Shown here piece by piece: positions 1 through 64,000 of a DNA stretch of 64,000 nt. The notes beneath the pieces were generated by a model. It ran no database searches and was not told the DNA's origin. It saw only the letters and a program-made list of their open reading frames with translations. The DNA lies in contig CALSRE010000001.1 in the NCBI GenBank assembly GCA_943788675.1, forward strand, positions 595,573 through 659,572, written 5' to 3'. The position numbers and the translations under genes were made by a program. Positions within the stretch are counted from its first letter, which is position 1; every line of letters begins with the position of its first letter. The stretch is from an uncultured bacterium. Lineage in GTDB: Bacteria; Fidelibacterota; Marinisomatia; Marinisomatales; Marinisomataceae.

Positions 1-570
1 TTAAGTATTGATTTCAAAAGCAATAAAAGTAGAGTATTCAATAAAAATTTAGAAATCTCTTTTCATATTGCTAAAGACATTTTCAAAGATTTAATTCAAA
101 TGGATATTAAAGCTGATTATTTAGATAAGATTTTAGCAAATTTTGAAATTCCATCAGGAAGAGGAGATATTATATTTTTAGAAAGAAATATTAAACTAAT
201 TGATGATTCTTATAATGCTAATCCTGAATCTGTGAAAGCAGCATTAGACTATTTAGATTCTTTTAAACACAATAGAAAGTTATTTGTTTTTGGTGATATG
301 AAAGAGCTCGGTAAAAATAAAGAAAGTTTTCATACTGAAATTGGTAAATATGCTATTGGTAAAACTGATATTTTATTGACTGTTGGCAACTTATCTAGAA
401 ATGCACAATCTAATAGTAATAATTTTTCTTTAAGCTTACATTTCAATGATAATTTTTCATTAATTAAAAAGTTAAATAAGCTTTTAATTGAGGGAGATGT
501 TATTTTAGTCAAAGGTTCTAGAAGTATGTATCTTGATCAAATAATAAATGAGTTGAAAAATGCTGAATGA
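1..570 (+). CDS. murF: UDP-N-acetylmuramoyl-tripeptide--D-alanyl-D-alanine ligase MurF, C-terminal part (5' end outside the window)
   Basis: Frame 1 is open from nt 1, with no stop before 568-570. It carries Mur-ligase C-terminal motifs DDSYNANP, VFGDMKELG and LVKGSRS. mraY follows directly, as in dcw clusters. Confidence 0.85.
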   Translation, partial: LSIDFKSNKSRVFNKNLEISFHIAKDIFKDLIQMDIKADYLDKILANFEIPSGRGDIIFLERNIKLIDDSYNANPESVKAALDYLDSFKHNRKLFVFGDMKELGKNKESFHTEIGKYAIGKTDILLTVGNLSRNAQSNSNNFSLSLHFNDNFSLIKKLNKLLIEGDVILVKGSRSMYLDQIINELKNAE

Positions 571-1669
571 ATTATTAATACCGCTGAGAGATTATTTTGG
601 TTTCCTAAATTTATTTGAATATATCACTTTTCGAGCAGGAGCAAGTGCAATTTTAGCATTATTAATCAGCTTCATTTTTGGACCGTTTATAGTAAGAAAA
701 TTAATCAATTTACAAATTGGCGAGTCGATAAGAGATCATGGTCCAGATTCTCACAAGGAAAAACAAGGCACACCAACAATGGGTGGTGTATTAATAATTT
801 TATCTACAATTATCCCAACTATGCTTTTAGCTGACCTAAATAACTTATTTATTCAAATAGTTTGTTTATCTATGGTTTGGATGGGTATTGTTGGTTTTTA
901 TGATGATTATTTGAAAGTTGTTAAAAAAAGAAAAGACGGATTAAGTGGAAGATATAAGCTTCTAGCTCAAACTATTTTAGGAGTATTCATTTCATATTTA
1001 TTAATTAGTTCAAATATATATGGGGACTATACACTTACAACCTTTGTTCCATTCTTAAAAAATGTTTCTATCAATTTTTTCTATCCAATCATTTATGCTA
1101 TTTTTGTTATTTTAGTTGTTGCTGCAACCTCTAATGCGGTTAACCTAACAGATGGTTTAGATGGTTTAGCAGCTGGTCTATTAGCAATTTCTATAAGTGT
1201 TTTTGGGGTTATAGCCTATATCTCTGGTAGAGTTGATTTTACCGATTATCTTTATATTGCCTATTTGCCTTTGGCTAGTGAATTAACAATTTTTGCTACA
1301 GCTTTTTTTGGCGGCTGTCTTGGTTTTCTATGGTTTAATGCTAAGCCAGCTGAAATTTTTATGGGAGACGTGGGATCGCTGTCAACTGGTGCCGCATTAG
1401 GTACTTTAGCAATACTCCTTAAAAAAGAAGTTTTGCTACTTATTGTAGGGGGAGTTTTTGTTGTAGAGACTTTATCAGTGATAATTCAGGTGCTATATTT
1501 TAGATATACTAAAAATAAATACGGAAAGGGTAAGAAATTCTTTCTTATGGCACCAATTCATCATCATTTTGAACTAAAAGGTTGGCCAGAGTCCAGAGTA
1601 GTTACAAGGTTTTGGATAATTGGAATATTATTTGCGCTAATGTCTTTGACTACTTTCAAAGTTAGATAG
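560..1669 (+). CDS. mraY: phospho-N-acetylmuramoyl-pentapeptide transferase MraY
   Basis: 369-aa polytopic membrane protein with MraY motifs NAVNLTDGLDGLA, MGDVGS and APIHHHFE. It overlaps the murF stop by 11 nt. Confidence 0.95.
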   Translation: MLNELLIPLRDYFGFLNLFEYITFRAGASAILALLISFIFGPFIVRKLINLQIGESIRDHGPDSHKEKQGTPTMGGVLIILSTIIPTMLLADLNNLFIQIVCLSMVWMGIVGFYDDYLKVVKKRKDGLSGRYKLLAQTILGVFISYLLISSNIYGDYTLTTFVPFLKNVSINFFYPIIYAIFVILVVAATSNAVNLTDGLDGLAAGLLAISISVFGVIAYISGRVDFTDYLYIAYLPLASELTIFATAFFGGCLGFLWFNAKPAEIFMGDVGSLSTGAALGTLAILLKKEVLLLIVGGVFVVETLSVIIQVLYFRYTKNKYGKGKKFFLMAPIHHHFELKGWPESRVVTRFWIIGILFALMSLTTFKVR

Positions 1670-1670
1670 T

Positions 1671-3464
1671 ATGAGAAGAAAAACCTTAAGTGTAAAAATT
1701 GGGAATTTATCTATTGGAAGTGACCATAGTATAAAAACTCAATCTATGACTACTGCTTCAACAATGGATACATTTAAAAGCGTTGAAGAGGCAATTAGAA
1801 TTATTGAAACTGGTGGAAAATTAGTCCGATTTACTGCTCCAAATATTAATGAAGCAAAAAATCTACTTAACATTAAAAAATCTTTGTTGGAAAAAGGATA
1901 TAATACTCCTTTGGTGGCAGATATTCATTTTACCCCCAATGCAGCTCTAGAGGCATCAACTATTGTTGAAAAAGTAAGAATTAATCCTGGAAATTATGTT
2001 GATAAAAAAAGATTTAAAATAAAAGAGTATGATGAGAAATCTTATCAAGATGAGATTGAAAAAATTAAAGAAAAATTTATTCCACTAATTAGCTCTTGCA
2101 AAGAAAATAGTGTTGCTATGAGAATAGGCACAAATCATGGTTCTTTATCAGACAGAATTATGAATAGGTTTGGAGATACTCCAATTGGAATGGTGGAATC
2201 AGCTATGGAGTTTTTAAGAATTTGCCAAGATAATGACTATAATCAAATTGTTCTTTCTATGAAATCAAGTAATCCAATTGTTATGATTCATGCTTATAGA
2301 TTGCTAGTTAAATCAATGGAAAATGAAAACATGCATTACCCTTTACATTTAGGAGTCACTGAAGCAGGAGATGGTCTTGATGGAAGAATAAAATCTGCTT
2401 TAGGTATTGGAACTTTATTATCAGAAGGTATTGGAGACACAATCAGAGTTTCATTAACTGAGGATCCTGAATTTGAAATACCTGCAGCAGAAAAGATTAT
2501 TAAAAAAATTAATAGCATTTCAGAAAAAAATAGATTGAAGAATACAGACAAAAGAGCTTTTTCATTTTCAAAAAGAGAGACGCTTTTAACAGAAGGTATT
2601 GGAGGTAAAAATCCGCCAATTGTAATTTCATCTAATTCAAATAGTTTTGAAGGAAATTATCCTGACTTTATTTTTATCAAAGATTTAAAAAATCTAGATA
2701 AATCAAAAAAATATATTATGTGCCATAAAGAATTCAGCAAAAATCAACCAAAAAATGTTTTCCCATATTTTTCATCTCTTAAGGATTTTAGAAAATCTAA
2801 TAATACTTCTGATAGTTTAAATTTTATTGAAATAGATATTAAAAAAATAACAAACACTATTATACAAACTTTTTCAAACAGTACTGTTTTAGTTTTAAGT
2901 ATTGATAAATGTAGTAGACATGATTTTTTAAATGCATTTCGCTTTTTGGAAGATAATGAAATTAAAATACCAGTTATTTTGAAAGGAAATTATAGGAGTT
3001 CTGATTTTGAGCAAGTTGCAATAGATGCTTCAATTGATTTAGGTTCATTATTATTGGAGGGAATGGGCAATGGTGTTTGGATTGAAACTGAAGAATTTGA
3101 TGATAAAATAAATGAGTTATCTTTCTTGATTTTACAAAATACAAGGACCAGAATTTTTAAAACAGATTATATATCATGTCCTTCATGTGGAAGAACAAAA
3201 TTTGACCTTCAAGATACAACTGCTCTTGTTAAAAAGTATACGAATCATTTAAAGGGGTTAAAAATCTCTGTAATGGGATGTATTGTAAATGGTCCAGGGG
3301 AAATGGCTGATGCTGATTATGGTTATGTTGGTTCTGGTGATGGTATAATTTCATTGTATAAAGGAAAAGAATTAGTCAAAAGAAATATTCCAAGTAAAAA
3401 TGCAGTGGATGAACTTATTCACTTAATTAAAGATAATGACGATTGGGTTGACCCGAAAAATTAA
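1671..3464 (+). CDS. ispG: 4-hydroxy-3-methylbut-2-en-1-yl diphosphate synthase IspG/GcpE, long form
   Basis: 597 aa with ADIHF and RINPGN TIM-barrel motifs and C-terminal CPSCGRT...GCIVNGPGE Fe-S ligands. A roughly 250-aa insert domain sits between the two halves. Confidence 0.92.
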   Translation: MRRKTLSVKIGNLSIGSDHSIKTQSMTTASTMDTFKSVEEAIRIIETGGKLVRFTAPNINEAKNLLNIKKSLLEKGYNTPLVADIHFTPNAALEASTIVEKVRINPGNYVDKKRFKIKEYDEKSYQDEIEKIKEKFIPLISSCKENSVAMRIGTNHGSLSDRIMNRFGDTPIGMVESAMEFLRICQDNDYNQIVLSMKSSNPIVMIHAYRLLVKSMENENMHYPLHLGVTEAGDGLDGRIKSALGIGTLLSEGIGDTIRVSLTEDPEFEIPAAEKIIKKINSISEKNRLKNTDKRAFSFSKRETLLTEGIGGKNPPIVISSNSNSFEGNYPDFIFIKDLKNLDKSKKYIMCHKEFSKNQPKNVFPYFSSLKDFRKSNNTSDSLNFIEIDIKKITNTIIQTFSNSTVLVLSIDKCSRHDFLNAFRFLEDNEIKIPVILKGNYRSSDFEQVAIDASIDLGSLLLEGMGNGVWIETEEFDDKINELSFLILQNTRTRIFKTDYISCPSCGRTKFDLQDTTALVKKYTNHLKGLKISVMGCIVNGPGEMADADYGYVGSGDGIISLYKGKELVKRNIPSKNAVDELIHLIKDNDDWVDPKN

Positions 3465-3509
3465 CTTACATTGCTTGACCAATTAAACATTTATGTGTAA
3501 AGTCCTTCA

Positions 3510-4556
3510 ATGGGGTTAGAAAACTATATTCCGCAACAAATGTTAATTTGGATTGAGCCACTAGCTACAATTGCTTTGGGTCTAGTGCTAGGATCAATTT
3601 TTAAGAAATTTTTAGTATCCAGGCTAAAATCTCTTTCGTTGAAAAATGATTGGGAAAGTGATGATGTTATTATTAATGCTATTGATTCTGTTATAGTATT
3701 TTGGTTTTTTCTAGCTTTTTCCACTATTGCAATAGGAAATGCTAACTTACCTGGCCCAGAAGACTTATATCAGAAAATTATTTCAGCTTTTTTAATTATT
3801 TCAATAAGTTTTACATCATCTAAAATTGTGCTTGGGTTATTAGATGTATGGTCTAAAACTAATAAATCTCTTCCATCAACAGGTATTTTTAAAGGGTTAA
3901 CAAATTTTGCTATTTTTTCTTTAGGTATTTTATTTATTCTCCAATCGTTTGGAATCTCAATTACTCCTCTTATTACAGCATTAGGAGTGGGAGGATTAGC
4001 TGTATCATTAGCCTTAAAAGATACTTTATCTGATTTATTTGGAGGAATTAATATATTATTGAGCAAAACAATGCAAGAAGGTGATTATGTTCAGCTTGAT
4101 AATGGTTACCAAGGGTATGTTGAAAATGTAGGATGGAGATATACAACCATCAGAGAGAGAGCAAATAACATTATTTCCATTCCAAATTCTGTATTGTCTG
4201 GTTCTATTTCAAAGAATTTTTCATCGATGGATTCCGCCTTTAGAGTTCCAATTCAAATTGGCGTTTCATACGACAGCGATCTTGATCATGTTGAAAAAGT
4301 CGCTTTAGAGGTGGCAAATGATTTATATGAAAATCTTGATTGTATAAGCAAATCCTATAAGCCAGCTATTAGATTTAGAGAATTTGCAGATTCTAGCATA
4401 AACTTCTTTATATATTTTCAGGGCAAAAACTTTGGTGATCACAATACTATTCTCAATAGTTATATAAAAAAATTACATAAAAGATTTAGAGAAGAAAAAA
4501 TTGATATTCCTTACCCAATAAGAACTTTGATTCATAAAAATGAAATTAAGAATTAA
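3510..4556 (+). CDS. mechanosensitive ion channel family protein (MscS-like)
   Basis: 348 aa with N-terminal TM helices. It has an MscS pore-helix-like GVGGLAVSLALKDTLSDLFGG followed by a beta-domain (GDYVQL...GYVENVGWRYTTIR). Confidence 0.85.
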   Translation: MGLENYIPQQMLIWIEPLATIALGLVLGSIFKKFLVSRLKSLSLKNDWESDDVIINAIDSVIVFWFFLAFSTIAIGNANLPGPEDLYQKIISAFLIISISFTSSKIVLGLLDVWSKTNKSLPSTGIFKGLTNFAIFSLGILFILQSFGISITPLITALGVGGLAVSLALKDTLSDLFGGINILLSKTMQEGDYVQLDNGYQGYVENVGWRYTTIRERANNIISIPNSVLSGSISKNFSSMDSAFRVPIQIGVSYDSDLDHVEKVALEVANDLYENLDCISKSYKPAIRFREFADSSINFFIYFQGKNFGDHNTILNSYIKKLHKRFREEKIDIPYPIRTLIHKNEIKN

Positions 4557-4977
4557 AGCTTTTAACAATCGATCTAAAGAATTATACGAGAATCATTCAC
4601 ATTTTCATTCTGGCGATGCTGGATTAGACTTATTTGTCGTAGAAGATCAAATTATTCCTGCAAGAAGTACTCAACCCATTCCTTTACAAATTGCTTGTGA
4701 GAATTTAGATAATAAAGCATATTATTTATTTCCCAGGTCGAGTATATCCAAAACTCCATTAAGGTTAGCAAATTCAATTGGTTTAATCGATGGCGGTTAT
4801 AGAGGAGAGCTTATTGGGATGGTTGATAATATTTATGATAAAGATTTTCATATCAAAAGAGGAGAGCGATATTTTCAGTTAGTTGCAGTAGATAGCTCTC
4901 CAATCGAATTTGAACTAGTAGATAATCTATCTGAGTCTAGTCGAGGAGAAGGCGGATTTGGAAGCACTGGAAGATAA
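4540..4977 (+). CDS. dut: dUTP diphosphatase
   Basis: 145 aa with trimeric dUTPase motifs GDAGLDL, PRSS, GLIDGGYRGE and C-terminal RGEGGFGSTG. Confidence 0.9.
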   Translation: MKLRIKAFNNRSKELYENHSHFHSGDAGLDLFVVEDQIIPARSTQPIPLQIACENLDNKAYYLFPRSSISKTPLRLANSIGLIDGGYRGELIGMVDNIYDKDFHIKRGERYFQLVAVDSSPIEFELVDNLSESSRGEGGFGSTGR

Positions 4978-5035
4978 TTTATATTTCATTTGATATTTTT
5001 GCTAGTAGACTATAAAATTGTCATACTTAAAATGA

Positions 5036-5054
5036 GCGAAAATGCCATTTTTGC
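5036..5054 (+). promoter_or_regulatory. imperfect inverted repeat GCGAAAATG-C-CATTTTTGC, candidate regulator or enhancer-binding-protein site upstream of groES
   Basis: The 9-nt arms match 8/9 as reverse complements. The centre lies about 46 nt upstream of the GG of the sigma-54 -24 element. Confidence 0.3.
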
Positions 5055-5089
5055 ATACAAATATGTCAGAAATATTAAGATTTTGTATA

Positions 5090-5105
5090 TGGCACGTTTT
5101 TTGCA
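5090..5105 (+). promoter_or_regulatory. sigma-54 (RpoN) type -24/-12 promoter upstream of groES-groEL
   Basis: TGGCAC-GTTTT-TTGCA exactly matches the consensus TGGCAC-N5-TTGCA on the coding strand. It lies 44 nt upstream of the groES ATG, and an AAGGA SD sequence sits in between. Confidence 0.55.
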
Positions 5106-5148
5106 ATTATAGCATTAGTAGTTAATTAACATAAAAAAGGATAAAAAA

Positions 5149-7112
<1,964 letters not shown>

Positions 7113-7141
7113 TTTAGGCTAGTTGATGCTAAAATAAATAC

Positions 7142-7169
7142 AAAAAACCCTCTATATTGAGGGTTTTTT
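7142..7169 (+). terminator. rho-independent terminator after groEL
   Basis: AAAAAACCCTC-TATATT-GAGGGTTTTTT. A GC-cored stem with A/T extension is followed by a T-run, 30 nt after the groEL stop. Confidence 0.8.
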
Positions 7170-7186
7170 GTTTGTAAAATACTAAT

Positions 7187-7690
7187 ATGAATAAAGTCTA
7201 CTTATCTATCGGATCTAATCTAGGCGACAAAGAGTCAAATATTGCTTCTTGTATAGCTATGCTGGGATCGTCAGTTGAAATAACAAATATAAAAACTTCA
7301 TCCTTTTATTCAACTGAACCTTTATTCAATACAAATCAACTATCTTTTTTAAATATCATCTTAGAGCATGAGACTACTTTTTCTCCATTTCAATTATTGG
7401 ATAGAATTCAAGAGATTGAAAAAATGCTTGGAAGAGAAGAGAAAAGAGAAAAAAATCAGCCAAGAACAATTGATATTGATATTATTATATTTAAAAATAG
7501 CTTTATTGAAACTAATGAATTGCAAATTCCTCACCCTGGATCTTTATATAGAAAATTTGTTTTGATACCACTTTCGGAATTGATACCAAATGAAATTTTT
7601 CCAAAAACGAACATTAAAATTGTTGATTTACTTGAAAAGTGTCCTGATACTTCAGTAGTTGAAAAATACATGATTGATAAGAAAGCGTGA
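7187..7690 (+). CDS. folK: 2-amino-4-hydroxy-6-hydroxymethyldihydropteridine diphosphokinase (HPPK)
   Basis: 167 aa with YLSIGSNLGD, PRTIDIDII and LQIPHP...R-FVLIPLSE motifs. Confidence 0.88.
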   Translation: MNKVYLSIGSNLGDKESNIASCIAMLGSSVEITNIKTSSFYSTEPLFNTNQLSFLNIILEHETTFSPFQLLDRIQEIEKMLGREEKREKNQPRTIDIDIIIFKNSFIETNELQIPHPGSLYRKFVLIPLSELIPNEIFPKTNIKIVDLLEKCPDTSVVEKYMIDKKA

Positions 7691-8328
7691 AAGAGTTAGA
7701 CACATACATTGCAATTGAAGGTCCAATAGGTGTTGGAAAGACAAGCTTAGCTGAAAGAATTGCTGATAAATTAAACGCACGAAAAGTATTCGAACAGTTT
7801 GAAGAAAATCCTTTCTTGAAAGATTTTTATGATGATCCAGAGTCTAATGCTTTTCAAACCCAGGTATTTTTTTTATTACAGAGGTATCAACAACAGCAAA
7901 AAGATATTAGACAATTAAATTTACTTCAAAAAGGCGTTGTTACTGATTATATGTTCGAAAAAGACAGATTGTTTGCTGACTTTACTCTTAATTCTGAAGC
8001 AGAGTTCAAATTATATTCACATGTAGCTGACATTCTGGAAAAAGATATAGTTAAACCTGATTTAGTTGTTTATTTGCAAGCAGATACGCCACGTTTAATG
8101 CAAAATATCAAAAAAAGAGGTAGGGATTTTGAGAAGCACGTAACGCAAGAGTATATAAACCAAGTAAATGAACGTTATCAAGAATTTTTTGTCAACTATG
8201 AAGAAGGACCATTGCTGATTATAAACACTAATAATATTGATTTTGTTGAAAACTCTGAAGATTTCGAAAATTTATTAAATGAAATACATCAACCACATCA
8301 GGGAATAAAATATTTTAACCCTTCATAA
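7687..8328 (+). CDS. deoxynucleoside kinase family protein
   Basis: 213 aa with P-loop IAIEGPIGVGKTS and overall dNK-like layout. The GTG start overlaps the folK stop (GTGA). Confidence 0.8.
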   Translation: MKELDTYIAIEGPIGVGKTSLAERIADKLNARKVFEQFEENPFLKDFYDDPESNAFQTQVFFLLQRYQQQQKDIRQLNLLQKGVVTDYMFEKDRLFADFTLNSEAEFKLYSHVADILEKDIVKPDLVVYLQADTPRLMQNIKKRGRDFEKHVTQEYINQVNERYQEFFVNYEEGPLLIINTNNIDFVENSEDFENLLNEIHQPHQGIKYFNPS

Positions 8329-8330
8329 GT

Positions 8331-8474
8331 ATGACAAAGATAATAATAGCACTAGTGGTAGTATGGTTGATTTACAGATTTTCTTCAAAAAACAATGATA
8401 AAGTAATAATGAAAAAAGATACTAAAATTGACTTTAAAAAAGTAAAGGATGCCGAGTTTGAAGATAATGAATAA
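8331..8474 (+). CDS. hypothetical small membrane protein (47 aa)
   Basis: ATG ORF not in the supplied track (under 60 aa): MTKIIIALVVVWLIYRF... It has one N-terminal TM helix and a charged tail. It fills an otherwise empty gap and overlaps the next gene in an ATGAATAA junction. Confidence 0.3.
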   Translation: MTKIIIALVVVWLIYRFSSKNNDKVIMKKDTKIDFKKVKDAEFEDNE

Positions 8475-9051
8475 GCTCTATAAAATTATTTTTGCCTTAA
8501 CTATTATTAGTTCAATAAATGCTCAGGATAAAATTCAAAATATAAATTTTATTTTTGCAAATAATGGTTATGGCTTTGGTTACGAATATGAATCACTTGT
8601 AAGGTCAAATCTTTCTATTGGTGCTGATTTAAGATTGTATGATATTAGAAATGATGAATTTCCAATTTATGATCCTTATTTTAATCAGTTTACAGTTGCT
8701 GGCGAGAAAGATATCTTATTGTTTCCTTTATTTTTTCGAACAAACTACTATCTGTTTGAAGGAAGAATTGCTAATAACTTTCGCCCTTATCTAACTTTTT
8801 CAATTGGCCCTTTTATTGCTGTAGATGGAGATGAGACTATCTCAAGTTTTTCAAAAAAATGGCGAAGCTCAGAATCTCAAACCAACTTAGGAGGTTCTCT
8901 TGGTTTTGGAGTAAGCTTTTCACAGTCTTCTGGAAATACTCTTTCTTTAGGGCTTGGTTACGACCACTTGAAAGTAGAAAGAGAAATTCATTCCAAAAAA
9001 GATTTTGGAGGTGGATTTTTATACCTAAAATACCAAATTAATCGTGAGTAA
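8467..9051 (+). CDS. putative outer-membrane beta-barrel protein
   Basis: Signal peptide MNKLYKIIFALTIISSINAQ, then alternating aromatic/glycine-rich beta-strand-like segments. I prefer the internal ATG at 8467 over the track start at 8449. Confidence 0.5.
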   Translation: MNKLYKIIFALTIISSINAQDKIQNINFIFANNGYGFGYEYESLVRSNLSIGADLRLYDIRNDEFPIYDPYFNQFTVAGEKDILLFPLFFRTNYYLFEGRIANNFRPYLTFSIGPFIAVDGDETISSFSKKWRSSESQTNLGGSLGFGVSFSQSSGNTLSLGLGYDHLKVEREIHSKKDFGGGFLYLKYQINRE

Positions 9052-9769
9052 TTTTTCATTTATTCATTCAAGCAATATTCAAGGCTCCTCGTTTATTTTA
9101 GATGAAAAAGAGTCTCATCATATAATTTCTGTCCTTAGACTTAGAGAAGGTTCTAATATTACTTTGACGGATGGAGTAGGTAATATCTATCATGCTAAAA
9201 TTGATTTTATAAATAAAAAAACTGTTGAAGGAAAAATACTTTCAATTGAAAAATCTTCAAGAAATAAACATTTTCATATACATCTTGGTTTACCTTTGAT
9301 TAAAAATAATAAACTCAAACTAGCTATTGAAAAATCGGTAGAATTGGGTATAGATGAAATAACACCAATAAAGTTTGAAAGGTCTGTAAAAGATTCAGTT
9401 AACAATAGAAAACTTGAATATTTAATTCAGACCTCTTGTAAACAGAGCATGAGATCAATATTTCCAAAGTTAAACAATACCAAAGAATTGCACGATTGGT
9501 ATGATGAAACTGCAATAAATATTGCATGTGTTATTGATTCTAATAAAACGATAACAGAGCAAAAAGATTCAATTTTTAAAACAAATAATAATTCTTCTAA
9601 AATTAATTTGATTATCGGACCAGAAGGCGATTTTACTGATGATGAAAAATATTTTTTAAATAAAAAAAACTTTCTTCAAGTTAATTTAGGTGGAACTATA
9701 TTAAGGACTGAAACTGCTATAGTTTCAATAATAGCAATCATGAATGAGTTAATTGCAAATTATGAATAA
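9044..9769 (+). CDS. rsmE: 16S rRNA (uracil1498-N3)-methyltransferase RsmE
   Basis: 241 aa with RsmE-like N-terminal PUA region (HHIISVLRLREG) and C-terminal SPOUT motifs (IGPEGDFT, LGGTILRTETA). GTG start. Confidence 0.85.
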   Translation: MSNFSFIHSSNIQGSSFILDEKESHHIISVLRLREGSNITLTDGVGNIYHAKIDFINKKTVEGKILSIEKSSRNKHFHIHLGLPLIKNNKLKLAIEKSVELGIDEITPIKFERSVKDSVNNRKLEYLIQTSCKQSMRSIFPKLNNTKELHDWYDETAINIACVIDSNKTITEQKDSIFKTNNNSSKINLIIGPEGDFTDDEKYFLNKKNFLQVNLGGTILRTETAIVSIIAIMNELIANYE

Positions 9770-10106
9770 AAGTATTTTTGAAAAAATTATTTTAAGAGAT
9801 ATTCCTGCAAATATACATTTTGAAGATAACGATGTAATTGTTATTGATGATATAAATCCAACTGCCCCAGTGCATGTTCTAATAATTCCTAAAAAAAAAA
9901 TTGAGACATTGAATGATTTAACGGAAGAAGATACTATCTTAATTGGAAAGCTATTTCAAGTTGCAAAACAAATGGCAAAAAAATTAAATATTGATGAATC
10001 AGGATATAGGACAATTTTCAATTGCAATAATGATGGAGGGCAAACAGTTTATCATATTCATTTGCATTTAATTGGTGGAAGATTGTTAAATTGGCCTCCA
10101 GGATAA
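9762..10106 (+). CDS. HIT family (histidine triad) protein
   Basis: Histidine triad HIHLHLIGG and an N-terminal IFEKII...DIPA motif. The ATG at 9762 overlaps the rsmE stop. The track start at 9753 is also possible. Confidence 0.88.
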   Translation: MNKSIFEKIILRDIPANIHFEDNDVIVIDDINPTAPVHVLIIPKKKIETLNDLTEEDTILIGKLFQVAKQMAKKLNIDESGYRTIFNCNNDGGQTVYHIHLHLIGGRLLNWPPG

Positions 10107-10109
10107 ATT

Positions 10110-12173
10110 ATGCATATTTCAAAATTAGAATTATTTGGCTTCAAATCTTTTGCAAAGAAAGAAACAGTATTGTTTGATAGTGGAATTACTGGAATAGTTG
10201 GACCTAATGGCTGCGGTAAAACAAATATTGTTGATGCTATTCGATGGGTATTAGGAGAACAAAAAACATCAAGATTGAGAAGTTCAAAAATGGAAGATGT
10301 TATTTTTAATGGAGCATCAAATGTTAAACCTCTTGGTCTTTGCGAAGTATTTTTAACAATTGAGAATAATAAAGGGCTTCTACCTGTTGAATACAAGGAA
10401 GTAGAAATTGGCAGAAGGCTCTATAGATCTGGAGAAAGTGAATATTTTATCAATAGGAACAACTGTCGATTAAAAGATATTTCAAATCTTTTTGTAGATA
10501 CTGGCCTCACTTCAGATGCTTATTCTGTAATTGAGTTAAACATGATTGAGCAGATATTATCAGATAAGGATGATAGTAGAAGACAAATGTTTGAAGAGGC
10601 AGCGGGAGTTAATAAATATAAAGCTAAAAGAAGATCTGCGTTGAAAAAATTTGATCTTAATTCAAGAGATTTAGATAGAATTGATGATATCGTTGTAGAG
10701 ATTAAATTGCAAGTTAAAGCTTTAGAGCTGCAACTTAAAAGATTCAAAAGACATGAAAAACTTTCCCATGAACTAAAAGAGCTTGAGATAAATTTAGCTT
10801 CTGCTAGAATAATTGAATTAGATGAAATTATTGGTCCGCTACAAGAAATGTTAAAAGAGAAAAATAAGCTTTTGAAAAAAAATACATCTAAAAAGAAAGT
10901 AGAAAGCCATGAGTTTGATAATGCTAGAGAAAATTATTTGAATGAGAAAGATTCACTCGCAAAAATGAAAAGTAAGGTTGATAAATTAACGGAAGAGTTG
11001 TTATCTGAAATTCAACAAAAAAATCAAGAATCTTCTAAAGGGGTAGGGCTATTAGAGGACGAGTTGACAATAAAAATTAATCAACTTAATCAGTTTGATA
11101 AAGATTATATCAAAATTGTTTCTGAGTGTGAAGAGTGCGGAAAGAATATCATCCAGACCGATAAAAAATATGAAAAGCTTAAAGCGAGCATTCAAGATTA
11201 TAAAGATAAAATTGACATCTATAAGAAAGAAAAAGAAGTAGATTTTTCAAAAATGGATCAGTCAATAAAGGCTATTCAAGAAAAAATAAATTTAAACAAC
11301 CTAGAGCTTGAGAAGAAAGAAAATGCTTTAAATAAAGCGTTTATAAAAATGGAGTCTATTAGAGCAAAATTAGATTCTGATAAATTTAGTAAAGATGACC
11401 TTTTTTATGATATAAAAGATGCAGAAATGAAGATTGCTGAATCTAAAATAAAAAAAACTCAAATTGAACAAAATTTAGTTGAAAAATTTGGCAAAGAAGT
11501 CGAATTAACAGTTCCCAAAAAATATAATATATCTGATATGGTTTATAAGCTAGATAAAGTTAAAAGAAGTATTGAGAATATTGGCCCTATTAATTGGGCA
11601 GTTAAAGATGAGTATGAAGAAAAAAGCAATAGATTAAATATTTTATTAGAACAAAAAGCGGATCTTATTGAGGCTGAAAGCAATCTTAAAGAAGCTATTA
11701 AGAAAATTGATAAAGTTGCTCAAGAACAATTTTATGATACCTTCAATCAAGTAAAAGAAAATTTTGAAAACATGTTTACTGTTTTCTTTAATGGCGGAAA
11801 AGGCAGTATTGAATTATCTAATTCAGATGAACCCTTAAATTCTGAAATAAATATTTTTGCGCAACCTCCTGGTAAAAGAAATAGCTCTTTGAAGATGTTA
11901 TCAGCAGGAGAAAAGTCTTTAACAGCTATTGCATTACTCTTTTCAATTTATCAATATAAGCCTAGCCCATTTTGTATTTTAGATGAAATCGATGCTCCTC
12001 TGGATGACATAAATATTAGAAAATTTACAGAGGTAATTAGGGACTACAGTAAATCAACTCAGTTTATTATGGTAACTCATAATAAGTTAACTATGGAGTC
12101 AGCAGATTGTATTTATGGTGTTACAGCTGAAAAAAGAGGTATTTCTAAGTTGATGTCCATTGATTTTTCATAA
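10110..12173 (+). CDS. smc: SMC-family chromosome-condensation ATPase, unusually short (687 aa) with no recognisable hinge
   Basis: The ATPase head is intact: SMC-type Walker A GPNGCGKTNIVDAIRWVLGEQ, FEEAAGVNKYK head-to-coil transition, signature LSAGEKS, Walker B FCILDEIDAPLD and VTHN. Only about 320 K/E/L-rich coiled-coil residues lie between the head halves. Confidence 0.85.
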   Translation: MHISKLELFGFKSFAKKETVLFDSGITGIVGPNGCGKTNIVDAIRWVLGEQKTSRLRSSKMEDVIFNGASNVKPLGLCEVFLTIENNKGLLPVEYKEVEIGRRLYRSGESEYFINRNNCRLKDISNLFVDTGLTSDAYSVIELNMIEQILSDKDDSRRQMFEEAAGVNKYKAKRRSALKKFDLNSRDLDRIDDIVVEIKLQVKALELQLKRFKRHEKLSHELKELEINLASARIIELDEIIGPLQEMLKEKNKLLKKNTSKKKVESHEFDNARENYLNEKDSLAKMKSKVDKLTEELLSEIQQKNQESSKGVGLLEDELTIKINQLNQFDKDYIKIVSECEECGKNIIQTDKKYEKLKASIQDYKDKIDIYKKEKEVDFSKMDQSIKAIQEKINLNNLELEKKENALNKAFIKMESIRAKLDSDKFSKDDLFYDIKDAEMKIAESKIKKTQIEQNLVEKFGKEVELTVPKKYNISDMVYKLDKVKRSIENIGPINWAVKDEYEEKSNRLNILLEQKADLIEAESNLKEAIKKIDKVAQEQFYDTFNQVKENFENMFTVFFNGGKGSIELSNSDEPLNSEINIFAQPPGKRNSSLKMLSAGEKSLTAIALLFSIYQYKPSPFCILDEIDAPLDDINIRKFTEVIRDYSKSTQFIMVTHNKLTMESADCIYGVTAEKRGISKLMSIDFS

Positions 12174-12255
12174 AATAAATCATTTGTAGTATTCAATAGT
12201 TTTAAACAAATTACGCCTGTTTTACTAATACAATAAAAAAAGAGAAATAAATTTT

Positions 12256-13056
12256 ATGGCAACAAAAATAAGACTTAAAAGAATTGGTCGAAGAAATAGA
12301 CCTTTTTACAGAATAATTATCATTGATTCTAGAAAAAGAAGAGATGGATCTGCTATTGAGCAAGTAGGTTGGTATAATCCTATTGAAGTAAACAAAGAAT
12401 CAAATTATAATTTAAAAGAAGATAGAATTATTGATTGGCTTAAATTAGGCGCTCAAGTTACTGATCCAGTAAAAAAATTAATGAAAAGATCTGGACTTGC
12501 TCTTAGATGGCATTTAATGGGTCAGGGATTATCAGATGAAGATATCAACAAAGCTGTTGCTGAGTGGAAAAAAGATAGAGATAAAGTAATCCAAGATAGA
12601 ATTAAGGCTGTAAAAGCTAAAAAAGAAAAAGCTCAAGCTGAAAAAGCAGCAGCTAATGTTGCTGAAGAAGCACCAGCTGAAGAACCTAAAGAAGAAGCTC
12701 CTGTAGAAGAAGCTCCTGCTGAAGAAGCACCAGCTGAAGAAGCTAAAGAAGAAGCTCCTGCTGAAGAAGCTAAAGAAGAAGCTCCTACTGAAGAACCTAA
12801 AGAAGAAGCTCCTGCTGAAGAACCTAAAGAAGAAGCTCCTGTAGAAGAAGCTCCTGCTGAAGAAGCACCAGCTGAAGAACCTAAAGAAGAAGCTCCTGTA
12901 GAAGAAGCTCCTGCTGAAGAAGCACCAGCTGAAGAAGCTAAAGAAGAAGCTCCTGCTGAAGAAGCTAAAGAAGAAGCTCCTGTACTGAAGAAGCTAAAGA
13001 AGAAGCTCCTGCTGAAGAAGCACCAGCTGAAGAACCTAAAGAAGAAGCTCCTGTAG
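12256..13056 (+). CDS. rpsP: 30S ribosomal protein S16 with a long acidic E/A/P/K repeat extension (frame break inside the repeat)
   Basis: Canonical S16 core MATKIRLKRIGRRNRPFYRIII...GWYNP. The C-terminus is EEAPA/EEPK/EEAK repeats. After nt 12983-12986 the ORF switches to a K/L-rich frame and stops at 13056. The acidic repeat continues in another frame to a TAA at 13122-13124. Confidence 0.9.
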   Translation: MATKIRLKRIGRRNRPFYRIIIIDSRKRRDGSAIEQVGWYNPIEVNKESNYNLKEDRIIDWLKLGAQVTDPVKKLMKRSGLALRWHLMGQGLSDEDINKAVAEWKKDRDKVIQDRIKAVKAKKEKAQAEKAAANVAEEAPAEEPKEEAPVEEAPAEEAPAEEAKEEAPAEEAKEEAPTEEPKEEAPAEEPKEEAPVEEAPAEEAPAEEPKEEAPVEEAPAEEAPAEEAKEEAPAEEAKEEAPVLKKLKKKLLLKKHQLKNLKKKLL

Positions 13057-13115
13057 AAGAAGCTCCTGCTGAAGAACCTAAAGAAGAAGCTCCTGTAGAA
13101 GAAGCTCCTGCTGAA
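12655..13115 (+). repeat. coding tandem repeat (12/15-nt units GAAGAAGCTCCTGCT / GAAGAACCTAAA, with a higher-order 195-nt duplication)
   Basis: 12670-12783 is identical to 12865-12978 (114 nt). A third partial copy starts at 13020, offset by 155 nt and therefore out of frame by 2. Confidence 0.9.
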
Positions 13116-13160
13116 GACAAATAATTACTATTTAATAAATCTATTTAGTTAAAAGATTTT

Positions 13161-14420
13161 ATGACTGAAAGTCCGACAAATCTTAACAACAGAATTGAAA
13201 CATTAGACGTATTAAGAGGCTTTGCTGTATTGGGAATCCTTTTATTAAACATTCTAATGTTTGGTCAAGTATCTTTCTATTATTTAAATCCATCTGTTAT
13301 TCAAGGAACATCAACTGATTGGGTAATTTGGGCGCTTATTGACATTTCAGCAGAAGGTGCAATGAGAGCATTGTTCTCCATTCTGTTTGGCGCTGGGATT
13401 TTATTATTTACTAAAAATAAACCAGCTTCATTTCACTTTAAAAGATCTCTTTGGCTTTTATGTTTTGGAATTGTAGATGCATATTTTTTATTATGGTTCG
13501 GAGATATCCTAATTTTATATGCTTTAGTTAGTTTTATTTTATATTTCTTTAAAGAGTTAAAGCCACAAACTTTATTAATCATTTCAATCGTTTTGCTAGC
13601 ATTTAATTCACTTATTTCGTTTGGTACTATGAAATTTTTAAATGAAATAAAAGATATTGATCAAAAAAATACAATTTTTAACCAAAAAATATCTGAAAAT
13701 GAAAAAAAAGACCTTATAGAATTAAGAGATTTAGTTTACGGAGTTTTTTATCCAACATCTGATGATATTAGCAACGAATTAAATCAAAGAAAAGAATCGT
13801 ACACCTCTGCTTTTCAATGGAATATGCATGAAAAGAATTTGGCTATAAAAAGCTATATTTTTTCAAGTTTTTGGGATGTTATATCTGTAATGATATTGGG
13901 AATGTCTTTATTTAAATATCGTATACTTCAAGGAGGGCTAAGCAGCTTATTTTATATACGATTGATAATTGTTGGTTTGGTTGTAGGAATTTCAGTAAAT
14001 AGTTTTGAGGTCTGGTCTGCATTTGAATCAAATAACAGTATTTTTGATTCACGTATAACTTCTTTAACATATGATGTTGGAAGACTGGGTATGGCCTTTG
14101 GTTATCTTGGGCTAATTATTTTGATTATCAAATTTGATAAGGCTATAAAGCTTCGATACTATTTATCAAATGTAGGCAAGATGGCACTTACAAATTACTT
14201 GTTACAATCTATTTTTGGTTTAATCTTATTTTCAGGGGCAGGATTTGGTCTTGTTGGAGAACTTTCAAGGTCTCAATTGTATATTGTTGTTTTTTGTATT
14301 TTGGTATATCAGTTGAGCTTTAGTTCTTGGTGGATGAGTAGATATAATTTTGGACCATTTGAGTGGATTTGGAGAGGATTAACTTATTCCAAATTTCCTA
14401 AATTAATAAAAGCAAAATAG
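13161..14420 (+). CDS. DUF418 (YeiB-like) membrane protein
   Basis: 419-aa polytopic protein. It has an N-terminal LDVLRGFAVLGILLLNI motif and a C-terminal FGPFEWIWRGLTY motif, both typical of the DUF418/YeiB family. Confidence 0.75.
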   Translation: MTESPTNLNNRIETLDVLRGFAVLGILLLNILMFGQVSFYYLNPSVIQGTSTDWVIWALIDISAEGAMRALFSILFGAGILLFTKNKPASFHFKRSLWLLCFGIVDAYFLLWFGDILILYALVSFILYFFKELKPQTLLIISIVLLAFNSLISFGTMKFLNEIKDIDQKNTIFNQKISENEKKDLIELRDLVYGVFYPTSDDISNELNQRKESYTSAFQWNMHEKNLAIKSYIFSSFWDVISVMILGMSLFKYRILQGGLSSLFYIRLIIVGLVVGISVNSFEVWSAFESNNSIFDSRITSLTYDVGRLGMAFGYLGLIILIIKFDKAIKLRYYLSNVGKMALTNYLLQSIFGLILFSGAGFGLVGELSRSQLYIVVFCILVYQLSFSSWWMSRYNFGPFEWIWRGLTYSKFPKLIKAK

Positions 14421-14447
14421 TAAATAATGGGATAATTTAAACTGTAA

Positions 14448-15131
14448 ATGAAAATTTTTATTATAACACCATTTCCTGAAGCAATTAATACTTTAATTGA
14501 GAATAATATTGCTAATCAGGGCATTAAAAAAAATCTTCTAGAAGTAGAAATAATTAATCTAAGAGATTTTGCAAAAGATAATTACAAAAAGATAGATGAT
14601 GAGCCATATGGAGGAGGAAGTGGGATGGTAATGATGTGTCAGCCCTTATTCGATGCCATAGATCACTGCATAGACCTTTCTGTTGACAAGCCTTTGATTA
14701 TATTTCCTTCACCTAGAGGAAAAAAATTAAATCATGATATTAGCAGTGAATTGAGCAATGAGAAGTCGTTAATTTTCATTTGCGGTCATTATAAAGGCAT
14801 AGATGAAAGAGTTATTGAAAAATATGTAGATTTAGAAATATCTATCGGAGATTTTATAATTTCTAATGGTGAATTATCTACCATGATAATTTTTGATTCA
14901 ATCGCTAGATTAGTCCCTGGAGTTTTGAATGATATTAATTCCGCTATGACTGATTCTTTTGTTGACGATTTACTAGATGCTCCTTATTTTACGCGGCCTA
15001 ATGAAATTGATGGACTTAAGGTTCCAGAAGTATTATTATCTGGCAATCATGAGGCTATCAGAAAATGGCGAAATGATAAAAAAATTGAAATTACAAAAGA
15101 CAGAAGACCTGATCTTTTTAAAAAAAAATAG
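14448..15131 (+). CDS. trmD: tRNA (guanine37-N1)-methyltransferase TrmD
   Basis: 227 aa with DDEPYGGGSGMVM, ICGHYKGIDERV and ISIGDFIISNGE motifs. Located upstream of rplS. Confidence 0.93.
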   Translation: MKIFIITPFPEAINTLIENNIANQGIKKNLLEVEIINLRDFAKDNYKKIDDEPYGGGSGMVMMCQPLFDAIDHCIDLSVDKPLIIFPSPRGKKLNHDISSELSNEKSLIFICGHYKGIDERVIEKYVDLEISIGDFIISNGELSTMIIFDSIARLVPGVLNDINSAMTDSFVDDLLDAPYFTRPNEIDGLKVPEVLLSGNHEAIRKWRNDKKIEITKDRRPDLFKKK

Positions 15132-15140
15132 AGAATACAA

Positions 15141-15461
15141 ATGAGTAACACATTAAGAGAAGACATACCAAATTTTAAACCTGGTGACACTCTATCAATT
15201 TATGTAAATGTTAGAGAAGGACAAAAGGTTAGACAACAGCTTTTTAAAGGAACTGTTATAGCTAGAAAAGGTTCAGGTATTGCCGAAACGATTACTGTGA
15301 GAAAAATGTCAAATGGTGTTGGAGTTGAAAGAATATTTCCGCTACATTCACCATCAATCGCATCAATGAAGGTTGATAGAGTCAATAAAGTTAGAAGAGC
15401 TAAATTATATTATCTTAGAGGTTTATCAGGTAAAGCTGCTAGACTTGCTGAGAAAAAATAG
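15141..15461 (+). CDS. rplS: 50S ribosomal protein L19
   Basis: 106 aa with FKPGDT...V...EG.K.R.Q.F.G.VIA and FPLHSP motifs. Confidence 0.95.
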
Positions 15462-15464
15462 AAA

Positions 15465-16604
15465 TTGTCTCCAAGAATTATTCTTTTTGTTTTAAGCTTA
15501 TCCCATATGTCGGTTCACATCATTATGATGTTGATACCAAGCATGTATATTCATTTAATTGATTATTTTTCACTTAATGCTTCAAAAGTTGGCCTTGTTT
15601 TTAGTATAGCAAGTTTTTGTTTTGGAATTGGCTCTCTTCCAATGTCATTTTTATATAATAAATATGGTCCTAAAACATTAATAGCTTTTTCGCAAATTGG
15701 CATATTTGCTTCTGCTTTATTAGTTGGATTTTCAAATAATATTGTAATGTTTTCTATAAGCAATATTTTGTTAGGACTTTTTGCAAGTATTCATCATCCA
15801 GTTTCTTTAACTCTGATATCTGAGGTATTTGAAAAAAATATTTCTAAAGCTAACGCCTTTCACGGAGTTTTTGGATCAATAGGTGTTTCTTTGGGTCCTC
15901 TAATTTCTTACTATGCGTTGATGTATTTTAGTTGGCATCATGCTTTTATTTTTACAGCATTTTTCAATGTTATTCTTATTCCTTTAACCTTAAAAATTAT
16001 ACCGGACACTGAAAAGATAGATGTATTGCAAATAAACGATTTTAATGATAGGTATCAAAATTCAATATTGAAGATTTTTTTAATGATATCGTTTGTTGTA
16101 GGACTGTCTTTCACTGTGTTTAATACATTCATCCCATCTGTTTTTAACATTGATTTTGGAGAAAATTCAAATTCAATTGTTTCAGTAATAATGCTTACTG
16201 GATTTATTGGACAAATATTATCTGGATATCTTGGTGATAGATTTGATAGAATGAAATTACTATCATTTGTATTTCTTTTATTATTACCTCTATTTATATC
16301 GATTCTTTTTGTTGGAAAGAATCTATTAATCATAGTTTCTGTTCTTTTAGCAATAATTATGTATTCAATACAACCTTTAATTAATTCGATAATTAAAGAT
16401 ATTACTCCAGTAAAAATTAGATCTGTGGTTTTTGGTCTTAATTTTTTCTTGATGTTTGGTTTATCTGGGCTCGCTGCATATATTGGAGGTGTAATAGCAG
16501 ATAACTATAGTTTTAAATTAATTTTCCCTATATTTGCACTATTATTTCCAATTGGAATTTTGTTATTACGTATGTTAAATGAGAAAAGAAAGGCTAAAGT
16601 CTAA
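15465..16604 (+). CDS. MFS transporter
   Basis: 379 aa with about 12 predicted TM helices and a central loop, plus an MFS-like GYLGDRFDR motif. The start (TTG at 15465) is uncertain. Confidence 0.65.
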   Translation: MSPRIILFVLSLSHMSVHIIMMLIPSMYIHLIDYFSLNASKVGLVFSIASFCFGIGSLPMSFLYNKYGPKTLIAFSQIGIFASALLVGFSNNIVMFSISNILLGLFASIHHPVSLTLISEVFEKNISKANAFHGVFGSIGVSLGPLISYYALMYFSWHHAFIFTAFFNVILIPLTLKIIPDTEKIDVLQINDFNDRYQNSILKIFLMISFVVGLSFTVFNTFIPSVFNIDFGENSNSIVSVIMLTGFIGQILSGYLGDRFDRMKLLSFVFLLLLPLFISILFVGKNLLIIVSVLLAIIMYSIQPLINSIIKDITPVKIRSVVFGLNFFLMFGLSGLAAYIGGVIADNYSFKLIFPIFALLFPIGILLLRMLNEKRKAKV

Positions 16605-17404
16605 TGTTGATTAGTATGACAGGGTTTGGATCATCAAACTTTGAAGATGCTAAGCTTTCTATCAATGTTGAGCTAAAATCATTCAATTCAAGGTATTTTG
16701 AATTAAATACCAAATCTTTTGATTTGTCAGGACCCTTTGAATATAAAATTCGAGATTTTTTAAAGAAAAAACTCTCTAGAGGTTCTGTTACTTTAATGAT
16801 TAGAGTTGATAGTAAAGATTATTTTAAGTTTAATCAGCATAAAACCGAGAGCGTATTAAAGGCGTATAAAGCTATTGAAGCTAAATATAGCCTTGATCTA
16901 AACTATAGCCAATTGCTTCGAAATAATGATATTTTAAGCTATGTACCATTGTCTACTTCAGGTCAGAGAAAAATATTTAAGGCTGTTAAGGAAGCTGCGA
17001 ACGAATTAATTGAAATGCGAAAGAAAGAAGGAATGGAAATTGAAAAAGAATTCCATAAATATCTAGAAGTCGCCAGAAAAGATTTAATTAAAATTGAAAA
17101 TATTCAGCATAAAGTTCATATGAGCAAGGTTAATGCTAAATCAAATATCGACAATATAGAAGAGATTGAAAAAATTGATATTTCAGAAGAAATTGATAGA
17201 GTAAATAGTCACCTTAAACAAATTTTACAAACCATTAAATCTCCAAATTTATCTGGTAAAAAAATTAACTTTATTCTTCAGGAAATTAATAGAGAGTCGA
17301 ATACTATTTTATCAAAATTTCTTGATAAAAGAGTATCAAAGCATGCTATTAGCTTAAAAATGCAAGCGGAAAAATTAAGAGAGCAGGTAGGAAATATTTT
17401 ATGA
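16604..17404 (+). CDS. yicC: YicC family stress-induced protein
   Basis: N-terminal SMTGFG motif and C-terminal DISEEIDR...H and QEINRESNTI motifs. The yicC-gmk-rpoZ neighbourhood is conserved. Confidence 0.82.
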   Translation: MLISMTGFGSSNFEDAKLSINVELKSFNSRYFELNTKSFDLSGPFEYKIRDFLKKKLSRGSVTLMIRVDSKDYFKFNQHKTESVLKAYKAIEAKYSLDLNYSQLLRNNDILSYVPLSTSGQRKIFKAVKEAANELIEMRKKEGMEIEKEFHKYLEVARKDLIKIENIQHKVHMSKVNAKSNIDNIEEIEKIDISEEIDRVNSHLKQILQTIKSPNLSGKKINFILQEINRESNTILSKFLDKRVSKHAISLKMQAEKLREQVGNIL

Positions 17405-17961
17405 AAAACTTTTATATCATTTCAGGGTCTTCAGGTTCGGGTAAAACAACGCTACTAGAATTACTATCAAGGGATTTAAATATAGAAATATCAGTCTCTT
17501 ACACTACCCGTAAAAAAAGAAAATATGAAATTGACGGAGTGCATTACAATTTCATCAATGAACATAAATTTAAAGAGATGATTGATAAAAATCTATTTCT
17601 TGAATTTGAAAATGTGCATGGGGACTTGTATGGAACAGCGCTTAGTAGTTTATCTAAGTATATCGATAACAGTAAAATGCTTTTTTTAGAACTCGATGTT
17701 AATGGGGCTATTAGCTTGATGAAATACTATCCAGATAATACTGTTTCAATTTTTTTATCACCACCTAATTTAGATGAGCTTAGAAAAAGATTAGAGTTGA
17801 GATCTACTGAAACAGATCAAGAGATTAACAAAAGATTGAGCAGGTTTGAAGAAGAAGACAATTTAAAAAAAGAATTTGACTATAATCTTATAAATGATAA
17901 CTTCGAAAACACATTTGAGAATATTAAAGAGATAATAAATAGTAATAAAAAAAAGGACTAA
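17401..17961 (+). CDS. gmk: guanylate kinase
   Basis: 186 aa with P-loop SGSSGSGKTT and TTRKKR..E.DGVHY motif. Confidence 0.92.
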   Translation: MKNFYIISGSSGSGKTTLLELLSRDLNIEISVSYTTRKKRKYEIDGVHYNFINEHKFKEMIDKNLFLEFENVHGDLYGTALSSLSKYIDNSKMLFLELDVNGAISLMKYYPDNTVSIFLSPPNLDELRKRLELRSTETDQEINKRLSRFEEEDNLKKEFDYNLINDNFENTFENIKEIINSNKKKD

Positions 17962-17962
17962 A

Positions 17963-18247
17963 ATGGCTGTTGGACCAATATCATTTAACAAATTACTAAA
18001 AAAAACAGACGATATTTATGAAGCTGTTGTAGTTTCATCAAAAAGAGCTAAACAAATTCTTCAAGATAGAATTGTCAAACAGATGATTGATGATAACGAA
18101 GAAATGAATGATGAAGGTATTCTTGCTGAGTCTGTTGTTCGCGAACATATTGACTTCGACAAAGAAGAGAAAGTTACTTCAATTGCTCTAGATGAATTTC
18201 TTGACGGTGGCGTAGATTGGGATAAATCTGAAGAATCTCTTGATTAA
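17963..18247 (+). CDS. rpoZ: DNA-directed RNA polymerase subunit omega (probable)
   Basis: 94 aa with YEAVVVSSKRAKQI resembling the omega core motif. It sits immediately after gmk. Confidence 0.65.
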   Translation: MAVGPISFNKLLKKTDDIYEAVVVSSKRAKQILQDRIVKQMIDDNEEMNDEGILAESVVREHIDFDKEEKVTSIALDEFLDGGVDWDKSEESLD

Positions 18248-19010
18248 TAAATCTCTTAAGAAAAAATACATTTATCAAAACAAGCAGTTATTTGGAAACG
18301 AAATATACCTGCACTCCTTAAATCCTTCAACCGCTGGTAAAAAAGTAAAAATAGAAGATAGTTGGTATTCTCAGTTAAAGAAAGAATTTGATAAAGATTA
18401 CTGGGTAGAATTATCAGAGCTAACCAGAAATAATTATTTAAATAAAACAATATATCCTAAACCAGCTTTATTATTTAACGCATTTGATTCTACCCCTTTT
18501 GAAGACATTAAAGTCGTAATCATAGGGCAAGATCCATATCATGGCGAAGGACAAGCAAATGGGTTATCGTTTAGCGTGAATCACGGGGTAAAAATTCCTC
18601 CCTCATTACAAAATATTTATAAAGAGCTTCATGAAGATTTAAATATACCAATTGCTGATTCTGGCAATCTACAATCGTGGGCAAATCAAGGAGTTTTAAT
18701 GCTTAATTCGGTATTAACTGTAGAAAAAGAGAAACCAAATTCTCATAAGGGTATAGGTTGGGAAATATTTACTGAAAGATGTATTGAATTAATATCATCA
18801 AAACTTGAGAATGTAGTATTTATTTTGTGGGGAAAACAAGCTCAAGCATTATCTGAAAATATTGATAGTAAGAAACATCTGATATTAACGTCTGTGCATC
18901 CATCTCCCTTATCAGCCCACAGAGGGTTTTTTGGCTCAAAACCTTTTTCAGCCACCAATGAATATTTGAAAGAAAAAGGTAGAAAACCTATTAATTGGTT
19001 AATTAAATAA
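18240..19010 (+). CDS. ung: uracil-DNA glycosylase
   Basis: GQDPYHG, GLSFSV and HPSPLSA motifs. The only available start is the TTG at 18240, which gives an N-terminal extension of about 30 aa. The start is uncertain. Confidence 0.9.
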   Translation: MINKSLKKKYIYQNKQLFGNEIYLHSLNPSTAGKKVKIEDSWYSQLKKEFDKDYWVELSELTRNNYLNKTIYPKPALLFNAFDSTPFEDIKVVIIGQDPYHGEGQANGLSFSVNHGVKIPPSLQNIYKELHEDLNIPIADSGNLQSWANQGVLMLNSVLTVEKEKPNSHKGIGWEIFTERCIELISSKLENVVFILWGKQAQALSENIDSKKHLILTSVHPSPLSAHRGFFGSKPFSATNEYLKEKGRKPINWLIK

Positions 19011-19095
19011 ATTACACTGCATATTAGGAATAGCTTGTCATGCAATTAAAACATTGCTAATCTATAAAAATAGAATTTTGTAAGTGTTGAAAGAG

Positions 19096-19104
19096 TGTGG
19101 ATAA
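19096..19104 (-). promoter_or_regulatory. consensus DnaA box (TTATCCACA on the minus strand)
   Basis: TGTGGATAA is read on the + strand. It ends 6 nt upstream of the dnaB ATG (19111). Confidence 0.3.
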
Positions 19105-19110
19105 ATACAG

Positions 19111-20457
19111 ATGGCAAATATAAAGAAAAATGAAAGTTTAAATTTACAACCGCAAGCCCTTGAAGCTGAAGAAGCTGTTCTAGGATCAATGATGATAGAT
19201 GAAGATGCTGCTAATAAAGCAATTAGCATTTTAGGATCAAGTCATTATTTTTATAAAGACTCGCACAGAAAAATCTTTGATGCTATGCTAGAACTAATGA
19301 ATAATAGCAATCCTATAGATACTGTTTCAGTTTCAGATGAACTTAAGAAAGTTAAAAGTTTGAAATCAGTAGGTGGCATTTATTATTTGACCGGACTCGT
19401 TGATAAGGTTCCAACATCAGCTAGGGTTGAAACGTATGCTGAAATTGTTAAAGAAAAAGGAATGTTAAGAGATTTAATAACCACTTCACATGAAATTTCA
19501 AAAAAAGCGTTAGATGCAGGAGACTCTGTTGGTTCCATTCTTGATGATGCAGAACAATCAATTTTTAATTTAACAGAACAAAAAGATTCAAAAATTTATC
19601 AACATATTGAACCTATTTTATCTAGCACTGTCAAAAGAATAGAAGAGATAGCAGCTAATCCCGGATCAACTATTGGTGTACCTTCTGGTATTATTGATTT
19701 GGATAAATTAACAGCCGGTTTTCAAAAAGGTGATTTAATAATCATAGCTGGAAGACCGTCAATGGGTAAAACAGCGTTGGCTTTAACAGTTGCCAGAAAT
19801 GCTGCAATCGAAAGTAAGTCTCCCACAGCTATTTTTAGTCTTGAAATGTCTAGTGATCAGCTTGGACAAAGATTGTTAACCTCAGAAGCTAGAGTAGATA
19901 ATTCACATGTTAGGAGAGGTAGTTTACCTTCAGGAAAATGGAAAAATATTAATATAGCTTCCGGTAAACTTGCTCAAGCTCCCTTGTATATTGATGACAC
20001 TCCTGCTTTATCAATTTTAGATTTACGCTCTAGAGCAAGAAGGTTAAAAAGAGAAAGAAATATTGAATTAATAATCGTGGACTATCTTCAGTTGATGCAA
20101 GGACCAAAAAATTCTGAGAATAGGCAGAATGAAATTTCTCAAATCACTCAATCTTTAAAAGCCCTTGCTAAAGAACTTAATATTCCAGTTATTGCTTTGT
20201 CTCAGCTTTCTAGAGCTGTTGAACAAAGAACAAAAAAGGAACCAATGTTATCTGATTTGAGAGAGAGTGGTGCAATTGAGCAAGATGCGGATGTTGTTGT
20301 ATTTCTTTATAGACCTTCTGTTTATGATAAAGAAAATCAAGATTTGAAAGGTTTAGCTTATTTAATTGTTGCTAAGCAGAGAAATGGTCCAACCGGAAGA
20401 GTTACGGCCACATTTATTGATACATATGCAAGATTTGACAACTATACTGAATTTTAA
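19111..20457 (+). CDS. dnaB: replicative DNA helicase DnaB
   Basis: 448 aa. N-terminal PQALEAEEAVLGSMM, Walker A AGRPSMGKTA, and the IALSQLSRAVEQR and RESGAIEQDADVV motifs. No intein. Confidence 0.96.
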   Translation: MANIKKNESLNLQPQALEAEEAVLGSMMIDEDAANKAISILGSSHYFYKDSHRKIFDAMLELMNNSNPIDTVSVSDELKKVKSLKSVGGIYYLTGLVDKVPTSARVETYAEIVKEKGMLRDLITTSHEISKKALDAGDSVGSILDDAEQSIFNLTEQKDSKIYQHIEPILSSTVKRIEEIAANPGSTIGVPSGIIDLDKLTAGFQKGDLIIIAGRPSMGKTALALTVARNAAIESKSPTAIFSLEMSSDQLGQRLLTSEARVDNSHVRRGSLPSGKWKNINIASGKLAQAPLYIDDTPALSILDLRSRARRLKRERNIELIIVDYLQLMQGPKNSENRQNEISQITQSLKALAKELNIPVIALSQLSRAVEQRTKKEPMLSDLRESGAIEQDADVVVFLYRPSVYDKENQDLKGLAYLIVAKQRNGPTGRVTATFIDTYARFDNYTEF

Positions 20458-20460
20458 TTT

Positions 20461-22626
20461 ATGAATGATAATGTTGTTAAAGATAAAGAATCTGATGTAA
20501 TAGCTGATAAAAGCAATTTTTTACTAGATAGAATTTCATCTACAGAAGATAGAAAACAGCTAGAGAAAGCTCTAAAATTTTCAGTCAAAATGCATCATGG
20601 TCAAGTCAGAAAATCGGGACTTCCTTTTGTCAGTCATTGTATTGATGTTGCTAATAAGTTATTAGACTGGAAAATGGATCAAACAACAATTATTAGTGCG
20701 CTCTTGCATGACGTTGTTGAAGATACTGATGTAACTCTAAAAGATATTGAGAAAGAATTTGGCTCCGAGGTTGCTATGCTTGTTGACGGTGTTACCAAAG
20801 TAGAAAATATTGCTTTTCGATCTATCGAGCATAAGCAGGCAGAAAATTTTACCAAATTATTTTTATCTTTAGCAAATGATCTGAGAGTAATTATCATAAA
20901 ATTTGCTGATAGGCTAAATAATATGGAGACTATTCAGTTTTTATCTTCAAAGAAAAGAAAAGAAATTGCTCTTGAAACCAAAGAAATTTTTGTTCCTTTA
21001 GCTCATAGGCTTGGAATGGCAAAGGTGAAGTGGGAATTAGAAGATTTATCTCTTAAATGTTTAGATCTTAGGTCTTACAATACCATTAAAAAGAAGATTG
21101 AAACTTCAGCTAAATTAAATGAAGATATATTATCTAATACAATAACGCCAATTAAGTCAGAATTAGATTCATATAAGATTCAATCAAATATTTTTGGAAG
21201 ATATAAATCAATCTCATCAATTCATAGAAAGATTAATAAAAGAGATAAAAAATTTGAAGAAATATATGATTTATACGCTATAAGAATTGTTGTTGATAAA
21301 ATTGAGGAATGTTACTTAGCATTAGGAGTGATTCACAATATTTATCCACCCATTCAAGATAGATTTAAAGATTTTATTGCAACACCAAAAACAAATGGAT
21401 ATCAATCTATTCATACTACTGTATTGACAAAAGATAATAGATTAACTGAAGTTCAAATTAGAACAAAAGACATGGATTATACAGCAGAAGTAGGCGTTGC
21501 GGCTCATTGGCTTTACAAGGGAGGCAATGAGATAGGCGAATTTGATTCACAGGTATCTTGGTTGAGAGATTTGCTTTCAATTCTCAGTAGCGAAAATTCT
21601 GATCCTGAAGAACTAATAGATTTATTAAAAATTGATATGTTTGAGGATGAAATATTTGTTTTTACGCCTAGGGGTGATTTAATAAAGCTTCCAGTTGATT
21701 CTACGCCTCTTGATTTTGCGTTTGCAATTCATGGTGGTTTAGGGTTTACAACTGTTAGATCTAAAGTGAATAAAAAGCTAGTACCGCTAAGTTATAATCT
21801 TAAAAGTGGTGATATTGTCGAGATTGAGACAAGCAAGAATCAGACCCCTAATAGCGGTTGGTTAAAATTTGTAAAAACTTCAAGAGCTAAGCATGAAATT
21901 TCAAAATATTTAAGAAAAGTTGAACTTGAGGAGAGTCTTAAAATTGGTAGTGAATTAATTGAAAAAAATCTGAGAAAATTAAAAATTTTTGATAGAGTTT
22001 CAGAATTTAAGAAAAACTTTTCTATGGCTGGTTATAAAACGATAGATAGTATGATATCAGATATTGGAAGAGGAGGTTCTACTATTAAAGACCTTCTCCC
22101 TAAAATATTTCCAGATTTAAAAAGCAACAAAAATAAAGATATTGAAGATATAGAGTTTGTTGAATCAGCAAGATCTGATTTTGACGGAATTAATTTAGAC
22201 GGTGTTAAGAATTTAGTTGTTGATTATGGTAAGTGCTGCAATCCTATCCCAGGAGATGAAGTCGTTGGATATATATCCAGAGGAAGAGGGTTAATCGTCC
22301 ATATGCACTCTTGTTCAAATCTATCATCATTATCATCAAAAGAAGACAGACTTGTTTCGGTGAATTGGAATACTAAGCAAAACCTATCTTTTAGGTCAAA
22401 AATTCATATAACATGTAATGATACTGCCGGAATGTTAAATGATATTGCTGATGTGATATCAAAAAATAAGGTTAATATTCTTGATGTCTCAACAGATGTG
22501 ACTGAGGGAGGAATGGCAAATATTTGGATAATATGTAAGGTTGAGAGTAGACAAAAACTTGACTTAGTTATAAAAGCGATTCAAAAGATAAGGCATATTG
22601 ATTCTGTTGAGAGAGTTCATGAATAG
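20461..22626 (+). CDS. rel: bifunctional (p)ppGpp synthetase/hydrolase (RelA/SpoT homologue)
   Basis: 721 aa with an HD hydrolase domain (HDVVEDT), a RelA/SpoT synthetase domain (YQSIHTTV, EVQIRT), a TGS domain and a C-terminal ACT-like domain. Confidence 0.93.
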   Translation: MNDNVVKDKESDVIADKSNFLLDRISSTEDRKQLEKALKFSVKMHHGQVRKSGLPFVSHCIDVANKLLDWKMDQTTIISALLHDVVEDTDVTLKDIEKEFGSEVAMLVDGVTKVENIAFRSIEHKQAENFTKLFLSLANDLRVIIIKFADRLNNMETIQFLSSKKRKEIALETKEIFVPLAHRLGMAKVKWELEDLSLKCLDLRSYNTIKKKIETSAKLNEDILSNTITPIKSELDSYKIQSNIFGRYKSISSIHRKINKRDKKFEEIYDLYAIRIVVDKIEECYLALGVIHNIYPPIQDRFKDFIATPKTNGYQSIHTTVLTKDNRLTEVQIRTKDMDYTAEVGVAAHWLYKGGNEIGEFDSQVSWLRDLLSILSSENSDPEELIDLLKIDMFEDEIFVFTPRGDLIKLPVDSTPLDFAFAIHGGLGFTTVRSKVNKKLVPLSYNLKSGDIVEIETSKNQTPNSGWLKFVKTSRAKHEISKYLRKVELEESLKIGSELIEKNLRKLKIFDRVSEFKKNFSMAGYKTIDSMISDIGRGGSTIKDLLPKIFPDLKSNKNKDIEDIEFVESARSDFDGINLDGVKNLVVDYGKCCNPIPGDEVVGYISRGRGLIVHMHSCSNLSSLSSKEDRLVSVNWNTKQNLSFRSKIHITCNDTAGMLNDIADVISKNKVNILDVSTDVTEGGMANIWIICKVESRQKLDLVIKAIQKIRHIDSVERVHE

Positions 22627-23032
22627 ATTTATTGGAATAGATTTTGGTATGTCTAAAGTAGGTTTAGCAATCTCAGATCCATCTAAAATTATATCTATGC
22701 CATTAAAAGTTTTAAGATATAAAAATCCTAAAAATCTTATTAAAGATTTACTAGTTATTGCAACAGAAAATAATGTAGACACTTTTGTAGTTGGCTATCC
22801 TTTAAATATGAATAATGAAAAAAATGAAATGACCTCACTAGTTGATAATTTTAAAGATGAATTGATCGACCTAGGTTTTAAAGTTTTTTTGCAGGACGAA
22901 AGGCTTTCAAGTGAATCTGCTAAAAAAATTATGCACGAGCAAAATATTAAAACTGGAAATAATAAAGAAAAAATTGACTTGATTGCTTCAACAATAATAC
23001 TGCAATCATTTTTAGATAAAGGTTTATGGTGA
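22619..23032 (+). CDS. ruvX: Holliday junction resolvase-like protein RuvX/YqgF
   Basis: MNRFIGIDFGMSKVGLA and DERLSS motifs. The ATG at 22619 overlaps the rel stop. The track start at 22598 is less likely. Confidence 0.88.
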   Translation: MNRFIGIDFGMSKVGLAISDPSKIISMPLKVLRYKNPKNLIKDLLVIATENNVDTFVVGYPLNMNNEKNEMTSLVDNFKDELIDLGFKVFLQDERLSSESAKKIMHEQNIKTGNNKEKIDLIASTIILQSFLDKGLW

Positions 23033-24417
23033 TAAGCAAAAAAAATTTGGTTATTTCTACTCTAAGTGGTTTGTTATTAGGACTGTCATTTCCCCCATTT
23101 AATCTCGGATTTTTTGCATGGATTTTCTTGATACCACTCATTCATATATATTATTCAGAAGCATGTTTTAAGGAAAAGATTCTTTCATTTTATACTGCCT
23201 CATTCGTTAGCCACGCGATAATTACTCACTGGGTAGCATTGAACTCTGGAACCTCAATGCAAGTTGCAATATTTTCTTATCTTGCATTATGTTTTTTTTA
23301 TTCTTTTTATTGGGTTCTTTATCTTATTCTTGTTCACATATCAATAAAAAATATTTTTTTTGATAGAGCTAAATTTTTAATATGGCCAATTATGTGGATT
23401 GCTATTGAGGCCACAAGAGCAATAGGTCCATTAGCTGGTTCATGGTTAAATATTTCTTTATCCCAATCAAATTATGATAGAATAATCCAATTAATTAGTG
23501 TAAACGAGCATCTTTTAGCATTTATAATAATTATTTTAAACTTGTTTATATATAATTTTATCGCTTTCAAAAGAAAAAAGTTCTTAGTTTACTTTGCAGT
23601 AACTTTTATTAGCTCATTAATCATAGGCGAGTCATTAATTTTTAAATACAATAATTCAGTTTTTAGTAAAGATATTAGTATCTCAATTGGTCAACCTGTT
23701 ATTTATCCAGATGAAAAATGGAATCCAATACTTCAGGATAGAAATAAAAAAATTATGAATGATTTGCTTGAAGAGTCCTTATCAACTAACCCTGATATTA
23801 TAGTCTGGCCAGAAGCTGCTCTAACATCTTTTCTTGCTAATCCAGGCTCTGTAGAAAGAAAAAAAATTCAAGGAAAGCTAGGTAAATCATCATTGATAAC
23901 TGGAATTCCTCAAAGAATTTATGATGATAATGAATTAAAAATTTATAACAGTGCTATCTTCATGACAAGTGATGGTTTTTATGATACCTATCAGAAAATC
24001 TTTTTAGTTCCATTTGCAGAGTACGTACCTTTTTTCAAAAAATGGTTATCCAAAATTAATCAATTTGATGATATGGGTAGTTTTACTGCTGGAGAAAATT
24101 ACAAAACTTTTAAGATTAACGATGTAACTGCATCTATATTGATTTGTTATGATTCAAGTAGTTATGCTCTAGCAGAAAAAATGGTAAAAAATGGCGCAGA
24201 AATAATCTTTGTAATAACAAATGACTCATTTGTTGGAAAAGCAATGCCTCATCAACATTTTCAACATGCTAAATTAAGAGCTATTGAGCTGGGGGTGCCT
24301 GTTGTTCAAAGTGCAAATAATGGTATTTCAGGAATCATTCTTCCTTCCGGAGAAGTTTTAATAAAATCTATTATTGATGAAAGAAAAACTTTCAACTCGT
24401 CAGTTAAGCTAAAATGA
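23026..24417 (+). CDS. lnt: apolipoprotein N-acyltransferase
   Basis: 463 aa with an N-terminal multi-TM region and a C-terminal CN-hydrolase domain (WPEAA, catalytic Cys context ILICYDS). Confidence 0.85.
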   Translation: MVISKKNLVISTLSGLLLGLSFPPFNLGFFAWIFLIPLIHIYYSEACFKEKILSFYTASFVSHAIITHWVALNSGTSMQVAIFSYLALCFFYSFYWVLYLILVHISIKNIFFDRAKFLIWPIMWIAIEATRAIGPLAGSWLNISLSQSNYDRIIQLISVNEHLLAFIIIILNLFIYNFIAFKRKKFLVYFAVTFISSLIIGESLIFKYNNSVFSKDISISIGQPVIYPDEKWNPILQDRNKKIMNDLLEESLSTNPDIIVWPEAALTSFLANPGSVERKKIQGKLGKSSLITGIPQRIYDDNELKIYNSAIFMTSDGFYDTYQKIFLVPFAEYVPFFKKWLSKINQFDDMGSFTAGENYKTFKINDVTASILICYDSSSYALAEKMVKNGAEIIFVITNDSFVGKAMPHQHFQHAKLRAIELGVPVVQSANNGISGIILPSGEVLIKSIIDERKTFNSSVKLK

Positions 24418-25151
24418 ATCGATACAAAATTAAAATTCAATATGATGGCAGTAATTTTTCTGGATTCCAATCTCAAAAAGATAATTCAGGAATACAAAAT
24501 AAAATTGAATCATCAATTATAATGTTAAATAATAAAAATTCTGTGAAATTATATGGTGCAAGCAGAACTGATTCTGGAGTACACGCTCTAGGGCAAGTTG
24601 CACATTTTGATTTAAATACAAATTTATCTGAAAATGATCTAAAAAAAGCAATTAATGCAAGGCTCGAAAAAGAAATTAGAATTTCAGATGTTAGCATAGT
24701 TGATAAAGATTTTCATAGTAGATTTAATGCTAAGAGTAAGGAGTATAATTATTACTGTACATTAGATAAAAATCCTTTGGATATTCGAAATCATTATTAT
24801 GTAAAAAATGTAAATACTGAAATTTTAAATAATATCTCACAATTAATAATTGGAGAACATGATTTTTTATCTTTTTCAAAATTTTCTAATAAAGAAAATA
24901 ATAGATGTTTAATATTGAAATCAGAATGGATTTTAGATAAAAGTAATCAAAAATTATTATATATTATTCGTGGTAATAGATTTTTACATCACATGGTAAG
25001 ATATTTAGTAGGAACTATGATAGCTACAGCGCAAAATAAAATAAATAAAAAAGAATTTGAAAGATTACTTATTGAACCTAAAAAAGATGCAAAAATTTAC
25101 AAATCTCCGGCAAAAGGTTTAATTTTAAAGGAAATTTTTTATGAAGATTAG
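24414..25151 (+). CDS. truA: tRNA pseudouridine(38-40) synthase TruA
   Basis: 245 aa with YDGSNFSGFQSQ, catalytic GASRTDSGVHALGQV, and FLHHMVRYLVG. Confidence 0.93.
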   Translation: MNRYKIKIQYDGSNFSGFQSQKDNSGIQNKIESSIIMLNNKNSVKLYGASRTDSGVHALGQVAHFDLNTNLSENDLKKAINARLEKEIRISDVSIVDKDFHSRFNAKSKEYNYYCTLDKNPLDIRNHYYVKNVNTEILNNISQLIIGEHDFLSFSKFSNKENNRCLILKSEWILDKSNQKLLYIIRGNRFLHHMVRYLVGTMIATAQNKINKKEFERLLIEPKKDAKIYKSPAKGLILKEIFYED

Positions 25152-26256
25152 AATTTTAGTTTTATGTATTATTTTATGTATTGGTTGCGATAATGGAGCT
25201 ATTGATCAACCGCAAATTCAACTTTCAAAAGAAACTGTCATATCTAAAGCCGTTCAAAAAGCTAGTCCTGGAGTTGTTGGAATTTATAGAAATCAAGAAA
25301 TTGTGTTAAAAACTTGGAGAGGGTATAGAAATCTAAAACCAATTTCTTCAAATGGTTCTGGTTTTATAATTAGTGATGATGGATATATTTTAACAAATGC
25401 TCATAATATCAGAAAAGATTTTAAACGAGATGATTTTCGACCTGAAGTTATCACAACAGATCTTACAATTACAGTAGTTATTCCAGGCGGAGAATCATTT
25501 AATGCATCAATAGTTGGAATAGATACAGTTACAGATATTGCTCTTCTAAAAATTGAAGGTCAAAATTTTGAATCATGTAAACTTGGAGACTCAGATGATA
25601 TTAAAGTTGGTCAATGGGCTATTGCTTTAGGAAATCCCGAAAATTTAATTCAAAATGCACAATACCAGCCTATTGCATCAGCTGGAATAATCAGCGCTGT
25701 TAACGCAGATTTTAATATTGATTCAAGTTCAGGAAGGCTTTTAGATAATTCGGGTAAAATCTTAGGAGATGTTAAGCTTTTAGATAATATGATTCAAACT
25801 GATGCTTCTTTAAATCCTGGGAATAGCGGTGGCCCTTTGTTAGATGCAAATGGCGAAGTAATTGGAATGAATACTTTTATAAAAGCTGATTCTGAAAATC
25901 TTGGATTTGCCATTCCGATAAATTTTGTTAGAAAAATTGCTAATGAATTAAGATTGAAAGGCGCTATTGATAGAAGGATTTCTTTTGGTGTAAATGCCAC
26001 TACTTATCTGTATGGAAAAAATACAGATCAAGTTGGCTTATTTATAGATGGCGTAGACTATGAAGACACTGCAAGAAACGAAGAGTTGTTTAAAGGAGAT
26101 ATAATTGTGGCTATTGAAGGATATAAGGTTGAATCTTTTGAACAAATTAAGTCAGTATTGATTAAATTTGATTTAAGAGCAGGTGATGAAGTTAAAATCA
26201 CAGTATTAAGAGAAAACGATTTTAAGGTAGTAAGCTTAACATTAGGATCAATATGA
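25141..26256 (+). CDS. trypsin-like serine protease with a C-terminal PDZ domain (HtrA/DegP family), probable lipoprotein
   Basis: Catalytic triad contexts TNAHNI, DIALLKI and GNSGGPLLD. The N-terminal signal has a CIGC lipobox-like motif, and the tail is PDZ-like. Confidence 0.82.
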   Translation: MKIRILVLCIILCIGCDNGAIDQPQIQLSKETVISKAVQKASPGVVGIYRNQEIVLKTWRGYRNLKPISSNGSGFIISDDGYILTNAHNIRKDFKRDDFRPEVITTDLTITVVIPGGESFNASIVGIDTVTDIALLKIEGQNFESCKLGDSDDIKVGQWAIALGNPENLIQNAQYQPIASAGIISAVNADFNIDSSSGRLLDNSGKILGDVKLLDNMIQTDASLNPGNSGGPLLDANGEVIGMNTFIKADSENLGFAIPINFVRKIANELRLKGAIDRRISFGVNATTYLYGKNTDQVGLFIDGVDYEDTARNEELFKGDIIVAIEGYKVESFEQIKSVLIKFDLRAGDEVKITVLRENDFKVVSLTLGSI

Positions 26257-26531
26257 AAGCTAGAAGCATTAAACTAATTATTTTTGGATTATGCGCAGGA
26301 GCATTAATGGGAACTATCATTGGAAATATGTTAGCTTTTATTCTTCCTGACGGAAGTGCTGTAAAACAATTTTTTTTAATTTCATATGATTTTTCATTTG
26401 GTTCGGTTAATGGGCCGCATTTAATAGATTTAGGAGTAATTGTTTTAGATTTTGGGTTTATTTTAAAATTTAACGTATGTAGTATTATTGGTTTTGGTAT
26501 TGCGTATTATTTATTAAAATACTTTAGATAA
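26253..26531 (+). CDS. small membrane protein (DUF4321-like)
   Basis: 92 aa with two hydrophobic segments. The ILPDG...FF...DLGVIVLDFGF...N..SIIG pattern resembles my recollection of DUF4321, which is not verified here. Confidence 0.5.
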   Translation: MKARSIKLIIFGLCAGALMGTIIGNMLAFILPDGSAVKQFFLISYDFSFGSVNGPHLIDLGVIVLDFGFILKFNVCSIIGFGIAYYLLKYFR

Positions 26532-26546
26532 CAACAAGAGGTTTAT

Positions 26547-26723
26547 ATGTTCAATTTAGGTACAGGTGAGTTAGTCTTAATTTTTTTAATACTTTTACTT
26601 CTTTTTGGTGGAAAAAGGTTGCCGGGAATTGCTAGAGGTTTTGCAAAATCTTTAAGAGAGTTTAGGGGTGCTTTAGATGACACTAAAGAAGAAATTAAAA
26701 AATCTGAAAAATCTGAAAATTAA
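26547..26723 (+). CDS. tatA: twin-arginine translocase subunit TatA/E
   Basis: 58-aa ORF absent from the track (too short): MFNLGTGELVLIFLILLLLFGGKRLPGIARGFAKSLREFR... It has the canonical TatA TM helix, the FGxxKLP hinge and an amphipathic helix. An AGAGG SD sequence lies upstream. Confidence 0.88.
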   Translation: MFNLGTGELVLIFLILLLLFGGKRLPGIARGFAKSLREFRGALDDTKEEIKKSEKSEN

Positions 26724-26728
26724 ATTAG

Positions 26729-28090
26729 ATGGATTCGTCTACTTCTTTTAGTCAGAAGCTATCAATTGAAAAAGAAAAGATTTCAAACAGTAAAACAAAC
26801 GCTGTAATAAGAACTCGGTTTGATAAGGCGGTTAATGAAATAAATCAAGGTGGTCTTTTAAAAGGTAAAACATTTCTAGTTAAAGACAATATTGCAATAA
26901 AAAATGAACCTCTTTCGTGCGCTTCAAATATTTTAAAATCATATATTTCTCCATTCAATGCAACAGCAATTGAAAGAATTCAAAATGAAGGAGGATTAAT
27001 AACAGGCCAAACCAATTGTGACGAATTTGCAATGGGATCTTCTTCTGAGTATTCTATTTATGGTTCCGTGAAAAATCCTCATAATTTAGATTTGGTTGCA
27101 GGCGGTTCAAGTGGTGGGTCAGCTGCAGCAATAGCTGAAAATTTAGCAGATATAGCTCTTGGATCAGATACTGGTGGCTCAATTAGACAACCCGCTGCTT
27201 TTTGTGGTATTTATGGATTAAAGCCAACTTATGGGAGGATATCTAGATATGGATTGGTTGCGCATGCATCTTCTTTCGATACAATAGGTATAATGTCAAA
27301 AGAAATTGATGATATTCGAAAAACTTTGAGTATTATTTCTGGAAAAGATAGAAAGGATGCTACGAGCGTTAATAATAAAGTTGATGTTTATAAATCTTTC
27401 AAAACTGTTCCTTTTCCATCATCAGTAGGTGTTATAAAAGAAGAAATACTTAATGAATTAAATTCAGAAATAGCTGACAGATATCGATATCTTGTTACTT
27501 ATCTTAAAAGTAAGAATGTTGCAATTAAAGAAATTGATTTACCTTTTTTTAAATACAGTATTCCTACTTATTATGTTTTGACTATGGCTGAAGCATCTTC
27601 CAATCTTTCCAGATTTGATGGCGTTAGGTATGGAAATAGAGCTGATAGCGCTGACTTGTCTGAGTTATATTTAAAAAGTAGAACTGAAGGTTTTTCGGAT
27701 GAGGTAAAGAGAAGAATTATGACTGGTACTTATGTTTTATCTTCAGGTTACTATGATGCATATTTTTCTAAAGCATTAAAAGTTAGAAGATTAATCAAAG
27801 ATGGATATAGTAGCTTGTTAAGCGGTTGTGACAATCTATTGATACCATCTACACCAGATTTACCTTTTAAGCTTAATTATAGGCTAAATAATCCAATAAA
27901 AATGTATTTGGCTGACATGTTTACAGTTCCAATGAATTTAGCTGGTATACCTTCTTTAAATATTCCTGCTGGATTTTCTTCTAAAAAATTACCAATAGGT
28001 TTTCAAATAGTTGGAAATTCTTTTAAAGAAGAAACTTTATTTAGTTTTGCGCATATATTAGAAAAAGAGGAAATTTTTGATAAGATTTAA
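26729..28090 (+). CDS. gatA: Asp/Glu-tRNA amidotransferase subunit A
   Basis: 453 aa with amidase signature GGSSGGSAAAIA and DTGGSIRQPAAFCGIYGLKPTYGRISRYGL, typical of GatA. Confidence 0.88.
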   Translation: MDSSTSFSQKLSIEKEKISNSKTNAVIRTRFDKAVNEINQGGLLKGKTFLVKDNIAIKNEPLSCASNILKSYISPFNATAIERIQNEGGLITGQTNCDEFAMGSSSEYSIYGSVKNPHNLDLVAGGSSGGSAAAIAENLADIALGSDTGGSIRQPAAFCGIYGLKPTYGRISRYGLVAHASSFDTIGIMSKEIDDIRKTLSIISGKDRKDATSVNNKVDVYKSFKTVPFPSSVGVIKEEILNELNSEIADRYRYLVTYLKSKNVAIKEIDLPFFKYSIPTYYVLTMAEASSNLSRFDGVRYGNRADSADLSELYLKSRTEGFSDEVKRRIMTGTYVLSSGYYDAYFSKALKVRRLIKDGYSSLLSGCDNLLIPSTPDLPFKLNYRLNNPIKMYLADMFTVPMNLAGIPSLNIPAGFSSKKLPIGFQIVGNSFKEETLFSFAHILEKEEIFDKI

Positions 28091-29055
28091 TGGAATTTTT
28101 ATACCCAAATTTTTTATATGCCATACCTTTATTTTTTTTGATAACACTATTTAAGAATTTTTTTCTTAAAAAATCATCATCAATACAGGTTTCAAATCAC
28201 AGAAGTCTTAAAAATCATTTTGGATATCAAGGAAAGTTAAAAATATTTATTATAAGATTTCTCTTCATATTGACGATTATTTCATTGATAATTGGTATTT
28301 CTAGGCCGAGAATTTCATCAGTTAGCGAGGATGTAAAAGTTGAGGTGATAGATATAATTTTAGTCCTTGATACAAGCAGTAGCATGTTAGCTGAAGATTT
28401 TAAACCAAATAGGTTGGAGGCTGTAAAAGATGCTGCTAATGAATTTATTGCAAATAGAATAGGTGATAGAATTGGGTTATTAGTTTTTGGTAAAGAAACG
28501 TTTATTCAATGTCCTTTAACAATAGATTATGCAGTTCTGAATAACTTGCTTGCTGAAGTAACCGTTATGGAGCCTAAATATGATGGTACAGCAATAGGTG
28601 TCGCTATAGCAAATGCTGTTAATAGATTAAGAGGAAGTGATTCAGAAAGTAAAGTTATAATTTTATTATCGGATGGTAGTAATAATGCTGGATCTATTGA
28701 TCCTATTTCAGCTGCAAAAATTGCAAAAGAGTATGGAATTAAAGTTTATACAATAGGTGCTGGAACCAAGCAATCAATTACTCAGATTCCAGGTAGAGGT
28801 TTTGTTAGGAATGAAATTGACGAAGAAACTTTAGAAGGTATTGCTCAAGTAACAAATGCTAAATATTTTAGGGCAATAGATAAAAATAGTCTTTCAAGTA
28901 TTTATTCAGAAATTGATAAGCTTGAAAAGTCTGAAATTACGGTTAGTTATTTTTCTAATTATAAAGAAGTCTATATTTGGTTTCTTCTAGCTGGATTTAT
29001 CTTAATCATGATTAGTGAATTTTTTAGAACATTTTATCTAAGGAAAATAATATGA
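28090..29055 (+). CDS. batA: VWA-domain aerotolerance protein BatA
   Basis: 321 aa with N-terminal TM helices, a VWA domain with MIDAS LDTSSSM, and a C-terminal TM. First gene of a batA-E string. Confidence 0.85.
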   Translation: MEFLYPNFLYAIPLFFLITLFKNFFLKKSSSIQVSNHRSLKNHFGYQGKLKIFIIRFLFILTIISLIIGISRPRISSVSEDVKVEVIDIILVLDTSSSMLAEDFKPNRLEAVKDAANEFIANRIGDRIGLLVFGKETFIQCPLTIDYAVLNNLLAEVTVMEPKYDGTAIGVAIANAVNRLRGSDSESKVIILLSDGSNNAGSIDPISAAKIAKEYGIKVYTIGAGTKQSITQIPGRGFVRNEIDEETLEGIAQVTNAKYFRAIDKNSLSSIYSEIDKLEKSEITVSYFSNYKEVYIWFLLAGFILIMISEFFRTFYLRKII

Positions 29056-30047
29056 TTATTGAATACCTTGATATTGCACTTTTATGTTTAAGTATATTTA
29101 TAATTAATTTGATTATTTATTTATTTCGATCAAGATCCTTAAAAGTATTTGATGGTATTAATTTTTCAAAAAATTCAATACATAAATTATTTTATGGAAA
29201 TATATCAATCATTAGAATCAAAACAATTTTAAGATTTTTAGGAATATTGAGTTTAATTGTATCCATTGCAGGTATTAAAGCTGGTGTAACTGTTCAGCCT
29301 ATTGAAAGAAAGGGTGTAGATATAATTTTTTGCATTGATGTTTCATTAAGTATGGATTCCCAAGATGTAAAACCATCAAGAATAGATAAAGTGAAGTTTG
29401 AAATGTCTAAAATTGTAGACAGTCTTGAGGGTGATAGGTTGGGAATAGTAGTGTTTTCAGGTTCTAATTTTTTATATTTACCTTTAACTATGGATTATGA
29501 TGCTTCTAAGCTATTTATTAGAAGTATAGATACCGCAATGATATCATCAAGAGGAACAAATATTCCAAGCGCAATAAAAACTTCTGTTGAAGCCTTTAGC
29601 AGTAAAGATGAGCAACAGAAAGTAATCTTTTTATTTTCTGACGGCGAAGATCATAGCAAAAATTCAATTGAAGTTATTTCTTCTTTAATAAAAGACAAAA
29701 TAGGTTTACACGTTATTGGAGTAGGAACTTCGAAGGGTTCTTTAATACCTGTTAAAAATAAAGAGAACGTTTTTATAGAAGATGATGAAGGAAAATTGGT
29801 ATTGTCAAAAATAAATATAGAATTTTTAAAGAATTTATCATTAATAAATAATGGAAGCCTTTTAAGGATATCGAAAAGCGAACCAGTAAGCGAAAATATA
29901 ATAGATATTATAAAAGCGGGAGAGGACTCGTTGATAAGCTCATTTGAATTTTCAGATTATGATTACAAATATCAATATCCATTAGCAATTTCTTTAATGT
30001 TTTTAATAATATCTTATGTGATTCCATCAGGAAGAAAAATAAAATGA
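29052..30047 (+). CDS. batB: VWA-domain aerotolerance protein BatB
   Basis: 331 aa with N-terminal TM helices, a VWA domain with MIDAS IDVSLSM, and a C-terminal TM. Confidence 0.85.
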   Translation: MIIEYLDIALLCLSIFIINLIIYLFRSRSLKVFDGINFSKNSIHKLFYGNISIIRIKTILRFLGILSLIVSIAGIKAGVTVQPIERKGVDIIFCIDVSLSMDSQDVKPSRIDKVKFEMSKIVDSLEGDRLGIVVFSGSNFLYLPLTMDYDASKLFIRSIDTAMISSRGTNIPSAIKTSVEAFSSKDEQQKVIFLFSDGEDHSKNSIEVISSLIKDKIGLHVIGVGTSKGSLIPVKNKENVFIEDDEGKLVLSKINIEFLKNLSLINNGSLLRISKSEPVSENIIDIIKAGEDSLISSFEFSDYDYKYQYPLAISLMFLIISYVIPSGRKIK

Positions 30048-30772
30048 AATATTTAATTATAATTTTAATTTTAAACCAAGTCTTTTCACAAGATATAGGG
30101 CAAAAAATGTTTGAAAACGGAGATACAGATTCAGCTATTTTGTTTTATAAGAGACTTTTGAATAATGAGGATATTTCGAAAGATGATTTAGTATATAATT
30201 TGGCATCAATTTATTCTTCTTTAGATAGCTTAGATAAGGCAGAAGAGTATTTTGGTTTAGCTGGAAGCGATTCACTTAATTCATCTTCAGAGTTGAAATA
30301 TAATTATGGCAATATGTTATATAAATCTAAAAATCTTGAAGGAAGTTTAACTGCATTCCGAGAAGCTCTAATTAAGAATCCAAATGATAACGATGCAAGA
30401 AAAAACTATGAATTTGTAAAAAACGAAATTGAAAAAAATAAACAAGAAGAGAAGAAAAATCAGGAACAAGACGATAGTAGCGATGACTCAGAAAACAATG
30501 ATAATAATAATGATGAAGATCAAAAACAGAGTGATAAAAATAAAGATGATAAATCTAATAATTCAGAAAAAAACCCTGAAAAAAATAGCAATGATGAAGG
30601 TCCAACAAATCAAGAAACATCTGATTCGCAACAACAAAAAAATAATCAAGATAGAGAAGTTAGTGTTGATCAAAGCGTAGAGAATATTTTGAATGCTATG
30701 AAAGAAAATGAAAAGGTTAACAAGAAAAGAAAGCAAAAAAATTATTCCAATCAAAGCGGTAAAGAATGGTAA
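30044..30772 (+). CDS. batC: TPR-repeat protein BatC with a low-complexity acidic N/D/K/E tail
   Basis: Signal peptide, TPR-like repeats (aa 20-130), then a long low-complexity region. Its position between batB and batD supports the call. Confidence 0.7.
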   Translation: MKYLIIILILNQVFSQDIGQKMFENGDTDSAILFYKRLLNNEDISKDDLVYNLASIYSSLDSLDKAEEYFGLAGSDSLNSSSELKYNYGNMLYKSKNLEGSLTAFREALIKNPNDNDARKNYEFVKNEIEKNKQEEKKNQEQDDSSDDSENNDNNNDEDQKQSDKNKDDKSNNSEKNPEKNSNDEGPTNQETSDSQQQKNNQDREVSVDQSVENILNAMKENEKVNKKRKQKNYSNQSGKEW

Positions 30773-32472
30773 AAGTCCTTATCATACAGTTTATTTTAAG
30801 CTCTTTAGTTTTTGCTCAACAATTATCATCTACTGTAAGTAGTAACAATATTAATTTAACTGAATCTGTTATTTATACTATAAAAATTTCGGAAATAGAC
30901 GAAAATCCTTCTGTAGATATACAATCGTTGAAAAATACATTTTCAATTATTGCTGGTCCAAATATTGGAAGTGAATACAGATTTATTAATGGAAAAAGAT
31001 CTTCTTCGAGATCTATTTCTTGGACTTTGATACCGTTAAAAGAAGGAAAGTTAAAAATACCATCATTTGACGTAAAAGTTTTAGATAAAACTTTTACAAC
31101 AAAATCGCATGAAGTTAAAGTATCAAAGCAAACTGTTGCGGATGCTGCAAAAGATTTATTTTTGGAATTAAAAGTAAGCAAAAAAAATGTTGTAGTAGGT
31201 GAGCAAATTATATTGTCTTATACTTTCTATACAAGAGTGGCGTCAAAAGTTCTTTCAACTGAATTTCCCGAATACAATGATTTTTGGGTTGAAAAATTAT
31301 TTGATCCTGCAGGAATGCAATTTACCCCTGAAAGTTGGAAAGACATTGAAATAGAGGGTTTTAATTATAAATCATTAAAAATTTACGAAGTAGCTTTGTT
31401 CCCATTGCAGGTTGGAGAATTTGATTTAGAATCAATGATTATGAAGATTGAGACAAAAAATAAAGATTCTTCATTTAATAGACTTTTTTGGGAAGATCCT
31501 TTTTTTGATACATTCTCCCAAAGAACAAAGGCGAAAATCTTAGTCTCTAATCCTGTATCTATAAAAGTTTCTTCAATAGGGAATGCTCCTGTTGGTTTTA
31601 CTGGGGCTGTAGGCAAGTTTAATGTTTCAACAATGCTTTCAGAAACTAGCATTGACGAAGGTTCTCCTACAGTTTTAAAAGTGATTCTTGAAGGAGTGGG
31701 AAATCTAGAAAATATAGGGCGACCAAAAATAAATTTTCCAAATGATATAGATATTTTTGAAGGAGAAACCACAATTTCTAAAGATATATCAAGCAATCTA
31801 TCGGGTTCAATCACTTGGAAATACAATTTAATACCTAGAAAAAACGGCTTATATCAAATTGATGCTGTAAAGATTCCATATTACAATTCTTCTACTAGAT
31901 CATGGTCAAGTACTATGTCTGAGCCTTTGAAATTAAATATAAATAAAAGTACTGCTTTTGACATCAGTGATAAGGATATCATTTCACAAAATTCTAAAAT
32001 TATGGTTTACAATAAGTTGGGAAATCAAAGATGGATATCTAATTCAGATTTTGTAGCTGAAAAAAGTATAATATATATTTTTGCTATATCATTCTTTCTT
32101 TTTTTACTGCCTTTTTATAAAAATAATTTTAAAATATTAAAAAGTAGAATTACAGCCTTTATTTCTTTTAAATCAGCTTTAAATAGCGCAGTAAATAGTT
32201 TAAGAAATACAAATTCTATGTTCATTGATGGACCAAGAATAATTACTATTTTTTTTTACAAGAAGAAAATAATTAAATCAATGAATGTAGACATATCAAC
32301 TTTAAAAAATGACTCTAAGAAAAAAATAAAAAAAGAAGATTTTGAACTCTTAGCAAACTTTCTTGATGATTGCCAAAGAAAGACATATTCGCAATTAGAT
32401 CGTTTGGAAAACAACAGAAAAGCCATAAATATGTTAATTAAAACTTTAACTAAAATTGATACATATGTTTAA
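30766..32472 (+). CDS. batD: BatD family oxygen-tolerance protein
   Basis: 568 aa with a signal peptide, repeated Ig-like beta-rich modules, a single TM near aa 445-465 and a cytoplasmic tail. Position within the bat cluster supports the call. Confidence 0.75.
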   Translation: MVKVLIIQFILSSLVFAQQLSSTVSSNNINLTESVIYTIKISEIDENPSVDIQSLKNTFSIIAGPNIGSEYRFINGKRSSSRSISWTLIPLKEGKLKIPSFDVKVLDKTFTTKSHEVKVSKQTVADAAKDLFLELKVSKKNVVVGEQIILSYTFYTRVASKVLSTEFPEYNDFWVEKLFDPAGMQFTPESWKDIEIEGFNYKSLKIYEVALFPLQVGEFDLESMIMKIETKNKDSSFNRLFWEDPFFDTFSQRTKAKILVSNPVSIKVSSIGNAPVGFTGAVGKFNVSTMLSETSIDEGSPTVLKVILEGVGNLENIGRPKINFPNDIDIFEGETTISKDISSNLSGSITWKYNLIPRKNGLYQIDAVKIPYYNSSTRSWSSTMSEPLKLNINKSTAFDISDKDIISQNSKIMVYNKLGNQRWISNSDFVAEKSIIYIFAISFFLFLLPFYKNNFKILKSRITAFISFKSALNSAVNSLRNTNSMFIDGPRIITIFFYKKKIIKSMNVDISTLKNDSKKKIKKEDFELLANFLDDCQRKTYSQLDRLENNRKAINMLIKTLTKIDTYV

Positions 32473-33205
32473 AAAAAACTATATAGTTCTGTTATTTTTT
32501 TCTTCATTGTATGCGCAATCTTTAGACCAGCTATTTACTGATGGCAATAATTACTTTAATAAAAACCTATATAGCAAAGCAATTGAAAATTATAATCAAA
32601 TACTTGATAATGGATTTTTTACTCAAGATTTATATTTTAATTTAGGTAATGCATATTTTGAAGTTGAAGATTATGGAAATGCTAGATGGTCTTTTGAGAT
32701 GGGCCTTAAACTCAATCCATTGAACGAAGATTTAAATAACAACAACAACGTTAATAAGTTATTTATAGAAAATTATATTGAAGTTCCAAAGGATTCTATT
32801 TTAGATAATGTAAACGCATTTTATCAATTATTATCAATTAATCAATTCATATTGGTGAATGCAATATTAATTCTAATTACATCTATGTTATTTTTTATCT
32901 ATAGATTATTTGAAATTCAAATATTTAAAAAATTATTTACTTATTCTTTAATTCTTTCATTCACATTTATTCTACTTACATTTACAAAAAATTTATGGGA
33001 CAAAAATAATAAATTCGGAATAATTACAAAAAATGAATCTGTTCTTTATTCTGCGCCATATAAAAATGAATCAATTGAGATTTCAACATTTTACAATGGC
33101 AATAAGGTTAAAATTTTACAATCAACTGATTCATGGTTTGAAATATCTTCATTTGATGGAAGAAAAGGTTGGATTAGAGCTCAAGATATAAGAAATTTGT
33201 ATTGA
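32465..33205 (+). CDS. batE: TPR plus SH3b-domain protein BatE
   Basis: Signal peptide, TPR repeats, TM helices and a C-terminal SH3b-like segment (SWFEISSFDGRKGWIRAQDI). I prefer the ATG at 32465 over the TTG at 32456. Confidence 0.72.
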   Translation: MFKKNYIVLLFFSSLYAQSLDQLFTDGNNYFNKNLYSKAIENYNQILDNGFFTQDLYFNLGNAYFEVEDYGNARWSFEMGLKLNPLNEDLNNNNNVNKLFIENYIEVPKDSILDNVNAFYQLLSINQFILVNAILILITSMLFFIYRLFEIQIFKKLFTYSLILSFTFILLTFTKNLWDKNNKFGIITKNESVLYSAPYKNESIEISTFYNGNKVKILQSTDSWFEISSFDGRKGWIRAQDIRNLY

Positions 33206-33206
33206 T

Positions 33207-33620
33207 ATGAGATATTTTCTTCTAGTTTTATTTATTAGTATTGGTATGTGCCAATCTGACTTTATTAAACCAAGTGATTTTAATGATAACCCTCCAAAAT
33301 TTCCTAGTGTTCTGTTGCCATCTTTTTCAAGCTCTGAATCTCTTATTTCAGATAGCACTAAAGCGTTCAATAATTTTGTTAGAGGATATAGAGTTCAAGT
33401 AATGATATCTCAAGATGAAAATGAATTAATTAAACTTAAAAATACACTTCTGCAATCTTTGAACGAGGATATATATATTATTTTTGAACTACCTAATTAC
33501 AAGCTAAGAATCGGTGATTTCATTAGTAGAAAAGAAGCTGAAAGTTTTCAAGAAAAAATTGTAAAACTTGGATACCGTACTGCCTGGGTAGTTCCTACCA
33601 TAATTGAGATGGAAATCTAA
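33207..33620 (+). CDS. SPOR domain-containing protein
   Basis: 137 aa with an N-terminal signal/anchor and a C-terminal SPOR-like fold (GYRVQV...YKLRIGDFISRKEAESFQEKIVKLGYRTAWVV). Confidence 0.72.
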   Translation: MRYFLLVLFISIGMCQSDFIKPSDFNDNPPKFPSVLLPSFSSSESLISDSTKAFNNFVRGYRVQVMISQDENELIKLKNTLLQSLNEDIYIIFELPNYKLRIGDFISRKEAESFQEKIVKLGYRTAWVVPTIIEMEI

Positions 33621-34348
33621 TGGCTGGTCACAGTAAGTGGTCAACAATCAAAAGAAAAAAAGGAGCCTTAGATCAAAAGAGGGGTAAAATTTTTTCAACA
33701 ATTAGCAAAGAAATCACTGTTTCCGCAAGATTGGGAGGTAAAGAAATAGACTCTAATCCAAGGTTAAGACAAGCTATAAAAAAAGCAAAATCATTGAATA
33801 TGCCAAACTCTAATATTGATAAAGCGATTAAGAAAGGTGTTGGAGAGTTAGATAATGTAATAATAGAAGAAGTTTCATATGAAGGTTACGGTCCATACGG
33901 TGTTGCTGTTTTAATAGAAGCAATAACAGACAATAAAAATAGAACTGTTGCAGATGTACGTCATGCTTTATCAAAATTTGGAGGCTCATTAGGTCAATCT
34001 GGAAGTGTGTCGTGGAATTTTGAAAGAAATGGGATTATTTTAATTGATAAAAAGCAAGTAGTAGAAGATGATATATTTGAATTTTCTGTAGAAAATGATT
34101 GTAATGAATTTTTTATAGATGAAGAATATTATAGATTACATTTTAATTCTCAAGATTTATATAGCAAAATTGATAAACTTGAAAAAATGGATATTGAAAT
34201 AGATTCATCTTTTTTAGCATTTATACCCAAAGATTTAATCAGTCTTTCACCAGATGAAAATAATAATTTTGAAAAATTTATTGATTTTCTAGAAGGGCTA
34301 GAAGATGTTCAGAATGTTTTTTCAAATCATAATTTTGGAGAATCGTAA
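33620..34348 (+). CDS. yebC: YebC/PmpR family DNA-binding transcriptional regulator
   Basis: MAGHSKWSTIKRKKGALDQKRGKIF is the signature N-terminus. 242 aa, upstream of ruvC-ruvA. Confidence 0.93.
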   Translation: MAGHSKWSTIKRKKGALDQKRGKIFSTISKEITVSARLGGKEIDSNPRLRQAIKKAKSLNMPNSNIDKAIKKGVGELDNVIIEEVSYEGYGPYGVAVLIEAITDNKNRTVADVRHALSKFGGSLGQSGSVSWNFERNGIILIDKKQVVEDDIFEFSVENDCNEFFIDEEYYRLHFNSQDLYSKIDKLEKMDIEIDSSFLAFIPKDLISLSPDENNNFEKFIDFLEGLEDVQNVFSNHNFGES

Positions 34349-34818
34349 TGATAATCATTGGTTTTGATCCTGGACTTACAAACACTGGTTATGCAGTTTT
34401 AAAAAAGAAAAAAAATGAAATACAATTGTTTGAATGTGGTTTAATATCTCCAAAGAAAAGTAAAATCATTTCTGAAAGATTATATACTATATTTTTTGAG
34501 TCTAACAGTTTGTTAGAAAAGTTTAAACCAGACCATGTTTCGGTTGAGAATGTTTTCTTTGGAAAAAACATTCAGTCTGCTATTAAATTAGGTCAAGCTA
34601 AATCTGCAGTGATGTTAGCAGCAGAGCATAATAAGATTAAATCGACTGATTTTAGTCCTAGAGAAATAAAGCAGTCTATTGTTGGTAATGGCTCAGCTTC
34701 AAAAGAACAGGTTGCATTTATGGTTAAAAAAATATTTAAATTAGATGACGAAGTTTTAAAAAAAAACGATATCTCAGATGCAATAGCGGTTGCATGGTGC
34801 GGATTAAATAGGATATAA
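34348..34818 (+). CDS. ruvC: crossover junction endodeoxyribonuclease RuvC
   Basis: 156 aa with IIGFDPGLTNTGYAV, VENVFFGKN and DISDAIAVA motifs. Confidence 0.93.
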   Translation: MIIIGFDPGLTNTGYAVLKKKKNEIQLFECGLISPKKSKIISERLYTIFFESNSLLEKFKPDHVSVENVFFGKNIQSAIKLGQAKSAVMLAAEHNKIKSTDFSPREIKQSIVGNGSASKEQVAFMVKKIFKLDDEVLKKNDISDAIAVAWCGLNRI

Positions 34819-35412
34819 ATGATTGATTCAATTTCAGGAAAAATTTTTAAAAAAGAACCAACATCTGTTTACGTACAGAATGGGGGTATAGTATTTAATT
34901 TATCAATATGTTTAAGAGATTATGAAAAGCTACCTTCAGTAGGAGATAATGTTTTCATCTATACTTATTTAAATGTTAAAGAAAATTTAATGGAACTTTA
35001 TGGTTTCATGGATTTGGAGCGTAGATCGCTATTTTCAAATCTATTGGATGTCTCAGGTATAGGCCCTAGAACAGCTATAAATTTACTATCTAATGCATCA
35101 GTTTCTAGCTTTAAGGACAATATAATTTCGGAAGACGTAAAATCTTTAAGCTTGATACCTGGTATTGGCCCTAAGACAGCCAAAAGAATAATTTTGGATA
35201 TCAAAGAAAAACTATCAACACACATTGTTTCTCAAAATAATATTGATAGCTCTAAGGTAGATTTTTCATATGAAGATATTTATACCGCCCTATCATCTTT
35301 AGGTTATAAAAAATCTCAAATTGACAAATCTATTAAAAAGTTAAATGAAGAAGGTTTTTATAAGGGTGATATTGAGAGTGTCATTAAAAGAATTTTGGCA
35401 ACCATTAGATGA
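34819..35412 (+). CDS. ruvA: Holliday junction branch-migration complex subunit RuvA
   Basis: 197 aa with an OB-fold N-terminus and two HhH motifs (VSGIGPRTA, IPGIGPKTAKRI). Confidence 0.92.
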   Translation: MIDSISGKIFKKEPTSVYVQNGGIVFNLSICLRDYEKLPSVGDNVFIYTYLNVKENLMELYGFMDLERRSLFSNLLDVSGIGPRTAINLLSNASVSSFKDNIISEDVKSLSLIPGIGPKTAKRIILDIKEKLSTHIVSQNNIDSSKVDFSYEDIYTALSSLGYKKSQIDKSIKKLNEEGFYKGDIESVIKRILATIR

Positions 35413-36479
35413 GCAGCTATCAAAAAACTGAATTATACAGTACTCATAAAAAACTAAATGCCAAGCTTGTACCTTTCTCAGGTTTTTGGATGCCTTTACA
35501 ATATTCTAGCATAGTTAAAGAACACCATCATGTAAGAAGCTCCTGCGGTTTATTTGATGTTAGTCATATGGGAGAATTTATTGTACATGGAAAAAATTCT
35601 GAAAAATTTATTCAAAAGGTAACAACTAACGATGTATCTAAATTAAGTCCTGGTAAGGTTCAATATAGCGTATTTTGCAATCATGGCGGTGGTATAATTG
35701 ATGATTTGCTCATCTATAATTTAGGTAGTCACTATATGTTGGTAGTTAATGCTTCAAATATTGAAAAAAATTTTAAATGGTTAAAATCAAATTTAATTGA
35801 AGATGTTTCTATTGTTGACAAGTCTGATCAAATTTCTTTGCTAGCACTTCAGGGGCCTGATTCTCAAAAATTCCTTCAAAAATTATATCCTGATATTTTA
35901 AAATTAAAGTATTACGAAACTTTGTTACCAGATTCTGAAAAAGTGGTTGTTGCTAGAACCGGCTATTCAGGCGAATTGGGTTTCGAGATTTATGCACCTA
36001 ATTCTAAAATTGTCGAAATTTGGAATGATTTGCTGTCAATTTCTAAAGATATTCATCCAGTAGGTCTAGGTTGCAGAGATTCTTTAAGGCTTGAGATGGG
36101 ATACTGTCTTTATGGTAATGAATTAAATGAAGAAATTAACACTGTTGAAGCTGGACTTTCGTGGATAACTAAATATGATACAGATTTTATTGGATCACAA
36201 AATATCAAAGATAATGTATCAAAAAAACTAATAGCAATTTCGTCTAAAGAAAGAGCAATTCCAAGGTCAGGTTATAAATTATATTCGACCCAAAAAAAAG
36301 AAATCGGTATAATTTCTAGCGGTGGAATGTCTCCAAGTCTTAAGAAAGGAATTGCTTTGGCATATATTGATATAGATTTTAAAAATGATAGAGAGTTTTT
36401 AGTTGGAATTAGAGATAAATTTTTTACTTTTAATAAAACAAAGCTTCCGTTTTATAAAGATGGTACTTATTTAAAATGA
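35409..36479 (+). CDS. gcvT: glycine cleavage system aminomethyltransferase GcvT
   Basis: 356 aa with PFSGFWMPLQY, GLFDVSHMGEF, LALQGP and RTGYSGELGFEI motifs. Confidence 0.93.
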   Translation: MSSYQKTELYSTHKKLNAKLVPFSGFWMPLQYSSIVKEHHHVRSSCGLFDVSHMGEFIVHGKNSEKFIQKVTTNDVSKLSPGKVQYSVFCNHGGGIIDDLLIYNLGSHYMLVVNASNIEKNFKWLKSNLIEDVSIVDKSDQISLLALQGPDSQKFLQKLYPDILKLKYYETLLPDSEKVVVARTGYSGELGFEIYAPNSKIVEIWNDLLSISKDIHPVGLGCRDSLRLEMGYCLYGNELNEEINTVEAGLSWITKYDTDFIGSQNIKDNVSKKLIAISSKERAIPRSGYKLYSTQKKEIGIISSGGMSPSLKKGIALAYIDIDFKNDREFLVGIRDKFFTFNKTKLPFYKDGTYLK

Positions 36480-38803
36480 CAGATAAGATTAGAATTCAAA
36501 TTATAGGCTGGTTACTTTTAGTTTTGTCATTGCTTTTTTTCGGCTCTATGATAAGCTATGATTTATCTGAAGAACCTTCGCTTGTAGCTCAAAATATTAA
36601 TAATCCATTTAATATATTTGGAGTTTATATAGGTTTTTATTTTATGAAGTTAGGTTTTGGATATGCTGCATTATTTTTTCCAATATCTCTAGCTACAGTA
36701 GCCTACTATTTGATTACAAATTTCTCAATAGATGTCTTTAAGTTAGTTAGATATCAAATAATTTTTTTAATAATCAGTTCTATGGTTTTAGGCTTTATTG
36801 AAAACTTTGATTCAATTATAGTTTTAGAAAAAATTGATGACTACAATTACTCTGGACTTTTAGGCGGACTTTCCCTTGGACTCATTTATGACTGGACAGG
36901 TTTATTTGGTTCTATATTAATCCTATTTTCATTAATAATGATTTCAGTAATATCATTTTTTAGAATTGATACTTACAGCTATTTAAAAATGGTTCCACAA
37001 TTTTTTAAAAAAATTATTTCTAATATCGATTTTGATATTAAAAGTTTTTTGCCAGCCATCAAAAAGCAAGATAAACATCAGGAGAAGGATAGAATTATAA
37101 AAGATGAATCATTTCTTGAAGATATAAATACAGATGATGAAGAAGAGATTGAAAAACAAGTTTTGGATGGCGTAAATGATAAGCAGGAAGATAGCATAAA
37201 TAACAAACATGAAAATCAGATAGAATATGATATAGCAGCTCTTTCAGAAGATGATGTAGATCAAAAAGTTAAATATTCAGAAATTTCAATAGAAAAAGCA
37301 ATAATTGAAAAAGAGGCTGAAATAGATAATCAAAGGAATAAATCTATCTTGAAGAAAGAATGGGAATTTCCTTCAACTGATATTCTTCATTCATTGGATG
37401 AATTAAGCGAAGTGAATGAAGATGATATCAGAGAAAGATCTGAATTATTAAAAAATTCACTTTCAAATTTTGGCGTTGAGGGTAGTTCAGGGGCCATAAA
37501 AACTGGACCAATTATTACCTTATTTGAAATTCTACCAGCAGAGGGTGTAAGAGTAAATAAATTTGTTCAGCTTTCTGATGATATAGCAAGAGTAATGGAG
37601 GCTCAAAGTGTTAGAGTCTTAGCGCCAATTCCAGGTTCAAATCATGTTGGAGTAGAGATTCCTAATCAAGACCCTCAAACAATATTTTTAAAAAATGTAA
37701 TAAATTCTGAAAAATATCTAAAGTCTAAAGCAAAATTAAAACTTGCCATTGGAAAAGGAACATTAGGTGATATTTCTATTTTAGATTTAGTAGAAATGCC
37801 ACACCTCTTAATTGCAGGTACAACAGGTTCTGGAAAATCAGTTTCACTAAATACTATAATTGTTAGCCTGCTTTATCAATTAAAACCTGAAGAAGTAAAG
37901 TTTGTGATTATTGATCCTAAAAAAGTTGAAATGTCATTGTACAGGGGTCTAGAAAATCATTATTTATTGAAATTTAACGGTATTGATGAGTCAATTATTA
38001 CTAAAAAAGATAATGCCATTCTCGCATTAAGATCCCTTGAAAAAGAAATGGATTCAAGGTATGATCTTTTAGCAGAAGCAGGAAAAAGAAATATTTCTGA
38101 ATATAATGATATGATGAAAAAGTCTAAGAAAGATTTAATGCCTTATATTGTTTTAATGATTGATGAGCTAGCTGACCTTATGATGTACAGTCCAAGAGAT
38201 GTGGAGGCTCCTATTGCAAGGCTAGCACAGCTTGCAAGAGCTGTAGGTATTCACTTAATAGTTGCTACTCAAAGACCTTCCGTTGACGTTATTACGGGCG
38301 TTATAAAGGCAAATTTTCCAGCTAGAATTGCATTTCAAGTAGCAACTAAAATTGACTCTAGAACAATATTAGATGAGAATGGGGCAGACAAGTTAATTGG
38401 AAAAGGTGATATGTTATATCAAAAACCAGGATCTCCAGCTCCTGTAAGAATGCATGGTGCATTTATAACATTAAAAGAAATTGAAGATTTGGTTCAGCAT
38501 ATTAGTTCTCAACCTAAACCAAATGAGGTTATTATTGATACTTATAAAGAGGAAACTAGTTCAATTATAGATGGTGAGGAAGGTATTAATGATGACTTGC
38601 TATATAAAGCAATTGAAATTATTGTTATGAGCAAGCAAGGATCTATTTCTTTGCTTCAAAGAAGGTTGTCTGTAGGATATTCCAGGGCAGCTAGATTAAT
38701 TGACGAGATGGAAAGATTAAAAATTGTAGGCCCTTTTACAGGAAGTAAAGCCAGAGAAGTACTGGTTGACGAATCTTATCTTGAAACAATTAATGAAAAA
38801 TAG
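36476..38803 (+). CDS. ftsK: DNA translocase FtsK
   Basis: 775 aa with N-terminal TM helices, an acidic linker, Walker A AGTTGSGKS, Walker B MIDELADL and a C-terminal gamma wHTH (SISLLQRRLSVGYSRAARLIDEME). Confidence 0.95.
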   Translation: MTDKIRIQIIGWLLLVLSLLFFGSMISYDLSEEPSLVAQNINNPFNIFGVYIGFYFMKLGFGYAALFFPISLATVAYYLITNFSIDVFKLVRYQIIFLIISSMVLGFIENFDSIIVLEKIDDYNYSGLLGGLSLGLIYDWTGLFGSILILFSLIMISVISFFRIDTYSYLKMVPQFFKKIISNIDFDIKSFLPAIKKQDKHQEKDRIIKDESFLEDINTDDEEEIEKQVLDGVNDKQEDSINNKHENQIEYDIAALSEDDVDQKVKYSEISIEKAIIEKEAEIDNQRNKSILKKEWEFPSTDILHSLDELSEVNEDDIRERSELLKNSLSNFGVEGSSGAIKTGPIITLFEILPAEGVRVNKFVQLSDDIARVMEAQSVRVLAPIPGSNHVGVEIPNQDPQTIFLKNVINSEKYLKSKAKLKLAIGKGTLGDISILDLVEMPHLLIAGTTGSGKSVSLNTIIVSLLYQLKPEEVKFVIIDPKKVEMSLYRGLENHYLLKFNGIDESIITKKDNAILALRSLEKEMDSRYDLLAEAGKRNISEYNDMMKKSKKDLMPYIVLMIDELADLMMYSPRDVEAPIARLAQLARAVGIHLIVATQRPSVDVITGVIKANFPARIAFQVATKIDSRTILDENGADKLIGKGDMLYQKPGSPAPVRMHGAFITLKEIEDLVQHISSQPKPNEVIIDTYKEETSSIIDGEEGINDDLLYKAIEIIVMSKQGSISLLQRRLSVGYSRAARLIDEMERLKIVGPFTGSKAREVLVDESYLETINEK

Positions 38804-39356
38804 CATAAAAATTATATTTTTGTCTTTTTGCTCATTGTTTGGAAATGATATAAAAGATATCGAAATCAAAAATTTTTTTAAAAATCTAGATAATAAAACA
38901 GTTAATCTTCAGATTAATCATTCATCTGATAGCTATAAGGCAAGCCTATCAATAACCGTTGATAAGATTTTTTTTGATACTTCGAAATTCGATGGAATGG
39001 TTTCTGTTTTTTCAGGGGACACTATATCTACATACGACTCAAAAGACAATATTATTATTTTAGAAAACGCTGAAAAAAATTTATTAGAATTTTTTGATTA
39101 TGAAAACTTTGAAAACGCCGAATTAATTAAAATTGATATCAGTAATAAATATTTATTATATCATTACAACTATATGGATAATAAACTATTTATTAAATTT
39201 GATACTAAAAGAAAGCAAGTTTATTCAATCTCATTTACTCAATTTGATGAGATTGTTTTTGATTGTTTAGTTGGTAGTATAGAAAGTTTTAAGAATCCTT
39301 TATTTGATTTAAAAGTGAATGACGATTGGAAAACTATAGATTGGAGATCAATTTAA
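38793..39356 (+). CDS. putative LolA-like outer-membrane lipoprotein carrier
   Basis: Signal peptide MKNSIKIIFLSFCSLFG and a beta-rich protein of about 190 aa directly after ftsK, which is the usual lolA position. Sequence similarity is not verifiable here. The ATG at 38793 overlaps the ftsK stop. Confidence 0.4.
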   Translation: MKNSIKIIFLSFCSLFGNDIKDIEIKNFFKNLDNKTVNLQINHSSDSYKASLSITVDKIFFDTSKFDGMVSVFSGDTISTYDSKDNIIILENAEKNLLEFFDYENFENAELIKIDISNKYLLYHYNYMDNKLFIKFDTKRKQVYSISFTQFDEIVFDCLVGSIESFKNPLFDLKVNDDWKTIDWRSI

Positions 39357-39905
39357 ATGTTTGATGCAATTTTTTTAGATAGAGATGGAACAATAAGTCA
39401 TGATCCCTATGGATATATAAACAAACTTTCCGATTACCACTTCTTTGACTATACCTTTGAAGCTTTAAATGTATTCAAAAACTATACAAAAAAATTTGTT
39501 ATTGTTACTAATCAGTCTGGTCTGTCAACTGGCAAAATTGACTTAAAAAATTTAGAAGAAATTCATAATCATATTTATGAAGAGTTTGAAAAAAGACATT
39601 TACCACTTAAAAAAATTTATTTTTCAGACAATTACGAAGAAGGATATGATTCAATGAGAAAGCCTGGTATAGGAATGTTTAAAAAAGCATCTGAAGAATT
39701 TCAGATAAATCTTTCTAACTCTTTAATGATAGGAGATTCTATTGTTGATGCTGAAGTTGGAAAAAGGTTAAATATGAAAACTATTTTCTTGTTGACTGGT
39801 ATGGGTAATGATTACATAGCACAAGTCAAATCGACCTGTAACGTAGATTTAGTTTCAAAAGATTTATTGGAAGCAGCAAAGGATATAAAATTAATATTGG
39901 AGTAA
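39357..39905 (+). CDS. gmhB: HAD-IIIA family phosphatase (GmhB-like D,D-heptose 1,7-bisphosphate phosphatase)
   Basis: 182 aa with FLDRDGT (HAD motif I), VTNQSG (motif II), RKPGIGMF and GDSIVDAE (motifs III/IV). Confidence 0.7.
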   Translation: MFDAIFLDRDGTISHDPYGYINKLSDYHFFDYTFEALNVFKNYTKKFVIVTNQSGLSTGKIDLKNLEEIHNHIYEEFEKRHLPLKKIYFSDNYEEGYDSMRKPGIGMFKKASEEFQINLSNSLMIGDSIVDAEVGKRLNMKTIFLLTGMGNDYIAQVKSTCNVDLVSKDLLEAAKDIKLILE

Positions 39906-40789
39906 TATCTGGGGGAAGCTCAGAAGAGCGTTTAGTTTCAATTAAAACCGGTGAAGCTGTTTTGGAAGCGTGTATTCAGTTAGGTCATAAAACATCTCAA
40001 TATATTCTAAATCAAAATTCAATTATTGATATTCAAGACAAATTGATAGATCAAGACTTTATATTTATTGCATTGCATGGATCTTTTGGTGAGGACGGTT
40101 CTATTCAATCAATTTTATCTGAAATGAATATTCCTTTTAATGGCTCAAATGAAAAATCATCTAAAATTTGTTTTGATAAGGCTAAAACAAAAAATATTGT
40201 AATAGGAGAAGGTATTGACTCTCCAAAATATTATCATACTTCATCTAATTCATGTAATGATCATTTTGATTTTTCAGCAGAAAAATATGTTGTAAAACCT
40301 AATGCTCAAGGTAGTTCTGTAGGCTTTAATATTGTAAATGATGTAAGTAAAATTAATGATTCTATTGATATAGCTCTAGATTTTGACAGCTCTGTATTAA
40401 TTGAAGAATTTATCAATGGCAGAGAGATTACAGTTTCTGTTTTAGGTGAAGAATCCTTGCCAGTGATTGAAATTAAACCTAAGTCTGGAGTTTATGATTA
40501 CAATTCAAAATATATTATAGGAGAAACAGATTATATTTGTCCGGCAGAAATGAATTCAATTAAATATCGGTCTGTTCAAGACTGTGCATTGAAAATACAT
40601 AAAATGTTAAGTTGTGATGTATATTCAAGAGTAGACTTTAAGTTTTTTGATAATAAGTTTTATTTTCTAGAAATAAATACTTTACCTGGAATGACAAAAA
40701 CTAGCCTATTTCCAAAGGCAGCAAAACAACATGGACTTTCTTTTAAAAAATTAATAGAAAAAATTATTAAATTGTCTTTAGAAAAATGA
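39890..40789 (+). CDS. ddl: D-alanine--D-alanine ligase (start probably the non-canonical ATT at 39890; first canonical start is the TTG at 39962)
   Basis: ATP-grasp Ddl motifs are present (FIALHGSFGEDGSIQ, KPNAQGSSVG, EINTLPGMT). The conserved N-terminal block NIGVISGGSSEERLVSIKTGEAVLEA is in frame and open upstream of the TTG at 39962. An AAGGA SD sequence lies 6 nt before the ATT at 39890. Confidence 0.85.
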   Translation: MNIGVISGGSSEERLVSIKTGEAVLEACIQLGHKTSQYILNQNSIIDIQDKLIDQDFIFIALHGSFGEDGSIQSILSEMNIPFNGSNEKSSKICFDKAKTKNIVIGEGIDSPKYYHTSSNSCNDHFDFSAEKYVVKPNAQGSSVGFNIVNDVSKINDSIDIALDFDSSVLIEEFINGREITVSVLGEESLPVIEIKPKSGVYDYNSKYIIGETDYICPAEMNSIKYRSVQDCALKIHKMLSCDVYSRVDFKFFDNKFYFLEINTLPGMTKTSLFPKAAKQHGLSFKKLIEKIIKLSLEK

Positions 40790-42171
40790 CTTTAAAACTT
40801 TACAACTCTTTAATAGGAAAAAAAGAATCCTTCAAACCTAAATCTGAAAATGAGGTTAAAATTTATGGATGCGGTCCTACGGTTTATGATGTTCCGCACA
40901 TTGGAAATTTTAGAACATTTACTTTTTATGATTTGATAAATAGAGTGCTTAAAATGAACGGTTTTTCAACTACTACAGCAGTTAACATTACAGATATTGA
41001 TGATAAAATAATTAATCGAATAATTGAAGAAAAATCATCACTAAAAGAAATAACTTCGAGATATGAAAAATCGTTTCATGAAATATCTCGCACTTTGAAT
41101 ATTTTTCCAAATGATTACAATCCAAAGGCTACAGATTTTGTTGAAAAAATGATTGAGTTTATTCAAAGACTAATCAATGAAGGTTTTGCATATGAGTCAA
41201 ATAATAGTGTTTATTTCATTGTTGAAAAAGACCTTAATTATGAAAGGTTTGTGGACCTCAAGTTTGAAGATTCAGATTATTTAAAAATCAATAAAAATCA
41301 GGATAAAAGGTTTGTTGGCGATTTTGCGTTGTGGAAGTCTTGGAGCAAAAATGATGGTGATATTTTTTGGGATAGTCCATGGGGAAAGGGTAGGCCTGCA
41401 TGGCATACTGAGTGTGCAGTTATGATTGAAGATCTTTTCGATGGAGAGATTGATATTCATTGTGGAGGCATTGATCTGAAATTTCCTCATCATGAAAATG
41501 AATGCGCTCAAATTGAATCCCTAAGTGGAAAAAAAATAGCCAATTACTGGCTTCATGCAGAACACTTAAATATAGATGACGAAAAAATGAGCAAATCTTC
41601 AGGAAATTTTGTTTCAGTTAATACAATGATTAAAGAAAACGGACCTAGCGCGGTTAGACTTTTTCTTTTATCAGCTCATTATAGAACAAAAGTATCTTTT
41701 AATCTTAAAAAGCTTGATGAGAGCAAAAAAATGATTGAAAAAATTACAAGATTTTCAAATAACTTTGATTTATTAACCATTGATAATGTGGAGATGAAAT
41801 TTAGCGCTGAACATTTAGCATTTATAAATGCTTTAAACGATGATTTAAATACAGCTGAAGCTCTAGGTATTTTCTTCAGTTTTATAGCTAAAATGAATAA
41901 AAAAATAACTTCAAGTTCGCTAAATGAATCTGAAAAAGAAAAATCTTTAATTTTTTTAAAACTTTTTAATTCAATTTTTGATGTAATTGACTTTGATCGT
42001 TCAAAGAAACAAAAACCTCCAAAAAATGTACAAGATTTATTATTTTCTCGTCAAGAGGCTAGGAATAATAAAGATTGGAAAAAGTCTGACATATTGCGAG
42101 ATAAATTGAAATCAATGGGGTGGTATGTTGAGGATACTGCTACCGGTCAAAAACTGCTCGAAAAGAAATAA
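40786..42171 (+). CDS. cysS: cysteine--tRNA ligase
   Basis: 461 aa with class I motifs HIGN and KMSKS, and the Zn-site context WHTECA. Confidence 0.95.
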   Translation: MTLKLYNSLIGKKESFKPKSENEVKIYGCGPTVYDVPHIGNFRTFTFYDLINRVLKMNGFSTTTAVNITDIDDKIINRIIEEKSSLKEITSRYEKSFHEISRTLNIFPNDYNPKATDFVEKMIEFIQRLINEGFAYESNNSVYFIVEKDLNYERFVDLKFEDSDYLKINKNQDKRFVGDFALWKSWSKNDGDIFWDSPWGKGRPAWHTECAVMIEDLFDGEIDIHCGGIDLKFPHHENECAQIESLSGKKIANYWLHAEHLNIDDEKMSKSSGNFVSVNTMIKENGPSAVRLFLLSAHYRTKVSFNLKKLDESKKMIEKITRFSNNFDLLTIDNVEMKFSAEHLAFINALNDDLNTAEALGIFFSFIAKMNKKITSSSLNESEKEKSLIFLKLFNSIFDVIDFDRSKKQKPPKNVQDLLFSRQEARNNKDWKKSDILRDKLKSMGWYVEDTATGQKLLEKK

Positions 42172-42202
42172 TTTGTTTTCCTACTAATTCTTCTTATATT
42201 TC
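42172..42202 (+). promoter_or_regulatory. candidate FCB/Bacteroidetes-type promoter (TTTG-N19-TATATTTC) for the tRNA-tuf operon
   Basis: TTTG at 42172-42175 and TATATTTC at 42195-42202 (compare TTTG-N19-21-TAnnTTTG). The same TTTG-N20-TATATT layout occurs upstream of rpsL. Confidence 0.25.
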
Positions 42203-42238
42203 GTCGCTTTTGCCTACGCGTGCGTGTACATATACATT

Positions 42239-42311
42239 GCCGGTGTAGCTCAGTTGGTAGAGCAGCTGATTTGTAATCAGCGGGTCGGGGGTTCAAATCC
42301 TCTCGCCGGCT
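42239..42311 (+). tRNA. tRNA-Thr (anticodon TGT)
   Basis: Manual cloverleaf. Acceptor stem GCCGGTG/CGCCGGC, D-arm GCTCAGTTGGTAGAGC, anticodon loop TTTGTAA, T-loop TTCAAAT. CCA is not encoded. Confidence 0.9.
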
Positions 42312-42385
42312 CAGTTTTTAGGGGCATAAGCTAGGTATTTGAAAATTTTTTTTGATCTTACTATCAGGATTGAGTAAGGGATTTC

Positions 42386-42468
42386 GGGCAAATGGCCGAG
42401 TGGTTAAAGGCAGCAGACTGTAAATCTGCCGACGTAAGTCTACGGAGGTTCGAATCCTTCTTTGCCCA
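42386..42468 (+). tRNA. tRNA-Tyr (anticodon GTA), long variable arm
   Basis: Acceptor stem GGGCAAA/TTTGCCC, anticodon loop CTGTAAA, a long variable arm and T-loop TTCGAAT. Confidence 0.9.
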
Positions 42469-42476
42469 CAGGATTT

Positions 42477-42549
42477 GCGAGTGTAGCTCAGTTGGTAGAG
42501 CATCAGCCTTCCAAGCTGAGGGTCGCGCGTTCGAATCGCGTCACTCGCT
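42477..42549 (+). tRNA. tRNA-Gly (anticodon TCC)
   Basis: Acceptor stem GCGAGTG/CACTCGC, anticodon loop CTTCCAA, T-loop TTCGAAT. Confidence 0.9.
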
Positions 42550-42557
42550 CAATAATT

Positions 42558-42630
42558 GCCTGCGTAGCTCAGTAGGTAGAGCACTTCGTTGGTAACGAAG
42601 AGGTCACCGGTTCAATCCCGGTCGTAGGCT
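42558..42630 (+). tRNA. tRNA-Thr (anticodon GGT)
   Basis: Acceptor stem GCCTGCG/CGTAGGC (one G-U pair), anticodon loop TTGGTAA, T-loop TTCAATC. Confidence 0.9.
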
Positions 42631-42676
42631 CAAAAAAAGAAAATTAAAAATTGTATAAAAACAAGGAGATAACATA

Positions 42677-43870
42677 ATGGCTAAAGAAACATTTGTTAGA
42701 AATAAGCCTCACTGTAATATCGGTACTATCGGTCACGTTGACCATGGTAAGACTACTTTGACAGCTGCAATTACACAAACTCAGTCTAATTTGGGTTTAG
42801 CAGCTAAACGTGATTTTGATACTATTGATAATGCACCTGAGGAAAAAGAAAGAGGTATTACAATTTCAACTTCACACGTTGAATACGAGACAGCTAATCG
42901 TCATTACGCACACGTTGACTGTCCTGGTCACGCCGACTACATCAAAAACATGATTACAGGTGCAGCTCAAATGGATGGAGCTATTCTTGTTGTTAGTGCA
43001 GCTGACGGTCCTATGCCTCAAACTAGAGAACACGTATTGCTTGCTCGTCAGGTGAATGTTCCTAGCATTGTAGTATTTATGAATAAGGTTGACCAAGTTG
43101 ACGATCCTGAATTGTTAGAGTTGGTTGAAATGGAATTAAGAGATCTTTTAAGCGAATACAAATTCGATGGAGATAATACTCCTATCGTTAAAGGTAGCGC
43201 TTTAAAAGCTCTTGAAAATCAAGACGACGCTGAGTCTGTTAAATGCATTGGTGAGCTTATGGAAGCCTGTGATTCATTTATTCCTCAGCCTGAGCGTGCA
43301 ATTGATCAACCATTTTTGATGCCTGTTGAAGATGTATTCAGTATTACTGGTAGAGGTACTGTTGGTACTGGTAGAATCGAGTCAGGTAAAGTTAAAGTTG
43401 GTGAAGAAGTAGAAGTTGTTGGTCTTGATAACAAGATTGGTACAACAATTGTTACTGGTGTGGAGATGTTTCAAAAAACACTTGATGAGGGTGAAGCTGG
43501 AGATAATGCTGGCTTGCTTTTAAGAGGTGTTGAAAAAGAAGATCTTAAAAGAGGCGTTGTTCTTGCAGCTAAAGGATCTATTACCCCTCACACTAAGTTC
43601 AAAGCTAACGTATATGTTTTGAAAAAAGAGGAAGGTGGAAGACACACTCCATTCTTTAATAACTATAGACCTCAGTTTTACTTTAGAACTACTGATGTAA
43701 CTGGTGTTGTAACATTACCTGAAGGTACAGAGATGGTTATGCCAGGAGATAATATAGAAATGAATGTTGAATTAATTACACCGATTGCTATGAATCAAGA
43801 GCTAAGATTCGCTATTAGAGAAGGTGGACACACTGTAGGAGCTGGAGTAGTTACTACCATACTTGACTAA
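42677..43870 (+). CDS. tuf: elongation factor Tu
   Basis: 397 aa with [17 protein letters not shown] and NKVD motifs. An AAGGAG SD sequence lies upstream, and G+C at codon positions is visibly higher than in neighbouring genes. Confidence 0.98.
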
Positions 43871-44034
43871 TGGCTGGAAATAGTAAAAGAGCAATTGTAA
43901 GACTTGAGAGTACTGCAGGGACAGGGTATCGCTATACTGTTACGAAAAATAAGAGTAAGCATCCTGATAAACTTCAATATAAGAAGTTTGACCCTGTAGC
44001 TCGCAAGCATGTTCTTTTTAAAGAAATTAAATAG
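43870..44034 (+). CDS. rpmG: 50S ribosomal protein L33
   Basis: 54-aa ORF not in the track: [54 protein letters not shown]. The start overlaps the tuf stop (TAATG). This is the Cys-less L33 form. Confidence 0.9.
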
Positions 44035-44039
44035 CAAAT

Positions 44040-44113
44040 AGGTGAGTAGCTCAATTAGGTAGAGCATCGGTCTCCAAAACCGGGGGTTGCGGGTTCAATT
44101 CCTGCCTCACCTG
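44040..44113 (+). tRNA. tRNA-Trp (anticodon CCA)
   Basis: Acceptor stem AGGTGAG/CTCACCT, anticodon loop CTCCAAA, T-loop TTCAATT. It is in the classical position before secE-nusG. Confidence 0.9.
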
Positions 44114-44130
44114 CGAATGAAGGAAAAAAA

Positions 44131-44313
44131 ATGTTTAAAAGAGTAAAAGATTTTTTAAATCAGGTATATTTAGAGATGAACAAAGTTTCATGGCCCTCTT
44201 ATAATGAGCTTAGGGGCTCAACCTATTTAATTATAATTTTTTTCCTTTTATTTGTTGTTTTCCTTTTTGGAATTGATTGGATGATACAACGACTCATGAG
44301 AGTATTGATATGA
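44131..44313 (+). CDS. secE: preprotein translocase subunit SecE
   Basis: 60 aa with E..KV.WPS followed by a single TM helix. Located upstream of nusG. Confidence 0.9.
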   Translation: MFKRVKDFLNQVYLEMNKVSWPSYNELRGSTYLIIIFFLLFVVFLFGIDWMIQRLMRVLI

Positions 44314-44846
44314 ATTGGTATAGTTTAAGAGTGATGTCAGGTAGGGAAGAGAAAGTACGTGATACTATTTTTCGCGAACTTGACTATGAAAAAGAACTAA
44401 GATCGAACGTAGAAGAGATTTTAATCCCAACAGAAAATGTTGTGGATATTAAAAATGGCAAGAAACAATTAAAGAAAAAAGTTTTTTTCCCAGGTTATGT
44501 CCTTGTAAAAATGGATATGAATAATGAGACTAAATTCTTTATTGAGAGCATGGATGGTGTTATGAGCTTTGTTGGCCCAAAAGGAAATCCGCAAGCATTA
44601 AATGATTCAGAGATTAAAAGAATTATTGGTAGTAGTGCTGATGGTGATGATGAGGCCGCTGGTGAAATCGAAGAGATTCCGTTTAAGGTTGGAGACTCTG
44701 TTAAAGTTATTGACGGGCCGTTCAAAGAATTTAATGGTTTGGTTCAAGAGATTAATGATTCAAACAGAATTAAAGTTAATGTAAATATTTTTGGTAGACC
44801 TACTCCGATAGAATTGAGTATGCATCAAATATTAATTGAAAGTTAA
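44310..44846 (+). CDS. nusG: transcription termination/antitermination factor NusG
   Basis: [19 protein letters not shown] domain and a C-terminal KOW domain ([19 protein letters not shown]). The ATG at 44310 overlaps the secE stop. The track start at 44277 is less likely. Confidence 0.93.
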
Positions 44847-44848
44847 AG

Positions 44849-45277
44849 ATGGCAGGAAAAGAAAAAACAGGTTTAATTAAGTTACAGATTGCAGCAGGTC
44901 AAGCAAATCCTGCGCCACCTGTAGGTCCAGCATTAGGGCAACACGGTGTAAATATTATGGATTTTTGTAATGCTTTTAATGAAAAAACAAAAGAGTTGCA
45001 AGGAATGTTAACTCCGGTAATTATTACAGTTTATAAAGATAGATCTTTTACTTTCGAAACAAAATCTCCACCTGCATCTACCTTAATTATGAAAGAGTTA
45101 AAGATGAAAAAAGGTTCTCAAGAGCCAAACAAAGACAAAGTTGGTAAAATTACAATGTCGCAGTGCAAAAAAATTGCTGAAATAAAAATGAAAGATTTAA
45201 ACTCGCATACATTAGACCAAGCGGCTGAAATGATAGCAGGAACTGCAGTCAGCATGGGAATTGAGGTGGAAAAATGA
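44849..45277 (+). CDS. rplK: 50S ribosomal protein L11
   Basis: 142 aa with [28 protein letters not shown]. Confidence 0.97.
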
Positions 45278-45954
45278 AGGTAACTAAATTTTCAAAATCT
45301 GTTAACGAAAAAATTGATTCATCAAAAGTGTATAATATTGATGAGGCAGTGAGCTTGTTAATGAATTTTAAAAGAGAAGCTTTTAGTGAATCTGTAGATG
45401 TTGCTTTTAATCTAGGAGTTGATCCTCGTCATGCGGAAGAAAACATTCGCTTGAGTATAAGTTTGCCACACGGCATAGGAAAAGACGTATCAGTTTTAGC
45501 TATAGTCAATGTAGATAAAGAGGCTGAAGCGAAAGAAGCAGGAGCTGATTTTGTTGGTAAAGATGAATTTTTAGATAAAATTAAGGGTGGATGGACAGAT
45601 GTAGATAAAATTGTTGTTACCCCCGATTTGATGGCAGAGCTTGGTAAACTAGGTAAAGTGTTGGGACCAAAAGGACTAATGCCAAATCCAAAATCTGGAA
45701 CTGTAACAAATGATGTTGCTCAAGCTATAAAAGAATTAAAAGCTGGTAAATTAGACGCAAGAGTTGAAAAGAATGGAATTTTACATTCTTCAATAGGGAA
45801 AACCTCTTTTTCTGAAGATCAAATAAAGGAAAATTTCCAAACAATGCAATCAGCTGTTATGTCAGCAAAGCCAAACTCATTCAAAGGGAAGTATTTGAAG
45901 TCTGTAAGTATATCATCAACTTTAGGCCCTGGAATAAAAATAGGAACAGAATAA
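45274..45954 (+). CDS. rplA: 50S ribosomal protein L1
   Basis: 226 aa with [16 protein letters not shown] and [16 protein letters not shown]. Confidence 0.97.
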
Positions 45955-45956
45955 TT

Positions 45957-46475
45957 ATGCCAAGTAATAAAAATATTGAAGCAGTTAAAAATTTGACAGA
46001 AAAGCTTGATAAAGCAAAAGCAATATACTTTACTGATTACATCGGTCTTGATGTTGTAAGCATTACAAAATTAAGAAAAGAATTTGTTGCCAAAGATGTT
46101 GAATTTACTATTGCAAAAAACACATTGATAAAATTAGCTGCAAAGGATATTGGTATGGATGGTTTGGATGATTTTTTAAATGGTCCAACAGCTATGGCGT
46201 TAAGTTATGACGAGCCAACTGATCCTGCTAAAGTAATAAAGAATTTTTTAAAAGATTTTGATAAGCCTGCTGTAAAAGGCATGATACTTGATGGACAAGT
46301 TTTTCAAGGAGAAGAGTTTGAGAAGATTGCAAACCTTCCTTCAAAAGAACAATTATTGTCTAAATTGGTAGGAATGCTAAACTCTCCAATGTCAAAACTA
46401 AGCAGTACATTGGGAAGTCCTATTTCTGGCTTATTAGGAGCACTTGAACAATTAAACTCAAAGAAAGGTAGTTAA
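45957..46475 (+). CDS. rplJ: 50S ribosomal protein L10
   Basis: 172 aa. Position between rplA and rplL, with L10-like N-terminal domain motifs. Confidence 0.93.
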
Positions 46476-46476
46476 A

Positions 46477-46857
46477 ATGAGCGTTAAAAGAGAAGATGTA
46501 TTAAAATATCTTGAAGAAGCAAATATGATTGAAATATCTGAGCTTGTAAAAGACATAGAAGATAAGTTTGGTGTAACTGCTGCTGTACCTGTTGCAGCTG
46601 CTGCTGCTGGAGGAGCTGCTGAAGGCGCTGCTGAAGGTGGAGAGCAAAGCAGTTTTAATGTTGTCCTGTCTGCGGCTGGGCAATCAAAAATCTCTGTTAT
46701 TAAAGTTGTAAGAGAGATTACAAGTCTAGGATTAAAAGAAGCTAAAGAATTGGTTGATTCTGCTCCCAAGGCTATTAAAGAAGGCGTCGATAAAGATGAG
46801 GCTGAATCACTTAAGTCTCAACTTGAAGAAGCCGGAGCTACAGTAGAATTACAGTAA
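46477..46857 (+). CDS. rplL: 50S ribosomal protein L7/L12
   Basis: 126 aa with an Ala/Gly-rich hinge and a C-terminal domain ([19 protein letters not shown]...EEAGATVEL). Confidence 0.97.
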
Positions 46858-46908
46858 TAATACAAGTAAGTATAATTAATTAACCAATTTTTTGGAGGTA
46901 CAACTATC

Positions 46909-49900
46909 TTGAAACTAGATAAGATAAACATTAGACATAATTTTGAGAAAATAAAAACTACCACCGAATTTCCAGATCTACTAGATCTGCAAGTCGGCTC
47001 ATTCCATGATTTTTTACAGGAAGGTGTAAAACCTAAAGAAAGAGAAATGTTTGGATTGCATGAAGCCTTTGTTTCAATCTTTCCCCTGCAGGATAATCAT
47101 GAAAATTATATTCTTGAATACAAAAGCTACACTATTGGAAAGCCAAGATACTCTCCGAGTGAATGCTCAGATAGAGGTATTACATTTAATGTTCCTCTAA
47201 CCGTACAATTAAGGTTGAAAATTACTGATGAAAAGGATAAAAAGAAATTTTCACAAGTAATTGATCAGGATGTGTATTTTGGTAATATGCCTTACATGAC
47301 TGATAAAGGTACCTTTATTATCAATGGAGCCGAAAGAACAGTTGTAACACAATTGCAGAGATCTCCTGGAGCATTCTTTGATCAAAAATTCCACCCTAAT
47401 GGAGCAAAGCTGTATAATGCTAGAATTATACCAATTAGAGGTTCATGGATAGACTTTACTACTGATATTAATGATGTACTATTTACTATCATTGATAGAA
47501 AAAGAAAGTTTCCAGCAACTTTGCTTTTAAGATCTTTAGGTTTTAGCTCAGATGAGGATATTTATAATGCCTTTGGTTTAATTCAGGATCTTAATCCTTC
47601 AAAAATTGACGAAGATAGGTTAAGTCATTATGTTGTTATTGAAGATATTATTGATCACGAAACTGGAGAACTTTTTGTTGAAAGCGGAAAAGAGTTAAAT
47701 GAGTCAATTGTTAAAACTTTAAAGAAAAATAAAGCAAAATCTATTAAGGTTGTTGATGTTAGAAATAATATTGACAGTATGATGTTGCATAATACTATCC
47801 AAAAAGATCCAACAAAGTCCACAGAAGAGGCTTTAGTTCGTGTTTATTATCTCTTGAGAGGTAGCGAAGCTCCAAGTCCTGAATCTGCTGAAAAATTCAT
47901 TCATAGAATGTTCTTTTTTCCTAAGAAGTATGATTTAGGTCAGGTTGGAAGATATAGGCTTGATAAGCAGTTTAATTTAGATAATACAGGTAAAGATGCA
48001 GTCTTAACTCATGATGATTTCTTAATTACATTAAAATTTTTAATTCAGATGAGAAAAGGTTTGAGAGCTCCTGATGATATCGATCATTTAGGTAATAGAA
48101 GAGTTAGAACAGTTGGTGAACAGCTTAAAGTTCAATTTAATTCAGCGCTTGCAAGAATGGTTAGAACAGTTTACGAGCGTATGAATTTGAGAGAGTCTGA
48201 AACTATTACTCCGCAAGACTTAATCAATTCAAGGTTAGTAACTACTGTCATCAACACTTTCTTTGGTACTAGTCAATTATCTCAATTTGGTGATCAAACT
48301 AACCCATTAGCAGAAATAACTCATAAAAGAAGAATTTCTTCACTTGGACCTGGTGGATTATCAAGAGAAAGAGCTGGCTTTGAAGTAAGAGATGTCCACT
48401 ATACCCATTATGGAAGATTGTGCCCAATTGAAACACCAGAGGGGCCAAATATTGGTCTGATTTCTTCTTTAGCATTAATGGCTAAAATCAATAGACATGG
48501 TTTTATAGAGGCTCCATATAGAAAGATTGATGATAAAATCCTTACAAGTAAGGTTCAGTATTTATCAGCTGACGATGAAGATAGATCAAATATTGCTCAA
48601 TCTGGATTGGAGGCCGATAAAAAAGGTCTTATTTCTGAATCAAAAATCAGAGTTCGTTCAAAAGGAGATTTTCCTATTGTTGACGCTGACCAGGTTCATT
48701 ATTCAGATATTGTACCAAATCAAATATTAAGTGTTGCTGCAGCTTTAATACCTTTTGTTGAACATGACGATGCAAACAGAGCTTTAATGGGTTCTAACAT
48801 GCAACGTCAATCTGTTCCGCTTTTAAAAACAGATGCACCTATTGTTGCTACTGGAATGGAAAAAGTTGTAGCAAGAGATTCTAAGTCTGTATTACTTTCT
48901 CCAGTAAGTGGAAAAGTTGTACATGTAGATGCTAAAAAAATTATCATTAAAGATAGTAACTACAAGCATGGTTCTTTGTTAAAAAAGGATGAAGATCTTA
49001 GAACTGTCGAGCTAATCAAATATTCTAGATCTAATCAGAATACTTGTTACAATCAAAAAGTATTAGTTGGAGTTGGTGATAAGGTTAAACAAGGAGATGT
49101 TATTGCCGATGGAGCATCCACGCAAGGCGGAGAACTTGCACTAGGAAAAAATGCTTTAATTGCATTCATGCCTTGGAATGGATACAACTTTGAAGATGCT
49201 ATTGTTATTAATGAAAGACTTGTAAGAGATGATGTATTTACATCTATCCATGTTAATGAAATTGAGCTTGAAGTTAGAGATACTAAAAGAGGAGAAGAAG
49301 AATTAACTCCAGAGATTCCTAATGTAAGCGAAGAAGCGACAGCACAATTAGATGAAAATGGCTTAATTCGCGTTGGAGCTATTGTTAATGAAGATGACAT
49401 CTTGATTGGTAAAGTAACTCCAAAAGGCGAGACTGATCCATCCCCAGAGGAAAAACTTTTAAGAGCTATTTTTGGTGAAAAAGCTGGTGACGTAAAAGAT
49501 GCATCAAAGAAGGCTGAGCCAGGTGTTAAAGGTGTTGTTATCAAGACTGATTTATATGAAAAAACGTCTAAACAATCTAGAGCTGAAGTTAACAAGCAAA
49601 TTAAGGAGCTTCAAAAGACAAAACGTAACGATGAAAGAGAATTGCGAGCGTCAAGAGATAAACTTTTAAAAGGTCTTCTTAAGGATAAGTCAAGTTTAGG
49701 TATTAAAGACAAGATTGATAAAGTCTTAATTAAGAAAGGAACTAAGCTAACTTTGAAAAAACTTGATTCATTAAATTTTGAACAATTTTCACATAAAGAT
49801 CCTTGGATATCAGGTCCTAAATCATGGGAGAAAATTGGTTTAATTTTTGATTCATTTAATAGACATCTAGCAGAGCTTGAAGATAAGCTTGAAACTGATA

Positions 49901-50664
49901 TTTTTAAGTTAAAAGAAGGCGATCAATTACAACCGGGTATTTTAAAACTAGCTAAAGTGTATGTTGCTAATAAGAGAAAAGTTTCTATTGGTGACAAGAT
50001 GGCTGGAAGACACGGTAATAAAGGTGTTATTGCAACTATTGTTCCTGAAGAAAATATGCCATTTTTAGAAGATGGTACCCCTGTAGATATTTGTTTAAAT
50101 CCAATGGGTGTTCCTTCAAGAATGAATCTTGGACAGCTTTACGAAACGATGTTAGGCTGGGCAGGAAAGCGTCTAGGTGAAAGGTATGAAACTCCAGTAT
50201 TTAATGGAGCTACACCAGACGAAGTTGCTGCAAAAATGAAAGAAGCAGGCTTACCAGATTCCGGTAAAGTCACTTTGTTCGATGGTTTGACAGGTGAAAA
50301 AATAGATAATCCTGTTCTTGTAGGTTATCAGTACATGATGAAATTATACCACATGGTTGATGATAAGATGCATGCACGTTCAACTGGACCTTACTCGCTT
50401 GTTACGCAACAGCCGCTTGGTGGTAAAGCTCAATTTGGTGGACAGAGATTCGGTGAGATGGAAGTTTGGGCTCTTCAAGCTTATGGAGCAGCGCACATTT
50501 TAAGAGAAATCCTTACAATTAAATCAGATGATATTGAAGGAAGATCTAAAGTGTACAGCGCTCTTGTTAAAGGAGAGGATTTACCTGATCCAACTACGCC
50601 AGAGGCATTTAATGTATTCATGAAAGAAATTCAAGGTCTTGGTCTTGATATAACTTTAGACTAA
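46909..50664 (+). CDS. rpoB: DNA-directed RNA polymerase subunit beta
   Basis: 1251 aa with GDKMAGRHGNKGV and FGEMEVWALQAYGAA motifs. The TTG start is preceded by a GGAGGT SD sequence 8 nt upstream. Confidence 0.98.
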   Translation: MKLDKINIRHNFEKIKTTTEFPDLLDLQVGSFHDFLQEGVKPKEREMFGLHEAFVSIFPLQDNHENYILEYKSYTIGKPRYSPSECSDRGITFNVPLTVQLRLKITDEKDKKKFSQVIDQDVYFGNMPYMTDKGTFIINGAERTVVTQLQRSPGAFFDQKFHPNGAKLYNARIIPIRGSWIDFTTDINDVLFTIIDRKRKFPATLLLRSLGFSSDEDIYNAFGLIQDLNPSKIDEDRLSHYVVIEDIIDHETGELFVESGKELNESIVKTLKKNKAKSIKVVDVRNNIDSMMLHNTIQKDPTKSTEEALVRVYYLLRGSEAPSPESAEKFIHRMFFFPKKYDLGQVGRYRLDKQFNLDNTGKDAVLTHDDFLITLKFLIQMRKGLRAPDDIDHLGNRRVRTVGEQLKVQFNSALARMVRTVYERMNLRESETITPQDLINSRLVTTVINTFFGTSQLSQFGDQTNPLAEITHKRRISSLGPGGLSRERAGFEVRDVHYTHYGRLCPIETPEGPNIGLISSLALMAKINRHGFIEAPYRKIDDKILTSKVQYLSADDEDRSNIAQSGLEADKKGLISESKIRVRSKGDFPIVDADQVHYSDIVPNQILSVAAALIPFVEHDDANRALMGSNMQRQSVPLLKTDAPIVATGMEKVVARDSKSVLLSPVSGKVVHVDAKKIIIKDSNYKHGSLLKKDEDLRTVELIKYSRSNQNTCYNQKVLVGVGDKVKQGDVIADGASTQGGELALGKNALIAFMPWNGYNFEDAIVINERLVRDDVFTSIHVNEIELEVRDTKRGEEELTPEIPNVSEEATAQLDENGLIRVGAIVNEDDILIGKVTPKGETDPSPEEKLLRAIFGEKAGDVKDASKKAEPGVKGVVIKTDLYEKTSKQSRAEVNKQIKELQKTKRNDERELRASRDKLLKGLLKDKSSLGIKDKIDKVLIKKGTKLTLKKLDSLNFEQFSHKDPWISGPKSWEKIGLIFDSFNRHLAELEDKLETDIFKLKEGDQLQPGILKLAKVYVANKRKVSIGDKMAGRHGNKGVIATIVPEENMPFLEDGTPVDICLNPMGVPSRMNLGQLYETMLGWAGKRLGERYETPVFNGATPDEVAAKMKEAGLPDSGKVTLFDGLTGEKIDNPVLVGYQYMMKLYHMVDDKMHARSTGPYSLVTQQPLGGKAQFGGQRFGEMEVWALQAYGAAHILREILTIKSDDIEGRSKVYSALVKGEDLPDPTTPEAFNVFMKEIQGLGLDITLD

Positions 50665-50676
50665 AGGAAATTATAG

Positions 50677-53600
50677 ATGTATAAAGCAAAAAATAGTATT
50701 TCAATTAAGTTAGCTTCACCAGAAAAGATTCTTGAAGGATCTTTTGGTGAAGTATTAAAGCCAGAGACAATCAATTACAGATCATACAAACCTGAAAAAG
50801 ACGGTTTATTCTGTGAAAAAATCTTTGGACCTGTGAAGGATTTTGAATGTCACTGCGGAAAATATAAAGGTATCCGTTATAGAGGTATTATTTGCGATAG
50901 ATGCGGAGTTGAAGTTACTACAAAAAAAGTTCGAAGAAATCGTATGGGCCATATAACCCTTGCGGTACCGGTTGTTCATATTTGGTTCTTAAAATCTATT
51001 CCAAGTAAACTTAGTTATATCTTAGGCAAAAGCGCTAAACAGCTTGAAAGCGTTATTTATTATGAAAACTACCTGGTAATCAATCCAGGTAAAAGTGGTT
51101 ATAAAAGATTTGAATTAATTGATGAAGAAGCTTTTTTAGAGCTTGATCAAGAATTCGGATTTGATGCTGTTTCACAGGAAGAAAGAGAAGAAGAGTCATA
51201 CTTCTACGCAGCAATGGGTGGAGAGGCTATAAAAGATGCTCTATCTGAGATGGATTTATTAGAATTAAAGCAAGAGTTAGAGTTAATCAGTACCACAACT
51301 AAGTCAAAGCAAAAAAGAGAAGATGCTCTAAAAAGATTAAAGGTTGTTAAAGATTTTGCAAGAGACAGAAATAATAAACCTGAATGGATGATTGTTTCAA
51401 TTCTTCCAGTTATGCCTCCAGAGCTTAGACCTCTTGTTCCGTTAGAAGGCGGTAGATTTGCTGCTAGTGATTTGAATGATTTATATAGAAGAATTATTAT
51501 TAGAAATAATAGACTTAAACAGTTGATGGATATCCAGGCACCTGAAGTCATTCTTCGAAACGAAAAAAGAATGCTGCAAGAGTCTGTTGATGCTCTTTTT
51601 GATAATACAAAACGTAAAACTGCAATTAGAAGCGGATCTAAAAGACCTTTGAAATCAATATCAGATATGCTTAGAGGTAAACAGGGAAGATTTAGACAAA
51701 ATTTGCTTGGTAAAAGAGTTGATTATTCAGGAAGATCCGTTATTGTTGTTGGCCCAGAATTGAAAATGACTGAATGTGGTATTCCTAAGAATATGGCATT
51801 GGAGTTATTTAAGCCTCATTTGATTAGAGAGCTTATTAGAAGAGATTTAGCTGCAACACCTAGAAGTGCCAAATTGATGATTGAAAATAAAGAATCATTT
51901 GTTTACGAAATTTTAGAAAGCGTAGTTAAAGATCACCCAGTGTTACTTAATCGTGCTCCCACACTTCATAGGCTTGGTATTATCGCTTTCCAGCCGATTT
52001 TGATTGATGGAAAAGCTATAAGAGTTCATCCATTAGTATGTTCAGCATTTAATGCTGACTTTGATGGTGACCAGATGGCTGTACACGTACCACTTTCTAT
52101 TCCATCTCAATTGGAAGCCAGAATTTTAATGATGGCAAGTCAGAATGTATTACATCCTGCTAGTGGAAAACCAATTACTCTTCCATCGCAAGATATGATT
52201 TTAGGTTGTTACTATTTAACTAGTCAAAAGAAAGGTCAAATTGGAGAAGGAAAATCCTTTGGATCTATTGATGAGGTTAAAATAGCATATGACAATGATA
52301 AAGTTGGGATGCATGCTATTGTCAATGTAAGACATAACGGAGTATGGCATAAGAATACTACCGCTGGTAGGGCCATTTTTAATTCTATAATTCCTGAAGA
52401 GCTCGGTTATTACGACGAAGTTATTTCGAAAAAAAGATTAAGTTTTATCATAGGAGATTCATTCGTAAAAGCAGGTAATCAAAAAACTGTTAATCTTCTT
52501 GATGATTTAAAGGATATTGGTTTTAAAACTGCAACAAAGAGCGGTGTATCAATTTCTATCAGTGATATTATCATTCCTGAAAAGAAAAATGACATTATTA
52601 AAAAAGCAGAAAACGAAGTTGATAAAATTCAACAACGATTTGATCGTCATGTATTAACAGAAGGGGAACGTTATAATAAAGTTATCGACGTATGGACTAA
52701 AGCAACTAGTGATGTTGCCGATGTTATGATGGACGGCATAAGATCAGACGATGAAGGTTTCAATGCGCTTTACATATCTTCAGATTCTGGAGCTAGAGGA
52801 AGTGGCGACCAAATTAAACAGTTGGCAGGTATGAGAGGGTTAATGGCAAAACCTAGGAAATCTATGATTGGTGGTGGAGAAATTATCGAGAGCCCAATTC
52901 AATCAAATTTTAAAGAAGGTCTATCAGTGATGGAGTACTTTATTTCTACTCACGGAGCAAGAAAAGGTCTTGCTGATACTGCTCTTAAAACGGCCGATGC
53001 TGGTTATCTAACTAGGAGATTAGTTGATGTGGCTCAAGATGTTACCATCTATGAATACGACTGTAAAACAATAAACGGAATCACTGTTTCAGATTTAAAA
53101 GAAGGAGAGGAAATCGTTGAGTCCTTAGCTGAACGTATTCTTGGAAGAACATCTTCTGAAAAAATTGTTGTTGATGGAAAAACTATAGTAAAAGCAGGTG
53201 ATGTATTTGATGAAGCATTAGCTGAACAAGTAGTTAATAATAATTTTAACAGTATTAAAATAAAGTCAATTCTTACATGTGAATCAAGAAGAGGTGTATG
53301 TGCAAAATGTTATGGTTGGGATTTAACTAGAAGACAGCTTGTAACTAAAGGAACAGCTGTTGGTATTATTGCTGCTCAAAGTATTGGAGAGCCAGGCACT
53401 CAGCTTACTTTAAGAACTTTCCACATTGGTGGTACTGCTACTCGTATCGCAGAAGAATCTGATAAAAAATCTAGAAATAGTGGTTCAGTCAAATTTAGCT
53501 CTGAATATGAATTAGCTGAAACAGTCGATGAAGATGGATTTAAAGTTGTAAGATGTTTATCCAGAAGTGGAAAATTATCAATTGTTGATGCAAAAAATAA

Positions 53601-54864
53601 TGTATTAGAAGATTTTAACGTTCCATATGGTGCGAATGTAAATGTATCTGAAGGAGATAAAATCAAAAAAGGAACAACATTATTTTCATGGGATCCTTAT
53701 ACGGATTTAATTCTTGCAAGACAATCTGGTGTCATTAAAATGAAAGATTTTATTGAGGGTGATACTTATCAAGAAGAAGCTGTTGACGGCGGTAAAAAAC
53801 AAAAAGTTGTTACTGAATCTAAAGATAGAAGGTTAAGTCCTCAAATTGAGATTTATAGCAAAAAGGGTGACATATTATCAGGGGGTACAATTTTACCTGT
53901 AAAAGCAACTCTTATTGTAAACGATGGACAAGAAGTTGCCAAAGGTCAAACTTTAGTAAAAATACAAAAAGATGTTGGTAAATCTAGAGATATTACAGGT
54001 GGTCTACCAAGAGTAGCAGAGTTGTTTGAAGCTAGAAAGCCAGCTAATCCAGCAGTTGTAAGTGAGATTAATGGAACAGTTGAGTTTGGTGAAATCAAAA
54101 GAGGGGTTCGTAAGATTTCTGTAATTCCTTCTAATGGTAAATCTGTTGTATATAAAATTCCTTACGGTAAACACGTTGTAGTACATGAAGGCGATTTTAT
54201 ATCTGCAGGGACTCCACTTTGCGAAGGTGCAATTTCTCCAGCAGACATTTTAACTATTTTAGGGCCTAATGCTGTTAGAGAATATTTAGTTGATGAAATT
54301 CAAGAGGTATATCGACTTCAAGGAGTTGGAATTAATGATAAGCATATCGAAGTGATTGTTAATCAGATGATGAAAAAAGTTGTTATCAACAATCCAGGTG
54401 ATACAATGTACTTGCCTGGCGAACGATTGGATAAACAAGATATTTTTGCTGAAAATGATAGCATGAAAGGTATGGTTGTTGTAGATGAGTCTGGAGATTC
54501 TAATCTTGATGTTGGAACTATGATATCACAGAATGAAGTAAAAGAAATAAACAAGGAATTCAAATCTAAAGATCAAAATATCATTAAGTTTCACAAAGCT
54601 AGACAGGCAACATTTGAACCAATTTTAATGGGTATAACTCAATCTTCTCTAAATACAAATAGCTTTATTTCAGCTGCTTCTTTCCAAGAAACAACTAGAG
54701 TCTTAACGGATGCTGCTACAGCTTCAAAGACAGATCATTTGCTTGGATTAAAAGAAAATGTAGCGCTTGGAAGGTTGATTCCTGCAGGAACAGGTTTTCC
54801 TGAATTGAATAAAATTCGTTTAACTGATGACGCAAATTTAGATAGCTCTGAAGAGCAAAGTTAA
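50677..54864 (+). CDS. rpoC: DNA-directed RNA polymerase subunit beta'
   Basis: 1395 aa with the Zn-finger CHCGKYKG...CDRCGVEV and catalytic [12 protein letters not shown]. Confidence 0.98.
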
Positions 54865-54927
54865 CCTTAAGAAGTTTAATGATACGTTGTTGTCAAAAAT
54901 GAATATTCCTACGCGTTCAAGAAAAAG

Positions 54928-54959
54928 TTTGATTCTTCCGTGTTATAACAATATATTCG
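54928..54959 (+). promoter_or_regulatory. candidate FCB/Bacteroidetes-type promoter (TTTG-N20-TATATTCG) for rpsL
   Basis: TTTG at 54928-54931 and TATATTCG at 54952-54959, about 32 nt before the rpsL ATG. The layout parallels the tRNA-tuf candidate. Confidence 0.25.
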
Positions 54960-54990
54960 CCGGTACTTTTAAATATTATAGGAAAGATAT

Positions 54991-55365
54991 ATGCCAACTG
55001 TAAACCAGCTAATAAGAAAGAGTAGAAAAAAAATAGTTAATAAATCTGCTAGTAGAGCGCTTGAAAAAAGCCCTCAGAAAAGAGGTGTATGTACTCGTGT
55101 ATATACAACTACTCCAAAGAAGCCTAATTCTGCTTTAAGAAAGGTTGCTAGAGTTCGATTGACTAATGGTATAGAGGTTAATGCATATATTCCTGGTGAA
55201 GGACATAACCTTCAAGAGCACTCAATTGTGCTGATTGAAGGTGGAAGAGTAAAAGACCTTCCAGGAGTTAGATTTCATATTGTTCGCGGTTCATTGGACA
55301 CTGCAGGTGTAAATGACAGAAAGACTAGTAGATCTCGCTATGGAGCAAAAAAACCAAAAAAATAA
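54991..55365 (+). CDS. rpsL: 30S ribosomal protein S12
   Basis: 124 aa: [10 protein letters not shown]...[19 protein letters not shown]. Confidence 0.98.
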
Positions 55366-55368
55366 ATT

Positions 55369-55842
55369 ATGAGAAGAAGAAGACCAGAAAAAAGAACTAT
55401 TAATCCAGATCCTAAATTTAACGATCTTCAAATATCTAAATTTATGAATTATTTATTGACAGACGGTAAAAAAGGGATTGCTGAAAAGATTCTATATGAT
55501 GCTTTTGATATCGTAAAAGATAAAAGTAAAAAAGATCCTGTTGATATTTTCAAGAAAGCTCTAAATAACGCTGCTCCCCATGTAGAAGTAAAGTCAAAAA
55601 GAATTGGCGGTGCTACATATCAAGTACCGATAGAGGTCCCTACTAGAAGACAGTTTTATCTTGCATCTCAATGGATAATCGAAAGTGCTAAGAAAAGATC
55701 TGGTAGCGCTATGTCTAATAGACTAGCAGGTGAAATCCTTTCAGCTTCAAACAATGAAGGATCTGCTATTAAGAAAAAAGAAGATACGCATCGTATGGCT
55801 GAAGCGAACAAAGCATTCGCACATTTTGGAAGAGGAAGATAA
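55369..55842 (+). CDS. rpsG: 30S ribosomal protein S7
   Basis: 157 aa with [16 protein letters not shown]. Confidence 0.97.
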
Positions 55843-57929
55843 TGTCATCTGATTTAAGAATAGTAAGAAATATAGGAATTATGGCACATGTTGATGCTGG
55901 TAAAACAACCTTGACTGAAAGAATGTTATATTACGCTGGAAAAACTCACAAAATTGGTGAAGTTCATGATGGTGCAGCTACGATGGATTGGATGGAGCAG
56001 GAACAAGAAAGAGGTATTACTATTACCTCTGCTGCCACAACTTTTTATTGGGATAAGAATAGAGTTAATTTAATCGACACACCTGGTCACGTAGACTTTA
56101 CTATGGAAGTAGAAAGATCTTTAAGGGTTCTTGATGGTGCAGTTGCTGTTTTTTGTGCAGTTGCAGGTGTAGAACCTCAAAGTGAAACAGTGTGGAGGCA
56201 AGCTACAAAATATAATGTACCGCGAATTGCATTTATTAATAAAATGGATAGAGTAGGTGCAGATTTTTATAATGCCATTGATACAATGAAAAAAAGATTA
56301 GGTGCAAAGCCACTTCCAATAGCTCTTCCAATTGGAGCTGGTGAAGATTTTAGAGGTATTATTGATCTGACAAATATGAAAGCTATTGAATATAATGAAA
56401 GTTCTCAGGGAGCTGAATTTGAATATATTGAGATTCCAGAAGATCTAAAAGCAGATGCTGATAAATGGAGAAATTTTCTTATTGAAGAAGTCGCAAGCTT
56501 TGATGATGCTCTTATGGAAAAATATTTATCTGAAGAAGAGATTACGCCTGATGAAATTAAAGGAGCATTAAAGAGAGGATGTTTTGAAAATGCTTTTGTT
56601 CCTACTCTCTGTGGATCTGCTTTCAAAAATAAAGGTGTTCAAAGAGTGTTGGATGCTGTTATTGATTTTCTGCCTTCCCCTACAGATGTTGGGAGTATCG
56701 AAGGTTCATCTGTTGACAATCCTGAGGAGTCAGTACAAATACAGAATTCTGTTGACGGATCATTTGCAGCGTTAGCTTTCAAGATTGCAACTGACCCATT
56801 TGTTGGAAAATTGACATATATCAGAGTATACTCAGGTGTTCTTAAAAAAGGTTCATTCTGTATTGATTCTAATACAGGAGATAAGCAGAGAGTTTCTAGA
56901 ATTTTACAGATGCATGCGAATAAACGAGAAGAATTAGATGAAGCAAAAGCAGGTGAGATTGTTGCTGTTATCGGATTAAAAGATGTTAGAACGGGTCATA
57001 CATTATCTGAAAAGGGCGATGTTACTTTAGAGTCTATGGAGTTTCCAGACCCTGTTGTTTCTGTTTCAATTGAACCAGTATCTAAAGGAGATCAGGATCA
57101 ATTAGCTAAAGGTATGAATAAATTAAGTGAAGAAGATCCTACTTTTAAGGTAAAAGTTGATAGCGAAACAGGGCAAACAGTTATCTCTGGAATGGGAGAA
57201 GTTCACCTTGAGATCATTATAGATAGGTTAAAGCGTGAATTTAATGTTAATGCTAATGTTGGTAAGCCTCAGGTTTCATTCAGAGAAGCAATTCAAAAAT
57301 CTGTCGAAAAAATTGATGAAAAATTTGTTAGACAGTCTGGTGGTCGTGGACAGTATGGTCATGTTGTAATAAATGTTAAGCCAACTGCTCAAGGTGAGGG
57401 TTATAAATTTATTAATAAGATTGTCGGTGGTGTAATTCCGAGAGAATATATTCCTGCTGTAGACGCTGGAATTCAAGAGCAATTAAAAAATGGAGTTCTT
57501 CACGGGTATCCAATTCCAGATGTCGAAGTAGAGCTAGTTTTTGGTTCTTACCACGATGTTGACTCTTCTGAAATTGCATTTAAAGTTGCAGGTTCAAGAG
57601 CTATTGCTAAAGCTTGCAAAGCAGCTAGCCCAGTATTAATGGAGCCAATTATGGCCGTAGAAGCAACTACTCCAGATGACTATCTTGGTGATGTTATCGG
57701 TGATATTAATTCTAGAAGAGGTAAAGTAGAAACAATGGAGCAACAAGGTAATAATCAGCAAATTAAGGCTGCAGTACCTTTGAGTGAAATGTTTGGTTAT
57801 GCAACGGATTTAAGATCGCTTTCTCAAGGAAGAGCAAACTTTCATATGGATTTTCATGAATATGCTAAAGTGCCAGCTTCTATTGAAGAGAAGTTAATGA
57901 AATCACAATCCAAGGATGGAGAAGCATAA
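55842..57929 (+). CDS. fusA: elongation factor G
   Basis: 695 aa with [17 protein letters not shown] and NKMD motifs. Confidence 0.98.
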
Positions 57930-57932
57930 GTT

Positions 57933-58241
57933 ATGGCTAAAGATTTAATCAGAATTGCACTTAAAGCTTATGATCACAAGTTGCTCGACAAATCAGCTGA
58001 AAAGATTATTCGTACGGCAAAATCAACTGGAGCAATTATTTCTGGCCCAATTCCTATGCCTACAAAAAGAACTGTTTATACTGTTTTAAGATCACCTTTT
58101 GTTAATAAAAAGTCTAGAGAGCAATTTCAGACTAAGATTCACAAAAGAGTAGTAGATATCGTAAACTCAACACCAAAGACTGTAGAGTCATTAATGAAGC
58201 TCGATTTGCCTTCAGGTGTAGATATAGAGATTAGAGGATAA
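57933..58241 (+). CDS. rpsJ: 30S ribosomal protein S10
   Basis: 102 aa: [14 protein letters not shown]...GPIPMPT. Confidence 0.97.
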
Positions 58242-58245
58242 TTAA

Positions 58246-58866
58246 ATGTACGGTTTAATTGGTAAAAAAATTAAAATGACACAAATCTTTAATGATGATG
58301 GTCATGTAGTGCCAGTTACATTGGTTGAAGCAGGACCATGCACTGTATCTCAAATTAAAAATGAGAATAATGCTGGTTATAATGCAGTACAATTAGCTTA
58401 TGGTCAAAAATCTAAGAAAAAAACAAATAAACCAATGAGTGGTCATTTATCAAAATCTGGAGTTGAGACTGCTAAAGTTATAGCTGAGTTCAAATCTATT
58501 GTAGACTTTGACTATAAATTAGGTCAAAAATTTGATTCATCTATTTTTAATGTTGGCGAAGTTATTGATGTTAGAGCAAAATCAAAAGGTAAAGGGTTTG
58601 CTGGAACAATTAAAAGACATAATTTTGCTAGACAGGATGCTACTCATGGTAATAAACACACCGAAAGAGCGCCAGGTTCAATTGGACAGGCTTCATGGCC
58701 TTCAAGAGTATTTAAAGGCATGAAAATGGCCGGCAGAAAAGGTTCAGATAATGTAACTGTTCAAAATTTAGAAATTGTTGATATAGACAAAGAAAATAAT
58801 TTACTATTTATTAAAGGAGCAATACCGGGAGCAAACAACGCACCAGTATTTTTATTAAAGAAATGA
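58246..58866 (+). CDS. rplC: 50S ribosomal protein L3
   Basis: 206 aa: GLIGKKIKMTQIF...GKGFAGTIKRHNF. Confidence 0.97.
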   Translation: MYGLIGKKIKMTQIFNDDGHVVPVTLVEAGPCTVSQIKNENNAGYNAVQLAYGQKSKKKTNKPMSGHLSKSGVETAKVIAEFKSIVDFDYKLGQKFDSSIFNVGEVIDVRAKSKGKGFAGTIKRHNFARQDATHGNKHTERAPGSIGQASWPSRVFKGMKMAGRKGSDNVTVQNLEIVDIDKENNLLFIKGAIPGANNAPVFLLKK

Positions 58867-59480
58867 AAATAAAATCAATAGATACAAGCAAAGATTTTCA
58901 ATTGAATGATGCAGTTTTTAAGGTTGCTATGAATTCACAAGCTGTTTATCAATCTGTTGTTGCTGAAATGAATAACGCTAGACAGGGTACAAGTTCTACA
59001 AAAAATAGATCGCTTGTATCAGGTGGTGGTAAAAAGCCATTTAGGCAAAAAGGAACAGGTAATGCTAGACAGGGAACAAGCAGATCGCCTCTAAACAGAG
59101 GTGGTGGTTCAATATTTGGCCCTACTCCTAAATATTACTTCAAAAAAGTTAATATTAAAACTAAGCAGCTAGCTTATAAATGTATTCTTTCTGATAAGGT
59201 TAAAAATGATGCTTTTAAAGTAATTGAATCTCTTCCTTCTGTAGAAAAAACTAAAGAATTTGTATCATTTTTAAATAAAAATGGCTTCAAAGGCATGAAA
59301 GTAACTATAGTTTCATCTGAAATAAACGAGAAATTAGCTCTGTCATCAAGAAATGTTCCTTATGTTTCAATGGTAAAGGCTAGTTCTTGTTCAGTCAGAG
59401 ATCTTTATGATAATGATGTAATCATTATTGATATTAGCGGCCTTGAGGTTTTATCAAGTAGGTTTGGAGATAAAAACTAA
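58863..59480 (+). CDS. rplD: 50S ribosomal protein L4
   Basis: 205 aa with [24 protein letters not shown]. Confidence 0.97.
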
Positions 59481-59791
59481 TGAGCCATTATTCAAAAATT
59501 TTAATTAGACCTGTTGTTACCGAAAAAATGACTGCGTTGCAAGAAACAGAAAATAAGTACGCATTTGAGGTTCCGGTTAATATCAACAAGATAGATATTA
59601 AAAAAGCTGTTGAAGAAAAATTTAACGTTAAAGTATCTAAAGTTGCTATTTCTAATAGAAAAGGCAAAGCAAAGCAGATGACAGTTAAAAGTAATGGTCG
59701 AACTATAAGAACTGATGGGTTTGCTAAGAGTAAAAAAAGGGCTATCGTAACACTAATCGATGGATATAATATAGATTTATTTAGTATTTAG
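59480..59791 (+). CDS. rplW: 50S ribosomal protein L23
   Basis: 103 aa with L23-like IRPVVTEK and position in the S10 operon. Confidence 0.95.
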
Positions 59792-59799
59792 AGAGAATT

Positions 59800-60627
59800 A
59801 TGGCAATAAGACAATTAAAACCAGTAACACCAGCATCTAGATTCACTTCTAGACCTGATTTTTCTGAGATTACAACTGATAGACCAGAAAAATCTTTAGT
59901 TAGAAAACTTAAAAAAACTGGTGGTAGAAATAATAAAGGACGTATTACTTCAAGAAGAAGAGGTGGCGGTCATAAAAGAAGTTATAGAATTATAGATTTC
60001 AAAAGAAATAAGTTTGATATCGAGGGTAATGTAGCAACAATAGAATATGATCCAAATAGAAGTGCTTTTATCGCACTTATTCACTATGTAGATGGTGAAA
60101 AAAGATATATTATTCAACCTGATGGGTTGAAAGTTGGAGATAAGATTATTTCTGCAGAAAAAGCTGAATTAAAAACTGGTAATGCAATGCAGTTAAAAAA
60201 TATCCCATCTGGACAATTTGTTCATAATATTGAGATGATTCCTGGCAAGGGAGCTCAAATGGCTCGTAGCGCTGGTGCATACGTACAAGTTATGGCACAC
60301 GATAATAATTATGTAACATTAAAAATGCCTTCTGGTGAAGTAAGAATGGTTCCAGAAAAATGTTTAGCCACAGTCGGTGTTGTTGGAAACAAGCAGCATG
60401 AACTTGTTCGCTCAGGGAAAGCTGGTCGCTCAAGATGGTTAGGGAAGAGACCTAAAGTTAGAGGTGTAGCAATGAATCCAGTAGACCACCCACATGGTGG
60501 TGGTGAGGGTAAAAGCTCCGGAGGAAGACATCCAGTTACTCCATGGGGTAAGCCTACTAAGGGTTATAAAACTCGTAAAAAGAATAAAAAATCAAATGCT
60601 TTGATTGTTAAAAGGAGAAATGATTAA
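59800..60627 (+). CDS. rplB: 50S ribosomal protein L2
   Basis: 275 aa with [18 protein letters not shown]. Confidence 0.98.
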
Positions 60628-60896
60628 TGGCTAGATCTGTTAGAAAAGGTCCTCATATTGATATGAAGTTATTAAAGAAAGTTCATAAGATGGATGAAGC
60701 TTCAAACAAGACAGTCATCAAGACATGGGCTAGAAATTCAATCATAGTACCCGATTTTGTTGGACATACCTTTGCAGTTCATAATGGGAATAAATTTATT
60801 CCAGTTTTTATAACTGAAAATATGGTTGGGCATAAGTTAGGAGAATTTTCTCCTTCTAGAACTTTTAGAATGCATTCAGGAGATAGAAAGAAATAA
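60627..60896 (+). CDS. rpsS: 30S ribosomal protein S19
   Basis: 89 aa: MARSVRKGP...HNGNKFIPV...MVGHKLGEF. Confidence 0.97.
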
Positions 60897-61228
60897 TGGA
60901 TATTATATCAAAAGCAAATGGTGTAAGAATTTCTCCAAAGAAGCTAAGAAAAATTGCTAATCTGGTAAGAGGTCTTAATGTTAATAAGGCGCTTAGTTCT
61001 TTATCTCATATGGATGAAAAAGGAGCGCAGATTGTAATGAAAACTCTTTCTTCTGCTATTGCTAATGCTGATAATAATGAAGATTTTAATTTAGATATGA
61101 ATACAGTAAATGTTAAAACAATAACTGTCGATGAAGGTCCTGCGCTAAAAAGATTTAGAGCACGAGCACAAGGTCGAGCAAATAGAATTAAAAAGAGAAC
61201 TAGTCACTTAAAAATTGTTATAGGATAA
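60896..61228 (+). CDS. rplV: 50S ribosomal protein L22
   Basis: 110 aa with RISPKKLR and RARAQGRANRIKKRTSH. Confidence 0.96.
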   Translation: MDIISKANGVRISPKKLRKIANLVRGLNVNKALSSLSHMDEKGAQIVMKTLSSAIANADNNEDFNLDMNTVNVKTITVDEGPALKRFRARAQGRANRIKKRTSHLKIVIG

Positions 61229-61234
61229 ATATTA

Positions 61235-61873
61235 ATGGGACAAAAATCACATCCAAAAGGACTTAGGTTAGAAGTAAATAAAAATTGGACATCTAATTGG
61301 TTTCCAAAGAAAAATGAATATGCTGCTGATCTAGCTCAAGATATAAAATTAAGAAAATATCTTAAGAAGAGACTTCAAGATGCTTCTGTGTCATCTATCG
61401 ATATCGAAAGAACTTCTCAGGCAATAACAGTCAGTATTCATACAGCTAGACCTGGAATTGTCATTGGAAGAGGCGGAGAAGAAGTCTCTAGACTAAAAAA
61501 AGAAGTTTCAAAGCTTTGTAATACCGATGATATTCATCTAAATATTAATGAGGTCAAAAGACCGGAATTGAACGCAGAGTTAGTTGGTCAAAATATTGCC
61601 CAACAACTCATTAAAAAAATGCCTTACAGAAGAGTTTTAAACAAAACTATGCAGTCAACAATGAGAATGGGTGCTGAAGGTATAAGAATAAATGTAGCAG
61701 GAAGATTAGGTGGAGTTGAGATAGCACGTTCAGAGAGATTTATGGAAGGTAGAGTTCCTTTACATACTTTAAGAGCTGATATTGATTATGCATTAGTTGA
61801 AGCTCCTACTACCTATGGTGTTATAGGCATTAAAGTGTGGATTTGTAACGGATTTACTAAGGCGAAAAAATAA
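61235..61873 (+). CDS. rpsC: 30S ribosomal protein S3
   Basis: 212 aa: [12 protein letters not shown], with KH-domain [10 protein letters not shown]. Confidence 0.97.
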
Positions 61874-62295
61874 TGTTAGAACCTAAAAAAATTAAATATA
61901 GAAAAGTTCATAGAGGTCACCGTAAAGGTATGGCTAAAGGTGGAACTGAAGTTAATTTTGGCAGTTATGGAATGAAGGCTATGGAACCAGGCTGGGTTAC
62001 AGCTAGACAAATTGAAGCTACTAGAATCTCTATATCAAGAAGAGTTAGAAAAGTTGGTAAAATGTGGATTAGAATTTTTCCAGATAAACCTATTACTAAA
62101 AAACCTTTAGAAACTAGAATGGGTAAAGGTAAAGGTTCTCCAGAATTTTGGGTTGCAAACGTTAGACCTGGACGTATTTTATTCGAGGTTGAAGGTATTT
62201 CTAAAGAATTGGCTCAAGAGGCATTTAGAATTGCAGGTAATAAATTAGCAATCAAAACAAAATTAGTTTCTAGAAGAGGTTTAAATGAAGATTGA
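61873..62295 (+). CDS. rplP: 50S ribosomal protein L16
   Basis: 140 aa: [14 protein letters not shown]...[10 protein letters not shown]. Confidence 0.97.
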
Positions 62296-62494
62296 AGATT
62301 TAAGAAAGATGACTGAAAATGATTTGAAATCAAGGTTGGTTGATAATTCAGAAAACTTACAAAAATATCGTTTTCAAAAATCAATTCAACAGCTTGAAGA
62401 TTACAAGCTCATCGTTGAAATGAAGAAAGAAAATGCAAAGATTAATACGATATTAAGACAAATGTCGTTAAATGAGGAAAATTCTGATGGATAG
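62285..62494 (+). CDS. rpmC: 50S ribosomal protein L29
   Basis: 69 aa with an L29-like helical hairpin, positioned between rplP and rpsQ. Confidence 0.92.
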
Positions 62495-62741
62495 AAATGT
62501 TCAAACACTTGTGGGTAAAGTTGTGTCCAATGCTATGGATAAAACTGTAGTAGTGAGTGTCGAAAGATTAGTTAAACACAAGCTATATAAAAAGTATATG
62601 AAAAGATCTAAGAAGTATTATGCTCATGATGAAAAGAATATTTTTAATGTAGGGGACACTGTAGAGCTAAAAGCAACTAAACCTATGAGTAAAACTAAAA
62701 GATGGAGAGCTTCTAAGTTAATTAGTGGCGTAAAAAAATAG
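62487..62741 (+). CDS. rpsQ: 30S ribosomal protein S17
   Basis: [28 protein letters not shown]. The ATG at 62487 overlaps the rpmC stop. The track start at 62472 is also possible. Confidence 0.94.
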
Positions 62742-63109
62742 TGATACAACAAGAAACAAGATTGAAAGTAGCCGATAATTCTGGTGCAAAAATAGTCCAG
62801 TGTTTTAAGGTGCTAGGTGGATCCAAAAAAAGATATGCAAGTATTGGAGATGTTATTGTCGTTTCAGTAAAATCCTCTTCACCTGGTGGAATGGTAAAGA
62901 AGGGTGAAGTTGCAAGAGCAGTTGTTGTTAGAGTTAAGAAAGAAATAAGAAGAAGAGACGGTTCTTATATAAGATTTGATGATAATGCTGCTGTAATATT
63001 AAATGCTCAGAATGAGCCAAAGGGTACAAGAATATTTGGACCTGTTGCTAGAGAGTTAAGAGAAGGCGGATATATGAAAATTATTTCAATGGCGCCAGAG
63101 GTATTATAA
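62741..63109 (+). CDS. rplN: 50S ribosomal protein L14
   Basis: 122 aa: [17 protein letters not shown]. The GTG start overlaps the rpsQ stop (TAGTG). Confidence 0.97.
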
Positions 63110-63414
63110 TGAAAATTAAAAAAGATATGATTGTTAAAGTTGTTTCTGGGAATTTTAAAGGAATGACTGGTAAGGTTCTAAAAGTGATACCAATTTCACA
63201 GCGAGCAATCGTTGAAGGTGTTGCGCTTACAAAAAGAGCAGTGCGCCCTACTCAAGAGAATCCTCAAGGCGGATTTTCAGAAAGAGAGAGATCATTACAT
63301 GTTTCAAATTTAATGGTTTTAGAAGGTGATGATGCTTCTAGAATAGGTTATAAAATTTTAGACGATAAATCTAAAGTTAGAGTTTCAAAAAGAACAGGCA
63401 AGGAATTAGGATAA
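63109..63414 (+). CDS. rplX: 50S ribosomal protein L24
   Basis: 101 aa with a KOW motif ([21 protein letters not shown]). Confidence 0.96.
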
Positions 63415-63419
63415 TTTTT

Positions 63420-64000
63420 ATGAGCGCTCCAAACTACAAGAAAAAATATTTAAATGAAGTTAGACCTCATTTAATGAAAAAGTTTGACTTTACAAGTATA
63501 ATGCAAGTGCCTAAAGTTGAAAAAATTACTTTAAATATCGGTTTAGGCGATGCGAAAAATAATAAGAAAGCACTTCAGTCTGCTTTAGATGAATTAATGT
63601 TAATTACTGGACAAAAACCTGTAATCACTAAAGCTAAAAAAGACGTTTCTAATTTTAAAGTTAGAAAAGGTTTTCCTGTTGGATGTAAAGTTACTTTACG
63701 AAAAGATTATATGTATGAATTTTTAGAAAGATTATGTGCAGTTGCTCTTCCTAGAACAAGAGATTTTCGCGGTCTTTCATTTAAGTCCTTTGACGGTATG
63801 GGTAATTATAGTTTCGGAATTAAAGAGCAGATCGTATTTGCTGAAATTGATTATGATAAAGTTGATTCATTAAGAGGTATGGATGTGATAATTACAACTT
63901 CTGCTTCTAGCGATAATGAATGTTATGAACTTTTAAGGGCAATGGGTTTACCTATCAGAGAAAAAAGAGTAGCTAACAATACTGAGGAAGAAAATGGCTA
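63420..64000 (+). CDS. rplE: 50S ribosomal protein L5 (3' end at or just beyond the window edge)
   Basis: My own translation from the ATG at 63420 is open to nt 64000: [24 protein letters not shown]...[15 protein letters not shown]...[20 protein letters not shown]. The final TA at 63999-64000 may begin the stop. An ATGGCTA at 63994 is probably the rpsN start. Confidence 0.93.

Follow-up and report, generated by a model that had tools for sequence, protein, structure and literature searches.

A candidate sigma-54-type promoter, downstream of a conserved sigma-70-type promoter, before groES-groEL in a ∼1-Mb Marinimicrobia (SAR406) genome

In Flavobacterium psychrophilum, sigma-54 (SM4) promoters drawn from mapped 5′ ends precede groES-groEL, lon, dnaK, grpE-dnaJ, htpG, skp and clpB (PMC9723704). 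The groS start site at 867211 carries a sigma-54 posterior of 1.0 and a leader of 30 nt (PMC9723704, supplementary table), its promoter has the core TTGGCATAATTTCTGAAAAG (tabulated sequence aaatgtcagttttaaatccTTGGCATAATTTCTGAAAAG), and the promoters of lon (ATGGCACAATCCTTGA), clpB (TTGGAATAACAATTGA) and skp (TTGGCACGATAGTTGA) are of the same form (PMC9723704). A comparison from 2025 reports that the predicted sigma-54 targets of Bacteroidota and Planctomycetota are enriched in GroEL, GroES, DnaK, DnaJ, GrpE and IbpA, and states that groES of Bacteroides thetaiotaomicron is sigma-54-dependent (PMC12316311), whereas in Bradyrhizobium japonicum groESL3 is a known RpoN-dependent operon (PMC4842269). 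The initial annotation of the locus described here had called RpoN control of groESL unusual, which, in view of these reports from Flavobacterium, Bacteroides, the Bacteroidota and Planctomycetota at large and Bradyrhizobium, was overstated. A literature search on sigma-54 in Marinimicrobia found no paper linking the two. To our knowledge, heat-shock control in the FCB (Fibrobacteres-Chlorobi-Bacteroidetes) superphylum involves no sigma-32, HrcA is missing in many of its lineages, and the records of chaperone genes under sigma-54 are recent and confined to Bacteroidota. The present finding extends this FCB-group wiring to the Marinimicrobia and is not novel in kind; a canonical version of the promoter in this ocean lineage, abundant and for the most part uncultured, would carry the scheme to a second phylum.

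The locus lies in a 64-kb stretch of DNA, analysed as a whole and referred to below as the window, from a Marinimicrobia (SAR406) genome of ∼1.0 Mb and ∼30% G+C. The exact GroES sequence of the window recurs on many marine contigs (e.g. ena:ERZ10646082:contig_13994, 1,000,632 bp), contigs of the GroES cluster reach 1.05 Mb, and the GroEL shares 81% identity with its counterpart in a Neomarinimicrobiota MAG, the next matches (∼70%) being from Ignavibacteria, Bacteroidota and related groups. The upstream gene order is murE-murF-mraY-ispG-mscS-dut-groES, and the gene coordinates confirm that the dUTPase gene (dut, 4540-4977) is followed by a gap of 171 nt before groES, as had been noted initially. 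The features of the gap and of the operon are listed below by window position.

4990-5018, + strand: sigma-70-type promoter P1 (distal), with −35 TTGATA at 4990-4995, a 17-nt spacer and −10 TAAAAT at 5013-5018
5036-5054, no strand: imperfect palindrome GCGAAAATG-C-CATTTTTGC, arms 5036-5044 and 5046-5054
5046-5057, + strand: conserved block CATTTTTGCATA, including the right arm of the palindrome; candidate activator half-site
5090-5105, + strand: putative sigma-54-type promoter P2, TGGCACGTTTTTTGCA, recognised by its uniqueness, its conservation and its likeness to the F. psychrophilum groS promoter
5116-5148, + strand: predicted 5′ untranslated region of P2, 33 nt, with Shine-Dalgarno sequence AAGGAT at 5137-5142
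5149-5448, + strand: groES, 99 aa, open reading frame with Pfam Cpn10; protein cluster named GroES of Candidatus Marinimicrobia/Neomarinimicrobiota
5460-7112, + strand: groEL, 550 aa, open reading frame with Pfam Cpn60_TCP1
7140-7171, no strand: G+C-rich hairpin with flanking A and T runs, 3′ of groEL, reported by the terminator scan on the − strand

The stem of the hairpin is symmetric (AAAAAACCCTC...GAGGGTTTTTT) and should therefore act on the + strand too, so that this element is probably a two-way terminator at the end of the operon. All long open reading frames of the window are on the + strand, the GC skew is positive throughout (0.13-0.27), and the gene order is highly compact and runs through the tuf-secE-nusG-rplKAJL-rpoBC-str-S10 cluster, consistent with a streamlined genome of ∼1 Mb. 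Four tRNA genes (Thr, Tyr, Gly, Thr) stand before tuf at 42239-42631, and a tRNA-Trp gene after it at 44040-44114. The ribosomal protein S16 gene (12256-13117) has a long C-terminal EEAPA/EEAKE repeat tail with a 27-nt period and ∼16 copies; the called length differs by strain (181, 266, 330 and 414 aa), and the KKLL-type frame in which the tail ends in the window points to a frameshift inside the repeat. In L164 and L176 (ena:ERZ10645735:contig_14492), murE, murF, an SMC-like gene, ftsK, tuf and rplA are split into pieces in a manner that looks like frameshift error of long-read assembly rather than biology.

P2 is composed of TGGCAC at 5090-5095 (the −24 element), the spacer GTTTT at 5096-5100 and TTGCA at 5101-5105 (the −12 element), with the key dinucleotides GG at 5091-5092 and GC at 5103-5104, all on the coding strand of groES. 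The 16-mer agrees with the sigma-54 consensus TGGCAC-N5-TTGCW at 11 of 11 specified positions and in its exact spacing, begins at −59 and leaves 43 nt to the groES ATG (5149), so that the exact motif described in the initial annotation is confirmed in its coordinates. TGGCAC-N5-TTGCA occurs once on the two strands of the 64-kb window, against 0.01 expected from dinucleotide shuffles of the window (a match in 1 of 100 shuffles), in agreement with the earlier estimate that chance would produce it far less than once per window. No second sigma-54 site with fewer than two mismatches is found in ∼79 kb (the window and 15 kb beyond it in the same genome). The RpoN-type promoter reading proposed at the outset is also supported, with specified bases that are conserved, a workable distance to groES and a layout like that of the mapped promoters of a related phylum. 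These sequence traits support the view that the 16-mer at 5090-5105 behaves like a functional sigma-54-type promoter.

Relatives were collected by a metagenome scan with GroES, which returned 80 loci (L081-L160). In L081 (GroES 99% identical) the promoter is identical to that of the window, and in L082 and L083 (GroES 82% identical) the motif TGGCACATTTTTTGCA stands at −57 with 11 of 11 specified bases kept; compared with the window motif, one unspecified spacer base is changed, while the flanks have diverged and include an 11-nt indel. The alignment of the window with L082/L083 leaves four conserved islands, namely the P1 hexamers, CATTTTTGCATA at 5046-5057, the sigma-54 motif and the ribosome-binding region. 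Within the species of the window, 11 strains show no variable site in 5039-5148 (110 nt) and five in 4978-5038 (61 nt), with ∼2% variable sites in the genes that flank the gap. In L084-L094 (GroES 69-78% identical, same dut-groES order) the sigma-54 motif is entirely absent, and no groES promoter can be recognised other than a sigma-70-type one ∼45 nt ahead of the ATG. It follows from these loci that the sigma-54 element is evolutionarily labile, and that either an insertion of ∼90 nt brought in this element and the upstream block, or L084-L094 have lost both by deletion. The alignment of groES upstream regions that had been suggested with the initial annotation thus gives a divided result, the motif being kept in L081-L083 and in the 11 strains and lost from view in L084-L094, and the left arm of the palindrome being unconserved.

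P1 is the top sigma-70-like match of the region (10/12 positions). Its hexamers align with TTGTAA-17-TAAAAT of L082/L083, have a counterpart, TTGATA-17-TAAAAT, in L085-L094, and are free of within-species variable sites. Judged by these alignments, the DNA upstream of groES is a two-promoter region, with a conserved sigma-70-type P1, which was absent from the initial annotation, and a sigma-54-type P2. The palindrome at 5036-5054 exists as first described, with GCGAAAATG and CATTTTTGC complementary at 8/9 positions, but the regulator or enhancer site proposed for it is not supported: when the 171-nt gap is shuffled by dinucleotides, 817 of 2000 shuffles (41%) hold an equal or better inverted repeat, as do 81 of 374 tiles of the same size cut from the window. 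Strains of the species differ in the left arm, at 5037 and 5038, and L082/L083 have in its place a differently spaced repeat, TGCAAAAA-N16-TTTTTGCA. The palindrome is thus probably not a functional unit in itself. It was also rejected as a dut terminator, having no T-run after it and being unreported by the terminator scan. The block CATTTTTGCATA, in turn, is shared without change by the window, L081, L082 and L083, amid adjacent bases that differ, and lies ∼59-70 nt upstream of the predicted P2 start site. Its distance to the −24 element (5058-5089 in the window) differs by the 11-nt indel between the window and L082/L083; this is about one helical turn, so that block and −24 element would keep facing the same side of the DNA. 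The groES upstream region yielded no convincing binding site for an activator, and the block is a candidate only.

The P2 start site is placed at 5116 ± 1 from the usual distance of 12 nt after the −12 C. RNA structure in the predicted leader is not significant (z = −0.76), and Rfam gives no credible match, the one hit being a eukaryotic lncRNA on the opposite strand at chance level (17.4 bits, where the gathering score is 50); an RNA thermometer and any known RNA element were both rejected for the leader on these two results. TGTCAG at 5064-5069 resembles a TGTCAG that many Bacteroidota carry 13-20 nt before the −24 element, and was rejected for the window as a shared upstream element, not being conserved in L082/L083. 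A sigma-32-like reading, CTTAAA-N13-CCATTTTT (5026-5052), was likewise rejected, its −35 part being unconserved in L082/L083 and sigma-32 being unexpected in the group. CIRCE (TTAGCACTC-N9-GAGTGCTAA), which the initial annotation had described as lacking before groES, is indeed absent, and from the whole 64-kb window even with up to three mismatches allowed.

Across SAR406, the pattern TGG[CTA]A[CT]-N5-TTG[CT] is present on the coding strand in 22 of 61 dereplicated groES upstream regions (0.17 expected from shuffles) and on the opposite strand in none of the 61. A clear CIRCE is found in at least 13 of the 61, and the two elements occur together in none. CIRCE and sigma-54-like elements therefore alternate among SAR406 lineages (CIRCE, e.g. 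in L096, L099-L102, L104 and L107; the sigma-54-like motif, e.g. in L001, L116, L133-L137, L151 and L159), and the sister group of the window, L084-L094, has neither. The elements of these loci (L081-L160 and L001) lie ∼−60 to −165 from the ATG. Such exclusivity is what alternative elements of heat-shock control would be expected to show, and the either/or distribution within one phylum suggests repeated turnover of heat-shock control. Reading the degenerate SAR406 motifs as sigma-54 elements is supported by F. psychrophilum, whose mapped sigma-54 promoters include −12 variants with GT or GA; for some of the SAR406 motifs, an extended −10 sigma-70 reading is possible. In the L001-type clade (L001, L116, L133-L139, L151, L159 and others), a second promoter of the sigma-70 type, TTGAAA-N17/18-TAnnTT, is seen at ∼−95 to −60, directly followed by a G+C-rich run, CGCCGCCGC, which stands in otherwise AT-rich DNA and resembles a stringent-response discriminator.

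In the FCB group, TGGCA[CTA]-N6-[TC]G was sought at −150 to −30 of groES and is present in 48 of 77 species loci (0.36 expected), and CIRCE precedes groES in 14 of the 77 (Ignavibacteria, Chlorobi and similar groups). The two coincide only in L004 (a Balneolales MAG), where the core TGGCACGAATTGTGAA stands beside a CIRCE-like half, TTGGCACTC, at ∼−76 from the groES ATG; this may be a transitional or dual-control arrangement. The motif class is enriched >100-fold before groES in SAR406 and FCB genomes, a figure that is indicative and carries no formal probability, since the patterns were defined after viewing the data and the sequences are related, so that the enrichment overstates independence. 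In 27 Bacteroidota loci groES is preceded, at a distance of ∼3 kb and on its own strand, by a sigma-54 activator gene; 24 of the 27 have a sigma-54 core before groES. The order miaB, sigma-54 activator, lptE, an unknown gene, secG, groES, groEL is conserved there (L016, L019, L024, L033, L035, L038-L040, L042 and others). The activator of L035 (L035:6250-7536) is PspF-like, with no N-terminal sensor domain, an AAA+ domain at residues 19-185 and a C-terminal Fis-type HTH, and the linked PspF-like protein suggests itself as a candidate regulator for the sigma-54 chaperone regulon of the Bacteroidota.

Motif and tblastn searches for rpoN (RpoN box or homologue) across the window, the adjoining 10 kb on either side and ∼170 comparison loci found none, and no sigma-54 activator gene was found in the window, the same 10-kb flanks or the SAR406 loci examined; the flanks hold ribosomal and cell-wall genes. 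A database search with a Prevotella RpoN query gave only Prevotella proteins among the matches listed, and a scan of viral contigs for rpoN or an activator found nothing. Neighbouring phyla do encode rpoN (Calditrichota, Cloacimonadota, Ignavibacteriota and Bacteroidota); genomes of ∼1 Mb often lose sigma-54. None of dnaK, grpE-dnaJ, htpG, lon and clpB, and no further intergenic sigma-54-like site before other genes, was found in the window or the SAR406 loci examined.

Several other explanations of the 16-mer may be weighed against these data. A small genome of ∼1.0 Mb, sister lineages (L084-L094) that have P1 only and no motif, and ∼79 kb devoid of any other sigma-54-like site would all suit a relic, that is, a formerly functional sigma-54 promoter whose rpoN or activator has since been lost and which leaves groESL to be transcribed from P1 only. 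A relic should decay, yet the specified bases are identical across lineages with diverged flanks, and the stretch of 110 nt that includes P2 is invariant in the 11 strains as against five variable sites in the adjacent 61 nt; we consider this explanation unlikely. It is decidedly unlikely that the likeness to sigma-54 is coincidental and that the conserved 16-mer binds another DNA-binding protein, e.g. a repressor blocking transcripts from P1. The site is placed ∼70-90 nt downstream of the conserved P1, which would fit a roadblock operator, TGGCA-N7-TGCAA is weakly dyad-symmetric, and the sequence searched contained no rpoN or activator gene. Conservation, on the other hand, tracks the positions specified by sigma-54 and not the dyad, TGCAA not being the complement of TGGCA, and the final base of the Bacteroidota TGCC[A/C/T] varies; moreover, the F. 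psychrophilum motif class keeps a fixed distance from mapped start sites, as promoters do, and an 11/11 coincidence is expected only 0.01 times per window.

The motif might instead be part of a sigma-70 promoter of the extended −10 type (TGn followed by a hexamer), a reading that fits relatives such as L130 and L159 (TG-G-TATAAT) and the Flavobacteriia (TG-G-CATAAT) and draws further on a TTGTCA-like hexamer ∼15 nt upstream in many Bacteroidota. In the window, however, the −10 hexamer would be CACGTT, which matches TATAAT at only 2/6 positions, no usable −35 is present and no conserved −35/−10 pair overlapping the site was found. Transcription in F. psychrophilum starts ∼12-13 nt after the −12 element and not 7 nt after CATAAT, and the conserved 3′ half, TTG(C/T/A), would be left with no role, all of which makes an extended −10 promoter very improbable. 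As for a functionless chance occurrence, intergenic DNA is AT-rich and a match arises somewhere in the window in 1 of 100 shuffles, but the 0.01 expected per 64 kb refers to both strands, and the figure drops much further if only coding-strand sites no more than 60 nt from a start codon are counted; with the site conserved in L082/L083 and its class enriched before groES in SAR406 and FCB, chance is extremely improbable.

We therefore favour, with a probability of about three in four, the reading that P2 is a working sigma-54 promoter of groES-groEL with a start near 5116, placed downstream of the housekeeping, sigma-70-type P1. Sigma-54 RNA polymerase would form a closed complex on the GG at 5091-5092 and the GC at 5103-5104, and would start near 5116 only upon remodelling by an ATP-hydrolysing enhancer-binding protein, to give an mRNA with a 33-nt leader. 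P1 (4990-5018), ∼90 nt upstream, would provide basal expression, to which P2 would add stress-inducible expression. By analogy with the Bacteroidota, the activator of P2, which like rpoN would be encoded elsewhere in this genome, may be PspF-like and sensor-less and may respond to protein-folding stress; groESL would then receive a basal and an activator-dependent input, as in that phylum. P2 offers a concrete, testable reason why sigma-54 might be retained in a 1-Mb genome, with current knowledge not overturned, and CIRCE/sigma-54-like alternatives together with P2 in one phylum provide a natural system for the rewiring of a core stress regulon. More speculatively, and with considerable doubt, the ∼1-Mb SAR406 genome might keep sigma-54 and a single sensor-less activator mainly for a protein-quality-control regulon that replaces HrcA-CIRCE, with repeated switching between CIRCE and sigma-54 in the Marinimicrobia and with the activator held by free chaperones as PspA holds PspF. 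If this were true, sigma-54 would be the sigma factor to which heat-shock control was ancestrally assigned in much of the FCB superphylum.

Compared with known systems, the locus is most like groS-groL of F. psychrophilum in having a coding-strand −24/−12 promoter just before groES and no CIRCE, and the leader of 33 nt predicted in the window is close to the 30 nt measured there. The −12 element is the canonical TTGCA in the window, whereas the Flavobacterium heat-shock promoters have CTGA or TTGA, and the window differs further in its extra upstream sigma-70-type promoter and in belonging to another phylum, the Marinimicrobia. The Bacteroidota order miaB-activator-lptE-x-secG-groES is also absent from the window, where murE-murF-mraY-ispG-mscS-dut-groES is found instead; the linkage is an observation of the present analysis and no established defining feature of the system. 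With groESL3 of B. japonicum the locus would share a chaperonin operon under a sigma-54 promoter, but groESL3, whose NifA dependence was reportedly described by Fischer et al. in 1993, exists beside other groESL copies and follows the regulation of nitrogen fixation rather than that of heat shock, whereas the sequence read here has one groESL and no nif context. HrcA-CIRCE controls the same operon through a repressor operator rather than a promoter, and has no CIRCE counterpart in the window. In sister SAR406 lineages CIRCE precedes the groES ATG by ∼110-146 nt, a range shared with the sigma-54-like motifs of the L001 type (∼−125 to −165), as opposed to −59 for the motif of the window. Finally, groESL of Escherichia coli has dual sigma-70/sigma-32 promoters, and the logic of a housekeeping promoter combined with a promoter for an alternative, stress-linked sigma factor would be common to both operons; the alternative factor in the window would be sigma-54, which requires an ATPase activator, whereas that of E. 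coli is a heat-shock factor of the sigma-70 family.
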